Below are positions 1-41,634 of a DNA stretch of 41,634 bases, piece by piece. Made by a program: the position numbers and the translations under genes. The DNA is taken from the NCBI GenBank assembly GCA_964510285.1, contig CAZEAM010000373.1, positions 1-41,634 of the forward strand, read 5' to 3'. Position 1 is the stretch's first letter, and every line of letters starts with the position of its first letter. Under the pieces are notes generated by a model. It made no database searches. It was not told the DNA's origin and saw nothing but the letters and a program-made list of their open reading frames with translations. This stretch comes from an uncultured Frankiaceae bacterium (GTDB lineage Bacteria > Actinomycetota > Actinomycetes > JAFAQI01).

Positions 1-630
1 CGCGCGCAGCCGGTCGGGGAGCAACCGCAGGGCGGCACCGAGCAGGGCGAGCGACTCGGCCTCGTCGACGACCGACTCAGGAGTCGGCCCGTCCAGCTCG
101 ACGAGCACGTCCGCGAGCCCGGAGCCGGAACCTTCGGCCGAACCGGTCGGGGCGTCCAGCGACAGCACCCGCGCGGTCTCCCGCCGCGCCCGATGCGCAT
201 CGAGCTCTCGCGCCGACATCTGCAGGTTCGCCGCGAGCTCCTCCGTGGTGGGCGTCCGGCCGAGGTTCTGGCTGAGCGCCTCGAGGGCGGAGTCGATGTG
301 CCGCGCCCGCGAGCGGACCGACCGCGGTGCGAAGTCGATCGCCCGGATCGCGTCGACCACGGCACCGCGGACCCGGGCCGCTGCCCACCGTTCGAACGGG
401 ACGCCGCGAGTCGGGTCGTAACGAAGCGCCGCCTCGACCAGACCGAGGGCGGCGGCCTGCGCCAGTTCCTCGCGATCGGCGTGCCGGGGGTAGTGCGCGG
501 CCATTCCCGCCGTCAGCGCGGGGATCAGCGACAGATGCTCCTCGACCAGCTTTGCGGCCGCCGGCGACAGCGTCCTCGTCGGGTGGTCAGTCGCCGCTGG
601 CGGGAGCTCATACGCCGCGACCTCGTTCAT
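1..630 (-). CDS. FliA/WhiG-family (group 3) sigma-70 factor; the C-terminal part lies beyond the left window edge
   Basis: Absent from the ORF track because it runs off the edge. I translated the minus frame by hand and found no stop between 630 and 1. ATG at 630-628 is preceded by a GAAAGGGG SD. The product reads MNEVAAYELPP...LVEEHLSLIPALTAGMAAHYPRHADREELAQAAALGLVEAALRYDPTRGVPFERWAAARVRGAVVDAIRAIDFAPRSVRSRARHIDSALEALSQNLGRTPTTEELAANLQMSARELD..., which has the region 2/3 layout typical of FliA/WhiG sigma factors. Confidence 0.8.
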   Translation of the reverse strand, partial: MNEVAAYELPPAATDHPTRTLSPAAAKLVEEHLSLIPALTAGMAAHYPRHADREELAQAAALGLVEAALRYDPTRGVPFERWAAARVRGAVVDAIRAIDFAPRSVRSRARHIDSALEALSQNLGRTPTTEELAANLQMSARELDAHRARRETARVLSLDAPTGSAEGSGSGLADVLVELDGPTPESVVDEAESLALLGAALRLLPDRLRA

Positions 631-916
631 CGCGTGCCCCTTTCGTCCGACCGTGATCGTTCTTCGACGCCCTTGTCCCGGGCCGTGCTCGCAGTATTGG
701 CAGACCGCCACAGCGGTCTAAATAGCTCGTTCTGGTGCCATGGGTAACGGCCTAGGACCGGACTAGTCCGCGGTGCGGCGGCGGCATTTGGACCGGTTCG
801 TGGCGGATTGCCCTGCGGTCCGAGCAACGCCGAGTGGTCGGAAAGGACTGCTTCGCACCTGACCAGCGGGCGGTCCGGGGATGGCCGGAAACGGCCCGCG
901 GTTGGCGGAAGCCCGG

Positions 917-946
917 CCGAAGGTCCTAGACGCCTAGGACCTTCCG
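917..946. terminator. Perfect GC-rich hairpin about 125 nt downstream of the response-regulator stop; possible factor-independent terminator or RNA structure
   Basis: AAGGTCCTAG (920-929), loop acgc, CTAGGACCTT (934-943), with one further G:C pair outside. There is no U-tract on either strand, so the terminator role is inferred only. Confidence 0.3.
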
Positions 947-1069
947 CCCACGAGCAACGGGCGACATGTCGGACATCGGCGCAGGCACACAGCGCCGCAT
1001 CGGCGAACGAAACCGACGCCGTGACATGCTGCGACGCCACGCCGCCAGGGCGCAGCGCCTGGGACCGGT

Positions 1070-1699
1070 TCAGGCCGATTCGCGCGCGTACAACGCAGCC
1101 TGCGTGCGGCTGGTGAACTCCAGCTTGCGCAGGATCGCGGACACGTGGTTCTTGACCGTCTTCTCGGCGATCCCGCACTGCCGGGCGATCTGCCGGTTCG
1201 TCATTCCCGCCGACACGTGGTCGAGCACGCGACGTTCCTGCGGCGTGAGTGCCGACATCCCGGTCGGGCCGGGCTGCTCGGACGTGCGGAGCCGGGCGAA
1301 CACCCGATGGGTCAACGACGGGTCGAGCAGGGACCGGCCGTTTGCCACGGTTCGGATGCCGGCGAGCATCTCGTCACCGGTGGCTCGGTCGAGGAGGTAG
1401 CCGGCGGCGCCCGCGATGATCGCGTCGAACATGAGGTCGTCCCCGGAGTCGTCCGCGAGGAGGAGGCACCGGGTCCCGCATCCGCTGCTGACAATCGCGC
1501 GGCACAGTTCGACGCCGTCCCGGTAGCCGTTGCGAATCTCGATCACGACGACGTGCGGCCGGGTCGACAGGATCATCGCCAACGCCTTGCCCGGCTCGCT
1601 GGCCTCGCCGACGACTCGCATGTCCTCGGCGCGGTCGATCAGGTCGACCAGGCCACGACGAACCAGCTCGTATCGATCGACGATGAACACGCCCGTCAT
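1070..1699 (-). CDS. NarL/FixJ (LuxR-type HTH) response regulator, orphan, with a degenerate phosphorylation pocket
   Basis: 209-aa ORF. The C-terminal LuxR HTH reads LTPQERRVLDHVSAGMTNRQIARQCGIAEKTVKNHVSAILRKL. An N-terminal receiver-like fold is present, but key residues are substituted (see finding). No histidine kinase gene is adjacent. Confidence 0.9.
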   Translation of the reverse strand: MTGVFIVDRYELVRRGLVDLIDRAEDMRVVGEASEPGKALAMILSTRPHVVVIEIRNGYRDGVELCRAIVSSGCGTRCLLLADDSGDDLMFDAIIAGAAGYLLDRATGDEMLAGIRTVANGRSLLDPSLTHRVFARLRTSEQPGPTGMSALTPQERRVLDHVSAGMTNRQIARQCGIAEKTVKNHVSAILRKLEFTSRTQAALYARESA

Positions 1700-1895
1700 G
1701 ACTGCAGAGCTCCTGGGGCCGAGATTCCGATGGCGTCAAAGTAACGCCGCGAAGGCCTGTGCGTTAGGCCTGAAATCGGCTTTGATCACTTGTAACCACA
1801 CGGCCTCCCCCGGGCGGGCCAGATAGCCCCGCTTGCCATAGTTCGCACCAGACGTGTGTGATTGGTCATCCGTGTTGCGAGGAGAGGAAGTCGCC

Positions 1896-2684
1896 GTGCG
1901 AAAGCTCGTTTCCCTCGTTTCCCTGCTCGGTCTGGCCGCAGCCGCATCGACGACGCTCGCGGCGGCTCCGGTCAGCGCCGCCGGCACCCCGGACATCGGC
2001 TTCAAGGTGCCGGCGCACGCACATGCCAACAAGCCCACCAAGGTGCACTGGCACGCATCGGGGGTCGGCCACAAGACGGTCGTCCTGCAGGGCTACAACG
2101 GCAACACCAAGATCTGGGGCACGTTCCGCCACCTGCACGGGTCCAAGGGCAAGACGAAGATTCCGGCCGAGCCGATCGGCATCTATGACTTCCGGATCGC
2201 GGTCTTCGACCACGCCGGCAAGCTGATCACCGCGAAGGGCCACAAGCTGCACGTCTTCGGCAAGGTGAAGTGGAAGACGCTGTTCAAGTCACCCCTCGCC
2301 GACGGCGGCAACTACGACGGCCGGTTCCCGTACGTGTTCCGGTTCTTCAGCAACGACGTCGACTACACCGCGCTCAAGGTGACCGACAACCCATGCACAT
2401 CGGTGCACATCAGGTACATCCCCGGTGCCGACCCGGAGAGCCCGAACCAGAGCCTCAGCGGCATCGGCACCGTCAAGATCGGCCGGCACGGGCGGTCGTC
2501 GGTCCAGTCGCAGGCTGCTGCGCAGCAGGAGGGGAAGTCCCACGCCGCGCTGACCCTCGGAAAGACCTGGTCGATCAACGTGTCCGAGGACGGAGCGGGA
2601 AGCCGGATCTACAACTGGTACTTCAACGGCACGGCGGTGTGTGACCAGACCCGGATCACCGGGTTCAACACGAACCAGAACTAG
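1896..2684 (+). CDS. Secreted protein of unknown function (Lys/His-rich)
   Basis: ORF frame 1854-2684. I prefer the GTG at 1896, which lies 5 nt after GGAGAGGAAG. The N-terminus VRKLVSLVSLLGLAAAASTTLAAAPVSAAG is a classical signal peptide. GC3 is high. Confidence 0.75.
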   Translation: MRKLVSLVSLLGLAAAASTTLAAAPVSAAGTPDIGFKVPAHAHANKPTKVHWHASGVGHKTVVLQGYNGNTKIWGTFRHLHGSKGKTKIPAEPIGIYDFRIAVFDHAGKLITAKGHKLHVFGKVKWKTLFKSPLADGGNYDGRFPYVFRFFSNDVDYTALKVTDNPCTSVHIRYIPGADPESPNQSLSGIGTVKIGRHGRSSVQSQAAAQQEGKSHAALTLGKTWSINVSEDGAGSRIYNWYFNGTAVCDQTRITGFNTNQN

Positions 2685-2938
2685 GAAAACAGCCGCGCGG
2701 GAGGTCGGCCCCGGGTGCCGGTGTCGACCTCTCCGTCCGGCTTGCCGTGCGCGCACTGCAGCGCCTCGTGCACCAGGCCGTGTTCCTTCACCGACGGGTC
2801 GTTGGCCACTCGGCCGGCAGCATCGGCCGGCTCGGCCACCCTGGGTGGGGGGCTGCCCGGGCTCTCGGCGACCGGACGGTCAGCCGCCGGCGGATCCGTC
2901 TCGGATCGCTTCGGAGGGCCTGTCTCGGCTTCGCTCAT
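2681..2938 (-). CDS. Possible small acidic/Pro-rich protein downstream of the hemerythrin gene
   Basis: 85-aa ORF that fills the 283-nt convergent gap. GC3 is about 80% by hand count. No convincing SD was found and I recognise no family. Best of the frames here, but weak. Confidence 0.3.
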   Translation of the reverse strand: MSEAETGPPKRSETDPPAADRPVAESPGSPPPRVAEPADAAGRVANDPSVKEHGLVHEALQCAHGKPDGEVDTGTRGRPPARLFS

Positions 2939-2967
2939 GTCGCCGAGATACCCGGGTGAGCCACTCC

Positions 2968-3510
2968 TCAGTCCTTCAAGGCCGCGGAGATGGCGTCGCG
3001 GGTGCGGTCCATGATCGACGCGAACGGCCCGAGAACCGCGTTGGCGGTGGTGGACTTCGCGTTGGGATGCGGGTGCGTCGGAGCGACCTTCTCGACCGTC
3101 TGCATCGCCTTGCCCATCTTGGCCAAGCGCTCGGCGTCGTTCTCCCGGCGTACCAGCGGGAACTCCTGCTGTTCCTCGTTGGTGGCGTGCTCGAGCACGT
3201 CGGCGGCGAAGGCACCGAACTCGGTGAGGAAGGCGTCGCTGGCCGGGTCGAGCTTCTCCAGGTCGGCGAGCACCTGCTTGGCCTCGTTCTCCTCGGCCAT
3301 CCGCTCCTCGGCGATCCGCTTGCCGTCCTCCCCGGCAGCCCGAGTCGACGGGCGCAGGATCAGCTCCTCAGCGGTCTCGTGGACAGCGAGGGACTCTCGG
3401 AACTCGTCGAACAACGCACCTCGCGCGTCGGCGGGCGCGGTCTTGATCTGGTCTATCAGCTTCTCGACCTGCTCGTGCTGACCGATCAGGAAATCGATCG
3501 CGTCACTCAT
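2968..3510 (-). CDS. Hemerythrin (HHE cation-binding) domain protein
   Basis: 180 aa with spaced His/Glu motifs: FLIGQHEQVEKL, LAVHETAEEL, VLEHATNEEQQEFP. Confidence 0.85.
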   Translation of the reverse strand: MSDAIDFLIGQHEQVEKLIDQIKTAPADARGALFDEFRESLAVHETAEELILRPSTRAAGEDGKRIAEERMAEENEAKQVLADLEKLDPASDAFLTEFGAFAADVLEHATNEEQQEFPLVRRENDAERLAKMGKAMQTVEKVAPTHPHPNAKSTTANAVLGPFASIMDRTRDAISAALKD

Positions 3511-3577
3511 GGATCTGCGCTCCCTACTGTCGTCGAAGCCAGGGACTTACCCGCGTCCCGCTGTGGAATCCCTCGGA

Positions 3578-3907
3578 TCACACCTCGGTCAACGTGGGCG
3601 CGTGCTCCGCAGACGTGGCGTCTGTGTCCGAGCCGCCGACGTGGTGGGTCTGCGGGTCGGTGCGGGCCACGTCCGGGATCTCGCCCGTGCTCAGCAGCAG
3701 GCGGTACCGCACCATCAGCTCCGCGACCTCGAGCGCTTCGTCGTCGTGGACATCGAAGCTGTCGGTGACCCGCTGCGCCTCGAGCACGCTACGCAGCAGC
3801 TGCTCTTCCTCGATGCCCGGGAAGTCCCGGCGAAGGTGCTCGACGAGGGTAGGCCAGTCGTCGTGCTTCGGGCAGCAACGCGGGAGTTTTCCGATGCGGT
3901 CGGTCAT
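3578..3907 (-). CDS. Hypothetical protein
   Basis: ORF 3578-3946. I prefer the internal ATG at 3907 (MTDRIGKLPRCCPKHDDW...). GC3 is very high throughout. No family recognised. Confidence 0.6.
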   Translation of the reverse strand: MTDRIGKLPRCCPKHDDWPTLVEHLRRDFPGIEEEQLLRSVLEAQRVTDSFDVHDDEALEVAELMVRYRLLLSTGEIPDVARTDPQTHHVGGSDTDATSAEHAPTLTEV

Positions 3908-4058
3908 GGCAGCAGCAAACAGCGGCAAGAAATCACGGAAACCCACTCACAGGAGTCGGATAGCGGCTCTTGGCTGAGCCTCGACTCTCTGTTGAGTCGT
4001 GTAGATACCACCAGCCTGCCCGGCCCCACACCGGGACAAACCGCACGGGCATGCCACG

Positions 4059-4583
4059 TCATGAACTCGCCGCGTTCGCCCCCGCGTATCCGAACTGAAT
4101 GAGATCTGCACCTGCGCGGACCGCGAAGATGCCCGCCACATACCTGGTCAGGCGCGGCGCCACGGCCAGCCCGGTCACGAAGCCGGTCGCGATCCACTGG
4201 TCGAGGCAGAACGGACAGGTGACGAGCTCCCCGATCGACTTGCCGACCCCGGTCGCGGCGACCTCCTCCTCGACCTCACCGGGCGCGGCGGAACCTTCGA
4301 AGCGAGCAAACGGCGCGCGTAGCGGGCTGGTCACCGAGTCACGGGTGATCGTGCGGCTCAGCTTGTGCGTGGCGAGGGTCACCAGCGCCAGGTCCGAGAC
4401 GCGGTAGCTGTCCGGGAAACGCCCGGAGCGCTTCATCAGCCAAGCCGCCGCCGACACCCCGACGGCGTACACCGCCATCACTCCGGAGTAGCCCCGAAGT
4501 TCGGAAGCCGGTCGCCCGTAGCGGCGGGCTACGGGGTGGTCGGTCCCGCGGTCGGTCTCCGGCAAGAGGGTCTCAGGATTCAT
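4059..4583 (-). CDS. DUF1360-like membrane protein
   Basis: The real start is most likely the ATG at 4583 (MNPETLL...). The longer ORF to 4775 is Arg/Pro-rich shadow sequence. Motifs HKLSRTITRDSVTSPLRAPF and GELVTCPFCLDQWIA are flanked by hydrophobic helices. Confidence 0.8.
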   Translation of the reverse strand: MNPETLLPETDRGTDHPVARRYGRPASELRGYSGVMAVYAVGVSAAAWLMKRSGRFPDSYRVSDLALVTLATHKLSRTITRDSVTSPLRAPFARFEGSAAPGEVEEEVAATGVGKSIGELVTCPFCLDQWIATGFVTGLAVAPRLTRYVAGIFAVRAGADLIQFGYAGANAASS

Positions 4584-4992
4584 CGACGTGCATCGCCCGT
4601 TCCTCCGGGGCGAAGCCGCCGCGGTCGGCGCCGACGTCGGCGGCCCACGCGTCCTGCTCCTTCCCGGTCTCTGGTTCCCGCTCCTCGGCGAACCGGCCCA
4701 CCCGCTCGTCGCGGTCCTCCGGGTACGGCGAGTCGATGGCGTCACCTCGCAGCCGGCCGGGCTCCGGTTCCTCACGCGCCAGCCGGTCGCTCAAGGCCTC
4801 GCCGGCGCGCATCTCCTCGACCGTGACGCCGAAGTCGACGCTGGCGTTGGGCTGATCGCCCGGCGGAGCCGGCTCTTCCTGGGCGTCCCCGGTGATCGCC
4901 TTGGACGGCAGCACGTTCGACATGTCGGGCATGCCCTCGTCCTCCAGTGGCGAGCCGGGGTCCGGCTCCGGGGAACCCGAACCGGTGGTCAC
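4573..4992 (-). CDS. Highly acidic conserved actinobacterial protein (DUF5709-like)
   Basis: 139 aa, rich in Asp/Glu/Pro. Its start overlaps the CBS gene stop (ATGA at 4989-4992), and its end overlaps the next gene by 11 nt, consistent with an operon. The family assignment is from memory only. Confidence 0.7.
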   Translation of the reverse strand: MTTGSGSPEPDPGSPLEDEGMPDMSNVLPSKAITGDAQEEPAPPGDQPNASVDFGVTVEEMRAGEALSDRLAREEPEPGRLRGDAIDSPYPEDRDERVGRFAEEREPETGKEQDAWAADVGADRGGFAPEERAMHVDES

Positions 4993-5411
4993 GATCCGGG
5001 TTCGCTGATCGCGGCGACGAGGTCACCGACCCGATCGGGCGGGCAGGCGCGAGCGATGTCGGCCTGGCTCAGCATGCCGACGAGCTTGTCGCCATCGATC
5101 ACCGGCAGCCGGCGCACCTTGTGGTCCTTCATGGTGGTGATCGCAAGCTCGATGCTGTCGTCAGCTCCGATGGTCACGGCTTCGCCCTGGACCAGGTCGA
5201 TCAGCTTGGTCTTCTCCGGCGACTTGCCTGCCGCGACGACATCGACGACGAGGTCGCGGTCGGTCACGACGCCGCGCAGGTGGCCGTTGACGTCGCAGAC
5301 CGGCACGGCGCCGCTCGACACGGCGGCAAGCTTCTTCGCGGCCTCGGCGACGGTGGTGTCTTCCTTGAGGTACTCCGCGCCTTCGGTCATGAGATCGCGA
5401 GCGGTTGTCAT
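4989..5411 (-). CDS. CBS-pair domain protein (Hrp1/Rv2626c-like)
   Basis: 140 aa with two CBS motifs: MTEGAEYLKEDTTVAEAAKKL...VPVCDVNGHLRGVVTDRDL and IELAITTMKDHKVRRLPVIDGDKLVGMLSQADI. Confidence 0.9.
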   Translation of the reverse strand: MTTARDLMTEGAEYLKEDTTVAEAAKKLAAVSSGAVPVCDVNGHLRGVVTDRDLVVDVVAAGKSPEKTKLIDLVQGEAVTIGADDSIELAITTMKDHKVRRLPVIDGDKLVGMLSQADIARACPPDRVGDLVAAISEPGS

Positions 5412-5427
5412 CGGGTCTCCTTTCAGG

Positions 5428-6381
5428 TCAGCCGCGCACGCGCGGCAACACCTCGTCGGTCAGGAACCTGATCCCGCCTTCTTGGTCGGGACCCATCTGG
5501 GAGATGTAGACCTCGTCGAACCCGGCGTCGACGTACGCCTGGATCGACTCCGCGGCCCGGTCCGGGTCGGGGCCGCACGGGATCGCCTCGGCGACCTGGT
5601 CCGGCGAGGTGGCCTCGCCTAGCTGCTCGAACTCGACCCACGACGGCAGGTCCTGCGCGCTCTGGCCGCCGACCGCCTCGAACCCCCACAGGCGGTACGC
5701 CGTCTTTGCCGCGTCGTCTTCGGACGAGGCCCAGCAGATCTTCGTGCCGCCCTGCGTGATGCCTTTGCCGCCACCGGCGCGGTAGCGCTTGAGCAGGTCG
5801 CCGTCTGGCTGCACGGTGATCCAGCCGTCGGCGATCCGGGCCGCGACATCGGTCGCCGCCGGACCGAACCCGGAGACCAGGATCGGGGGCAGTTCCTCGG
5901 GCAACGAGAAGATCCGCGCGGCGTCGACCGTGTAGTACTCACCGCGATGGGTGACCGTCTCGCCGCGCCACAGCGCGCGGATCACGCCGACCGCCTCCTC
6001 GAGGCGCTGCAGCCGGATCGCCGTCGGCGGCCATAGCCCACCGAGGATGTGCTCGTTGAGCCGCTCCCCGGAACCGACACCGAAGCTGAAACGGCCCGGC
6101 GCGAGCGACGCGACGGTCGCCGTGGCCTGGGCGATGACCGCAGGGTGGATCCGATCGGTCGGACAGGTCACAGCGGTGGTGAACTTCAGGTTCGTCGTGG
6201 CGGCAATCGCCCCGAGCACCGACCACACGAACGCGCTCTCGCCCTGCTCACGGGTCCACGGGTGGTAGTGGTCGGAGATCCAGATCCGGTCGAAGCCCGC
6301 GCGTTCAGCGAGCTGCGCCGTCGTCACGAGCTCGGTCGGACTGAGCTCCTCGGACGAAAGGAAGTATCCGAAGTCGGTCAT
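5428..6381 (-). CDS. LLM-class F420-dependent oxidoreductase (G6PDH-related subfamily)
   Basis: The ATG at 6381 gives MTDFGYFLSSEELSPTELV...FDRIWISDHYHPW...FGVGSGERLNEH, a luciferase-like monooxygenase fold signature. Confidence 0.9.
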   Translation of the reverse strand: MTDFGYFLSSEELSPTELVTTAQLAERAGFDRIWISDHYHPWTREQGESAFVWSVLGAIAATTNLKFTTAVTCPTDRIHPAVIAQATATVASLAPGRFSFGVGSGERLNEHILGGLWPPTAIRLQRLEEAVGVIRALWRGETVTHRGEYYTVDAARIFSLPEELPPILVSGFGPAATDVAARIADGWITVQPDGDLLKRYRAGGGKGITQGGTKICWASSEDDAAKTAYRLWGFEAVGGQSAQDLPSWVEFEQLGEATSPDQVAEAIPCGPDPDRAAESIQAYVDAGFDEVYISQMGPDQEGGIRFLTDEVLPRVRG

Positions 6382-6432
6382 GCCTTTTCGGGTACCCGGC
6401 TGGTTGACGAGCACGCCTCGCAGATGGCGAGG

Positions 6433-6666
6433 TCAGGACTTGCGAGCGGTCGCCCGACCACCCTTGCGACCGGCTTCCTTCTTCTGCGCCGTCGACCCGC
6501 CCTGCGACGAGTTCGACCGGCGGGTCCCGGAGCCGCTCGACTTGCCGCCGCGGCTGGACGATCCGGGAGAGTTGGCGATTCGCGCCGCACGCTCCTTGGA
6601 CATTCCCTTGTCCTTCAGGGCTTCGTACTGCTTCTCGTTCTTGACACTCGCGCGGGTTCCAGGCAT
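6433..6666 (-). CDS. Small basic conserved protein (DUF7218-like)
   Basis: 77 aa: MPGTRASVKNEKQYEALKDKGMSKERAARIAN followed by a Ser/Gly/Arg/Lys-rich tail. The family name is from memory. Confidence 0.7.
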   Translation of the reverse strand: MPGTRASVKNEKQYEALKDKGMSKERAARIANSPGSSSRGGKSSGSGTRRSNSSQGGSTAQKKEAGRKGGRATARKS

Positions 6667-6780
6667 GTCGCACCTCCGCGGGTGGTCGTTCCCGGAGTGG
6701 CCGCCGAAATGTGCGCGGGTTTGTCGTCACCGAGTTGCGGTCATGCACACAGCAAGCGGATTGATCATGAGGAGTCAGCC

Positions 6781-7770
6781 ATGCGCAAGCAGCACGACCG
6801 AGGTGTCGCCGTCGTCACCGGTGGCACCGCCGGCGTCGGCCGGGCGACCGTACGCGAGCTGGCCCGCCGAGGGTGGGATGTCGGCGTGCTCGCCCGCGGG
6901 GCCGCCGGGCTGCGGGCGGCCGAGCACGACATCTCCCTGCGCGGCCAGCGCGGGCTCGGCGTGCCCGCCGACGTCGCGCAGCTGGACGCGGTACGTGACG
7001 CAGCCGCCCGGATCGAGTCCGAGCTCGGTCCGATCGGACTGTGGGTGAACGTCGCCTTCGTCGGTGCGCTGCGCACGGTGTGGGACACCGAACCCGAGAC
7101 CTTCCGGCGGATCACTGACGTCACCTACCTCGGCCAGGTGCACGGCACCCGCGCGGCGCTCGACCTGATGCGACCGCGCGATCAGGGAGTCATCATCAAC
7201 GTGAGCTCGGCGCTGGCCTATCGGGGCATCCCGCTGCAGGCCGCATACTGCGGAGCGAAGCACGCCGTGAAGGGCTTCACCGAGTCCCTGATCACCGAAC
7301 TGCGGCATGAAGGAAGCCACGTGCGGGTCTGCCTCGCCACGCTGCCCGGGCTCAACACCCCTCAGTTCGACTGGAACGACAACGGGCTCGACGGGCATCC
7401 GCGCCCGGTCGCCCCCGTGTTTCAGCCCGAGGTGGCCGCGCGGTTGATCGCCTTCCTCGCCGACCACCCGCGGCGCAACGCCTGGGTCGGGATCTCTTCG
7501 GCGTACACGGTGCTCGGCAACCGGGTCGCTCCCGCGCTGCTGGACCGCTACCTGGCTCGGACCGGCTTCAAGGGCCAGGTCACCGACCACGGACCGCGGC
7601 ACGGCTCGAACGTGTTCCAGCCGCGCGACGACGAAGCCGATCGCGGGGCCCGCGGGATGTTCAACGAGGAAGCGCACGAGCGCGACCCGTGGTCAGCGGC
7701 GTCGATGGCCCTGTGGGGCGCGATCGGCAACGTGGCGGAGCGGGCTCGCGAGGTTGCCCGGCGACCGTGA
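6781..7770 (+). CDS. SDR-family oxidoreductase
   Basis: ATG at 6781 follows a GAGGAG SD. Motifs: TGGTAGVGRA (NAD(P)-binding) and YCGAK (catalytic YxxxK). The upstream part of the 573-aa track ORF is shadow sequence. Confidence 0.9.
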   Translation: MRKQHDRGVAVVTGGTAGVGRATVRELARRGWDVGVLARGAAGLRAAEHDISLRGQRGLGVPADVAQLDAVRDAAARIESELGPIGLWVNVAFVGALRTVWDTEPETFRRITDVTYLGQVHGTRAALDLMRPRDQGVIINVSSALAYRGIPLQAAYCGAKHAVKGFTESLITELRHEGSHVRVCLATLPGLNTPQFDWNDNGLDGHPRPVAPVFQPEVAARLIAFLADHPRRNAWVGISSAYTVLGNRVAPALLDRYLARTGFKGQVTDHGPRHGSNVFQPRDDEADRGARGMFNEEAHERDPWSAASMALWGAIGNVAERAREVARRP

Positions 7771-9542
7771 CCCGCGACGGCGACGGATACGCCCCGATCG
7801 AGTCCTACGCCGCCATCGGCGACGGGCGCTCGGTCGCGCTGGTCAGCACCGACGGCCGGATCGACTGGTGGCCGGTGCCGGCGCTCGACGCCGCGCCCAC
7901 CTTCGCGGCCCTCCTCGATCCGGTTCGCGGCGGCTACATCGCACTCGAACCCGTGCAGCCCTACGAAACGACCCGCCGGTACCTGCCCGACACCAACGTC
8001 GTCGAGACGACGTTCACCACCGAGTCCGGCGAGGTGCGGATCACCGACTGCCTGCCCTACGGCCGCTCCGGCCGGCTGGCTTGGAGCGAGCTCGCCCGGC
8101 GCATCGAAGGGGTCACGGGCGAGGTCGAGATGCGATGGGAGGTCGTCCCCGGGACCCAGCTCGCCAGCGCCGAGCCGTGGATCGCCGAACGTCAGGACGC
8201 GCTGATCATCCGGGTCAGTGAGGACCAGCTCGTGCTGCGCCACTTCGACGTCGGCACGCCGACCTGCGACGGGCACCGCGCCTCGGCGACGTTCACCGCG
8301 GTCCCCGGTCACACCGCCCTGCTCGCCGTGATCGGCACCACCGACGCACCCGTCTTCCTCGCCGACCGCAAGGAGCTCGACGGCCATTTCCCGATCACCG
8401 AACGCCGCTGGCAGGAGTGGGCGTCGGCGATCGACTACGCCGGCCCGTGGGAGGAGGCGGTCCGCCGCTCCGCGCTCGCGTTGCGGATGCTGCAGTACGT
8501 GCCGACCGGTGCGGTGGCTGCAGCCCCGACCACCTCCTTGCCGGAGGTGGTCGGCGGCGAGAAGAACTGGGACTACCGGTTCATGTGGGTGCGCGACTGC
8601 GCGTTCACGATCGACGCGTTCCTGGCGTTGCGCCTGCACGACGAGGCGCAGGCCGCCGTCCAATGGATGCTCGGCGCGCTGCGCCGTACCGAGCCCAGCC
8701 TGCACGTGTTCTACCGGCTCGACGGCTCACCGTCCGACGGCACGATCGATCTTCCCGACGTACCGGGGTACCGGCACAGCGCTCCGGTGCGGTCGGGAAA
8801 CCTCGCGGCGAGCCAGCAACAGCTCGGAACGTTCGGTGACCTGTTCGACATGATCTGGCAGTACGTCGACGATGGGCACTGCCTCGATCCGAAGACCGCC
8901 CGGCTGCTCACCGAGTTCGCCGACCGATGCTGTGACATCTGGCGGCGCAAGGACTCCGGAATCTGGGAGCTGTCCACCGAGCGGCACTACACGATCTCCA
9001 AGATCGGCTGCTGGACCGCGCTCGACCGTGCCGTCCGGCTGCACGATGCGGGCCAGATCCCGAGTGACCACATCGGCCGCTGGAAGTACGAACGCGACGC
9101 CATCCGGGCCTGGGTGGACGAGCACTGCTGGTCACCGGAGCGATCCTGCTACACCGGCTTCGCCGGCGGCGACGGCCTCGACGCCGCCACGTTGCTGATG
9201 GCGCGTACCGGCTTCGACCGCGGCGAGCGCCTCGCCGGCACGGTGGCGGCAATCCGCAAGGAGCTGTGCGACGGCCCGGTCGTGCGCCGCTACAGCGGCA
9301 CGGACGACGGCGGCGGGTTCATCGCGTGCAGCTTCTGGCTGGTGCACGCCCTCGTGCTGCTCGGCGATCTGGAGGAGGCCCGGATGCTGATGGACGAGGC
9401 CGTCGCGTTGACCAACGATGTCGGCCTGCTCGCCGAGATGATGGACGCGTCGACCGGGACGATGCTGGGCAACTTCCCGCAAGGGCTCAGTCACCTCGCG
9501 CTGATCAACGCGGCATGCGCTTACAGCCGCGCCGCCGGCTGA
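7767..9542 (+). CDS. Glycoside hydrolase family 15 (glucoamylase/trehalase-like)
   Basis: GTG at 7767 overlaps the SDR stop (GTGA). Motifs: YAPIESYAAIGDGRSVALVSTDGRIDWW, EKNWDYRFMWVRDCAF. C-terminal (alpha/alpha)6-type motifs end in GNFPQGLSHLALINAA. Confidence 0.9.
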   Translation: MTRDGDGYAPIESYAAIGDGRSVALVSTDGRIDWWPVPALDAAPTFAALLDPVRGGYIALEPVQPYETTRRYLPDTNVVETTFTTESGEVRITDCLPYGRSGRLAWSELARRIEGVTGEVEMRWEVVPGTQLASAEPWIAERQDALIIRVSEDQLVLRHFDVGTPTCDGHRASATFTAVPGHTALLAVIGTTDAPVFLADRKELDGHFPITERRWQEWASAIDYAGPWEEAVRRSALALRMLQYVPTGAVAAAPTTSLPEVVGGEKNWDYRFMWVRDCAFTIDAFLALRLHDEAQAAVQWMLGALRRTEPSLHVFYRLDGSPSDGTIDLPDVPGYRHSAPVRSGNLAASQQQLGTFGDLFDMIWQYVDDGHCLDPKTARLLTEFADRCCDIWRRKDSGIWELSTERHYTISKIGCWTALDRAVRLHDAGQIPSDHIGRWKYERDAIRAWVDEHCWSPERSCYTGFAGGDGLDAATLLMARTGFDRGERLAGTVAAIRKELCDGPVVRRYSGTDDGGGFIACSFWLVHALVLLGDLEEARMLMDEAVALTNDVGLLAEMMDASTGTMLGNFPQGLSHLALINAACAYSRAAG

Positions 9543-10255
9543 CTGCGGGCCGAGAGCATCGTGCGTAGCCGGCGAGCGTCCCTGACCGCTGCGCCTCCCG
9601 GATCGTTGTTGGCATAGACGTAGCCGGTCGCGGCCGGGCCGAGCTCGGTGACCCATCGCGCGAGGTCGCGGTCGTCGTATCCCCAGTCCACGCGGCCGTG
9701 GTGAAGCCGCAGGTAGGTCCAGTCCGCGGTGCGCCACAGCGGGCCCAGGCTGCGTCCGCCCCGATCCGCCCACACCATCGCCGCCCCGCGGTCGGTGAGC
9801 ATCCGGCGCAGGTCCTCGGTGAACCACGACTCGTGCCGGGGTTCGACCGCGACGCGCACGTCGGGCGGGAAAGCGGCCAACGTCTGGTCGAGCCGGCCCA
9901 GCTCCGCCTGCAGGTCCGGTGGCAGCTGCACGAGCACCGGCCCCAGCAGGCCGCGGCTGCGCAGTGGCGAGAGCACCCCCATCAGGCGTTGCACCGGCTC
10001 GGCCGGCTCGCGCAAGCGCTTGATGTGCGTCAGGTAGCGGCTGGCCTTCATCGCCATGACGAAGCCGTCCGGCACGGTCTCGGCCCAGCGCTGCACCGTG
10101 TCGAGCTTGGGCAGCCGGTAGAAGCTCGAGTTGACCTCAACGGTGTCGAAGGACTCGGCGTACGCCGACAGCCACAGCCGTTGCGGGAGCTTCGGAGGGT
10201 AGAAGCCGCCGCGCCAGTCGGCGTACTGCCATCCGCTGGTCCCGACCCGGATCAC
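9521..10255 (-). CDS. DUF72 family protein
   Basis: GTG at 10255 overlaps the upstream stop (GTGA). The N-terminus VIRVGTSGWQYADWRGGFYP is the DUF72 hallmark. The rest of the 334-aa track ORF is shadow. Confidence 0.85.
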   Translation of the reverse strand: MIRVGTSGWQYADWRGGFYPPKLPQRLWLSAYAESFDTVEVNSSFYRLPKLDTVQRWAETVPDGFVMAMKASRYLTHIKRLREPAEPVQRLMGVLSPLRSRGLLGPVLVQLPPDLQAELGRLDQTLAAFPPDVRVAVEPRHESWFTEDLRRMLTDRGAAMVWADRGGRSLGPLWRTADWTYLRLHHGRVDWGYDDRDLARWVTELGPAATGYVYANNDPGGAAVRDARRLRTMLSARSQPAARL

Positions 10256-11355
10256 TTCGAGCGCAACCGTTGCGCATCGGGGCGCAGGGCCAAGCCGTGA
10301 CCCGGCGCGTCGACGGGTCGCAGCCGCCCGTCGCGCGCGGCGACCGCGTCGAAGAGCAGTTCCTCCTCGATCCGGGTGTGGTCGTGGAAGTACTCGATGT
10401 GCCGGAGGTTGGGCAGCACACCCACGAACGACGCGTGCAGATGCGGCGCGCAGTGTGCCGACACAGCGAGCCCGTGCGCCGCCGCGACCGCCGCCGCCCG
10501 CAGGAAGTCGGTGATCCCCCCGCACCGCGTGACATCGATCTGCAGACAGTCGACGGCACCCGCCGAGACCATCCGCTCGAAGTAGGCCAGGTCGTAGCCG
10601 TACTCGCCGGCCGCCACGTCCGCGATGATTCCGTGGCGGACCTCCCGCAGCCCGGCCAGGTCGTCGGAAGAGACCGGCTCTTCGAACCAGCTGACCCCGA
10701 GGTCGTCGAAGCGGCGACCGAGCCGGATCGCCTGTCCGACGGTGTAGGCGCCGTTGGCGTCGACGAACACCTCATGCCCGGCGCCGACCAGGCCGCGCAC
10801 CAGCTCGACCCGTGAGAGGTCCCGCTCCGGTCGGGAGCCCCACGACTCGCCGACCTTGATCTTCACCGCAGCCACCCCGCATCGCTCCAGCCAGTCGCAG
10901 ACCTGCTCGGTGGTCTGCCGGTCGTCGTACGTCGTGAAGCCACCGCTTCCGTACACCATCACCGGCGCATCCGGGCCGCCGAGCTCGCGATGTAGCGGCA
11001 GGTCGTGCAGCCTCGCGTGCAGGTCCCACAACGCGACGTCGACGGCGGAGATCGCGGTCGCCGCCACCCCCGGCCGTCCCGCGTTGCGGACCGCCCGCGC
11101 CATCGCTTCGATGGCGCCGCGCGGGTCGGTCGCGGAGCGGCCGGCAACGGCGTCGGCCAGCATGTCGTCGATCAGACGAGCCGCCGCCCCTGCCGCGTAG
11201 GTCCACCCGAGACCCTGCCGGCCGCCGGCCCGCACCGTGACGGTCACGACCGTCGTCTTGTCCCAGCTCAACGTCCCGTCGCCCTCCGGCGCGTCGGTGG
11301 GGACCTCGTAGACCGCGGCCTCGACCGAATCGATCCGCGGGTCGCTGCCGGTCAT
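10252..11355 (-). CDS. Enolase-superfamily enzyme (mandelate racemase / acid-sugar dehydratase-like)
   Basis: 367 aa. Motifs: AVKIKVG (KxK), VFVDANGAY, WFEEP, DVAAGE (metal ligands), CLQIDVTRCGGIT. Confidence 0.9.
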   Translation of the reverse strand: MTGSDPRIDSVEAAVYEVPTDAPEGDGTLSWDKTTVVTVTVRAGGRQGLGWTYAAGAAARLIDDMLADAVAGRSATDPRGAIEAMARAVRNAGRPGVAATAISAVDVALWDLHARLHDLPLHRELGGPDAPVMVYGSGGFTTYDDRQTTEQVCDWLERCGVAAVKIKVGESWGSRPERDLSRVELVRGLVGAGHEVFVDANGAYTVGQAIRLGRRFDDLGVSWFEEPVSSDDLAGLREVRHGIIADVAAGEYGYDLAYFERMVSAGAVDCLQIDVTRCGGITDFLRAAAVAAAHGLAVSAHCAPHLHASFVGVLPNLRHIEYFHDHTRIEEELLFDAVAARDGRLRPVDAPGHGLALRPDAQRLRSK

Positions 11356-11356
11356 C

Positions 11357-13015
11357 TCACGACCCGCTCTTGGTCCCGGTTCGCTGCCCCGCGATGAGGC
11401 GGTCGGCGGCGCGGGCGGCGACCGCCATGATCGTCAGGGCCGGGTTCGCCGCGCCTTGCGTCGGGAGCACGCTGCCGTCGACGACGTACAGGTTCGGGAT
11501 CGTCCAGGCGCGCAGGTCCGCGTCGACGACACCGTCCTCGGCGCGTGCGCTCATCCGGGCTCCGCCTATGAGATGGGCGGTGCGGTCGATCGTGATGACC
11601 TCCGTCGCCCCGGCCGCCTCGAGGATGGCGACCTGCGTCGCCCGAGCGTCGTCGAGCATCGCCTTGTCGTTGTCGCAGAGGTTGTAGGAGAACCGCGCGA
11701 CCGGCAGTCCGTAGCGATCCTTCTCCTCGTCGAGGGTGACCCGGTTCTCGGCCCGCGGCAGGTACTCGCAGAGTGCGCCGAGCGTCGCCCAGTGGACGTA
11801 GTCACGCATGTACTCGCGCAGCACGCTGCCCCAGTGCCCCTGCGCGGCGACGTGCTCGGCCCAGGTGATCGGCAACGGCGAAACGGTCTGGATGCTGTAC
11901 CCCCGCCGGAACGGCTTGGCCGGGTTCGTCTCGTAGAACTGCTCGGTGGTGACCTCGGGCGGCGGCGCCTTGTACATCCGGATCTCTTCGTCGAACCGGC
12001 CCGCGGCCTGCGGCGCGCCCTGCACCATGACGTAGCGCCCGACCTGGTCGTGGTCGTTCGCCAGGCCATGCGGCCAGCGCTTGGTGGCCGAGTTCAGCAG
12101 GAGGCGCGGCGTCTCGATCGAGTAACCGCAGACCGCAACCATCCGCGCACGCTGGAAGCGCTCCCGGCCGTCCTTGAAGTACCGGACGCCGGTCACCCGG
12201 CCGGCCTCGTCGTCGACCGCGACTGCGCTGACCATGCAGTTGGCGCGGACCTCGGCGCCGTGGGCAAGGGCGTCGGGGATGTGGGTGATCAACGGTGACG
12301 CCTTCGCGTTGACCTTGCATCCCTGCAGGCAGAAGCCGCGGTAGACGCAGTGCGGGCGGTTGCCGAACCGGCCGTTGGTGATCGCCACCGGCCCCACGCG
12401 CATCTCGATGCCGAGCTTCAGCGCCCCACGCTGCCCGATCAGACCGTTGCCGCTGATCGGGTGCGCCGCATGCGGGTACCCGTGCGGGTGACCCCACGGC
12501 CAGAACTCGCCCGCGGCGGGCAGCTCCTCCTCCATCTGGCGGTAGTACGGCTCGACGTCGGCGTACGTGATCGGCCAGTCGGCGCCGACGCCGTCGGTGG
12601 AGTACGTCGTGAAGTCCGACGGGTGGAACCGCGGCACGTAGCCGGCAAAGTGCACCATCGACCCGCCGACCCCGCGACCGGAGTTGTTCGACCCGAGCAC
12701 GACCGGATCCGAGCCGTCGATCACCCGCGGCTCGGTCCAGTACAGGTGGTGGGAGCCGGCCTCGTCGCTCACCCAGTCCTGGTCCGGATCCCAGAACGGT
12801 CCGGCGTCGAAGGCGACCGCGCGCCAGCCGGCGCGGGCCAGCCGCTGCAAGAGCACCCCGCCGCCGGCACCGGCGCCGACGATCGCGATGTCGACCTCAT
12901 CGTCATCCCGGAAGCGGCGCATGTCGCGGCGAAGCTGATGGTTGACGCGGGTCCCGTCGTTGGGCAACAGCCACGCCGACTCGTTGCGCCGGCGCACCTC
13001 GGTGAGCGCACTCAT
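11357..13015 (-). CDS. GMC-family FAD oxidoreductase
   Basis: 552 aa. Contains the DIAIVGAGAGGG Rossmann motif. The C-terminal GMC signature region reads ...HLIGGARMS...NLYVVDGSVLPTQGAANP. Confidence 0.9.
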   Translation of the reverse strand: MSALTEVRRRNESAWLLPNDGTRVNHQLRRDMRRFRDDDEVDIAIVGAGAGGGVLLQRLARAGWRAVAFDAGPFWDPDQDWVSDEAGSHHLYWTEPRVIDGSDPVVLGSNNSGRGVGGSMVHFAGYVPRFHPSDFTTYSTDGVGADWPITYADVEPYYRQMEEELPAAGEFWPWGHPHGYPHAAHPISGNGLIGQRGALKLGIEMRVGPVAITNGRFGNRPHCVYRGFCLQGCKVNAKASPLITHIPDALAHGAEVRANCMVSAVAVDDEAGRVTGVRYFKDGRERFQRARMVAVCGYSIETPRLLLNSATKRWPHGLANDHDQVGRYVMVQGAPQAAGRFDEEIRMYKAPPPEVTTEQFYETNPAKPFRRGYSIQTVSPLPITWAEHVAAQGHWGSVLREYMRDYVHWATLGALCEYLPRAENRVTLDEEKDRYGLPVARFSYNLCDNDKAMLDDARATQVAILEAAGATEVITIDRTAHLIGGARMSARAEDGVVDADLRAWTIPNLYVVDGSVLPTQGAANPALTIMAVAARAADRLIAGQRTGTKSGS

Positions 13016-13830
13016 CGCGACTCGCTCAGCCGGTCTCCGACACCGTGCGGGCCCTTCTTGTGCGCGCTCTTCAGCTCCCGGGTGCGCGCCTGCGCGTGCC
13101 GGCGGCGCGCGGACTCGATCTCCTCGCCACGTCCGACCGGGTCCTCGTCGGCCTGATCGGCCACCTCCCAGGGCTCACGGGCGTCGAGACCGAGGTTCTT
13201 GTAGCCGCGCGGGTACGCCGGTCCGCCGAAGCCGATCTCGTTCCACGCCCAGGGGTGGCTGTAGAACGCCGTACAGCCGTACCGGGTCCACAGGCTCCAG
13301 ACCCGGTCCGCGCGCAGGCCGTGCCACTCGGACTGCTGGAGGTGCTGCACGGCCTGGACGAGATCGGCCTGGTCGTACCAGTCGAGCTCGGCGAACGGCC
13401 GGCCGAATGCATCGCGGGCGTCCCGGTCGAGGGCCGCGAAGCTCGCCTTGAACGCTTCCCCGTCCTCCGGCATGTCGGCGTAGTGCCAGCCGTCCGTCTG
13501 CGCCTCGGCCAGCCGCGCGTCGATCATCTCGAGCACCGAAACCCGCGGCGGGTCGCGCTGGTCCAGCAGCTGGTCGAACACCGCCCGACCGACTGCCTCC
13601 TCCTCGAGGGAGAAGAACCGCATCGGCGGGCTCGGGCCGAGCCGGGACAACACGACACCCGCCGTCACCGCATCCCAGTGGTCGACCTCGTCGAGCACGT
13701 CGAATCCGGGGAAGCGGGGCTCTATGCCGCCGATTGTCCGCCCCGCGCTCTCGACCGGACGGCGGAACAACGCGCCCGCCGCCCCGCCGGTCACGCGTTC
13801 AAGCAGCCGAGCCAGCCGGCTATCGCTCAT
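13012..13830 (-). CDS. Gluconate 2-dehydrogenase subunit 3-like protein
   Basis: 272 aa. Its stop overlaps the GMC start (ATGA). Contains the FFSLEEEAVGRAVFDQLL-type motif. This is the usual small partner of membrane-associated GMC dehydrogenases. Confidence 0.8.
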   Translation of the reverse strand: MSDSRLARLLERVTGGAAGALFRRPVESAGRTIGGIEPRFPGFDVLDEVDHWDAVTAGVVLSRLGPSPPMRFFSLEEEAVGRAVFDQLLDQRDPPRVSVLEMIDARLAEAQTDGWHYADMPEDGEAFKASFAALDRDARDAFGRPFAELDWYDQADLVQAVQHLQQSEWHGLRADRVWSLWTRYGCTAFYSHPWAWNEIGFGGPAYPRGYKNLGLDAREPWEVADQADEDPVGRGEEIESARRRHAQARTRELKSAHKKGPHGVGDRLSESR

Positions 13831-14286
13831 CTACTCGCCCTCGCGGCGCAGGATCGCGGCGAGCAACCCCATTCCCCCCACCATCGTCATGAGCAGGGGA
13901 GCGAACACCGGCGGGCCCATCTCGACGTTGTACTTCCCGAGTTGCCAGCCGCCCGGGCGTTGGCCGATGCCGCGCAGGTGCAAATAGGTGCCCTGCAGGC
14001 CGTTCGCCACGATGGCCGCCGACGTCAGCGGCAGCAACGTCTTGGCCGCGCGCTTGCTGAAGACCCCGGCGACGCCGGCGCCGAACCCGACCGGGCCGAG
14101 CGCGACGGGCCACCACATCATCGCGTTGCCGAAGCTCGCCCGATCGTGCTCGAAGTAGATCTCCGCCGCGGTGATCACCGAGCCGATCGCGGTCAGGCCC
14201 GACAACGACCGTTCGAAGCGGCCGGTCTCGATGTTGTGGACGACGCGGTCGATGCCATGAACCGTTTTGGCGGTCCTAGTTGCCAT
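13831..14286 (-). CDS. Small integral membrane protein (about 4 TM)
   Basis: 151 aa with hydrophobic segments LTAIGSVITAAEIYF, MMWWPVALGPVGFGAGVAGVF, LLPLTSAAIVANGL and PVFAPLLMTMVGGMGLLAAIL. It abuts the next gene with no gap and overlaps the upstream gene by 11 nt. Confidence 0.7.
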   Translation of the reverse strand: MATRTAKTVHGIDRVVHNIETGRFERSLSGLTAIGSVITAAEIYFEHDRASFGNAMMWWPVALGPVGFGAGVAGVFSKRAAKTLLPLTSAAIVANGLQGTYLHLRGIGQRPGGWQLGKYNVEMGPPVFAPLLMTMVGGMGLLAAILRREGE

Positions 14287-16066
14287 GACTGCCGGGAAGG
14301 AACTCTTGCGCCTTGAGCTTGACGCCTTCCTTGATCACGTCCCACCGATCGGCGTCACCGCGCACGACGGCACCGATCATGTTCTCGATCTGGTCGAGCG
14401 TGGCGTGCGGCGGGATCGGCGGCACCGCCGGGTCGGTGACGAACTCGAGCAGGCACGGGCGGTCGGCAGCGAGCGCCTTGCGCCACGCAGTGGCGATCTC
14501 GTCCGGGTTCTCGACGAGCACACCTTCGAGTCCGATGCTGCGCGCGTAGTGGGCGTACGGGAAGGACGGCAGGTGCTGTGAGGGCAGGAACTGCGGCGCG
14601 CCTTCCATCGCGCGCATCTCCCAGGTGACCTGGTTGAGGTCGTTGTTGTGGAGGACCGCAACGATGAGGCGGGGGTCGCTCCACTCCTGCCAGTACTTCG
14701 AGATCGTGATCAGCTCGTTGAGGCCGTTCATCTGCATCGCGCCGTCGCCGACGAACGCGATCGCGGGCCGACCGGGGTTGCTGAACTTCGCGCCCACCAT
14801 GTAAGGAACGCCGTTGCCCATCGTCGCGAGCGTGCCGGACAGCGAACCGCGCATCCCGGGCCGGATCTTGATGTTGCGCGCGTACCAGTTGGCCGCGGAG
14901 CCGGAGTCCGCCGACATGATGACGTTGTCGGGCAGGACCTCGGACGCTTCCGAGAAGACCCGCTGCGGGTTGATCGGGTCGGCGCTGACCATCGCGGAGC
15001 GGCTCATCACGTCCCACCAACGCGCGACGTTCTTCTCGACGTCCTGCCGCCACGACCGGTCGCTCTTGTGCTCGATCATCGGGAGCAGATGCTTCAGCGT
15101 TGGCCCGGCGCTTCCGACCAGGTTGAGCTCGTACGGGTAGCGCATGCCGATGAACCGCGAGTCGATGTCGATCTGAATCGCCCGCGCCTGGCCGAACTCC
15201 GGCAGGAACTGGGTGTACGGGAAGTTCGAGCCGATCGTGATCAACGTGTCGCACCCGGTCATCAGCTCGTACGACGGGCGGGTGCCGAGCAACCCGATCG
15301 CGCCGGTGACGAACGGCAGCTCGTCGGAGATCACGTCCTTGCCGAGGAGCGCCTTCGCGATCCCGGCACCGGTCAGCTCGGCGAGCTCGATCACCTGGTC
15401 GGCGGCGTCCCGCGCGCCTTGACCGACCAGGATCGCCACCTTGGCGCCGGCGTTGATGATCTCGGCGGCCTTCGCCAGCTCGTGCTCGGGCGGCGTGAGC
15501 GTCGGCTCGGTGATGCCGAGGCTCGACGGCACCATCTTGAACGCGTGCGTGGGCGGTGAGTACTCGAGCTCCTGCACGTCGGCCGGGACGATCACCGCGG
15601 CAACCGTGCGCTGCGTCATCGCGGTCCGGATCGCGCGATCGAGAACGTTGGGAAGCTGCTCGGGAACCGTGACCATCTGGCAGTACTCGTTGGCCACGTC
15701 CTTGAACAGGCTGAGCAGGTCGACCTCCTGCTGGTAGGACCCGCCCATCGCGCTGCGGTTGGTCTGACCCACGATCGCCACGACCGGAACGTGGTCGAGC
15801 TTCGCGTCGTACAGGCCGTTCAGCAGGTGGATCGCGCCGGGACCGGACGTCGCGGCACAGACCGCGACCTTGCCGGAGAACTTCGCGTAGCCGACCGAGG
15901 CGAAGGCGGCCATCTCCTCGTGACGCACCTGGACGAACTTCGGCTGGTTCTCGGCACGTCCCCAGGCCGCCAGCAGTCCGTTGATGCCGTCACCGGCGTA
16001 TCCGAAGACGCACTCGACGCCCCACTCGCGGAGCCTGGACAGGATCTGGTCGGCGACTGTTGGCAT
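14276..16066 (-). CDS. Thiamine-diphosphate enzyme of the pyruvate oxidase / pyruvate:quinone oxidoreductase (PoxB-like) type
   Basis: ATG at 16066 (MPTVADQILSRLREWGVECVFGYAGDGINGLL). TPP motif: GDGAMQMNGLNELITISKYWQEWSDPRLIVAVLHNND. Confidence 0.9.
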   Translation of the reverse strand: MPTVADQILSRLREWGVECVFGYAGDGINGLLAAWGRAENQPKFVQVRHEEMAAFASVGYAKFSGKVAVCAATSGPGAIHLLNGLYDAKLDHVPVVAIVGQTNRSAMGGSYQQEVDLLSLFKDVANEYCQMVTVPEQLPNVLDRAIRTAMTQRTVAAVIVPADVQELEYSPPTHAFKMVPSSLGITEPTLTPPEHELAKAAEIINAGAKVAILVGQGARDAADQVIELAELTGAGIAKALLGKDVISDELPFVTGAIGLLGTRPSYELMTGCDTLITIGSNFPYTQFLPEFGQARAIQIDIDSRFIGMRYPYELNLVGSAGPTLKHLLPMIEHKSDRSWRQDVEKNVARWWDVMSRSAMVSADPINPQRVFSEASEVLPDNVIMSADSGSAANWYARNIKIRPGMRGSLSGTLATMGNGVPYMVGAKFSNPGRPAIAFVGDGAMQMNGLNELITISKYWQEWSDPRLIVAVLHNNDLNQVTWEMRAMEGAPQFLPSQHLPSFPYAHYARSIGLEGVLVENPDEIATAWRKALAADRPCLLEFVTDPAVPPIPPHATLDQIENMIGAVVRGDADRWDVIKEGVKLKAQEFLPGSHGN

Positions 16067-16148
16067 GATCGCCACATACCCGGCATTGCGGTCGCCATTC
16101 CGCGCAGCGACCAATGCGCTGCGAACGGTTGCCGCAGCTGGTGTCGAC

Positions 16149-17957
16149 TCAGCCGGACAGAGCGGGTTGAGTGTGCCGCAGCGATCCGCGCTGCCGCGGG
16201 AGCGCCGGACGATGTGTCAGCGCGTCCGCCAGCGGTCCGGGATGCGCAAACAGGAAACCCTGGCCGGTGGCGCAGCCGAGGTCCGCGAGCGCCCGCGCCT
16301 GGTCGAGCCGCTCGACCCCTTCCGCCACGGTCTCGAGACCGAGTGCGTCGGCCAGCCGGATGACCGCGGTCACCAGAGCGCGGCCGCCCTTCTCGTGAAT
16401 CCGGTCGACGAACGCGCGGTCGATCTTGAGCTCGCACAGCGGCAGCTTCTGCAGGTAGGCCAGCGAGGAGAAGCCGGTGCCGAAGTCGTCCAAGCTCAGC
16501 CCCACCCCGAGCCCGGCCAGCTCGGTCATCGTCGCCTGGGCCGCATCCGCGTCGGCGAGCAGCGCCGACTCGGTGAGCTCCAGGCACAGCCGGGACGGTG
16601 GCGCACCGGTCTCGGCCAGCAGGGCCGCGAGGCCGTCCACGATGCCCGCCGACACCTCGTGCGCCGAGACGTTGACCGCGAGGCGCGGTAGTGGGTTGGC
16701 GCTCTTCTCGGCCGCGGCGAGTGCGCGGCAGACCTCGCCCAGCACCCACCGGCCCAGCGGCACGACCAGCCCGCTGTCTTCCGCCACCGCCATGAACGCG
16801 GCGGGAGCGAGCCGTCCCCGTTGCGGGTGGTTCCAGCGCACGAGCGCTTCCAGGCCGACCACCCGGCCGGTCATGAGATCGACCTGTGGCTGGTAGTCGA
16901 GGGTGAGCTCGCCGCGCTCGATCGCGAGACGCAGCTCGGATTCGGTCTCGAAGCGGTCGACCACCCGTTGCCGGGTGGCGGCACTGAACACCTCGGTGCG
17001 GTCGCGGCCGCCTTCCTTCGCGTGATACATCGCTGAGTCCGCGTCACGCACCAGGTTGTGCGCGGTTTCGGAGACCGCGTTGCCGGCGACCGCGGCGACC
17101 GCAGCCTCGGCGCACAGCTCCGAAGCGCCGATGCTCACGGACAGCACGATCTCGCGGCCGCCCACCACGATCGGCGCGGCGAAGCAGTCGTGCAGCCTGC
17201 GGGTCAGCGTGCGGATCGTCGCTGTGGTGACCGCCTCGGCAACGATGACGAACTCGTCTCCGCCGAACCGGCCGACGAGGTCCACCGGGCGCGAGCACTC
17301 GCGCAGGCGCTGTGCCACCGCGCGCAGCACCTCGTCGCCCGCGTCGTGGCCGAGGCTGTCGTTGACCAGCTTGAAGCGGTCGAGGTCGAGGAACAACACG
17401 GCGAGGGCCTGTCCGGTGTCGCGGCAGCGCTCGACCGCTGCGGCGAGCTCGTGGTCAAGCAGGGCGCGGTTCGGCAAGCCGGTCAGCGGGTCATGGGTGG
17501 CCCGCCGCTTCAGCTCCATCTCGGCAAGGCGGCGTTCCGTCACGTCGGTCAACGTGCCGGTCGAGCCGAGCGACTGGCCGTTGGCGTCCCGGAAGATCCA
17601 GGCATGGATCTCCATCCAGCGCACCCCGCCGTCCGCCGTCAGGTAGCGCGCTTCGAAGCGGCACTTGTCCTTGCCGGTCGTGATCGTCTCGATGAAGATG
17701 TCGAGGTTGCCCTGGCGGTCGTCCGGATGCACGAAGTCGAGGAAGTTCTCGCCCAGCGACGCGTCGACGTCGAACCCGAGTGCGCGCGTCCAGGCCGGGT
17801 TGAGATAGGTCCACCGCCCTTCCGGGTCGGCTTCGAAGATCACTTCTTGGACCGACTCGACCAGCCACCGGTAGCGGTTCGGGCTGGGCTTCTCTCCGAC
17901 TCGAAGCGGACGGCGTACCTGCGGCACCGGCGTCCACCACGGAGGCGTCTGCGCCAT
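16149..17957 (-). CDS. PAS-GGDEF-EAL c-di-GMP turnover protein
   Basis: 602 aa. PAS (VIFEADPEGRWTYLNPAW); GGDEF intact with an I-site (RPVDLVGRFGGDEF); EAL intact (LEALVRW, DDFGTGFSSL, ELKIDRAFV). AGGAGAG SD before the ATG. Confidence 0.95.
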   Translation of the reverse strand: MAQTPPWWTPVPQVRRPLRVGEKPSPNRYRWLVESVQEVIFEADPEGRWTYLNPAWTRALGFDVDASLGENFLDFVHPDDRQGNLDIFIETITTGKDKCRFEARYLTADGGVRWMEIHAWIFRDANGQSLGSTGTLTDVTERRLAEMELKRRATHDPLTGLPNRALLDHELAAAVERCRDTGQALAVLFLDLDRFKLVNDSLGHDAGDEVLRAVAQRLRECSRPVDLVGRFGGDEFVIVAEAVTTATIRTLTRRLHDCFAAPIVVGGREIVLSVSIGASELCAEAAVAAVAGNAVSETAHNLVRDADSAMYHAKEGGRDRTEVFSAATRQRVVDRFETESELRLAIERGELTLDYQPQVDLMTGRVVGLEALVRWNHPQRGRLAPAAFMAVAEDSGLVVPLGRWVLGEVCRALAAAEKSANPLPRLAVNVSAHEVSAGIVDGLAALLAETGAPPSRLCLELTESALLADADAAQATMTELAGLGVGLSLDDFGTGFSSLAYLQKLPLCELKIDRAFVDRIHEKGGRALVTAVIRLADALGLETVAEGVERLDQARALADLGCATGQGFLFAHPGPLADALTHRPALPRQRGSLRHTQPALSG

Positions 17958-18080
17958 GGCGATCTCTCCTGCTGGGGTGGGTCCAGCGTCCTTGGCGGGT
18001 CGCGGCCTGGCAATGACACGAAGTGACTAGGTCTGTCGGGCAACTGGCGCAAATGTCCCGCTTTGCGTGGAGCCGGAGGG

Positions 18081-19613
18081 CTACAGGATGCGAGACGCCC
18101 GGCCTTCCCAGTAGCGGTCGCGGATGCGGCGCTTGTAGAGCTTGCCGTTCGGGTCGCGCGGCAGCTCCGGGTCGAAGTCGATCGACCTCGGGCACTTGTA
18201 CGACGCCAGGTTGGCCCGGCAGTACTCGACCAGCTCGGCGGCAAGCCCCTCGTCCGCGGCGATGCCATCGAGCGGCTGGACGACCGCCTTGACCTCCTCG
18301 CCGAACTCGACGTTCGGAACGCCGAACACCGCCGCGTCCGCGACCTTCGGATGCATGATCAGCAGGTTCTCGGTCTCCTGCGGATAGATGTTGACTCCGC
18401 CGGACACGATCATGAACGTCGATCGGTCGGTCAGGTAGAGGTAGCCGTCGGAGTCGACGTACCCCATGTCGCCGAGGGTGCGCCAGCCGTTGGCGTTCGC
18501 GACCGACATCGTCTTGTCCGGGTCGCGCCAATACTCGAACGGTGGCCCGCCTTCGAAGAAGATCTCGCCGGTCTCGCCGACCGGCAGCTCGGTGCCGTCC
18601 TCGCCGAGGACGTGGATCGGGTTGAGCGGCAGCCCGACCGAACCCGGATGTGCGAGCCACTCCTGCGGCCCGATCATCGTGCCGGCGAACCCCTCGGTCC
18701 CGCCGTAGTACTCGTGGATGATCGGGCCGAACCAGTCGAGCATCGCCCGCTTCACGTCGACCGCGCACGGTGCCGCGGCGTGCAGGACGCACTGCAGGCT
18801 GGACACGTCGTACCTGGCTCGTACGTCGGCCGGCAGCTTGAGCATCCGGACGAACATCGTCGGCACGAACTGCGCGTGCGTGACCCGGTGCCGCTCGATG
18901 AGCCGCAGCGTCTCCTCGGCGTCGAACTTCGGGACCATGACCGTCGCGGCGCCGACCCGGTTGACCGCCATCGTGTAGTTGACACCCGCCGCGTGGTAGA
19001 GCGGCGCGGGCGAGAGGTACACGCTGTCCGCGGTCGCGGCGTACCGGTGCAGCAGGGCGCTTTCGAGCACGGCCTGCGCCCACGAGCCGTTCTCGGTCGG
19101 CAGCGGGCGGCGGATTCCCTTCGGCCGACCGGTGGTCCCGGACGAGTAGAGCATCTCTGATCCGTCCGAAGCCGGAGCCTCGGTCTCGACCGCCGCGAGC
19201 GCGGCGTCGTAGATCGTCCAGCCGGGCCAGTCGGCGCCGACCGCGACCCGCGCGGCGAGCGCCGCGGTGTGGTCGAGCAGATCGGTGGCGAGCCGCTGCA
19301 TCGATCCGTCGATGAACAGGGCCCGGGCCTGGCAGTCGTCGACGATGTAGGCGACCTCGTCGAACGTCAGATGCGTGTTGACCGGCACGTAGTAGAGGCC
19401 GGACAGCTGGCAGCCCCAGGCGACCTCGAGGAACTCGCGGCGGTTCGGCAGCATCAGTGCGACGGCGTCGCCACGGCGCAGACCCGCCTCGTAGAGCAGG
19501 CCCGCGACGCGGCGGGCCCGGTCGTGCAGCTCGCCGTAGGTCACCCGCGCGTCACCAGGGCCGAGGATCGCCACCGCCTCCGGCCTGGTCGCAGCGTGGT
19601 CAGCGATGTTCAC
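18081..19613 (-). CDS. Acyl-CoA synthetase (AMP-forming, FadD-like)
   Basis: 510 aa with a GTG start. Motifs: LYSSGTTGRPKG, YYGGTEG, GDMGYVDSDGYLYLTDR, GKLYKRRIRD. Confidence 0.9.
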   Translation of the reverse strand: MNIADHAATRPEAVAILGPGDARVTYGELHDRARRVAGLLYEAGLRRGDAVALMLPNRREFLEVAWGCQLSGLYYVPVNTHLTFDEVAYIVDDCQARALFIDGSMQRLATDLLDHTAALAARVAVGADWPGWTIYDAALAAVETEAPASDGSEMLYSSGTTGRPKGIRRPLPTENGSWAQAVLESALLHRYAATADSVYLSPAPLYHAAGVNYTMAVNRVGAATVMVPKFDAEETLRLIERHRVTHAQFVPTMFVRMLKLPADVRARYDVSSLQCVLHAAAPCAVDVKRAMLDWFGPIIHEYYGGTEGFAGTMIGPQEWLAHPGSVGLPLNPIHVLGEDGTELPVGETGEIFFEGGPPFEYWRDPDKTMSVANANGWRTLGDMGYVDSDGYLYLTDRSTFMIVSGGVNIYPQETENLLIMHPKVADAAVFGVPNVEFGEEVKAVVQPLDGIAADEGLAAELVEYCRANLASYKCPRSIDFDPELPRDPNGKLYKRRIRDRYWEGRASRIL

Positions 19614-21276
19614 GGCCCGGCACGATATCGCCGGACAGGACGCTCACCGGAGTCGACAACCCGTACGACCTACCGCACACCCGCCCGCGCGCGACCTGCT
19701 GCGGTTGGAAGTAGTGCGTCGTCGCGGTGACCTGCGGCGGGCTGGCGCTGGTCACGGCATTCGCCGACGTCGGTGCGGTCCCGCGGATCTGGAAGCGGAC
19801 CACCTTGGTGAACTGGCAGTTCGCCGCCACCGACTCGATCGTGAACTCGACCGGGGGAGGCGTCACGTGCGTGTTGAGGTTGTCGAGGCCGCCGGCGCCG
19901 GTCGACCCTTCGATCAGCTTGATCAGTGAGCCGGTCTGCAGCGACGCGTCCGCGTTCTGGGCGTGGAGGTGCCCGGCGTCGATCTGGCGGACCCGGCCGG
20001 AGAGGTCCTCGGCGGCGCGGTCGGCAGCGATCGGCTCGTGGCTCGCGACGATGTCGAAGGTGGCATTCGGCGGGACCGAGCCGAGCGCACCGTCGACGGT
20101 CTCGGTTTCCAGGTCGTGGACCACGCGCGGGTCGTTCGATCCGAACTCGTCGGCACCGCCGTACACCCGAGGATCTGGGATCGCGGCGATCCGCAACCCG
20201 TAGGCGTCCATCTGCTGCGCGGAGACGATCGAACCGCCCAGGTTGTCCGAGACCTTCGTGCCGAGCACGGTGACTCCCGGCACCTTGCGCATGATCCGCA
20301 CGGTCGTCGGCGAGTCATGGTTGCCGGCGATCCAGATCATCGGCGCGATCGACGTGAGACCGCGCAGCTGCTTCAGGTAGGTCGGGGTCATCTCCAGCGC
20401 GGTGCCGAACTCGGCCTCGTCGCCGGTGTTGACGATCAGCGCGACGTGGAAGCTCTTCGCGTACTCGCTGACGATCGGGTACGTGCTCGCGAGGTGCATG
20501 TCGGACACCCACAGCACGTTGAACTCGGTCGGCGGCACGTTGCTGCGAGTGATGCGCTGCTGAAGGTTCGCCTGGATCGCGCTCACCGCGCTGAGCACGT
20601 CCGTCGCCTTCGAGTGCGCCTGGTAGTAACGCTGGAGCTGGTTCGGGAACAGCTGCAACGCCGCGAGCGTGCCGCTCACCTGTGACCGCCGGGTCCACCC
20701 CGGGTTGAACGTGACAACGCCGATCTGCACCAGCAACACCGTGACGATGCCGGCGCCCAGAAGCTGGACGCCACGGTGCCGCAACTCGTGTGCGCGATGC
20801 GGCAGGCGGCGCAGATGGCGGATCGCCAGGTTGACCGTCGCCGCGGCCACCATCCCGAGCAGGATGCCGATTGCCGCCTCGCCGACCAGCCAGGCCGCGA
20901 TCTGCGGCAGCTGGTCGACGAGGTCGGCACGCAGCCGGCCGGCGTACTTCGCCGGGTGCGGGGCGGCCACCGAGGACAGCCGCACCAGATCCAGGTTGAC
21001 CGGAGCGAGATGCACGCCGACCGGAAGCCAGTCGATGTGCGGGAACGTCCAGCTGCCGAACGACGTGTCGGCGGACAGGCCGCGACGGGTGACCACGCTG
21101 CCCTGCACGACGAATCGGGTGCCGGCCGCGGTCAGGTGATACGGGAACAGCGACAGCATCGCCGCCATACCGCCGAGCGGGAGACCGAGGCGCAGGATCC
21201 ATCGTCCGAGCGCCGCGGCCACCTGCGGGAGGACGCGCGGCAGCCACCGCCGCGCGCGCGTCATCCGAACCGCCAC
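19600..21276 (-). CDS. Membrane-anchored calcineurin-like metallophosphoesterase
   Basis: 558 aa. N-terminal TM helices are followed by VLWVSDMHL, NTGDEAE, AGNHD, ASHEP and AGHLHAQ. The start may be GTG 21276 or ATG 21264. The 3' end overlaps the next gene by 14 nt. Confidence 0.85.
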   Translation of the reverse strand: MAVRMTRARRWLPRVLPQVAAALGRWILRLGLPLGGMAAMLSLFPYHLTAAGTRFVVQGSVVTRRGLSADTSFGSWTFPHIDWLPVGVHLAPVNLDLVRLSSVAAPHPAKYAGRLRADLVDQLPQIAAWLVGEAAIGILLGMVAAATVNLAIRHLRRLPHRAHELRHRGVQLLGAGIVTVLLVQIGVVTFNPGWTRRSQVSGTLAALQLFPNQLQRYYQAHSKATDVLSAVSAIQANLQQRITRSNVPPTEFNVLWVSDMHLASTYPIVSEYAKSFHVALIVNTGDEAEFGTALEMTPTYLKQLRGLTSIAPMIWIAGNHDSPTTVRIMRKVPGVTVLGTKVSDNLGGSIVSAQQMDAYGLRIAAIPDPRVYGGADEFGSNDPRVVHDLETETVDGALGSVPPNATFDIVASHEPIAADRAAEDLSGRVRQIDAGHLHAQNADASLQTGSLIKLIEGSTGAGGLDNLNTHVTPPPVEFTIESVAANCQFTKVVRFQIRGTAPTSANAVTSASPPQVTATTHYFQPQQVARGRVCGRSYGLSTPVSVLSGDIVPGREHR

Positions 21277-21337
21277 ACCTCATCTTTGTGCCCACGACCG
21301 GCCGGCTGCGCGCATCCCGCTGGCCGAGGTCTGCCGG

Positions 21338-21667
21338 TCAGGCCGGGATCGCGGGCCTCGGACCGTGCACCGCCTCCGGCACGGGGAGCAGCTCACCGAT
21401 CTCGACGCCCCCGTCGCGGCTGAGGGTCGGGCAGCCCTCGGCGAGCGCGACTGCCGCGTCGAGGTCCGGTGCCTCGACCAGCGAGAAGCCACCGAGGTCG
21501 GTGCTCGCGCGGTCGCACTCGCCGACGCTGCGGCTCGCGCCGACCGGCTGGCCGACGCTGACGACCGCCTCGCCGATCGCACCGAACCATTCGCGCCACA
21601 GCGCGGAGGCCTCGGGGGTTGGCTGGTAGCCCTTCGGGCTGCGGTAGGAGAACACGTACGTAGCCAT
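21338..21667 (-). CDS. YciI/DGPF-like small protein
   Basis: ATG at 21667 (MATYVFSYRSPKGYQPTPEASALWREWF...GGFSLVEAPDLDAAVALAEGCP). Confidence 0.8.
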   Translation of the reverse strand: MATYVFSYRSPKGYQPTPEASALWREWFGAIGEAVVSVGQPVGASRSVGECDRASTDLGGFSLVEAPDLDAAVALAEGCPTLSRDGGVEIGELLPVPEAVHGPRPAIPA

Positions 21668-21851
21668 TTGCTGCCTCTTTCGGTCCAACCGTGACCCGTC
21701 GGTCGACGGGCAGCGAGGTAGACCCCGTCGTACCCGCGAAGTGGGCGCGCCCGGACCGCCCAGTTTCGCCGGTCCCCGGTGTCAACAGACAACGGAGGCC
21801 GACCCGGTCGATCGTCATGACGTGAGGAAGTGGTGATGCGAGGGTGTCGAC

Positions 21852-22841
21852 GTGAGTGCGGAGCTGCTCGACCGGGCGAGGGGCGGCGACGAGGTCGCGT
21901 TCGCCGACCTGGTCGCGCCGCACCGCCGCGAGCTGCACGTGCACTGCTACCGGATCCTCGGCTCGGTGGCGGACGCCGACGACGCGTTGCAGGAGACGCT
22001 GCTGTCGGCCTGGCAGGCGCTACCCGCGTTCGAGGAGCGGTCCTCGCTTCGGACCTGGCTGTACCGGATCGCGACGAGTCGCTGCCTGAACCAGCTACGC
22101 GCCGGCCGGCGTCGTCCGCAGCGGGCCCCGAACGTGCTGCCGGCTGAAGCCCGGCCGCCGGCGCCGACCAGGCTCAACGAGATCACCTGGCTGGAGCCCT
22201 ACCCGGACCTGCTGCTCGACGAGCTCGCCGACCCCGACCCGACCCCCGAGGCATTGATCACCTCACGCGAGTCGATCTCGCTCGCGTTCGTCACGGCGTT
22301 ACAGATCTTGCCGCCGCGGCAACGCGCCGTACTGATCCTTCGTGACGTCCTGGACTTCTCCGCGCGCGAGGTCGCGGAGATGCTCGAGACGACCGAGCAG
22401 TCGGTCACCAGCGCGTTGAAACGGGCGCGTGCCACGGTGCACTCGGATCCGGCGCGCACCAACCCGGAGGTGGAGCAGGACCTTGTCGACCGGCTGGTGA
22501 CTGCCTTCGAGACCGGGGACGTGCCGGCGCTGGTCGCGCTGCTGACCGAGGACGCGCGGCTGTCGATGCCGCCGGTGCCGCTGGAGTACGAAGGCCGCGA
22601 CCTGGTCGGCGAGTTCTTCTCGGTCGTGGCGTTCCGGCAAGGCCGCCGGTTCCGGATGGTGACGACGCGGGCCAACGGGCAACCCGCGCTCGCGGTCTAT
22701 ACGCGTGATCCGCATGGGGGGATCGCCCACGCGTTCGGGCTGCTGGTCATCGGGATCCGCGACGACAAGATCGCGACGATCACGCGATTCGACAACGCGG
22801 TGATCGGGCCGTTCGGGTTGCCGCGCACGATCGCCGACTGA
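21852..22841 (+). CDS. ECF sigma factor with fused C-terminal NTF2/SnoaL-like extension (ECF41/ECF56-type)
   Basis: GTG start, 329 aa. Region 2: FADLVAPHRRELHVHCYRILGSVADADDALQETLLSAWQ. Region 4: LPPRQRAVLILRDVLDFSAREVAEMLETTEQSVTSALKRAR. A tail of about 130 aa follows (VTAFETGDVPALVALLTEDARLSMPP...). Confidence 0.9.
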   Translation: MSAELLDRARGGDEVAFADLVAPHRRELHVHCYRILGSVADADDALQETLLSAWQALPAFEERSSLRTWLYRIATSRCLNQLRAGRRRPQRAPNVLPAEARPPAPTRLNEITWLEPYPDLLLDELADPDPTPEALITSRESISLAFVTALQILPPRQRAVLILRDVLDFSAREVAEMLETTEQSVTSALKRARATVHSDPARTNPEVEQDLVDRLVTAFETGDVPALVALLTEDARLSMPPVPLEYEGRDLVGEFFSVVAFRQGRRFRMVTTRANGQPALAVYTRDPHGGIAHAFGLLVIGIRDDKIATITRFDNAVIGPFGLPRTIAD

Positions 22842-22930
22842 CCGAGCCTGCGCCGGCAGAATCCGATGCACCTTGAGGCTGGGAACTCGCCGACACCGCT
22901 TCGTGGCCTCGTGGGTTGCTCATTCACCGC

Positions 22931-23428
22931 CTACTCCACGACGCGAAATCCGATGCGTTCGTACAGCGCGAGAGCTGGGTTCCCACGGGTTACCGCAAGG
23001 TGCAGTTCAGACTCGCCCAAGTCGGCGAGACGGCTCACGCTGAGCCGGATCAGCCAGCCCGCCAAGCCGCGCCGCTGCCACGCCGGCACGGTGAGGGCGA
23101 ACGCCAGTAGCGGTGCGGAGTCGTGGACGATGTCATTGACGACGATCACGGCAGCGACCAGACGACCTTCAAATGCTGCCGTAAGGCTCGCATCCCAGAT
23201 GAGCGGGCCCCACCTTCCCGCGAGGGTTGACTCGGCATCCGCGATGGCGTCTTGTTCGTCCGCGTACTCATCGTCGATCGTGCCGCGGTAAGCCGCCCAC
23301 ATGAGCTCCCCAAGGTCCGTCGCATCCCACTCGGACAGCGGGCGGCAAACAGCACCGGGCGGGATCGCGTCCGATACCGGCGGCAGGGAGGTCGGCCTCA
23401 GGCACAGATGCAGGGCGTCGCGAGCCAT
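22931..23428 (-). CDS. GNAT-family N-acetyltransferase
   Basis: 165 aa. The acetyl-CoA motif region reads VPAWQRRGLAGWLIRLSV...NPALALYERIGFRVV. Confidence 0.85.
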   Translation of the reverse strand: MARDALHLCLRPTSLPPVSDAIPPGAVCRPLSEWDATDLGELMWAAYRGTIDDEYADEQDAIADAESTLAGRWGPLIWDASLTAAFEGRLVAAVIVVNDIVHDSAPLLAFALTVPAWQRRGLAGWLIRLSVSRLADLGESELHLAVTRGNPALALYERIGFRVVE

Positions 23429-23511
23429 CGGGCGACATTACGGCGCGGGAGAGCAAAGACGCACGGTTCGCGGCGGCACGTTTCGGCCATCGCGCGATCG
23501 CATGACCTGAG

Positions 23512-25782
23512 CTATCCCGGTCGTGACGAATCCGCCGAGACCGGTTCCGGGTCCAGACGAGGCAGACGTCGGTCGAGCCAGCACGGCAGCCACCAGTTAT
23601 AGCGACCAAGCAGCTGCATAGTTGCTGGCAGCAGGAGGCTACGGACGATGAGCGCGTCGACCGCGATCGCGACGGCCATCGCGAGCCCGAACATCTTCAC
23701 GGTGCGGGCGTCAGCGAACACCAGCGAGGCAAACAGGACGATCATCACGGCGGCACCTGCGGTGACGATGCGTCCGGTCGCCGCGAGCCCTTCGGTGACT
23801 GCGGTGCGGTTGTCGGCGGTGATGTCCCATTCGTGGCGGATACGGGATACAAGGAAGACCTCATAGTCCATTGACAGCCCGAATACGACCGGGAAAAGCA
23901 GTAGGGGCAGGAATGCCTCGAGCGGACCTGGTTGATCGACGCCGATCAGCCGCAAGCCCCAGCCCCACTGGAAGACCGCAACAACGACGCCGAAGGCGGC
24001 GGCCACGGAAAGCAGGTTCATCACGCCCGCCTTGAGTGGGACAACCACGGACCGGAACAAGACGAGCAGCAGGAGCAGCGAGATGCCGATCACCGCCGCG
24101 AGCACGTACGGCATCGACCGGCTGACCGCGTGTGCGAGGTCGGCGTTGATCGCCGCGCTCCCGCCGACATCGATCGTGACGCCCTGGCGGCGCAGCCTGT
24201 CGGCCACCGGCCCGCGCAACTGGCGTAGAAGGTCGGTTCGTTGCGCCGCGCTCGGTGGGCTCGCCGCATAGACGTCAACGGCAATGACCCGCCCGTCGGT
24301 CGAGAAATCGGTCGGTCCGAGTCCTGCCACCCCGGGTGTACCGGCGAGGGTGGCGCGGGTGAGGTGTGCCGCGTCCGTAACACCCGCCAGGCCATGCGAA
24401 CCGGTAGACCTGGCGACAACGGTAAAGGGTGACGTCACTCCGGGTCCGAATGCCTGGGTCGTATATGTGTAGGCGCGGTGCGCTGGTGTGCTCGTGTTGT
24501 CGGTGCTCGCGTCGGCGTTGCCGACACGAAGCGCGAGCGCGGGCAGGGCCAACAGCAAGAGCATCGCCACGGCTGAGCCAGCCGCGAGCAGCGGACGGTC
24601 CTGGACATGTCGCGCCCAGTTGGCCCACCAAGCGGAGCGTTCCCCCAACTGCCCGCGCTGCATCTTCGGTAGGCGCCAGCGATCCAGGTTGCCGCCGAGC
24701 CGACCCAGCATCGCCGGCAGCAGCGTCACCGCCGAGATAACCGTCGGCACAACCACGACGGACACCCCGACTGCCAAACCGTGCACGAAGGGCAACGGAA
24801 CGGTATAGAGACCCAGCATTGCGACGATGACCGTCGAGCCAGCGAAGATGACCGCCCGCGCGGATGCGTGCATCGCCAGTTCGGTCGCCACGTCAGGTGC
24901 GAGACCGAATCGGGCCGCCGCGCGGTAGCGAGCAAGTACCAGCAAGGCGTAGTCGATTCCGACGCCGAGTCCCAACGTGGTGGCGACTTGCGTGGCAAAG
25001 GTCGGTATGGCAATGAGGTGGCTGAGCAGCGCCATCGCGCCTAGGCCAATACTCAACGCGAGGCCCGCGGACATCAGCGCCATCGCTACCGCAACTGCCG
25101 AACCGAAGCCGATCAGTAGTACGACGATCGTGGCAAGAAGCGCTATCGATTCGCCCGCCGAGGGGGCATAGGCCTGGGCGTTCTCACTCGCCTGCCCGAC
25201 CAGACCGACGGCGAGCACGGGGCCGGTTGCCCGATCGGCAACCGCTAGGACCTGTCGCACCGAGGAGGTCGGTACCGCGTCGGTCGGCTCCCGGAACCGC
25301 AACACCGCAACGGCCGTTCGGCCGTCGGTGGAGATCTTCGCTTCACTGCGCGAGACTGGATCGTCCACTGACGCCACGTCGGGCACGGCCCGCAGCTGGT
25401 CCGTCATCTGGGTAATCGCGGCCCGCGATTGGGAGCTGCGAAGCGATCCGTTCATCGCGTGTACGACCAGCAGCTCCCGGTCACCCTGATAGCCGGCGAA
25501 ATGCGAGTGGAGTGCATCCGTCGCGCGCTGCGAGTCGGTGCCCGGCAACCGGAAGTCCGTGCGGTACTGCCCACCCGCCAGCAAGAGAACAGCAATCGAC
25601 GCCGCGCCAGCGAGCAGCCAGCCGATGCCGACAGCGGACGCATGTCGAGTGCACCACCCAGCAATCCACGCGGAAGAGGAACGTCGCGCGCTGACCTGCG
25701 CCGAATGAGAACGCGACTGCTCGCCACCAGGCACTGGTCCTGCATACCGCTCGGTATCCCGGATACCGGAGCGAATGGACAT
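23512..25782 (-). CDS. MMPL-family (RND-superfamily) membrane transporter
   Basis: 756 aa with two blocks of about 6 TM helices separated by soluble loops. The longest ORF starts at ATG 25782. An alternative GTG at 25734 would leave all operator-like palindromes in the intergenic region (see finding). Confidence 0.9.
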   Translation of the reverse strand: MSIRSGIRDTERYAGPVPGGEQSRSHSAQVSARRSSSAWIAGWCTRHASAVGIGWLLAGAASIAVLLLAGGQYRTDFRLPGTDSQRATDALHSHFAGYQGDRELLVVHAMNGSLRSSQSRAAITQMTDQLRAVPDVASVDDPVSRSEAKISTDGRTAVAVLRFREPTDAVPTSSVRQVLAVADRATGPVLAVGLVGQASENAQAYAPSAGESIALLATIVVLLIGFGSAVAVAMALMSAGLALSIGLGAMALLSHLIAIPTFATQVATTLGLGVGIDYALLVLARYRAAARFGLAPDVATELAMHASARAVIFAGSTVIVAMLGLYTVPLPFVHGLAVGVSVVVVPTVISAVTLLPAMLGRLGGNLDRWRLPKMQRGQLGERSAWWANWARHVQDRPLLAAGSAVAMLLLLALPALALRVGNADASTDNTSTPAHRAYTYTTQAFGPGVTSPFTVVARSTGSHGLAGVTDAAHLTRATLAGTPGVAGLGPTDFSTDGRVIAVDVYAASPPSAAQRTDLLRQLRGPVADRLRRQGVTIDVGGSAAINADLAHAVSRSMPYVLAAVIGISLLLLLVLFRSVVVPLKAGVMNLLSVAAAFGVVVAVFQWGWGLRLIGVDQPGPLEAFLPLLLFPVVFGLSMDYEVFLVSRIRHEWDITADNRTAVTEGLAATGRIVTAGAAVMIVLFASLVFADARTVKMFGLAMAVAIAVDALIVRSLLLPATMQLLGRYNWWLPCWLDRRLPRLDPEPVSADSSRPG

Positions 25783-25805
25783 GGACGGACCGTACCGCTC
25801 GGTAT
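25744..25805. promoter_or_regulatory. Array of CGGTAT-based palindromes, a candidate TetR operator between the MMPL and TetR genes
   Basis: ATACCGCTCGGTAT (25744-25757), CGGTATCC-C-GGATACCG (25752-25768), GTACCGCTCGGTAT (25792-25805). Confidence 0.5.
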
Positions 25806-25843
25806 CTGATTGTCAAGACGGGATCTCGCGGCATGATGCAGGT

Positions 25844-26467
25844 GTGCCAGTTGAACGCCTCACCCCGGAACGGCGCCGTCAACTGACCCGGGATGCGCTA
25901 ATCGAGGCTGCCACCGAGGTCTTCACCCGCAAGGGCTTCCAGGCAGCATCCCTGGAGGAGATCGCTGATGCGGCCGGATTCACGAAAGGAGCGATCTACT
26001 CCAACTTCGGAAGCAAGGAAGAGCTCCTGCATGCCGTAATCGGGCACATCGAAGACCGAGGGCTCGCCGGAATCGCCGACGCCCTCGATACCGAAGGTCA
26101 GAACGATCCGGAGCACGGCGCCCTCGCCGCCGCCCGACCTTGGGAGAAGCTGCTCGGCCGGTCCAACGACCTACTCGCGTTGTCCCTCGAGTTACGGCTC
26201 TATGCGATCCGCAATCCCCACGCGCGTAAGCGCATCGCGAAACTTGAGCGAGAGGTCAGCGATCACCTCGCGACGTTCATCGAAGACGCGTTCGTCCGCC
26301 AGCAGCGAACGCTGCACATTTCTGCAGTCGATCTCGCCGATCTCGGTCGGGCGGGCGTCGACGGGCTCGAGCAACTCGCCGCCATCGACCCATCCCGCGC
26401 CGCGCACTACCACCGACTCGTCGAGATGCTGTTCGTACTGCTGGCGAAGGCTGCCAGCGAAGCGTGA
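25844..26467 (+). CDS. TetR/AcrR-family transcriptional regulator
   Basis: I prefer the GTG at 25844 (VPVERLTPERRRQLTRDALIEAATEVFTRKGFQAASLEEIADAAGFTKGAIYSNF, a TetR HTH). The track ORF begins at 25775. Confidence 0.9.
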   Translation: MPVERLTPERRRQLTRDALIEAATEVFTRKGFQAASLEEIADAAGFTKGAIYSNFGSKEELLHAVIGHIEDRGLAGIADALDTEGQNDPEHGALAAARPWEKLLGRSNDLLALSLELRLYAIRNPHARKRIAKLEREVSDHLATFIEDAFVRQQRTLHISAVDLADLGRAGVDGLEQLAAIDPSRAAHYHRLVEMLFVLLAKAASEA

Positions 26468-26559
26468 GGCCGGCAGCCGACTCGTCGCAGACGGCAATCC
26501 GTTTGCAGCGCGGCAGGGCATGGTTCGCAGGCCTGCGCGCCGACTGACCCGCGCTCGTG

Positions 26560-26907
26560 TCACGGCAGCGAGCGAATGAGCTCGATGAGCTCTTCTCGCT
26601 GATAGCCGTGATTGTGGGCGAAGCGAAGGAGGTCGCGGGCTCGCGCTTGTACGGCGGATCGCTGTGGCGAGCCGACGACTGAGACACCACGGCCGCGGCG
26701 GAACTCCAACAGTCCCTCGTCCCGCAATGTCCGTAGGGCACGCAGCACGGTGTTGGTGTTGACGCCGAGAACAGCCGCGAGGTCGCGGGCAGGTGGAAGC
26801 CGCTCGCCCGAGCGGGCCTCGCCGTCGGCGATGGCACGGCGGATCTGGGCGCACACCTGGTCGTGCAGCGGGAGAGGGTCGCGACGGTCGACCTTGACGT
26901 GCAGCAT
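26560..26907 (-). CDS. Short GntR-family (YtrA-like) transcriptional regulator
   Basis: ATG at 26907. 115 aa: PLHDQVCAQIRRAIADGEARSGERLPPARDLAAVLGVNTNTVLRALRTLRDEGLLEFRRGRGVSV (wHTH) plus a short C-terminal helix pair. Confidence 0.85.
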   Translation of the reverse strand: MLHVKVDRRDPLPLHDQVCAQIRRAIADGEARSGERLPPARDLAAVLGVNTNTVLRALRTLRDEGLLEFRRGRGVSVVGSPQRSAVQARARDLLRFAHNHGYQREELIELIRSLP

Positions 26908-26908
26908 G

Positions 26909-26927
26909 GTGCTAGTCAAAGTAGCAC
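26909..26927. promoter_or_regulatory. Dyad GTGCTA-N7-TAGCAC filling the 21-nt gap between divergent start codons; candidate GntR operator
   Basis: Read directly from the sequence: CAT g GTGCTAgtcaaagTAGCAC t ATG. Confidence 0.45.
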
Positions 26928-26928
26928 T

Positions 26929-28392
26929 ATGTCCCCGACCTCTCCGTCGCTCGCGGACCTGCAGCGCGCGCCCGCCGACGCCGAGGTCTTGATCGAGGAG
27001 GCGCGGCAGCGGCAGCGCCGACGACGACGCATCGGACTGGCGGCAGCCATCGTCGTTGTCCTTGGCGCTGGCAGCTATTTGGCCGCCGACTCCGGGTCCA
27101 GCTCCGCCAGCAACTCCCCTCATCGGACGGGCGTCACATCGCCGAAGCCGCCCGGCGGGCCGGCGGTCAACATCACCGCGTTTCATGGGCACGGCTTTCT
27201 GGCGTTCATCTCCCGCAACGCGCTGTGGCTACTTGACGGCACCAGCGATTCGCTGCGCCGATTGCCCACCGGCGGTGGCCAACCGCAACGGCCGGCGTTC
27301 TCCGCTGACGGCAAGTGGCTGAGCTACGCGTCCACCTCGGGACACCACGGCGGGCAGTACCGGGAATGGCTGGTGCGCGCGGACGGCCGCGGCGTGAGGT
27401 CATTCCGCCTGCGTGGTGATACGACGATCATCGGCTGGAGCCCGCACGGCCACCGGCTCGCCGAAGCCCGCGCCGACCGGCGGACGCGAAGCACCTTGAA
27501 AGTTGTGAACCCCGCCGGTGGGAGCCGCACGCTCGGTACCGTGCGCGGCCTCTGGGACGCGGCTTGGTCCCCCGACGGCCAGCAGATCGCCGTCACCACG
27601 AGCGGCGCGGTCACCGGCACCACCCGACTCCTCACCTACCCCGCCATGGGTGGGACACCGACCACCTGGCTAACACGCGCCTTCCGCCACGCGCCACTCA
27701 ACGGCATGCAACAGCCACTGCTCGACATCGCCGGGTGGTGGCCCGACCACGGCATCGGCGTCTGGGTGATCGGAAACGGCGCGGTGTCCACCAACGATCA
27801 GGCGCCGCTCGACCTCATCGCCCGGCCCAACGCGGCGCCGCGCCTGCTCGGCAGCACACTTCTCGGCCGTGACAGCACTACGGTGACCAGCTCGCGCACC
27901 GGCTGGCTCGCCCTGGTCGACAACACGCCGCGCGCGTTCGGGCGGCTGATCTGGCAGGGCAAGCACGTGCTGGTCTGCGCCCCCACCTCGGACACGTGCA
28001 CGCGACCGCCCATATCCCCGGGCAACGTGTCCCTGGATCCCAGCTGGTCCCCTGACGGACACACCCTCGCCTTCATCGCCGCACCCGGCCGCCGATCAGC
28101 CGGCTTCCCGCAGCCCGTCGTCAAGCGGTGGTACGCCGCACACCGGCTCGAGCTGTACGACGCGGTCAGCGGCCAGCTTCGCAGTGTGCCCGCCGCCGAT
28201 GGAGTCAGCGCGCCGCAGTGGTCCACGAATGGCGACAGCCTGATCTACGCAGCCGATGACGGCATCTGGCTTCTCCCCACGCTCACCGCGAAGCCCGTTC
28301 GCGTCGCCACTCCACTGTTCCCCAGCAACGCCTGGCCGACCTACTACGGGCAAGTCAGATGGTCCAGCCAGTTCGCATGGAGTCCGAGCTAG
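26929..28392 (+). CDS. Membrane-anchored TolB-like (PD40/WD40-like) beta-propeller protein
   Basis: ATG at 26929. After RRRRRIGLAAAIVVVLGAGSYLAA (TM) come repeated motifs: FSADGKWLSY, WSPHGHRLA, WSPDGQQIAV, WSPDGHTLAF, WSTNGDSLIY. Confidence 0.85.
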   Translation: MSPTSPSLADLQRAPADAEVLIEEARQRQRRRRRIGLAAAIVVVLGAGSYLAADSGSSSASNSPHRTGVTSPKPPGGPAVNITAFHGHGFLAFISRNALWLLDGTSDSLRRLPTGGGQPQRPAFSADGKWLSYASTSGHHGGQYREWLVRADGRGVRSFRLRGDTTIIGWSPHGHRLAEARADRRTRSTLKVVNPAGGSRTLGTVRGLWDAAWSPDGQQIAVTTSGAVTGTTRLLTYPAMGGTPTTWLTRAFRHAPLNGMQQPLLDIAGWWPDHGIGVWVIGNGAVSTNDQAPLDLIARPNAAPRLLGSTLLGRDSTTVTSSRTGWLALVDNTPRAFGRLIWQGKHVLVCAPTSDTCTRPPISPGNVSLDPSWSPDGHTLAFIAAPGRRSAGFPQPVVKRWYAAHRLELYDAVSGQLRSVPAADGVSAPQWSTNGDSLIYAADDGIWLLPTLTAKPVRVATPLFPSNAWPTYYGQVRWSSQFAWSPS

Positions 28393-28443
28393 CCGGCCTT
28401 ACACGGTTCCCTACCCACGCCGAGCAACAAGATCGGACACCCT

Positions 28444-28501
28444 GCGGAGGGCGTGGGATTCGAACCCACGATGCGAGTCACCCCGCATAGCGGTTTTCAA
28501 G
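28444..28501 (-). repeat. Partial (3' half) tRNA-Ser copy, the distal att repeat of the islet
   Basis: 30/30 nt are identical to 35343-35372. A 12-nt divergent block follows, then 16/16 nt identical to 35385-35400. Identity ends at the anticodon loop. The 5' continuation cannot pair as an anticodon stem and no GGAGGGC acceptor strand is present. Confidence 0.85.
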
Positions 28502-28607
28502 TTCGCTGTTCGCGCCGCTCTGACCTGGCAGGCTCAATGTCTCCGCAGGTCAGCGGCCCGCGCCGTTGTCCGCTGTCCACCGCTGGCGACCGATGCGTGC
28601 CACTGCT

Positions 28608-28627
28608 AATGGCACGCGACTGGCACG
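28608..28627 (+). repeat. Tandem TGGCACG motifs (AATGGCACGCGACTGGCACG), a candidate integrase arm-type site at the left arm
   Basis: Matches 35258-35277 (AATGGCACGCGAATGGCACG) at 19/20 positions in the same orientation. An inverted GTGCCAC lies at 28597-28603. Confidence 0.5.
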
Positions 28628-28634
28628 GACTCGG

Positions 28635-29201
28635 TCAGGCGTTTTCAGGTGCAAGCCGTCGCACGGCCTCGACGAACCCCGAGACTCCGCAACGCTCCAA
28701 CCGACTCAGTAGGCCCGCCAGATCGGATGGGGGGTGAGCCATGTCCGCAGCCTGCTGCTGCATCACCTCTAGTGCAACGCTCGGACGTAGGTCTAGCTGG
28801 TCGAGCAGGAACTCGTCTGGATGGCGCGCTTCGACGCCAGAGGGCATCAGAGCATGATCCGGAAAGTGCTTGAGGTTGAAGGTCACTATCGCCTGACCGC
28901 CACCCGCGATGGCGGCGGCGAGGACATGCCTGTCGTCTGGGTCTGGAAGATCCAAGCCGGCGGTGACGGCCTGCCACCCGCTGACGCTCGCGTCATCGAA
29001 CGCAGAATTCATTGCGTCGAGCCGACGCTGGATTCGCTCCTCGGGGATGTCCGTGTGAATGCGCATGACGGCGTAACGGACTTCGTCGAGGATCCGATCC
29101 GACCACAGTGGCCGGAAGAATCCCGCCTCGGCCATCCGCAACAGCGTGTCGCAGAGTGCGTTCGGAACGAGCACGCAGGCATCGAGGACAGCGGCGTACA
29201 T
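28635..29201 (-). CDS. PIN-domain protein (type II toxin candidate)
   Basis: 188 aa. Motifs: MYAAVLDACVLV (first acidic residue), DRILDEV, LPDPDDRHVLAAAIAGG, IVTFNLKHF. The start lies 2 nt after the upstream stop. Confidence 0.85.
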   Translation of the reverse strand: MYAAVLDACVLVPNALCDTLLRMAEAGFFRPLWSDRILDEVRYAVMRIHTDIPEERIQRRLDAMNSAFDDASVSGWQAVTAGLDLPDPDDRHVLAAAIAGGGQAIVTFNLKHFPDHALMPSGVEARHPDEFLLDQLDLRPSVALEVMQQQAADMAHPPSDLAGLLSRLERCGVSGFVEAVRRLAPENA

Positions 29202-29203
29202 CG

Positions 29204-29689
29204 CTACGCGTGCTTCGCGCGACCCTCTGCCAACGCCGCCTGGAATTCCTCTGGCGATGCGTCGTAGAGACCGAGGTCCTGGGCGTCCTGGGTCAGCTCC
29301 CGGAGCACCTGACGCTGCTCGTCCCGGCGAAGCGCCTGGAACGCCAACAGGTCGCTAAGGCGTATACGCCGATGCCGACTCGGCGTCTCGAAAGGGATCT
29401 TTCCCGCTTCAAGGAGCTTGATGAGCGTGGGCCGGCTGATGCCCAACAGGTCCGCCGCTTCCTGGGTGGTCAGCCGCTGACTGAGCGGGGCGAGAGTGAC
29501 TGCCTGCCCGCGGCGCATCGCGGTAACAACCGTCGCCAGCAGCCCCCGCAGCTCGCTGGGCAGTTGGACTGACCTCCCTGAGGCACCGGTGAGCGCGACA
29601 GGCTCGTCGTCCGCCAGAACCGCCTGGGCAGCCTCAAGTGACTCGACATCATGCGACGGGAGAACCGTCTGCTCTCGAACTGCGCTCAT
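29204..29689 (-). CDS. Excisionase-family (HTH_17/MerR-like) DNA-binding protein, antitoxin candidate
   Basis: 161 aa. The HTH reads LTTQEAADLLGISRPTLIKLLEAGKIPFETPSRHRRIRLSDLLAF. It sits immediately upstream of the PIN gene. Confidence 0.8.
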   Translation of the reverse strand: MSAVREQTVLPSHDVESLEAAQAVLADDEPVALTGASGRSVQLPSELRGLLATVVTAMRRGQAVTLAPLSQRLTTQEAADLLGISRPTLIKLLEAGKIPFETPSRHRRIRLSDLLAFQALRRDEQRQVLRELTQDAQDLGLYDASPEEFQAALAEGRAKHA

Positions 29690-29949
29690 GACTGCCTCCC
29701 CAGATAAAGTCAGTATGCCCTAAATCGAAAGAATCGCAACCCGGCTTGAGCGACATTTTGGCTGGCCCTAGGCCGGGGGCTTAGACCACCCTGCGTCGCC
29801 CCCGTTGGAGCCGGGGCCTCAACTGGTCGGCGGCAGGCCCGCACAAGTCAGCGACTCGGCGCTGTGAGGCCCAGCCGTTCGAACCTCGCAAAGTGGGCCC
29901 GGCGGACACTTCGAGGCGCGATACTTCACGGCTGGAGGTGTCGCGGCTT

Positions 29950-30408
29950 ATGCGCGTTCTGGGCGTGCAGTGCACGACAAAGCACGCCTTCCTAACGGTG
30001 GTTGAAGAAGGCAGCGTCATCCCCGCTGGACCGCAGCGCCTCGCGGCCGCGCAATCCATGGACGAGGATCACGCCCTATGGGGCACCCTCGCCACCTTTG
30101 GCGAGGCGCTGGACGAGGTGAAGCCGGACCGCATCGCGCTGCTTCTCCCGGGGACCGGCGAGAACTCCAAGGGACCGCATAGCGCATGGGCGCCGCGCAT
30201 CGAGCTCGAGACCTTGCTTCGGATGGCCGCCGCCCAGCGCGACCTCCCGGTATCCCGCCTGGCTAGAGCCACGGTGCTAGCGAGGCTTGGGCTGCCTCGT
30301 AAGGGCAAGTTCGAGGAACTCGTCAAGCCAGTGTCACAGCCAGTCGGCGACTACTGGGCCGCTGGACGCTTGCTCGCTGCAGCTGCCGCGATCGCCGAGG
30401 CGAACTGA
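29950..30408 (+). CDS. Hypothetical 152-aa protein, translationally coupled to the kinase
   Basis: ATG at 29950 lies 11 nt after GGAGG (the track ORF starts at GTG 29893). The stop TGA overlaps the kinase ATG (TGATG). The N-terminus MRVLGVQCTTKHAFLTVVEEG is loosely RNase H-fold-like. No family assigned. Confidence 0.6.
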   Translation: MRVLGVQCTTKHAFLTVVEEGSVIPAGPQRLAAAQSMDEDHALWGTLATFGEALDEVKPDRIALLLPGTGENSKGPHSAWAPRIELETLLRMAAAQRDLPVSRLARATVLARLGLPRKGKFEELVKPVSQPVGDYWAAGRLLAAAAAIAEAN

Positions 30409-31523
30409 TGCCGCTGCACGGGGAGGGGGCCCGTAAGACGTACGTCGGGCACCGTGAGATCGCGAACAGCGTATGGGTCGCTCGGCACGAGATCCTCGGC
30501 GAGAACTGCATCCAGAAGACGTACGCGCCGGCGGGCCGCGAAGACGCCATCGCCTTTGCTGAGCCGCGGCTCTTGAACGACCTAGATCACCCGCACATCA
30601 CGCCTCTGCGCGAGGCACAGTTCGATCCGCACAGGTCGGGCCACGTGACGTTGGTCATGCCCGTCTACGAGGGCGGCAGTATTCACGACGCCATCTCAGC
30701 CGACGGCCACCGATTCTCAATCGGCGAGGCGGTCACAATCCTCCAAGACATCGCGGGAGCTCTTGCCTACCTACACGTGACGAAGGGCTACGTCCACCGT
30801 GACCTCAAGCCGAAGAATGTCCTGTTGGACCTTGCTCGGCAGCGCGGCTACCTCGCAGACTTCGGCTCCGCCGCCAGGCTGGATGCCACGACATCGACCG
30901 CGCAGGCAGTGCGAACGACCGCGCTCTACCAGGCCCCGGAAGCGGCAGCAACCGGCCGCGTGGGCATGGAAGCAGACATCTATGCCCTTGGCCTGACTGC
31001 ATTCGAGATGTTGAACGGGCTGTTCCCCTACGAGGAACTGGACGCGGCGGACGTAGACCGGCGGATCAATGCCGGCCGCCGGTCACTGCCGGATCGACTG
31101 CTTGCGCCCGCAGCGTTCGCGCCGCACGTCCCAGACCAGCTGCGGCGACTCATCAGGAGCATGATCGACGCACGGCCAGCGGCGAGGCCGACAGCCATGC
31201 AGTTGCTCCGTCAACTGCGGGCGTTGAAATGCGTCGACTGGCGTCACGCAGATGGACCCGGGCTTGACGGTTCCTGGCGTGGAGGATGGCCGCCGCGGCA
31301 GCGACCGGAGCGACAGACGGAACTCCTCGTGACATCACGGCTACTTGCGGCCGGACGTGACCGGGGAAAGCGCAGGGTTGAGGCCCGCTATCGCACCGCG
31401 ACGAGCGGCGGTTGGCGCACAGTGGGGGTGGGGCCCTCGACATGCGGACGCCAGGACGCCGCCGCAGTCTCCGCGTTTTTCAGCGCCGTCGACGCCCACG
31501 TAGCCAAGCGTTGGCCGGCATAG
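30408..31523 (+). CDS. Soluble Hanks-type Ser/Thr protein kinase with an unassigned C-terminal tail of about 95 aa
   Basis: 371 aa. Motifs: CIQK (subdomain II Lys), AEPRLLNDLDHPHI (III), VHRDLKPKN (VIb), ADFGSA (VII), YQAPEA (VIII), DIYALGLTAFEML (IX), DARPAARPT (XI). The Gly-rich loop is degenerate (VGHREIANSV). No TM segment. Confidence 0.9.
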   Translation: MPLHGEGARKTYVGHREIANSVWVARHEILGENCIQKTYAPAGREDAIAFAEPRLLNDLDHPHITPLREAQFDPHRSGHVTLVMPVYEGGSIHDAISADGHRFSIGEAVTILQDIAGALAYLHVTKGYVHRDLKPKNVLLDLARQRGYLADFGSAARLDATTSTAQAVRTTALYQAPEAAATGRVGMEADIYALGLTAFEMLNGLFPYEELDAADVDRRINAGRRSLPDRLLAPAAFAPHVPDQLRRLIRSMIDARPAARPTAMQLLRQLRALKCVDWRHADGPGLDGSWRGGWPPRQRPERQTELLVTSRLLAAGRDRGKRRVEARYRTATSGGWRTVGVGPSTCGRQDAAAVSAFFSAVDAHVAKRWPA

Positions 31524-31873
31524 GTCAAGACGCCAGCTGTTTCCGGCGGCAATGCAAACAACTCGCGACGCGCCAGTGCAGCGGCAGAGGTGTCGACAAC
31601 CCATCGCGCGGTGTAACCCGCGCCTTCAATCGCCATGAAGCCGTCGAGCGCCAGGTTGCCTAGTACGGCCTCCACGCCCGGAACCGCACGGTAAGTGTCC
31701 GGATCCGGGAAGCCCTCGGCGGTCACATCGAGTGGCAGCCCTAGTCGGGCGGCTTCGGTAACCGCCATTAGGACAGCCCGGTGCACCGGCCAGCTGACGC
31801 CGACGGGTAGCGCTTCCACGGCTCCAGCTGCGATGATCGTACGGATCAGATAATCCATACGTTCTCGATACAT
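31388..31873 (-). CDS. Hypothetical 161-aa protein
   Basis: The only protein-like frame across 31524-31873, with amphipathic patterns such as VLGNLALDGFMAIEGAGYTARWVVD. GC3 is about 66% by hand count. It overlaps the kinase 3' end by 136 nt in the frame that shares wobble columns, so the overlapping part could be shadow sequence. Confidence 0.5.
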   Translation of the reverse strand: MYRERMDYLIRTIIAAGAVEALPVGVSWPVHRAVLMAVTEAARLGLPLDVTAEGFPDPDTYRAVPGVEAVLGNLALDGFMAIEGAGYTARWVVDTSAAALARRELFALPPETAGVLTYAGQRLATWASTALKNAETAAASWRPHVEGPTPTVRQPPLVAVR

Positions 31874-31905
31874 ATGTTGAACCTACTTCTCGTTTGGGCG
31901 GCGCC

Positions 31906-32235
31906 ATGCCAGACACTCCGGTCGCGGCGGATCAGCTGATTCGCGAGACGCCGCAAAAGCAGGCTGCGATCGCGTGGCCGCTACCCATCGACGAGCGACT
32001 CGACCAGTTGCTCCAACAAGCTGACGCTGCAGGGGAGAACACAACTCGCAAGGAGCTCGCCGCAGCCGTGATCGCAACAACGAGCCTCACCGATGCTCAA
32101 CTCGGCAAGATGCTGCGGCAGTACAGGACGATGCGGGTCGCGGAACTACTTGTCGCCCCTACCGGGTCCAACGTGATCTCAATCAGCCGGAAGAAGCCTG
32201 GCCGGCGGACAAGCGTCCAACGTCAGGACACCTAA
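31906..32235 (+). CDS. Hypothetical 109-aa protein
   Basis: ATG at 31906 (the track ORF starts at TTG 31894). Helical-looking sequence: IAWPLPIDERLDQLLQQADAAGENTTRKELAAAVIATTSLTDAQLGKMLRQY. No family recognised. Confidence 0.5.
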   Translation: MPDTPVAADQLIRETPQKQAAIAWPLPIDERLDQLLQQADAAGENTTRKELAAAVIATTSLTDAQLGKMLRQYRTMRVAELLVAPTGSNVISISRKKPGRRTSVQRQDT

Positions 32236-32254
32236 ACACCGCCTAGCCGTCGCC

Positions 32255-32428
32255 CTACCCTCGCACCCGGCCAGCGGCTATGAAGGCGTCGAGGTCTGAC
32301 CGGTGGATCCGGACGTACTTGCCGATCTTGTGGAAGGGGATGCGGCGTTCTTGCACGAGCCGGCGAACGAAGCGCACCGGCGTGCCCAACTCGGTGGCGG
32401 CCTGTTCTACGGAGAGGAGAGGGGACAT
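32255..32428 (-). CDS. Excisionase-family HTH protein (xis-like)
   Basis: ATG at 32428 lies 5 nt after GGAGG. Sequence: MSPLLSVEQAATELGTPVRFVRRLVQERRIPFHKIGKYVRIHRSDLDAFI. Confidence 0.8.
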   Translation of the reverse strand: MSPLLSVEQAATELGTPVRFVRRLVQERRIPFHKIGKYVRIHRSDLDAFIAAGRVRG

Positions 32429-32668
32429 CCGGACCTCCAAGGGCGTTGAGGAAGGTCCAAAGGCTCGCCGAAGTGCGCACCAGAAACGTCACCGCGCCAC
32501 GGGCGTGAGCGACGGGAACTTGTGCCCACCGTCGGGTCTCACGCCGCGGCGTCGCCAGGGCTAACTCGACGGCCCCGTCTAGTCCGCCGCGATCTCCGTC
32601 CGCCCACCTCCCACGCGCCGCGCGCTGCCGAACAACCCGCACCACCAAGCGCACACACTTGTCTCTCC

Positions 32669-32693
32669 GAGACTGACCGGGTCGGTCAGACTC
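32669..32693 (-). terminator. Hairpin spanning the stop codon of ORF 32686-33075
   Basis: GAGACTGACCG-ggt-CGGTCAGACTC: a 7-bp perfect stem that extends to 11 bp with one mismatch. No U-tract. Confidence 0.25.
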
Positions 32694-33075
32694 GACCAGG
32701 GAGCGAACGGAGCCAGCGGCGGCACTCGTCAACCTCGTCGGGAGGGCCGAGGTGCGTCATCTGCGACTCGACCTCGGCGTCTGGTGAGTCACCCGTAGAG
32801 ATCACGATGTACTCGCCCGTCACCCAGCTCGCGCTCCGCCGCATCTCGCTGATCAGGTGCTCGTCGGCTGCCGTCCAAGCCCGAGCGCGGTCCGAGAACT
32901 CGCCGAGGTACGCCGTGGTGCGCGCGTCGTAGACCCGGCAGCCGCGCACCACGGTCTCCAGCGTGCGGCGCACCACGACACGCTGTAGCCGCACCACGGT
33001 GATCTGTGGATAGCGCGCCCCCGTGGTGCGACCGCGTGGTGACGTTTGTGGTGCGCCTGCGGATGACGCTCCCAT
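32686..33075 (-). CDS. Hypothetical protein (about 129 aa) divergent from the integrase gene
   Basis: Only the C-terminal two thirds of track ORF 32686-33312 look protein-like (RVYDARTTAYLGEFSDRARAWTAADEHLISEMRRSASWVTGEYIVISTGD). The start is set at ATG 33075 and is uncertain. Confidence 0.4.
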   Translation of the reverse strand: MGASSAGAPQTSPRGRTTGARYPQITVVRLQRVVVRRTLETVVRGCRVYDARTTAYLGEFSDRARAWTAADEHLISEMRRSASWVTGEYIVISTGDSPDAEVESQMTHLGPPDEVDECRRWLRSLPGRV

Positions 33076-33144
33076 CCACAGATCGCGCACCACACCCGGA
33101 GATCGGGCGCAGAGGTGCGACGGTCGCACTCCGGGAGGTGTGGC

Positions 33145-34257
33145 ATGGGCCGGCGCGTGTTCGGGAGCATTCGACTGCTCCCCTCCGGTCGATACCAGGC
33201 GAGGTATCCGGGTCCGGACGGCCGGCTCCGCGCGGCACCGCAGACCTTCGAGACCAAGGCCGACGCGTCTCAGTTTCTGTCGGGCGTCGAGACCGACATG
33301 CTCCGAGGGCAATGGAACGACCCGCGAGCGGGAGCCACATCACTTCGCCTCTACGCCGACGCCTGGCTGGCGGAGCGGCGAGTGAAAGGTCGACCGATGG
33401 CGCCGCGCACGCGCGACACGTACCGGCACAGCCTCGACGCGTGGATCCTGCCGACGCTCGGCGATCTGCCTCTGACGAAGATCACTCCAGCCGTTGTCCG
33501 CAAGTGGCACGCAGAGACAAGTGCTGCAACCGGCGTGACAGCAACGCGCCAGGCCTACGCCCTACTGCGGGCGATCCTGAACACGGCTATCGCCGACGAC
33601 CTGATCCTCCGCAACCCGTGTCGCATCCGCGGCGCCGGGCAGCCGCACAGCCCGGAGCGACCGCTGGCCGACCTCGAGACTGTCACCAAGCTCGTCGATG
33701 CGATGCCGGCACATCTCCGGTGCCTCGTGATCGTCGCGTTCTGGGCGCACGCGCGCCTCGGTGAACTGCTCGGACTGCAACGCGGGGATGTCGACCTCAC
33801 TGCCGGAACGATCCGCATCGAGCGCCAGGTCGTCGAGGTCGACGACATCGGTCCTGTGGTCACCGAGCCAAAGGTCGGCAGCCGTCGTCTCGTGCATCTG
33901 CCGGAACCGGCAGTCGATGCCCTGCGCGAACACTTGCTGCAACGAGGCCCTGCGCTCCCGACCGCGCGGATCTTCACGCGCCCTAACGGCGGCGAGCTTC
34001 GAGCCCACCACGTGCATCACGCCTGGCAGGCGGCGCGCAAGAAGGTCGGCGTCGAGGAACTGCACTTTCACGATCTGCGGCACGCGGGCCTGACGCTTTC
34101 CGCTCAGACTGGCGCCACTTTGGCCGAGGTGATGCGCCGCGCAGGCCACGTGTCGTCCGCTGCAGCGATCAGGTACCAACACGCGGCCGACAAGCGAGAT
34201 GCGGAGATCGCGCGCCGGATGTCAGCCGTCGCAAGGAGCCGCGGTCGGGACGGTTAG
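33145..34257 (+). CDS. int: Tyrosine recombinase / phage-type integrase
   Basis: ATG at 33145 lies 7 nt after GGGAGG. The N-terminal arm-binding/SAM-like region reads FGSIRLLPSGRYQARY...YADAWLAERR. Catalytic motifs: AHARLGELLGL (Arg), HFHDLRHAG (HxxR), AAAIRYQH (Tyr). Confidence 0.95.
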   Translation: MGRRVFGSIRLLPSGRYQARYPGPDGRLRAAPQTFETKADASQFLSGVETDMLRGQWNDPRAGATSLRLYADAWLAERRVKGRPMAPRTRDTYRHSLDAWILPTLGDLPLTKITPAVVRKWHAETSAATGVTATRQAYALLRAILNTAIADDLILRNPCRIRGAGQPHSPERPLADLETVTKLVDAMPAHLRCLVIVAFWAHARLGELLGLQRGDVDLTAGTIRIERQVVEVDDIGPVVTEPKVGSRRLVHLPEPAVDALREHLLQRGPALPTARIFTRPNGGELRAHHVHHAWQAARKKVGVEELHFHDLRHAGLTLSAQTGATLAEVMRRAGHVSSAAAIRYQHAADKRDAEIARRMSAVARSRGRDG

Positions 34258-35276
34258 CCGCTAGTCCATTCGAACCCAGTGGTGTCGGCGAGCGTCGCCG
34301 AAACCGGCCGCGCGTCCTCCGACGCCCACCGCCGGGCAGGCTCAAGCTCACCGCCCACGGGGCCCCGAAGCACCACACGCTCGCCGGACGGCCACAACGA
34401 CACGAGCGCGGTGACGTGTCCCGAAATCGCGCCAACCCAGCCCCACACGACGCTGCGTTGCCCTGCCCGCTTGCGCAACTTTTCGCCAACCTGCGGCGCC
34501 TCCAGGATGCGAGCTTTGTCACCCGCCGTAGGGACGATCCAACGCCCGCTGTTGAGCAGCACCGGCGGGAGGTCGCCGTTTGGATCGCTGACGCGGCTGG
34601 TCAAGTCATCGCCGACGTACACGCTGGACCAACCCCCACCACGGTTCAGGTAGACGTAGCTCACCGACCGTTCGAGAATCCCGTCGTCCTGGTTCACGAC
34701 AAGGCCGGAGCGAGCCACTTCGACTCGAGCAAAGGTCCCGTCGGAGACGTGCCACGACAAGCGCCGCTTCCAAGGCACGGCCTCTTCGGCGCCGGTCACC
34801 GGGTCAAACAGGATCGGCCGGCGTCCGCGCTCGCCGCCAGCCCACCACCGTTCGAGGAAGGCAGCGGACTGCGGCCGTACACCCTCTGGAGCGTCATGGC
34901 GCGTCCACTCACTGCCGTCGTACAGCCAGAGATGGTCATCGCCGAGCGCTACGCCTCGGCCGTCGCGAAGCATCTGTGCGCCGCGGCGGTTCGTGCCCGG
35001 CAGCGATGGCAGAGCAGGCTCGGCGGCGGTAGGCGAGAGGCGGACCCCAGATGGATGTTGGTCGATAACCAGGCCCTCGACGTCGAGGAACCGGCCGTAC
35101 GCAGGGTGCTCGACCGGAAGCTCGTAGGGCAGCGCCGCGACTTCGACTGTGCCCGCGTCGGTCACGCGCGCAAGTGACAGGTGCCCACCATCGTTCAGCA
35201 GTAGGACCGGCTCGAGGACCACGGACGTAGCCTCTCGCGCCAGCACCGATAAGTCGGAATGGCACGCGAATGGCAC
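34254..35276 (-). CDS. Hypothetical 340-aa protein (beta-rich), islet cargo next to the tRNA
   Basis: Long ORF with high GC3 and no recognisable motifs. The longest-ORF GTG start (35276) lies inside the arm-type repeat. GTG 35222, 8 nt after GAGAGG, is a plausible alternative start. Confidence 0.6.
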   Translation of the reverse strand: MPFACHSDLSVLAREATSVVLEPVLLLNDGGHLSLARVTDAGTVEVAALPYELPVEHPAYGRFLDVEGLVIDQHPSGVRLSPTAAEPALPSLPGTNRRGAQMLRDGRGVALGDDHLWLYDGSEWTRHDAPEGVRPQSAAFLERWWAGGERGRRPILFDPVTGAEEAVPWKRRLSWHVSDGTFARVEVARSGLVVNQDDGILERSVSYVYLNRGGGWSSVYVGDDLTSRVSDPNGDLPPVLLNSGRWIVPTAGDKARILEAPQVGEKLRKRAGQRSVVWGWVGAISGHVTALVSLWPSGERVVLRGPVGGELEPARRWASEDARPVSATLADTTGFEWTSG

Positions 35277-35277
35277 G
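35258..35277 (+). repeat. Tandem TGGCACG motifs (AATGGCACGCGAATGGCACG), a candidate integrase arm-type site at the right arm
   Basis: Direct repeat of 28608-28627, located 66 nt from the core repeat. Confidence 0.5.
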
Positions 35278-35343
35278 AGGCAACGGCTGGCAGAGGTCGA
35301 TGGCGGTTGATTCGTCGCGTTAGCAGGTGAAACCGCAGGTCAG

Positions 35344-35432
35344 CGGAGGGCGTGGGATTCGAACCCACGATGACGCTTCCGCGCCATAGCGGTTTTCAAG
35401 ACCGCCGCCATCGTCCACTAGGCGAGCCCTCC
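35344..35432 (-). tRNA. tRNA-Ser (anticodon UGA)
   Basis: Hand fold: acceptor GGAGGGC/GCCCTCC, anticodon stem GCGGT/ACCGC with loop CTTGAAA, long variable arm ATGGCGC-GGAA-GCGTCAT, T arm GTGGG-TTCGAAT-CCCAC, discriminator G. CCA is not encoded. Confidence 0.9.
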
Positions 35433-35468
35433 TGGCGTGAACAGGCTAGGCGACCCCTCGTATTCGCA

Positions 35469-35550
35469 CGAAGTAGCACACAAAGTCGCCGCGAGCTGGG
35501 CGGCGCACGCTCGGACCAGCCGGTGGGGACGGACTTTGTGTGCTACTTCG
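35469..35550. repeat. Perfect 19-bp inverted repeat with a 44-nt spacer between tRNA-Ser and the next gene
   Basis: CGAAGTAGCACACAAAGTC (35469-35487) and GACTTTGTGTGCTACTTCG (35532-35550). The spacer itself contains CGAGC...GCTCG. Confidence 0.9.
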
Positions 35551-35564
35551 AATGGCTGGCGATC

Positions 35565-36440
35565 ATGGGTTGGCTGTGGTGGGGTATCCGGGTGCGTCGC
35601 CCAGCCGCCTTCGCGTTTCGTCGTGCCTTCGGTTTCGGTCCGGCGTTCGTCGCGATGGTTCTTGCGGCTGCCCTCATCCCGCTCGGCCCGGCCAACGCCG
35701 CCGCGCTCGCGCCGTCCGCCGGTGTGCACGGCGCCGACATCTCCTGGCCGCAGTGCCCCAAGGGCATGGGCATCAGGAAGCGGCGCACCGAGGGCCAGCC
35801 GATGCCGACCCGGGACGCGAGCTTCGTCGTCGTCGGAGTCACGAACGGCCCGGGCTTTCACCCCAACCCGTGCCTGGCCGAGCAGGTCGCGTGGGTGAAG
35901 GCGCATCAGCGTTACCTCGCGGCGTACGCGATGACGACGTACCCCCGAAAGAAGGACCGGGCCGCCTACGGCGGCGACGGCCCGTACGACGCCTCGACCG
36001 CTCGCGGCCGACTGCGCAACACGGGCTACGCCGAGGCGACCTTCAACCTGTCCAGCATGGCGGCCGCCGCCCTCACCGTGCCGATGCTCTGGGTGGACGT
36101 CGAGCCGTATCCGACCTTCCCGTGGAGCAAGAGCCACCGCAAGAACCGCATGGTGGTCAAGGCGGCGCTGCGCGCCTACACCGAAGCCGGCCTCCGGGTG
36201 GGCATCTACACCTATCCCAACGGCTGGAAGAACGTCGTCGGCTCGTGGCAGCTACCCGACCTGCCGACCTGGTCGACGATCGGTTCGGGTCACGCCGGAC
36301 ACGCCCTGCGCGCCTGCGGGCACGGGCCGAGCGGCGGGAGTGACTGGATCATGCAGTGGTGGCGTAACAACCGTGACAAGGACGTGATCTGCCCGGCCGC
36401 GGACGCGCAGGTCGCGGTGATGTTCGCCAGCCCGAGCTAA
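35565..36440 (+). CDS. Secreted glycoside-hydrolase-like protein (GH25 / Rv2525c-like, DUF1906-type), possible Tat substrate
   Basis: ATG at 35565, because the track ORF start lies inside the tRNA. The N-terminus has FRRAFGFGPAFVAMVLAAALIPLGPANAAA, followed by VHGADISWPQCPK and later LWVDVEP...RVGIYTY. The family call is from memory of Rv2525c-like proteins. Confidence 0.75.
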   Translation: MGWLWWGIRVRRPAAFAFRRAFGFGPAFVAMVLAAALIPLGPANAAALAPSAGVHGADISWPQCPKGMGIRKRRTEGQPMPTRDASFVVVGVTNGPGFHPNPCLAEQVAWVKAHQRYLAAYAMTTYPRKKDRAAYGGDGPYDASTARGRLRNTGYAEATFNLSSMAAAALTVPMLWVDVEPYPTFPWSKSHRKNRMVVKAALRAYTEAGLRVGIYTYPNGWKNVVGSWQLPDLPTWSTIGSGHAGHALRACGHGPSGGSDWIMQWWRNNRDKDVICPAADAQVAVMFASPS

Positions 36441-36497
36441 CCCCGCGAGGACTGAACCCCCGGTGCAATGTGGCATTGCTTGCGTCATTATCGACGG

Positions 36498-37442
36498 ATG
36501 CCGCTTGATCCGCAGATCGCCGCCATCCTGAAGTTCCTCGCCGACTCCGGCGCGCCGTCCATCGCTTCCGGGACGGTGGAGCAGGCGCGCGCGGGCTTCC
36601 GGGCCGGTACGGTCGGCGTCCGCAACCCGGCGACCCTCGCCCAGGTGCGCTCCGTCGAGGACATCGCCGTCCCGGGCGGCGCCGGCGAGCGCCCGGCGCG
36701 CGTGTACCGGCCCGACGTCGACGGTCCGGTCCCGACGATGGTGTTCTTCCACGGCGGGGGGTTCGTCATCGGTGACATCGAGACCCACGACGACCAGGCA
36801 CGGCTGATCTGCCGCGACGGCGCGATGGTCGTGGTGAGCGTCGACTACCGGCTGGCGCCCGAGCACCCGTTCCCGGCCGGGTACGACGACTGTCTCGCCG
36901 CGACCCGGTGGGCGGCGGCGAACATCGACTCACTCGGCGGTGATCCGGCCAGGCTGGTGGTGGGCGGCGACAGTGCGGGCGGCAACCTCGCGGCCAATGT
37001 CGCGATCGCCTGTCGCGACGAGGGTCCGGCGCTCGCGGCGCAGTTCCTCATCTACCCCGCGACCGACTTCACCGAGGACGGCGACTACCCCTCACGGATC
37101 GAGAACGCCGAGGGGTACTTCCTCACCGCCGAGGACATGCTGTGGTTCGGCGAGCAGTACCTGCCGCCGGAGGTCGACCGCTCCGCGCCGGGAATGTCGC
37201 CGATCCGCGCCGCCGACCTGAGCGGGCTGCCGCCGACCGTCATCGGCGCCGGCGAGTTCGACCCGCTGCGCGACGAGGACCTGGCCTACGGCAAGGCGCT
37301 AGCGGACGCCGGAGTCAAGGTGGTCGTCCGGTGCTACGACGGGATGATCCACGGCTTCTTTGGCTTCACCCAGCTCAGCGCCGCGGCGGCCGAAGCGGTC
37401 TCCGACATGATCGGTGAGCTGCGCGAGCTACTCGCCGCGTAG
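36498..37442 (+). CDS. Alpha/beta hydrolase, hormone-sensitive-lipase-type esterase
   Basis: ATG at 36498. Motifs: FFHGGGF oxyanion motif, GGDSAGGNLA nucleophile elbow, GMIHGF. Confidence 0.9.
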   Translation: MPLDPQIAAILKFLADSGAPSIASGTVEQARAGFRAGTVGVRNPATLAQVRSVEDIAVPGGAGERPARVYRPDVDGPVPTMVFFHGGGFVIGDIETHDDQARLICRDGAMVVVSVDYRLAPEHPFPAGYDDCLAATRWAAANIDSLGGDPARLVVGGDSAGGNLAANVAIACRDEGPALAAQFLIYPATDFTEDGDYPSRIENAEGYFLTAEDMLWFGEQYLPPEVDRSAPGMSPIRAADLSGLPPTVIGAGEFDPLRDEDLAYGKALADAGVKVVVRCYDGMIHGFFGFTQLSAAAAEAVSDMIGELRELLAA

Positions 37443-38642
37443 CCGGCGGGCCGCCAGGGCCGCCCCGACCAGCTGCAGCCCGCGCGTCGTTGCCGGGTCG
37501 ATCCCGGTCAGCTCGACCACACGACGCAACCGGTAGTCGAGGGTGTTCGGGTGCACGTGCAGCGCCGCCGCCGTGCCACGGCGGTCGAGGTCGTGGTCGA
37601 GATAGGTCTCGAGGGTCAGCACCAGGTCGGGGTTGCGCTCGAGCGGTTCGAGCAACGCGCCGAGCTCGGGCAACGCGTCACTCGGGCGGGACAGCTGGTA
37701 CTCGAGCAGCACGTCGCTGAGGGTGTAGGCACCGGCGCCACGCCCCAGGCCGGTTGCCAGCGCGAGCACGTCCCCTGCCTGCCGGGTCGCCGCGGCCAGG
37801 TCGCCGATCGTCGCCGCGACCGCCACGCCGGCATTCACCGGCGCACCGGCTGCCTCGGTGAGCTCGGCGAGCAGCTCCGGCATCGCCCCGACCACCTTGT
37901 CCGACTCTTCGACGGTCGTCGCGATCAGCACCGGTCCGCCGGCCGGCTCGAGCAGCCCGATCACCGGCTGCCCGGCCCAGCGCTCCAGCCGGCCCTGCAC
38001 CCGGCGCAGCTTGCGCCGCGCAGCGACCGCCCCGCCGACACCGGGCTCCTCCTCGTCGGGATGCTCGCCGATGCTGACGTCGAGGACCACGTAGGCGGGC
38101 GCGATGCTGATCCCGACCCGGGCGGCGAGCTTGTCCGCCGGCTCCCCGGCCAGCAGCGCGGAGGCAACTGCGCGCAGCGCGTCGCGTTCCTCGCCGTAGA
38201 TGCTTTGCCGTTCTTCCAGGTACGCCGAGGCGACCGCGCCGGTCACCTGCTGCACGAACTCGAGCACCCGGCCGGCGACCACGATGAGCACGTCTCGCTC
38301 GTCCGGCTGCGCCGCCGTGGCCAGCGCCTCCCAGCCGAGCCGGCCGCCGACGTGGTAGGCCGCCAGCACCGCGTCGAGCGGCACCCGCTCCTCGGCGCGA
38401 CGGGCCGCCGAGCTGCGGATCTCGACCAGCGCCTCGTCCGGGATCGGCCCGTCACTGCGCAGGTACTGGAAGAACAGCCTGAGGTTCAACGCCGTGATCG
38501 CCGCGATCTCCCCTTCGAGCTGCTCGCGGGGCAGCATGCGGTAGAGCGGGATCTCCGCGACGAACTGGTCGAGCATCTGGCGGGCGAGCTTCGGGATTTC
38601 GCGCTCCACCCGGGAGAACAGCGGCGAATCCTGCGGGCTCAT
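37428..38642 (-). CDS. PucR/CdaR-family transcriptional regulator
   Basis: 404 aa. The C-terminal PucR HTH reads RRGTAAALHVHPNTLDYRLRRVVELTGIDP. It overlaps the esterase 3' end by 15 nt (convergent). Confidence 0.9.
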   Translation of the reverse strand: MSPQDSPLFSRVEREIPKLARQMLDQFVAEIPLYRMLPREQLEGEIAAITALNLRLFFQYLRSDGPIPDEALVEIRSSAARRAEERVPLDAVLAAYHVGGRLGWEALATAAQPDERDVLIVVAGRVLEFVQQVTGAVASAYLEERQSIYGEERDALRAVASALLAGEPADKLAARVGISIAPAYVVLDVSIGEHPDEEEPGVGGAVAARRKLRRVQGRLERWAGQPVIGLLEPAGGPVLIATTVEESDKVVGAMPELLAELTEAAGAPVNAGVAVAATIGDLAAATRQAGDVLALATGLGRGAGAYTLSDVLLEYQLSRPSDALPELGALLEPLERNPDLVLTLETYLDHDLDRRGTAAALHVHPNTLDYRLRRVVELTGIDPATTRGLQLVGAALAARRLRGE

Positions 38643-38741
38643 AAGTCAAATGATGTCCCTAACTGCGCCGTAGATACAGGGCAAGTCGGGCTATCCCGGC
38701 ATTGTTCGCAAAGGGGGCAAGGCGGTCTCTACGGTGGGTCC

Positions 38742-39722
38742 GTGCGTGCGGTGCGTTGTCGCGAAGGCGGGGATCTCGACGTACTGCAATGGGCCGAGAT
38801 CGACGACCCGCTACCCGGGCCGGGCGAGGTCCTGATCGAGGTCGCCGCCAGCGCGGTCAACCGCGCCGACCTGCTGCAGCGGATGGGGCTCTACCCCCCG
38901 CCGCCGGGCGTGACCGACACCCTCGGCCTCGAATGCAGCGGGCGGGTCGCGGCACTGGGCGACGGCGTCTCGGGCTGGTCGATCGGCGACGAGGTCTGCG
39001 CCCTGCTGGCCGGCGGCGGCCAGGCTGAGTACGCAGTGGCCCCGGCCGGCCAGGTCATGCCCGTGCCGCCCGGCGTCGACGTCGTAACGGCGGCGGCACT
39101 GCCCGAGGTCGCCGCCACGGTGTGGGCCAACGTGGTGCTCCGCGCGTCGCTGCAGCCGGGCGAGGCCCTCCTGGTGCACGGCGGGGCGAGCGGCATCGGC
39201 ACGATGGCCATCCAGGTCGGCAAGGCGCTCGGTGCCACCGTGATCACCACCGCGGGTACGGCGGACAAGCTGCAGCGCTGCCGCGAGCTCGGCGCCGACG
39301 TCGGCGTCAACTATCGCGAGGAGGACTTCGTCGCGGCCACGCTGACGGCCACGTCCGGCGGCGGCGCCGACGTGATCCTGGACCTGATGGGGGCGGCGTA
39401 CCTGTCGCGCAACGTTGGTGCGCTCGCCACCAGCGGCCGGCTGGTCATCATCGGGATGCAGGGCGGCACCCGCGCCGAGCTCGACATCGGGTTGCTGTTG
39501 AGCAAGCGCGGCAGCGTCCACGCAACGTCGCTGCGCAGCCGGCCGCTGGCGGAGAAGGCCGCGATCTGCGCCGCCCTCGTCGCGGACCTCTGGCCGCTGG
39601 TCGCCGACGGCAAGGTCCACCCGGTCGTCCACACCACGCTCGCGATGAGCCAGGTCGCCGAGGCCCACCGGCTGATCGCCGACAGCGGGCACGTCGGCAA
39701 GGTCCTGCTCACGCCGGGGTGA
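38742..39722 (+). CDS. NAD(P)H:quinone oxidoreductase (zeta-crystallin/MDR family)
   Basis: GTG at 38742. Motifs: GEVLIEVAASAVNRADLLQRMGLYPPPPG, LVHGGASGIGTMAIQ. The upstream 1.2 kb of the 723-aa track ORF is antisense shadow of the PucR gene. Confidence 0.9.
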   Translation: MRAVRCREGGDLDVLQWAEIDDPLPGPGEVLIEVAASAVNRADLLQRMGLYPPPPGVTDTLGLECSGRVAALGDGVSGWSIGDEVCALLAGGGQAEYAVAPAGQVMPVPPGVDVVTAAALPEVAATVWANVVLRASLQPGEALLVHGGASGIGTMAIQVGKALGATVITTAGTADKLQRCRELGADVGVNYREEDFVAATLTATSGGGADVILDLMGAAYLSRNVGALATSGRLVIIGMQGGTRAELDIGLLLSKRGSVHATSLRSRPLAEKAAICAALVADLWPLVADGKVHPVVHTTLAMSQVAEAHRLIADSGHVGKVLLTPG

Positions 39723-39768
39723 CTGATCTCGCCACCAACCCGACGCCGCAATCCAGCGTCTGACGAAT

Positions 39769-40296
39769 GTGAGCGTGGTTGTCCCTGTGCTCGATACTGG
39801 GCTCTCTCGCTGCGTGGGGGAGGCTGCACGGGTGGAGGCCGCACCGACCGGTGAGGCGACGTTCCGGCTGCACTACGCGCCGCTCGCCGGGTGGTGCCGG
39901 AGGATGGTCGGCGATGACGACGTCGCCCACGACATCGCCGCCGAGGCGTTCGTCCGGCTGCTCGGGCGGTGGAGCACGGTCAGCGACCCGCGGGCCTACC
40001 TGTACACGACCGCGCTCAACCTGATCCGCGACCGCTGGCGCCGCAGCGAGCGTGAGCGGGTGGCGTTGCGCAAGACCGCGACGGCGTCGGCATCCGCAGC
40101 GCCGCCGGCGCCCGAGCTGCGGATGCTGGTCGAGACGCTGCCGCGACGGCTGTCCCAGGTCGTCGTACTCCACTACTTCGCCGACCTGCCGATCGACGCC
40201 GTCGCCCGCGAGCTCGGCGTCGCACCGGGCACCGTGAAGCGCGACCTGTACGACGCGCGAGCGCGACTGCAGTCACTGCTCGAGGACTCGCGATGA
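39769..40296 (+). CDS. ECF sigma-70 family sigma factor
   Basis: 175 aa with a GTG start. Region 2: FRLHYAPLAGWCRRMVGDDDVAHDIAAEAFVRLL...YLYTTALNLIRDRWRR. Region 4: LPRRLSQVVVLHYFADLPIDAVARELGVAPGTVKRDLYDARARL. Confidence 0.85.
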   Translation: MSVVVPVLDTGLSRCVGEAARVEAAPTGEATFRLHYAPLAGWCRRMVGDDDVAHDIAAEAFVRLLGRWSTVSDPRAYLYTTALNLIRDRWRRSERERVALRKTATASASAAPPAPELRMLVETLPRRLSQVVVLHYFADLPIDAVARELGVAPGTVKRDLYDARARLQSLLEDSR

Positions 40297-41507
40297 ACGA
40301 CGACGTCGACTTCGGCCAGCTGCTGCGAGGTCGCGGCGAGGAGCTCGATCCGCCGTCCGGCACCTGGGCAGCGATCGCGACACGAGCCCGACGGCGCAAG
40401 CAGGTGAAGGGTCTGCTCGCGGCAGCCGCCGGCGTCGTCGTCATCGCCGGCGCGACCCCCGCCGTGCTCGCCGTCCGCGGCTCGAGCGACAACCAGCGCC
40501 TGCAGGTCCAGGCGTCGGTGCCGCACGGCGACGCGACCACCACGCTCGGCGACCACGAGGCCAACCCCGTCGTACATCCCTCGCTCGACCGGCTTGTGCC
40601 GACGACGGTCAGCTTCGTCAGCCAGTACGAGGGCTGGGTGAGCGGCGAGCTGAAGGTGCACGGCGGCACGGTGGCCGGCGGCCTCGCGCACACGATCACC
40701 GGGGGCGCCACCTGGTCCATCCAGGCGCCCAACCCAGCACCTCAGGGCACCGTGCGGTTCGCTGACCCGAAGCAAGGCCTGAGCTTCGGCGACCTGTACC
40801 AAGTGACCAACGACGCGGGCGCGACGTGGCAGACGATTCCTGCTCCCGGTTACATCACCGATCTCGAGACCGCGAACGGCGTCATCTGGGCGCTGGTCCG
40901 GTCGTGCGCGCACTGCGACGGGCTTCGGCTGTTCCAAGCGACGTTGACCGCACCGCAGCTGGTGCGCGTCTCGGCGGTCAAGCCGATCGGCAGCTACGAC
41001 GCGACCATCACGCTGCACGGCCACGCGATCTACGTCACGGGCGGTGACGACATGTGGGCGTCGACCAACGACGGCTTCAGCTGGCAGCATCCGGACAACC
41101 CGTGCGGCGGCGGCAGCCAGTCCTTCGCGGCGTGGAGCGACAATGGCCTCGCCGCGGAGTGCACGCCGAACCGCGGGCTCGGCAGCATCTTCGAGTCGAT
41201 CGACGCGGGCCGGGACTGGACCAACATCGCCGACGTCCCCGACGTCCAGGCAGGGGTGGGCACGTTGTCGGCCGGGTCCCCCGACGAGCTGCTGGTCACC
41301 TCGGCCAAGGGCACCTCGTTCGTCAGCCACCACCACGGCAACCGGTGGGTGCGTGCCGATCTCGACGGCACGGTGCTGCTCGCGGCGTACATCAGCCGCA
41401 GCCACGTCGTCGGCCTCACCGGCGGGCGCACGCCGACCTTCATCTCGAGCTTCGACAGCGGCCGAACCTGGACACAAACCCCATTGCGGGCGGCGGTTAC
41501 TCCCTGA
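40293..41507 (+). CDS. Single-pass membrane protein with an extracytoplasmic Asp-box (BNR/Ycf48-like) beta-propeller; putative anti-sigma or sensor partner
   Basis: The ATG overlaps the sigma stop (ATGA). TM helix: LLAAAAGVVVIAGATPAVLAV. Five Asp-box-like motifs: TGGATW, NDAGATW, TNDGFSW, SIDAGRDW, SFDSGRTW. Confidence 0.8.
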   Translation: MNDDVDFGQLLRGRGEELDPPSGTWAAIATRARRRKQVKGLLAAAAGVVVIAGATPAVLAVRGSSDNQRLQVQASVPHGDATTTLGDHEANPVVHPSLDRLVPTTVSFVSQYEGWVSGELKVHGGTVAGGLAHTITGGATWSIQAPNPAPQGTVRFADPKQGLSFGDLYQVTNDAGATWQTIPAPGYITDLETANGVIWALVRSCAHCDGLRLFQATLTAPQLVRVSAVKPIGSYDATITLHGHAIYVTGGDDMWASTNDGFSWQHPDNPCGGGSQSFAAWSDNGLAAECTPNRGLGSIFESIDAGRDWTNIADVPDVQAGVGTLSAGSPDELLVTSAKGTSFVSHHHGNRWVRADLDGTVLLAAYISRSHVVGLTGGRTPTFISSFDSGRTWTQTPLRAAVTP

Positions 41508-41576
41508 CGGTTGCGGGAGCCCTACCCGCGGGTAACACTCCAGGCAGGCACCTACCCCACCCTCCGGAGTGCGCCG

Positions 41577-41634
41577 ATGAGCCAGGTCAGCGAGAAGCAA
41601 GCCCGCCAGGTCGCCGAGGCCGCGCGCGAGACCG
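41577..41634 (+). CDS. 5' end of an unidentified CDS that runs off the right edge
   Basis: ATG at 41577 lies 7 nt after GGAG. The sequence MSQVSEKQARQVAEAARET... resembles, from memory only, N-termini of long actinobacterial acyl-CoA dehydrogenases. It is too short to call. Confidence 0.4.
   Translation, partial: MSQVSEKQARQVAEAARET

Follow-up and report, generated by a model that had tools for sequence, protein, structure and literature searches.

To our knowledge, only a few kinase-based systems of bacterial immunity have been described, and little is understood of the way in which their kinases sense infection. The Actinomycetota are, furthermore, under-sampled for defence systems. Stk2 of Staphylococcus epidermidis and PD-T4-6 of E. 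coli are reportedly abortive-infection (Abi) systems consisting of a single Hanks-kinase gene. In HipBST and HipBA, a kinase toxin, a small separate partner and a DNA-binding regulator form a compact unit, and HipS resembles a subdomain of HipA, not RuvC. Hanks-type kinases are also present in the defence systems MADS (MAD6) and Pgl/BREX type 2 (PglW), both kinases being much larger multidomain proteins. Finally, the tripartite kinase-kinase-phosphatase module KKP of Pf prophages was reported to function in both toxin-antitoxin (TA) activity and phage defence (10.1101/2022.09.05.506569).

Here we analyse a kinase locus contained in a window of 41,634 nt (the whole stretch of DNA under analysis) from an uncultured Frankiaceae bacterium. 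The original prediction had recognised at positions 29950 to 31523 a two-gene module made of a small protein (gene A) and a soluble Hanks-type kinase (gene K). As judged from homologous loci, the cassette is composed of four genes, A-K-C-D, and not of two: the conserved genes C and D belong to the unit, with a convergent overlap between K and C, and its right boundary is therefore placed at 32235 instead of 31523. Literature searches did not reveal a description of this gene set. In our estimation, the most likely reading, with a probability of about 45%, is that A-K-C-D is a horizontally mobile cassette encoding a kinase-based conflict system, involved in anti-phage or Abi immunity and possibly acting also as an addiction module.

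The cassette resembles Stk2 and PD-T4-6 in that the accessory or mobile cargo is a soluble Ser/Thr kinase of the eukaryotic-like type, and we propose for it the same logic, in which the kinase is the effector and shuts down the infected cell. In contrast with those single-gene systems, A and C stand on either side of gene K in 14 out of 14 lineages; gene K also has a C-terminal domain of its own and lacks a canonical Gly-rich loop, and its sequence similarity to them is generic to all Hanks kinases. The likeness to KKP lies in a multi-gene, presumably phosphorylation-based module associated with mobile elements; however, KKP combines two kinases with a phosphatase antitoxin and is found in Gram-negative bacteria, whereas the cassette has one kinase with partners of unrelated folds, and no phosphatase domain was found in genes A, C and D or in their neighbours. 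A compact kinase unit with a small upstream gene coupled through its stop codon to the next start is shared with HipBST and HipBA, but HipA and HipT are HipA-fold kinases and gene K is of the Hanks type, with no HipA match in Pfam. As for MADS and Pgl/BREX type 2, the resemblance is the Hanks-type kinase, and the cassette differs in lacking a methyltransferase, PglX/Y/Z and the other MAD genes. Nothing encoded in the cassette could be recognised as a nuclease, an NADase or a membrane effector.

Gene content of the cassette

Gene A (29950 to 30408, forward strand) encodes a 152-aa protein, from an ATG at 29950 to a TGA at 30406-30408, and is translationally coupled to the kinase gene. Its initial MRVLGV sequence is conserved across homologues, with a Shine-Dalgarno-like GGAG just upstream; conservation of the longer GTG ORF starting at 29893, an alternative start for the gene, was not found among homologues. 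The family includes 222 cluster representatives at E ≤ 1e-3. Gene A had no family match in Pfam, PADLOC, PHROG or NCBIfam, the RuvC sequence-family models of Pfam and NCBIfam being unmatched at E ≤ 0.01, and PDB profile searches with genes A, C and D and the K tail resulted in chance-level matches only (ParD2, Vipp1, Mnd1, coat protein). On the structural side, the predicted model of the gene A product (AF2 pLDDT 88, pTM 0.84) gave RuvC for all of its best 12 Foldseek matches against the PDB (E 1.6e-8 to 2.9e-6), with Foldseek TM values of 0.63-0.75 against RuvC of E. coli (0.75), Thermus, Deinococcus and Pseudomonas. Comparison with E. coli RuvC by hhalign produced only a weak match of 23 residues (probability 1.3%), and for this reason the fold assignment rests on AF2 and Foldseek. 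According to this model the gene A product is a RuvC (RNase H-like) fold, in agreement with the original prediction, which had noticed by eye a weak resemblance of MRVLGVQ to the first strand of RNase H-fold proteins with Gln in place of Asp. The structure search placed it in no known family of kinase substrates or regulators, an assignment that would have counted against the original prediction.

Gene A shares with RuvC resolvases the fold, the order of secondary-structure elements and the N-terminal L-G-[VI]-x strand motif. On the other hand, the catalytic acidic tetrad of RuvC (D7, E66, D138 and D141 in E. coli) is not matched, the equivalence of residues being taken from motif and secondary-structure position and not from superposition. 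In the window, Gln7 occupies the position of the first catalytic Asp; across the family this position is N, S or H in 86 of 113 representatives, and none of its commonest residues is acidic. Gly68 is found in the window copy, whose clade has no Glu after strand 4, with E being present at that position in 85 of the 113 representatives. Arg140, near-invariant in the same set, lies at the site of the RuvC C-terminal Asp pair as placed by eye. The differences with respect to RuvC are, altogether, Q/N/S/H instead of Asp7, Gly68, Arg140 and the lack of a Pfam RuvC match. Since a non-acidic residue replaces the first catalytic Asp, we infer that nuclease activity has probably been lost in gene A.

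The stop codon of gene A and the start codon of gene K overlap by 1 nt in the sequence TGATG (30406-30410), at the exact coordinates predicted for the coupling of both genes, and this junction is kept in 13 of 17 homologous loci, the remaining ones showing short overlaps or gaps. Gene K (371 aa, forward strand, ATG at 30408 and stop codon at 31521-31523) encodes an N-terminal MPLxGE...TY segment followed by the Hanks-type Ser/Thr kinase domain (residues 1-270, 30408 to 31217), and a family-specific, Trp-rich and very basic C-terminal domain (residues 271-371 plus stop codon, 31218 to 31523). The Pfam model PF00069 (Pkinase) matched residues 46-268 with 127.9 bits against a cut-off of 31.7. Residues K37 (CIQK), E52 (AEPRLL), H130-R131-D132, K134, N137, D151 (DFG) and P177-E178 (APE) show no variation among 38 homologues, and neither do M1, G5, E6 and Y12 at the N-terminus. 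The GxGxxG Gly-rich loop was present in none of these family members, its degeneration being family-wide, and the clade of the window shows a further deletion of 5 residues in this loop; a weak or altered use of ATP may therefore be considered. No hydrophobic segment (maximum Kyte-Doolittle 19-residue mean of 1.17) and no second Pfam domain were detected, TM, PASTA and FHA domains being absent. From its sequence, the gene K product is a soluble Hanks-type kinase with every catalytic residue of an active one. The three traits on which the original prediction had relied, namely complete catalytic signatures, a degenerate Gly-rich loop and the lack of TM or known sensor domains, were all confirmed.

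The C-terminal tail of the kinase, predicted to be of about 95 aa, measures 101 aa (residues 271-371), has a pI of 11.4 and is conserved family-wide, with W278, W290, G292, W294, G316, R337, D350 and F358 conserved in the 12 lineages aligned (12/12). Pfam and PDB sequence searches with this tail gave no match. Truncated kinases occur in several copies of the cassette (L022, L027 and L028), an observation compatible both with a toxin that is costly and with a gene that is dispensable.

Gene C (31388 to 31873, reverse strand) converges on gene K and encodes an acidic protein (pI 5.3) of 161 aa, probably 156 aa with the start at the ATG at 31858. It has 41 homologues and a coding-like GC content by codon position. 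No match to genes C and D was obtained in Pfam, PADLOC, PHROGs or NCBIfam. The structural model of the gene C product (AF2 pLDDT 89) ends in a C-terminal helix of 35 residues, and Foldseek searches against PDB and BFVD returned nothing significant: the best PDB matches, all weak (E ≥ 0.13), included eS10, MarR, ArsR-type and AspA proteins, and the best one in BFVD had an E value of 0.027. A Mnd1 wHTH profile also matched gene C weakly (E 0.16-0.23). The model weakly suggests a winged-helix-like protein, for which it has to be noted that an acidic pI is unusual in a DNA binder. A SocA/Panacea-like antitoxin was also observed among the weak Foldseek matches of gene C (E 0.73).

The 3′ ends of genes K and C overlap convergently over 136 nt (31388 to 31523), with coincident third codon positions of both frames. 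An overlap of 73-142 nt was present in 14 of the 14 lineages examined, and it constitutes the most conserved part of gene C. In gene K, synonymous-site conservation is 0.29 in the adjacent tail and increases to 0.44-0.48 within the overlap; of the changes that are synonymous for K in this region, 57-73% are synonymous for C as well, vs 36% in the control. The proteins encoded have complementary charges, as seen in the pI values of the K tail and of gene C. K/C represents a rare case of a long convergent coding overlap kept across deep divergence, useful for the study of antisense control and of dual-coding constraint.

Gene D (31894 to 32235, forward strand), divergent from gene C, encodes a small basic protein (pI 9.7) of 113 aa, probably 109 aa from the ATG at 31906, with no match in Pfam or PDB searches. 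The protein, conserved in 10 lineages, contains the motif W-P...G-x-x-T-R-K-E (W-P...G-x-x-[ST]-R-[KS]-[ED] in the family), Arc-like as judged by eye. Comparison with Arc by hhalign was not significant (probability 0.6%), so the assignment of gene D to ribbon-helix-helix proteins was lowered to a by-eye call. A small protein is always encoded at the D position, and in distant cassettes it has a different, recognisably DNA-binding fold: in L015 it is of the MazE/AbrB type, above the Pfam cut-off, and in L020 it is MarR-like. Regulators of TA and defence operons commonly undergo this kind of non-orthologous replacement. The divergent starts of C and D are separated by a conserved spacer of 47 nt in which an AT-rich block is located (31856 to 31885; consensus CATACGTAT..AAAACATAT.TTTATCCTA in an alignment of 7 loci). 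This block is presumably a shared promoter/operator. Analysis of the sequence near the cassette revealed no match to the sigma-70 consensus, no convincing terminator between cassette genes and no inverted repeat common to the C/D spacer of all loci.

Distribution and genomic contexts

Genes A, K and C were found together in 14 of 14 independent complete lineages, including Curtobacterium plasmids, and gene D in 10 of those; partial contigs were consistent with this arrangement. All loci recovered have A and K side by side, so their association extends beyond the window, which the original prediction had left to a survey. The four distant gene A members sampled (4/4) all have a kinase directly downstream which, where the sequence allows, has 362-374 aa and the same conserved tail. 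Across cassette lineages the kinases are only about 30-45% identical and the genomic contexts are unrelated.

The Curtobacterium cassette, found by tblastn with gene A of L007, is located on 108-kb plasmids of Curtobacterium flaccumfaciens pv. poinsettiae, which provide a cultured, tractable source; genes C and D are missing from the PLSDB gene table for this plasmid. A tblastn search with the window gene A resulted in no hits among 72,556 plasmids and 50,697 phages, a distant gene A (P0200) found nothing in plasmids, and a pattern scan of IMG/VR viral contigs gave no gene A homologue. Scanning one genome per species for 185,579 species revealed 2 loci only, the pattern being narrow, and a scan of metagenome contigs gave only 7 loci, all short. 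The cassette appears as a compact, widespread actinobacterial gene set that goes undetected by the defence, Pfam and NCBIfam models tried.

In the window, the cassette is carried by a 6.9-kb islet inserted at a tRNA-Ser gene and delimited by a 63-nt direct repeat (28444-28506 and 35343-35405), whose copies are 83% identical, with the first 30 nt identical and a spacing of 6899 nt. The left copy is a displaced 3′ part of tRNA-Ser, and the right one is the 3′ part of tRNA-Ser(tga) itself (35343 to 35432, reverse strand; ARAGORN and Rfam), the only Rfam family found near the cassette. The GC content of the islet is lower than that of its flanks. Outside the cassette, the islet encodes a tyrosine integrase (33115 to 34257, forward strand; PF00589, 3.5e-19, with N-terminal SAM-like domains) and an excisionase-type HTH_17 protein (32255 to 32440, reverse strand; PF12728, 1.2e-14, and TIGR01764 with 57.7 bits, above the cut-off). 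A separate TA-like pair is formed by a PIN protein (28635-29201) and an HTH_17 partner (29204-29689), both on the reverse strand within 28635 to 29689, on the basis of PF13470 and of NF046100 (145.7 bits, under the cut-off of 170). No homologue of this pair was found in other cassette loci, and the islet integrase and a 340-aa ORF are unlinked to the cassette elsewhere, with only a weak match to the integrase family. Of the earlier proposal of a cassette on a 7-kb integrative element next to a TA pair, the element was confirmed and the linkage to PIN/HTH was not recovered in other loci.

Other lineages place the cassette next to defence genes. The L005 cassette lies between a complete QatABCD system upstream (E 1e-23 to 1e-136) and, downstream, a GmrSD-type IV enzyme; L029 has AbiLi/AbiLii directly upstream and, further out, a DrmD-like SNF2 helicase as well as an MmeI-type methylase; near the cassette, L010 carries an AbiEii fragment, and L020 one Abi_C and one AAA_16/TPR (STAND-like) protein. 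Association with defence genes amounts to about 5 of 14 contexts in this sample of 14 lineages. Signs of mobility include an integrase directly upstream in L004, a TrwC relaxase with two integrases in L010, ParA, SSB and a resolvase in L009, and TniQ/AAA genes of a Tn7-like element together with a RES toxin next to the Curtobacterium plasmid copy. Within 8 kb of the cassette, no recombinase, relaxase or replication gene was visible in L001, L005, L007, L015 and L019, and neighbours were only housekeeping or unassigned genes in L015 (gyrA/DUF3566), L028 (WhiB/PBP region) and L007 (ECF sigma factor). In independent lineages among the 14 sampled, the cassette thus appears recurrently beside validated defence systems. 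The contexts, different in every lineage and largely mobile or defence-associated, do not amount to one conserved housekeeping context, which would have counted against the original prediction.

Proposed function and alternative explanations

A function of the cassette in defence, Abi or TA is suggested by its gene neighbourhood. The notion of an uncharacterised conflict module is partly supported by the mobile and defence contexts and by gene co-occurrence, its two-gene extent and the link to PIN/HTH having been abandoned. As a conflict system, gene K would be the effector that, once unleashed, phosphorylates host or invader proteins, resulting in an arrest of growth or replication. Gene A, which would be made at roughly 1:1 with K, may act as its sensor/adaptor or inhibitor, and might, through its former junction-binding surface, recognise a phage protein or else branched DNA of phages or plasmids. 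We conjecture that the basic tail of K may be a binding site for the acidic C protein. The level of cassette expression would be determined by C and D, acting at the shared AT-rich spacer, and the obligatory 3′ overlap of K and C mRNAs could make the expression of both genes mutually antagonistic. Against a conflict system speak the share of contexts with defence genes, about 5 of 14, the degenerate and shortened Gly-rich loop, the lack of a familiar type of effector, the truncated kinases of several copies insofar as they point to a dispensable gene, and the weak fold assignments of C (Foldseek E > 0.01) and D.

A more specific form of this proposal, which we consider rather unlikely, is an undescribed four-component immune system in which a RuvC fold without the first catalytic Asp is the sensor/adaptor of the kinase and the K/C antisense overlap is a hard-wired switch. 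Gene A would detect, for example, the branched intermediates that arise when invading DNA replicates or recombines, and K and the acidic C would be held in check by the fixed antisense overlap, conserved down to about 30% identity. The pairing of such a RuvC fold with a kinase suggests a sensor of nucleic-acid structure with phosphorylation as output.

The cassette could also be primarily a TA or addiction module stabilising its carrier elements, with K as toxin, A or C as antitoxin and D (with or without C) as autoregulator, following a logic similar to that of HipBST or KKP, an explanation that is unlikely but retains an appreciable chance. In the classic type II TA layout, a small gene runs into the start of a larger one that encodes an enzyme, as A does with K, and this reading is also favoured by the carriage on an integrative islet, plasmids and ICE-like contexts, the MazE/AbrB-type protein at the D position in L015, the opposite charges of C and the K tail, and the truncated kinases, as expected of a toxin that is costly once unguarded. 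However, A is a well-folded RuvC-like domain, as conserved as K and with no DNA-binding or disordered antitoxin-like region, and a simple TA system needs fewer than four conserved genes and a conserved overlap. Placement between Qat and GmrSD, or beside AbiL/DISARM, on large chromosomal contigs is, moreover, typical of defence islands and not of plasmid maintenance. The TA and defence readings are not mutually exclusive.

There is a smaller chance that the cassette is a regulatory or signalling module of mobile elements with no immune role, in which C and D would form a CI/Cro-like bistable switch and the A-K pair would modify host or element proteins, controlling excision, transfer or host physiology. 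The divergence of C and D from a conserved 47-nt AT-rich spacer, the DNA-binding-type proteins at the D position and the presence of xis and int beside the window cassette agree with this, and KKP offers a precedent in that kinases of mobile elements can regulate prophage activity (10.1101/2022.09.05.506569). On the other hand, carrier elements differ widely, or none is visible within 8 kb in five loci, and the cassette cannot therefore be tied to the life cycle of one element; furthermore, neither 50,697 phage records nor IMG/VR yielded a gene A homologue.

That A and K are an ordinary housekeeping Ser/Thr-kinase signalling pair, located on the islet by happenstance, is highly improbable. Actinobacteria encode many Hanks kinases and generic kinase models do match gene K, but its context is different in every lineage, a sharp gap separates the family (E ≤ 1e-71) from all other kinases (E ≥ 1e-36), the narrow pattern scan gave 2 loci only in 185,579 species, gene K has no TM, PASTA or FHA, and the GC content of the islet is below that of its flanks.

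Regarding models of catalogued systems, PADLOC gave for gene K matches to mad6 (1.6e-49, the best one) and PD-T4-6 (1.2e-38), both confined to the kinase domain, and NCBIfam gave partial matches to MAD6 (96.9 bits, cut-off 460) and PglW (54 bits, cut-off 990). As a control we used PknB, an essential housekeeping kinase of Mycobacterium tuberculosis, with its kinase sequence verified against 1mru; this protein reached 7e-179 with PD-T4-6 and 2e-86 with mad6. The PADLOC kinase matches were rejected as evidence because PknB scores far better on the same models. The PADLOC check proposed in the original prediction yielded only such generic matches for gene K, and genes A, C and D were unmatched. 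No other MADS or Pgl genes were found in the window apart from generic excisionase-type HTH matches to mad1, and the predicted lack of the partners of Pgl/BREX-2 (PglX/Y/Z) and TerY/PP2C was corroborated, with no such neighbours and a PglW score far under its cut-off. With matches restricted to the kinase domain and exceeded by PknB, scores far below the MAD6 and PglW cut-offs, no MADS/Pgl partners and a gene K that is never solitary (A and C accompany it in all 14 lineages), the chance that K belongs to PD-T4-6, MADS or Pgl, its neighbours being irrelevant, is almost negligible. As a practical warning, the PD-T4-6 and mad6 models of PADLOC match any Hanks kinase.

Extent of the cassette and of its islet

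The original prediction proposed a coupled pair of genes at 29950-31523 as a candidate defence or TA-like module. Analysis of ORF coordinates and sequence showed that gene A, encoding a RuvC-fold protein, starts with the ATG at 29950 and ends with the TGA at 30406-30408, and that gene K, encoding a Hanks kinase, extends from the ATG at 30408 to 31523, both on the plus strand. The A stop and K start codons share one A within the TGATG at 30406-30410, as had been claimed. The A-K pair is real, but the unit comprises four genes and its extent had to be corrected to 29950-32235. Gene C (31388-31873, minus strand, 161 aa) covers the final 136 nt of K, and gene D (31894-32235, plus strand, 113 aa) begins 20 nt past C. 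The cassette is a real feature.

The cassette is carried by an islet delimited by a direct repeat of 63 nt at 28444-28506 and 35343-35405 (83% identity, with the initial 30 nt identical), whose second copy corresponds to the 3′ portion of the tRNA-Ser(tga) gene (35343-35432, minus strand). The 6.9 kb between the repeats contain a tyrosine integrase and an excisionase-type HTH gene, in agreement with the predicted integrative element of about 7 kb, and the GC content is 0.62-0.69 within the islet vs 0.70-0.75 in the flanking regions. Besides these genes and the cassette, the islet contains PIN and HTH_17 genes and a 340-aa ORF. The PIN gene and its upstream 161-aa HTH_17/excisionase-type partner (28635-29689, minus strand) form a TA-like pair with no counterpart at any other cassette locus; the PIN protein scored 145.7 bits against NF046100 (RSP_2648-family PIN), under the cut-off of 170. 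The 340-aa ORF (34254-35276, minus strand) lies between the integrase and tRNA-Ser, its 3′ end overlapping by 4 nt with the integrase stop. Its GC at the three codon positions (0.74/0.53/0.77) resembles that of coding sequence. Searches of Pfam, PADLOC, PHROGs and NCBIfam gave no match for it, and it has no homologue at other cassette loci.

The RuvC-fold partner and the kinase

The structure predicted for A by AlphaFold2 from 28 sequences (pLDDT 88, pTM 0.84) shows the order beta-beta-beta-alpha-beta-alpha-beta-alpha. The top 12 Foldseek matches in the PDB were all RuvC (E 1.6e-8 to 2.9e-6), including the E. coli protein (1hjr, TM 0.75) and those of Deinococcus, Thermus and Pseudomonas, followed by RuvX/YqgF and other RNase-H-like and ASKHA proteins. 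Since the best matches are RuvC, the RNase H-fold resemblance first judged by eye proved right. The window protein does carry Gln at the equivalent of the RuvC catalytic Asp7; among 113 representatives the commonest residues there, N (44), S (22) and H (20), include none that is acidic. Glu68, directly after strand 4, is kept in 85 of the 113, and R83, E87, W136 and R140 are near-invariant, R140 opening the final helix, a place taken in RuvC by an Asp pair; these equivalences are based on motif and secondary-structure position, not on superposed coordinates. Alignment of A with E. coli RuvC by hhalign, using a sequence identical to 1hjr, covered just 23 residues, and no family was found for A in Pfam, PADLOC, PHROG or NCBIfam. 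A is predicted to be a RuvC fold without the first catalytic Asp.

K matched Pfam Pkinase over residues 46-268 (127.9 bits, cut-off 31.7), and a second Pfam domain was not found. The catalytic signatures listed in the original prediction, K37 (CIQK), E52 (AEPRLL), H130-R131-D132, K134, N137, D151 (DFG) and P177-E178 (APE), are invariant in the alignment of 38 homologues, and the Gly-rich loop is degenerate as described, GxGxxG being present in no family member. The kinase also appears to be soluble, as proposed: hydrophobic segments are absent, and the highest Kyte-Doolittle mean over 19 residues was 1.17. Its overall pI is 9.5, rising to 11.4 in the tail (residues 271-371), in which W278, W290, G292, W294, G316, R337, D350 and F358 are kept in 12 of 12 aligned lineages and for which nothing was found in Pfam or in PDB sequences.

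Ahead of the kinase domain, M1, G5, E6 and Y12 of the motif MPLxGE...TY (K residues 1-12, 30408-30443) are invariant in 38 sequences, corresponding either to a functional peptide or to a constraint imposed by the A/K junction; synonymous conservation was also elevated over K codons 1-90 (0.45-0.49). In the clade of the window, the degenerate Gly-rich loop of K is five residues shorter still (K residues 17-26, 30456-30485), and A reads LLLPGTG, with Glu68 replaced by Gly, making a Gly-rich loop (A residues 67-72, 30150-30165). The corresponding sequences of other clades are LLLPE (A) and PGG/EG (K). These changes represent a single evolutionary event with intermediates (homologous proteins P0013/P0068), so they provide only a hint of functional A-K coupling.

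The K/C overlap and genes C and D

The C stop codon falls within K in every lineage. The overlap measures 133-142 nt in ten lineages and is shorter in the Curtobacterium plasmid (106 nt) and in the three most distant lineages (73-82 nt). The two frames are arranged so that third codon positions coincide. Among kinase pairs under 62% identity, the proportion of identical amino acids encoded by the same codon was 0.44-0.48 in the overlap vs 0.29 in the adjacent tail. Of the informative third-position differences that are synonymous in K, 57% (73% in the core overlap) were synonymous in the frame of C as well, as compared with 36% in the same antisense frame across the remainder of K; this excess (Fisher p 0.0025) is only suggestive, since the sequence pairs are not independent. 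In addition, conservation of C peaks in the overlap (0.74 vs 0.49-0.55 outside). We read these sequence patterns as pointing to selection on both frames. Part of the constraint could be a by-product of that acting on K itself, as in the case of the C stop codon, which uses the conserved Tyr328 codon of K.

According to the survey of homologous loci, C and D are kept wherever K occurs, D itself being found in 10 of 14 lineages. C is acidic (pI 5.3), has coding-like codon-position GC (0.51 at position 2) and 41 database homologues, none of them annotated. Its AlphaFold2 model (pLDDT 89) mixes alpha and beta elements in the N-terminal part and has a C-terminal helix of 35 residues. No significant relative was found by Foldseek in the PDB or BFVD; weak matches included the winged-helix proteins eS10, MarR, ArsR-type and AspA, and a weak Mnd1 winged-helix signal was seen twice. 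D is basic (pI 9.7), and its motif W-P...G-x-x-T-R-K-E is Arc-like by eye, with no statistical support in any search. The D position undergoes non-orthologous replacement in distant cassettes. The D slot is occupied in locus L015 (6997-7239) by a MazE/AbrB-type protein (26.8 bits, Pfam cut-off 24.7) and in L020 (5628-5948) by a MarR-like protein (23.7, cut-off 27). At L010 (9448-9720) a true D homologue is present upstream of C, swapped to the strand of C.

Alignment of seven loci revealed an AT-rich block in the spacer between the C and D starts (consensus CATACGTAT..AAAACATAT.TTTATCCTA, window 31856-31885), suggesting ATG 31858 as the start of C and ATG 31906 as that of D, with a spacer of 47 nt. 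Neither a sigma-70 consensus match nor an inverted repeat common to all loci was found in this spacer, for which putative leaderless back-to-back promoters of C and D are a reasonable inference in actinobacteria. Upstream of A, a Shine-Dalgarno-like GGAG is the sole conserved element.

Linkage, genomic contexts and candidate function

A has 35 close homologues, and its profile matched 222 of 1.84 billion cluster representatives at E<=1e-3. For K, about 54 homologues score E<=1e-71, almost all of them 368-376 aa long, followed by a sharp fall to generic kinases at E>=1e-36. A, K and C co-occur in 14 of 14 independent complete lineages, eight of them with several loci (L001-3, L004/13, L005/6, L007/8, L010-12, L015/16, L023/24 and L029/30) and six with a single one (the window, L009, L019, L020, L026 and L031); partial contigs agree with this linkage. 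Four distant A members were sampled down to E=2.7e-11: three have a 362-374-aa kinase directly downstream, in each case with an antisense C homologue overlapping its 3′ end, and the fourth is on a 1-kb contig ending within the kinase. Searches of 50,697 phage records and of IMG/VR recovered no homologue of A.

The cassette lies inside defence islands, with strong matches, in at least two lineages. At L005 (949-kb contig) it is preceded by a complete QatABCD and followed by a GmrSD-type IV enzyme and an RHH/PIN pair. At L029/30, its immediate upstream neighbours are AbiLi/AbiLii, beyond which are a DrmD-like SNF2 helicase and an MmeI-type methylase, and an integrase fragment is found downstream. 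Other neighbours are an Abi_C protein and an AAA_16/TPR protein (L020); a TrwC relaxase, two integrases and an AbiEii fragment (L010); ParA, SSB, an Eco57I-type methylase, ThiF and a resolvase (L009); an integrase directly upstream (L004); TniQ/AAA (Tn7-like) genes and a RES toxin (L031); and a Gp49/HTH_3 pair, DUF5131 and RHS (L001). Only housekeeping or unassigned neighbours were found at L007, L015, L019 and L028. This variety indicates that the cassette is accessory, mobile cargo.

We tentatively favour a candidate conflict (defence/Abi) system, with a probability of about 0.45. K would be the effector kinase. A, produced in step with K, would act on it as a sensor, an adaptor or an inhibitor, and what A recognises might be branched DNA or a phage protein. 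The basic tail of K may be a binding site for the acidic C protein. Regulation of the cassette might be exerted from the AT-rich spacer by C together with D, or with the non-orthologous DNA binders that stand in for D, and the fixed overlap might couple K and C expression antagonistically. A primary role as a TA/addiction module seems rather unlikely, and is compatible with a conflict system. A regulatory switch of the mobile element appears still less probable.

It is improbable that the cassette is a housekeeping signalling module or belongs to one of the catalogued kinase systems. PADLOC matches of K (mad6 1.6e-49, PD-T4-6 1.2e-38) covered the kinase domain only, and the M. tuberculosis PknB kinase domain, checked against 1mru, scored better on the same models (2e-86 and 7e-179, respectively), so the matches indicate a Hanks kinase and no more, and were rejected as evidence for either assignment. 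Models PDLC04039-04064 (PD-T4-6) and PDLC04138 (mad6) of PADLOC-DB, which match this essential kinase with E down to 7e-179, would flag any Hanks kinase, and such matches are not evidence of defence. NCBIfam scores were also far below the equivalog cut-offs for MAD6 (96.9 vs 460), PglW (54 vs 990) and PknB-PASTA (99.5 vs 450). As anticipated, the cassette lacks PglXYZ and the phosphatase of TerY-P, which KKP also has, and neither a methyltransferase nor a HipA fold is present. Literature searches yielded no description of the A-K-C-D set, and the cassette is undescribed as far as the libraries used and the literature searched show. Of published systems, the one most similar in its logic is KKP, the kinase-kinase-phosphatase TA/defence module of Pf prophages (10.1101/2022.09.05.506569). 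Its unusual traits are the RuvC-fold partner without the first catalytic Asp and the conserved dual-coding convergent overlap.

The single cultured source, which makes testing of the candidate function possible, consists of three 108-kb plasmids of Curtobacterium flaccumfaciens pv. poinsettiae: NZ_CP106880.1 (L031, about 64.9-67.2 kb), NZ_CP104931.1 and NZ_OR592517.1. On these plasmids A corresponds to WP_262140213.1 (named "hypothetical protein") and K to WP_111040467.1. At L031, HMMs located C at 8487-8966 (minus strand) and D at 8976-9302 (plus strand), both of which are missing from the distributed PLSDB gene table. Within D this table instead shows a 67-aa "hypothetical protein" on the minus strand, and it may be incomplete. 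K is truncated in four copies (L022, L025, L027 and L028), some of them cut by stops at profile positions 28-259, and L014 (5983-6460), from an Acidimicrobiales MAG, is a remnant with scrambled A and K fragments. Finally, P0080 is a 606-aa product in which the kinase is fused with transposase domains (PF01609/PF05598), suggesting an IS insertion.
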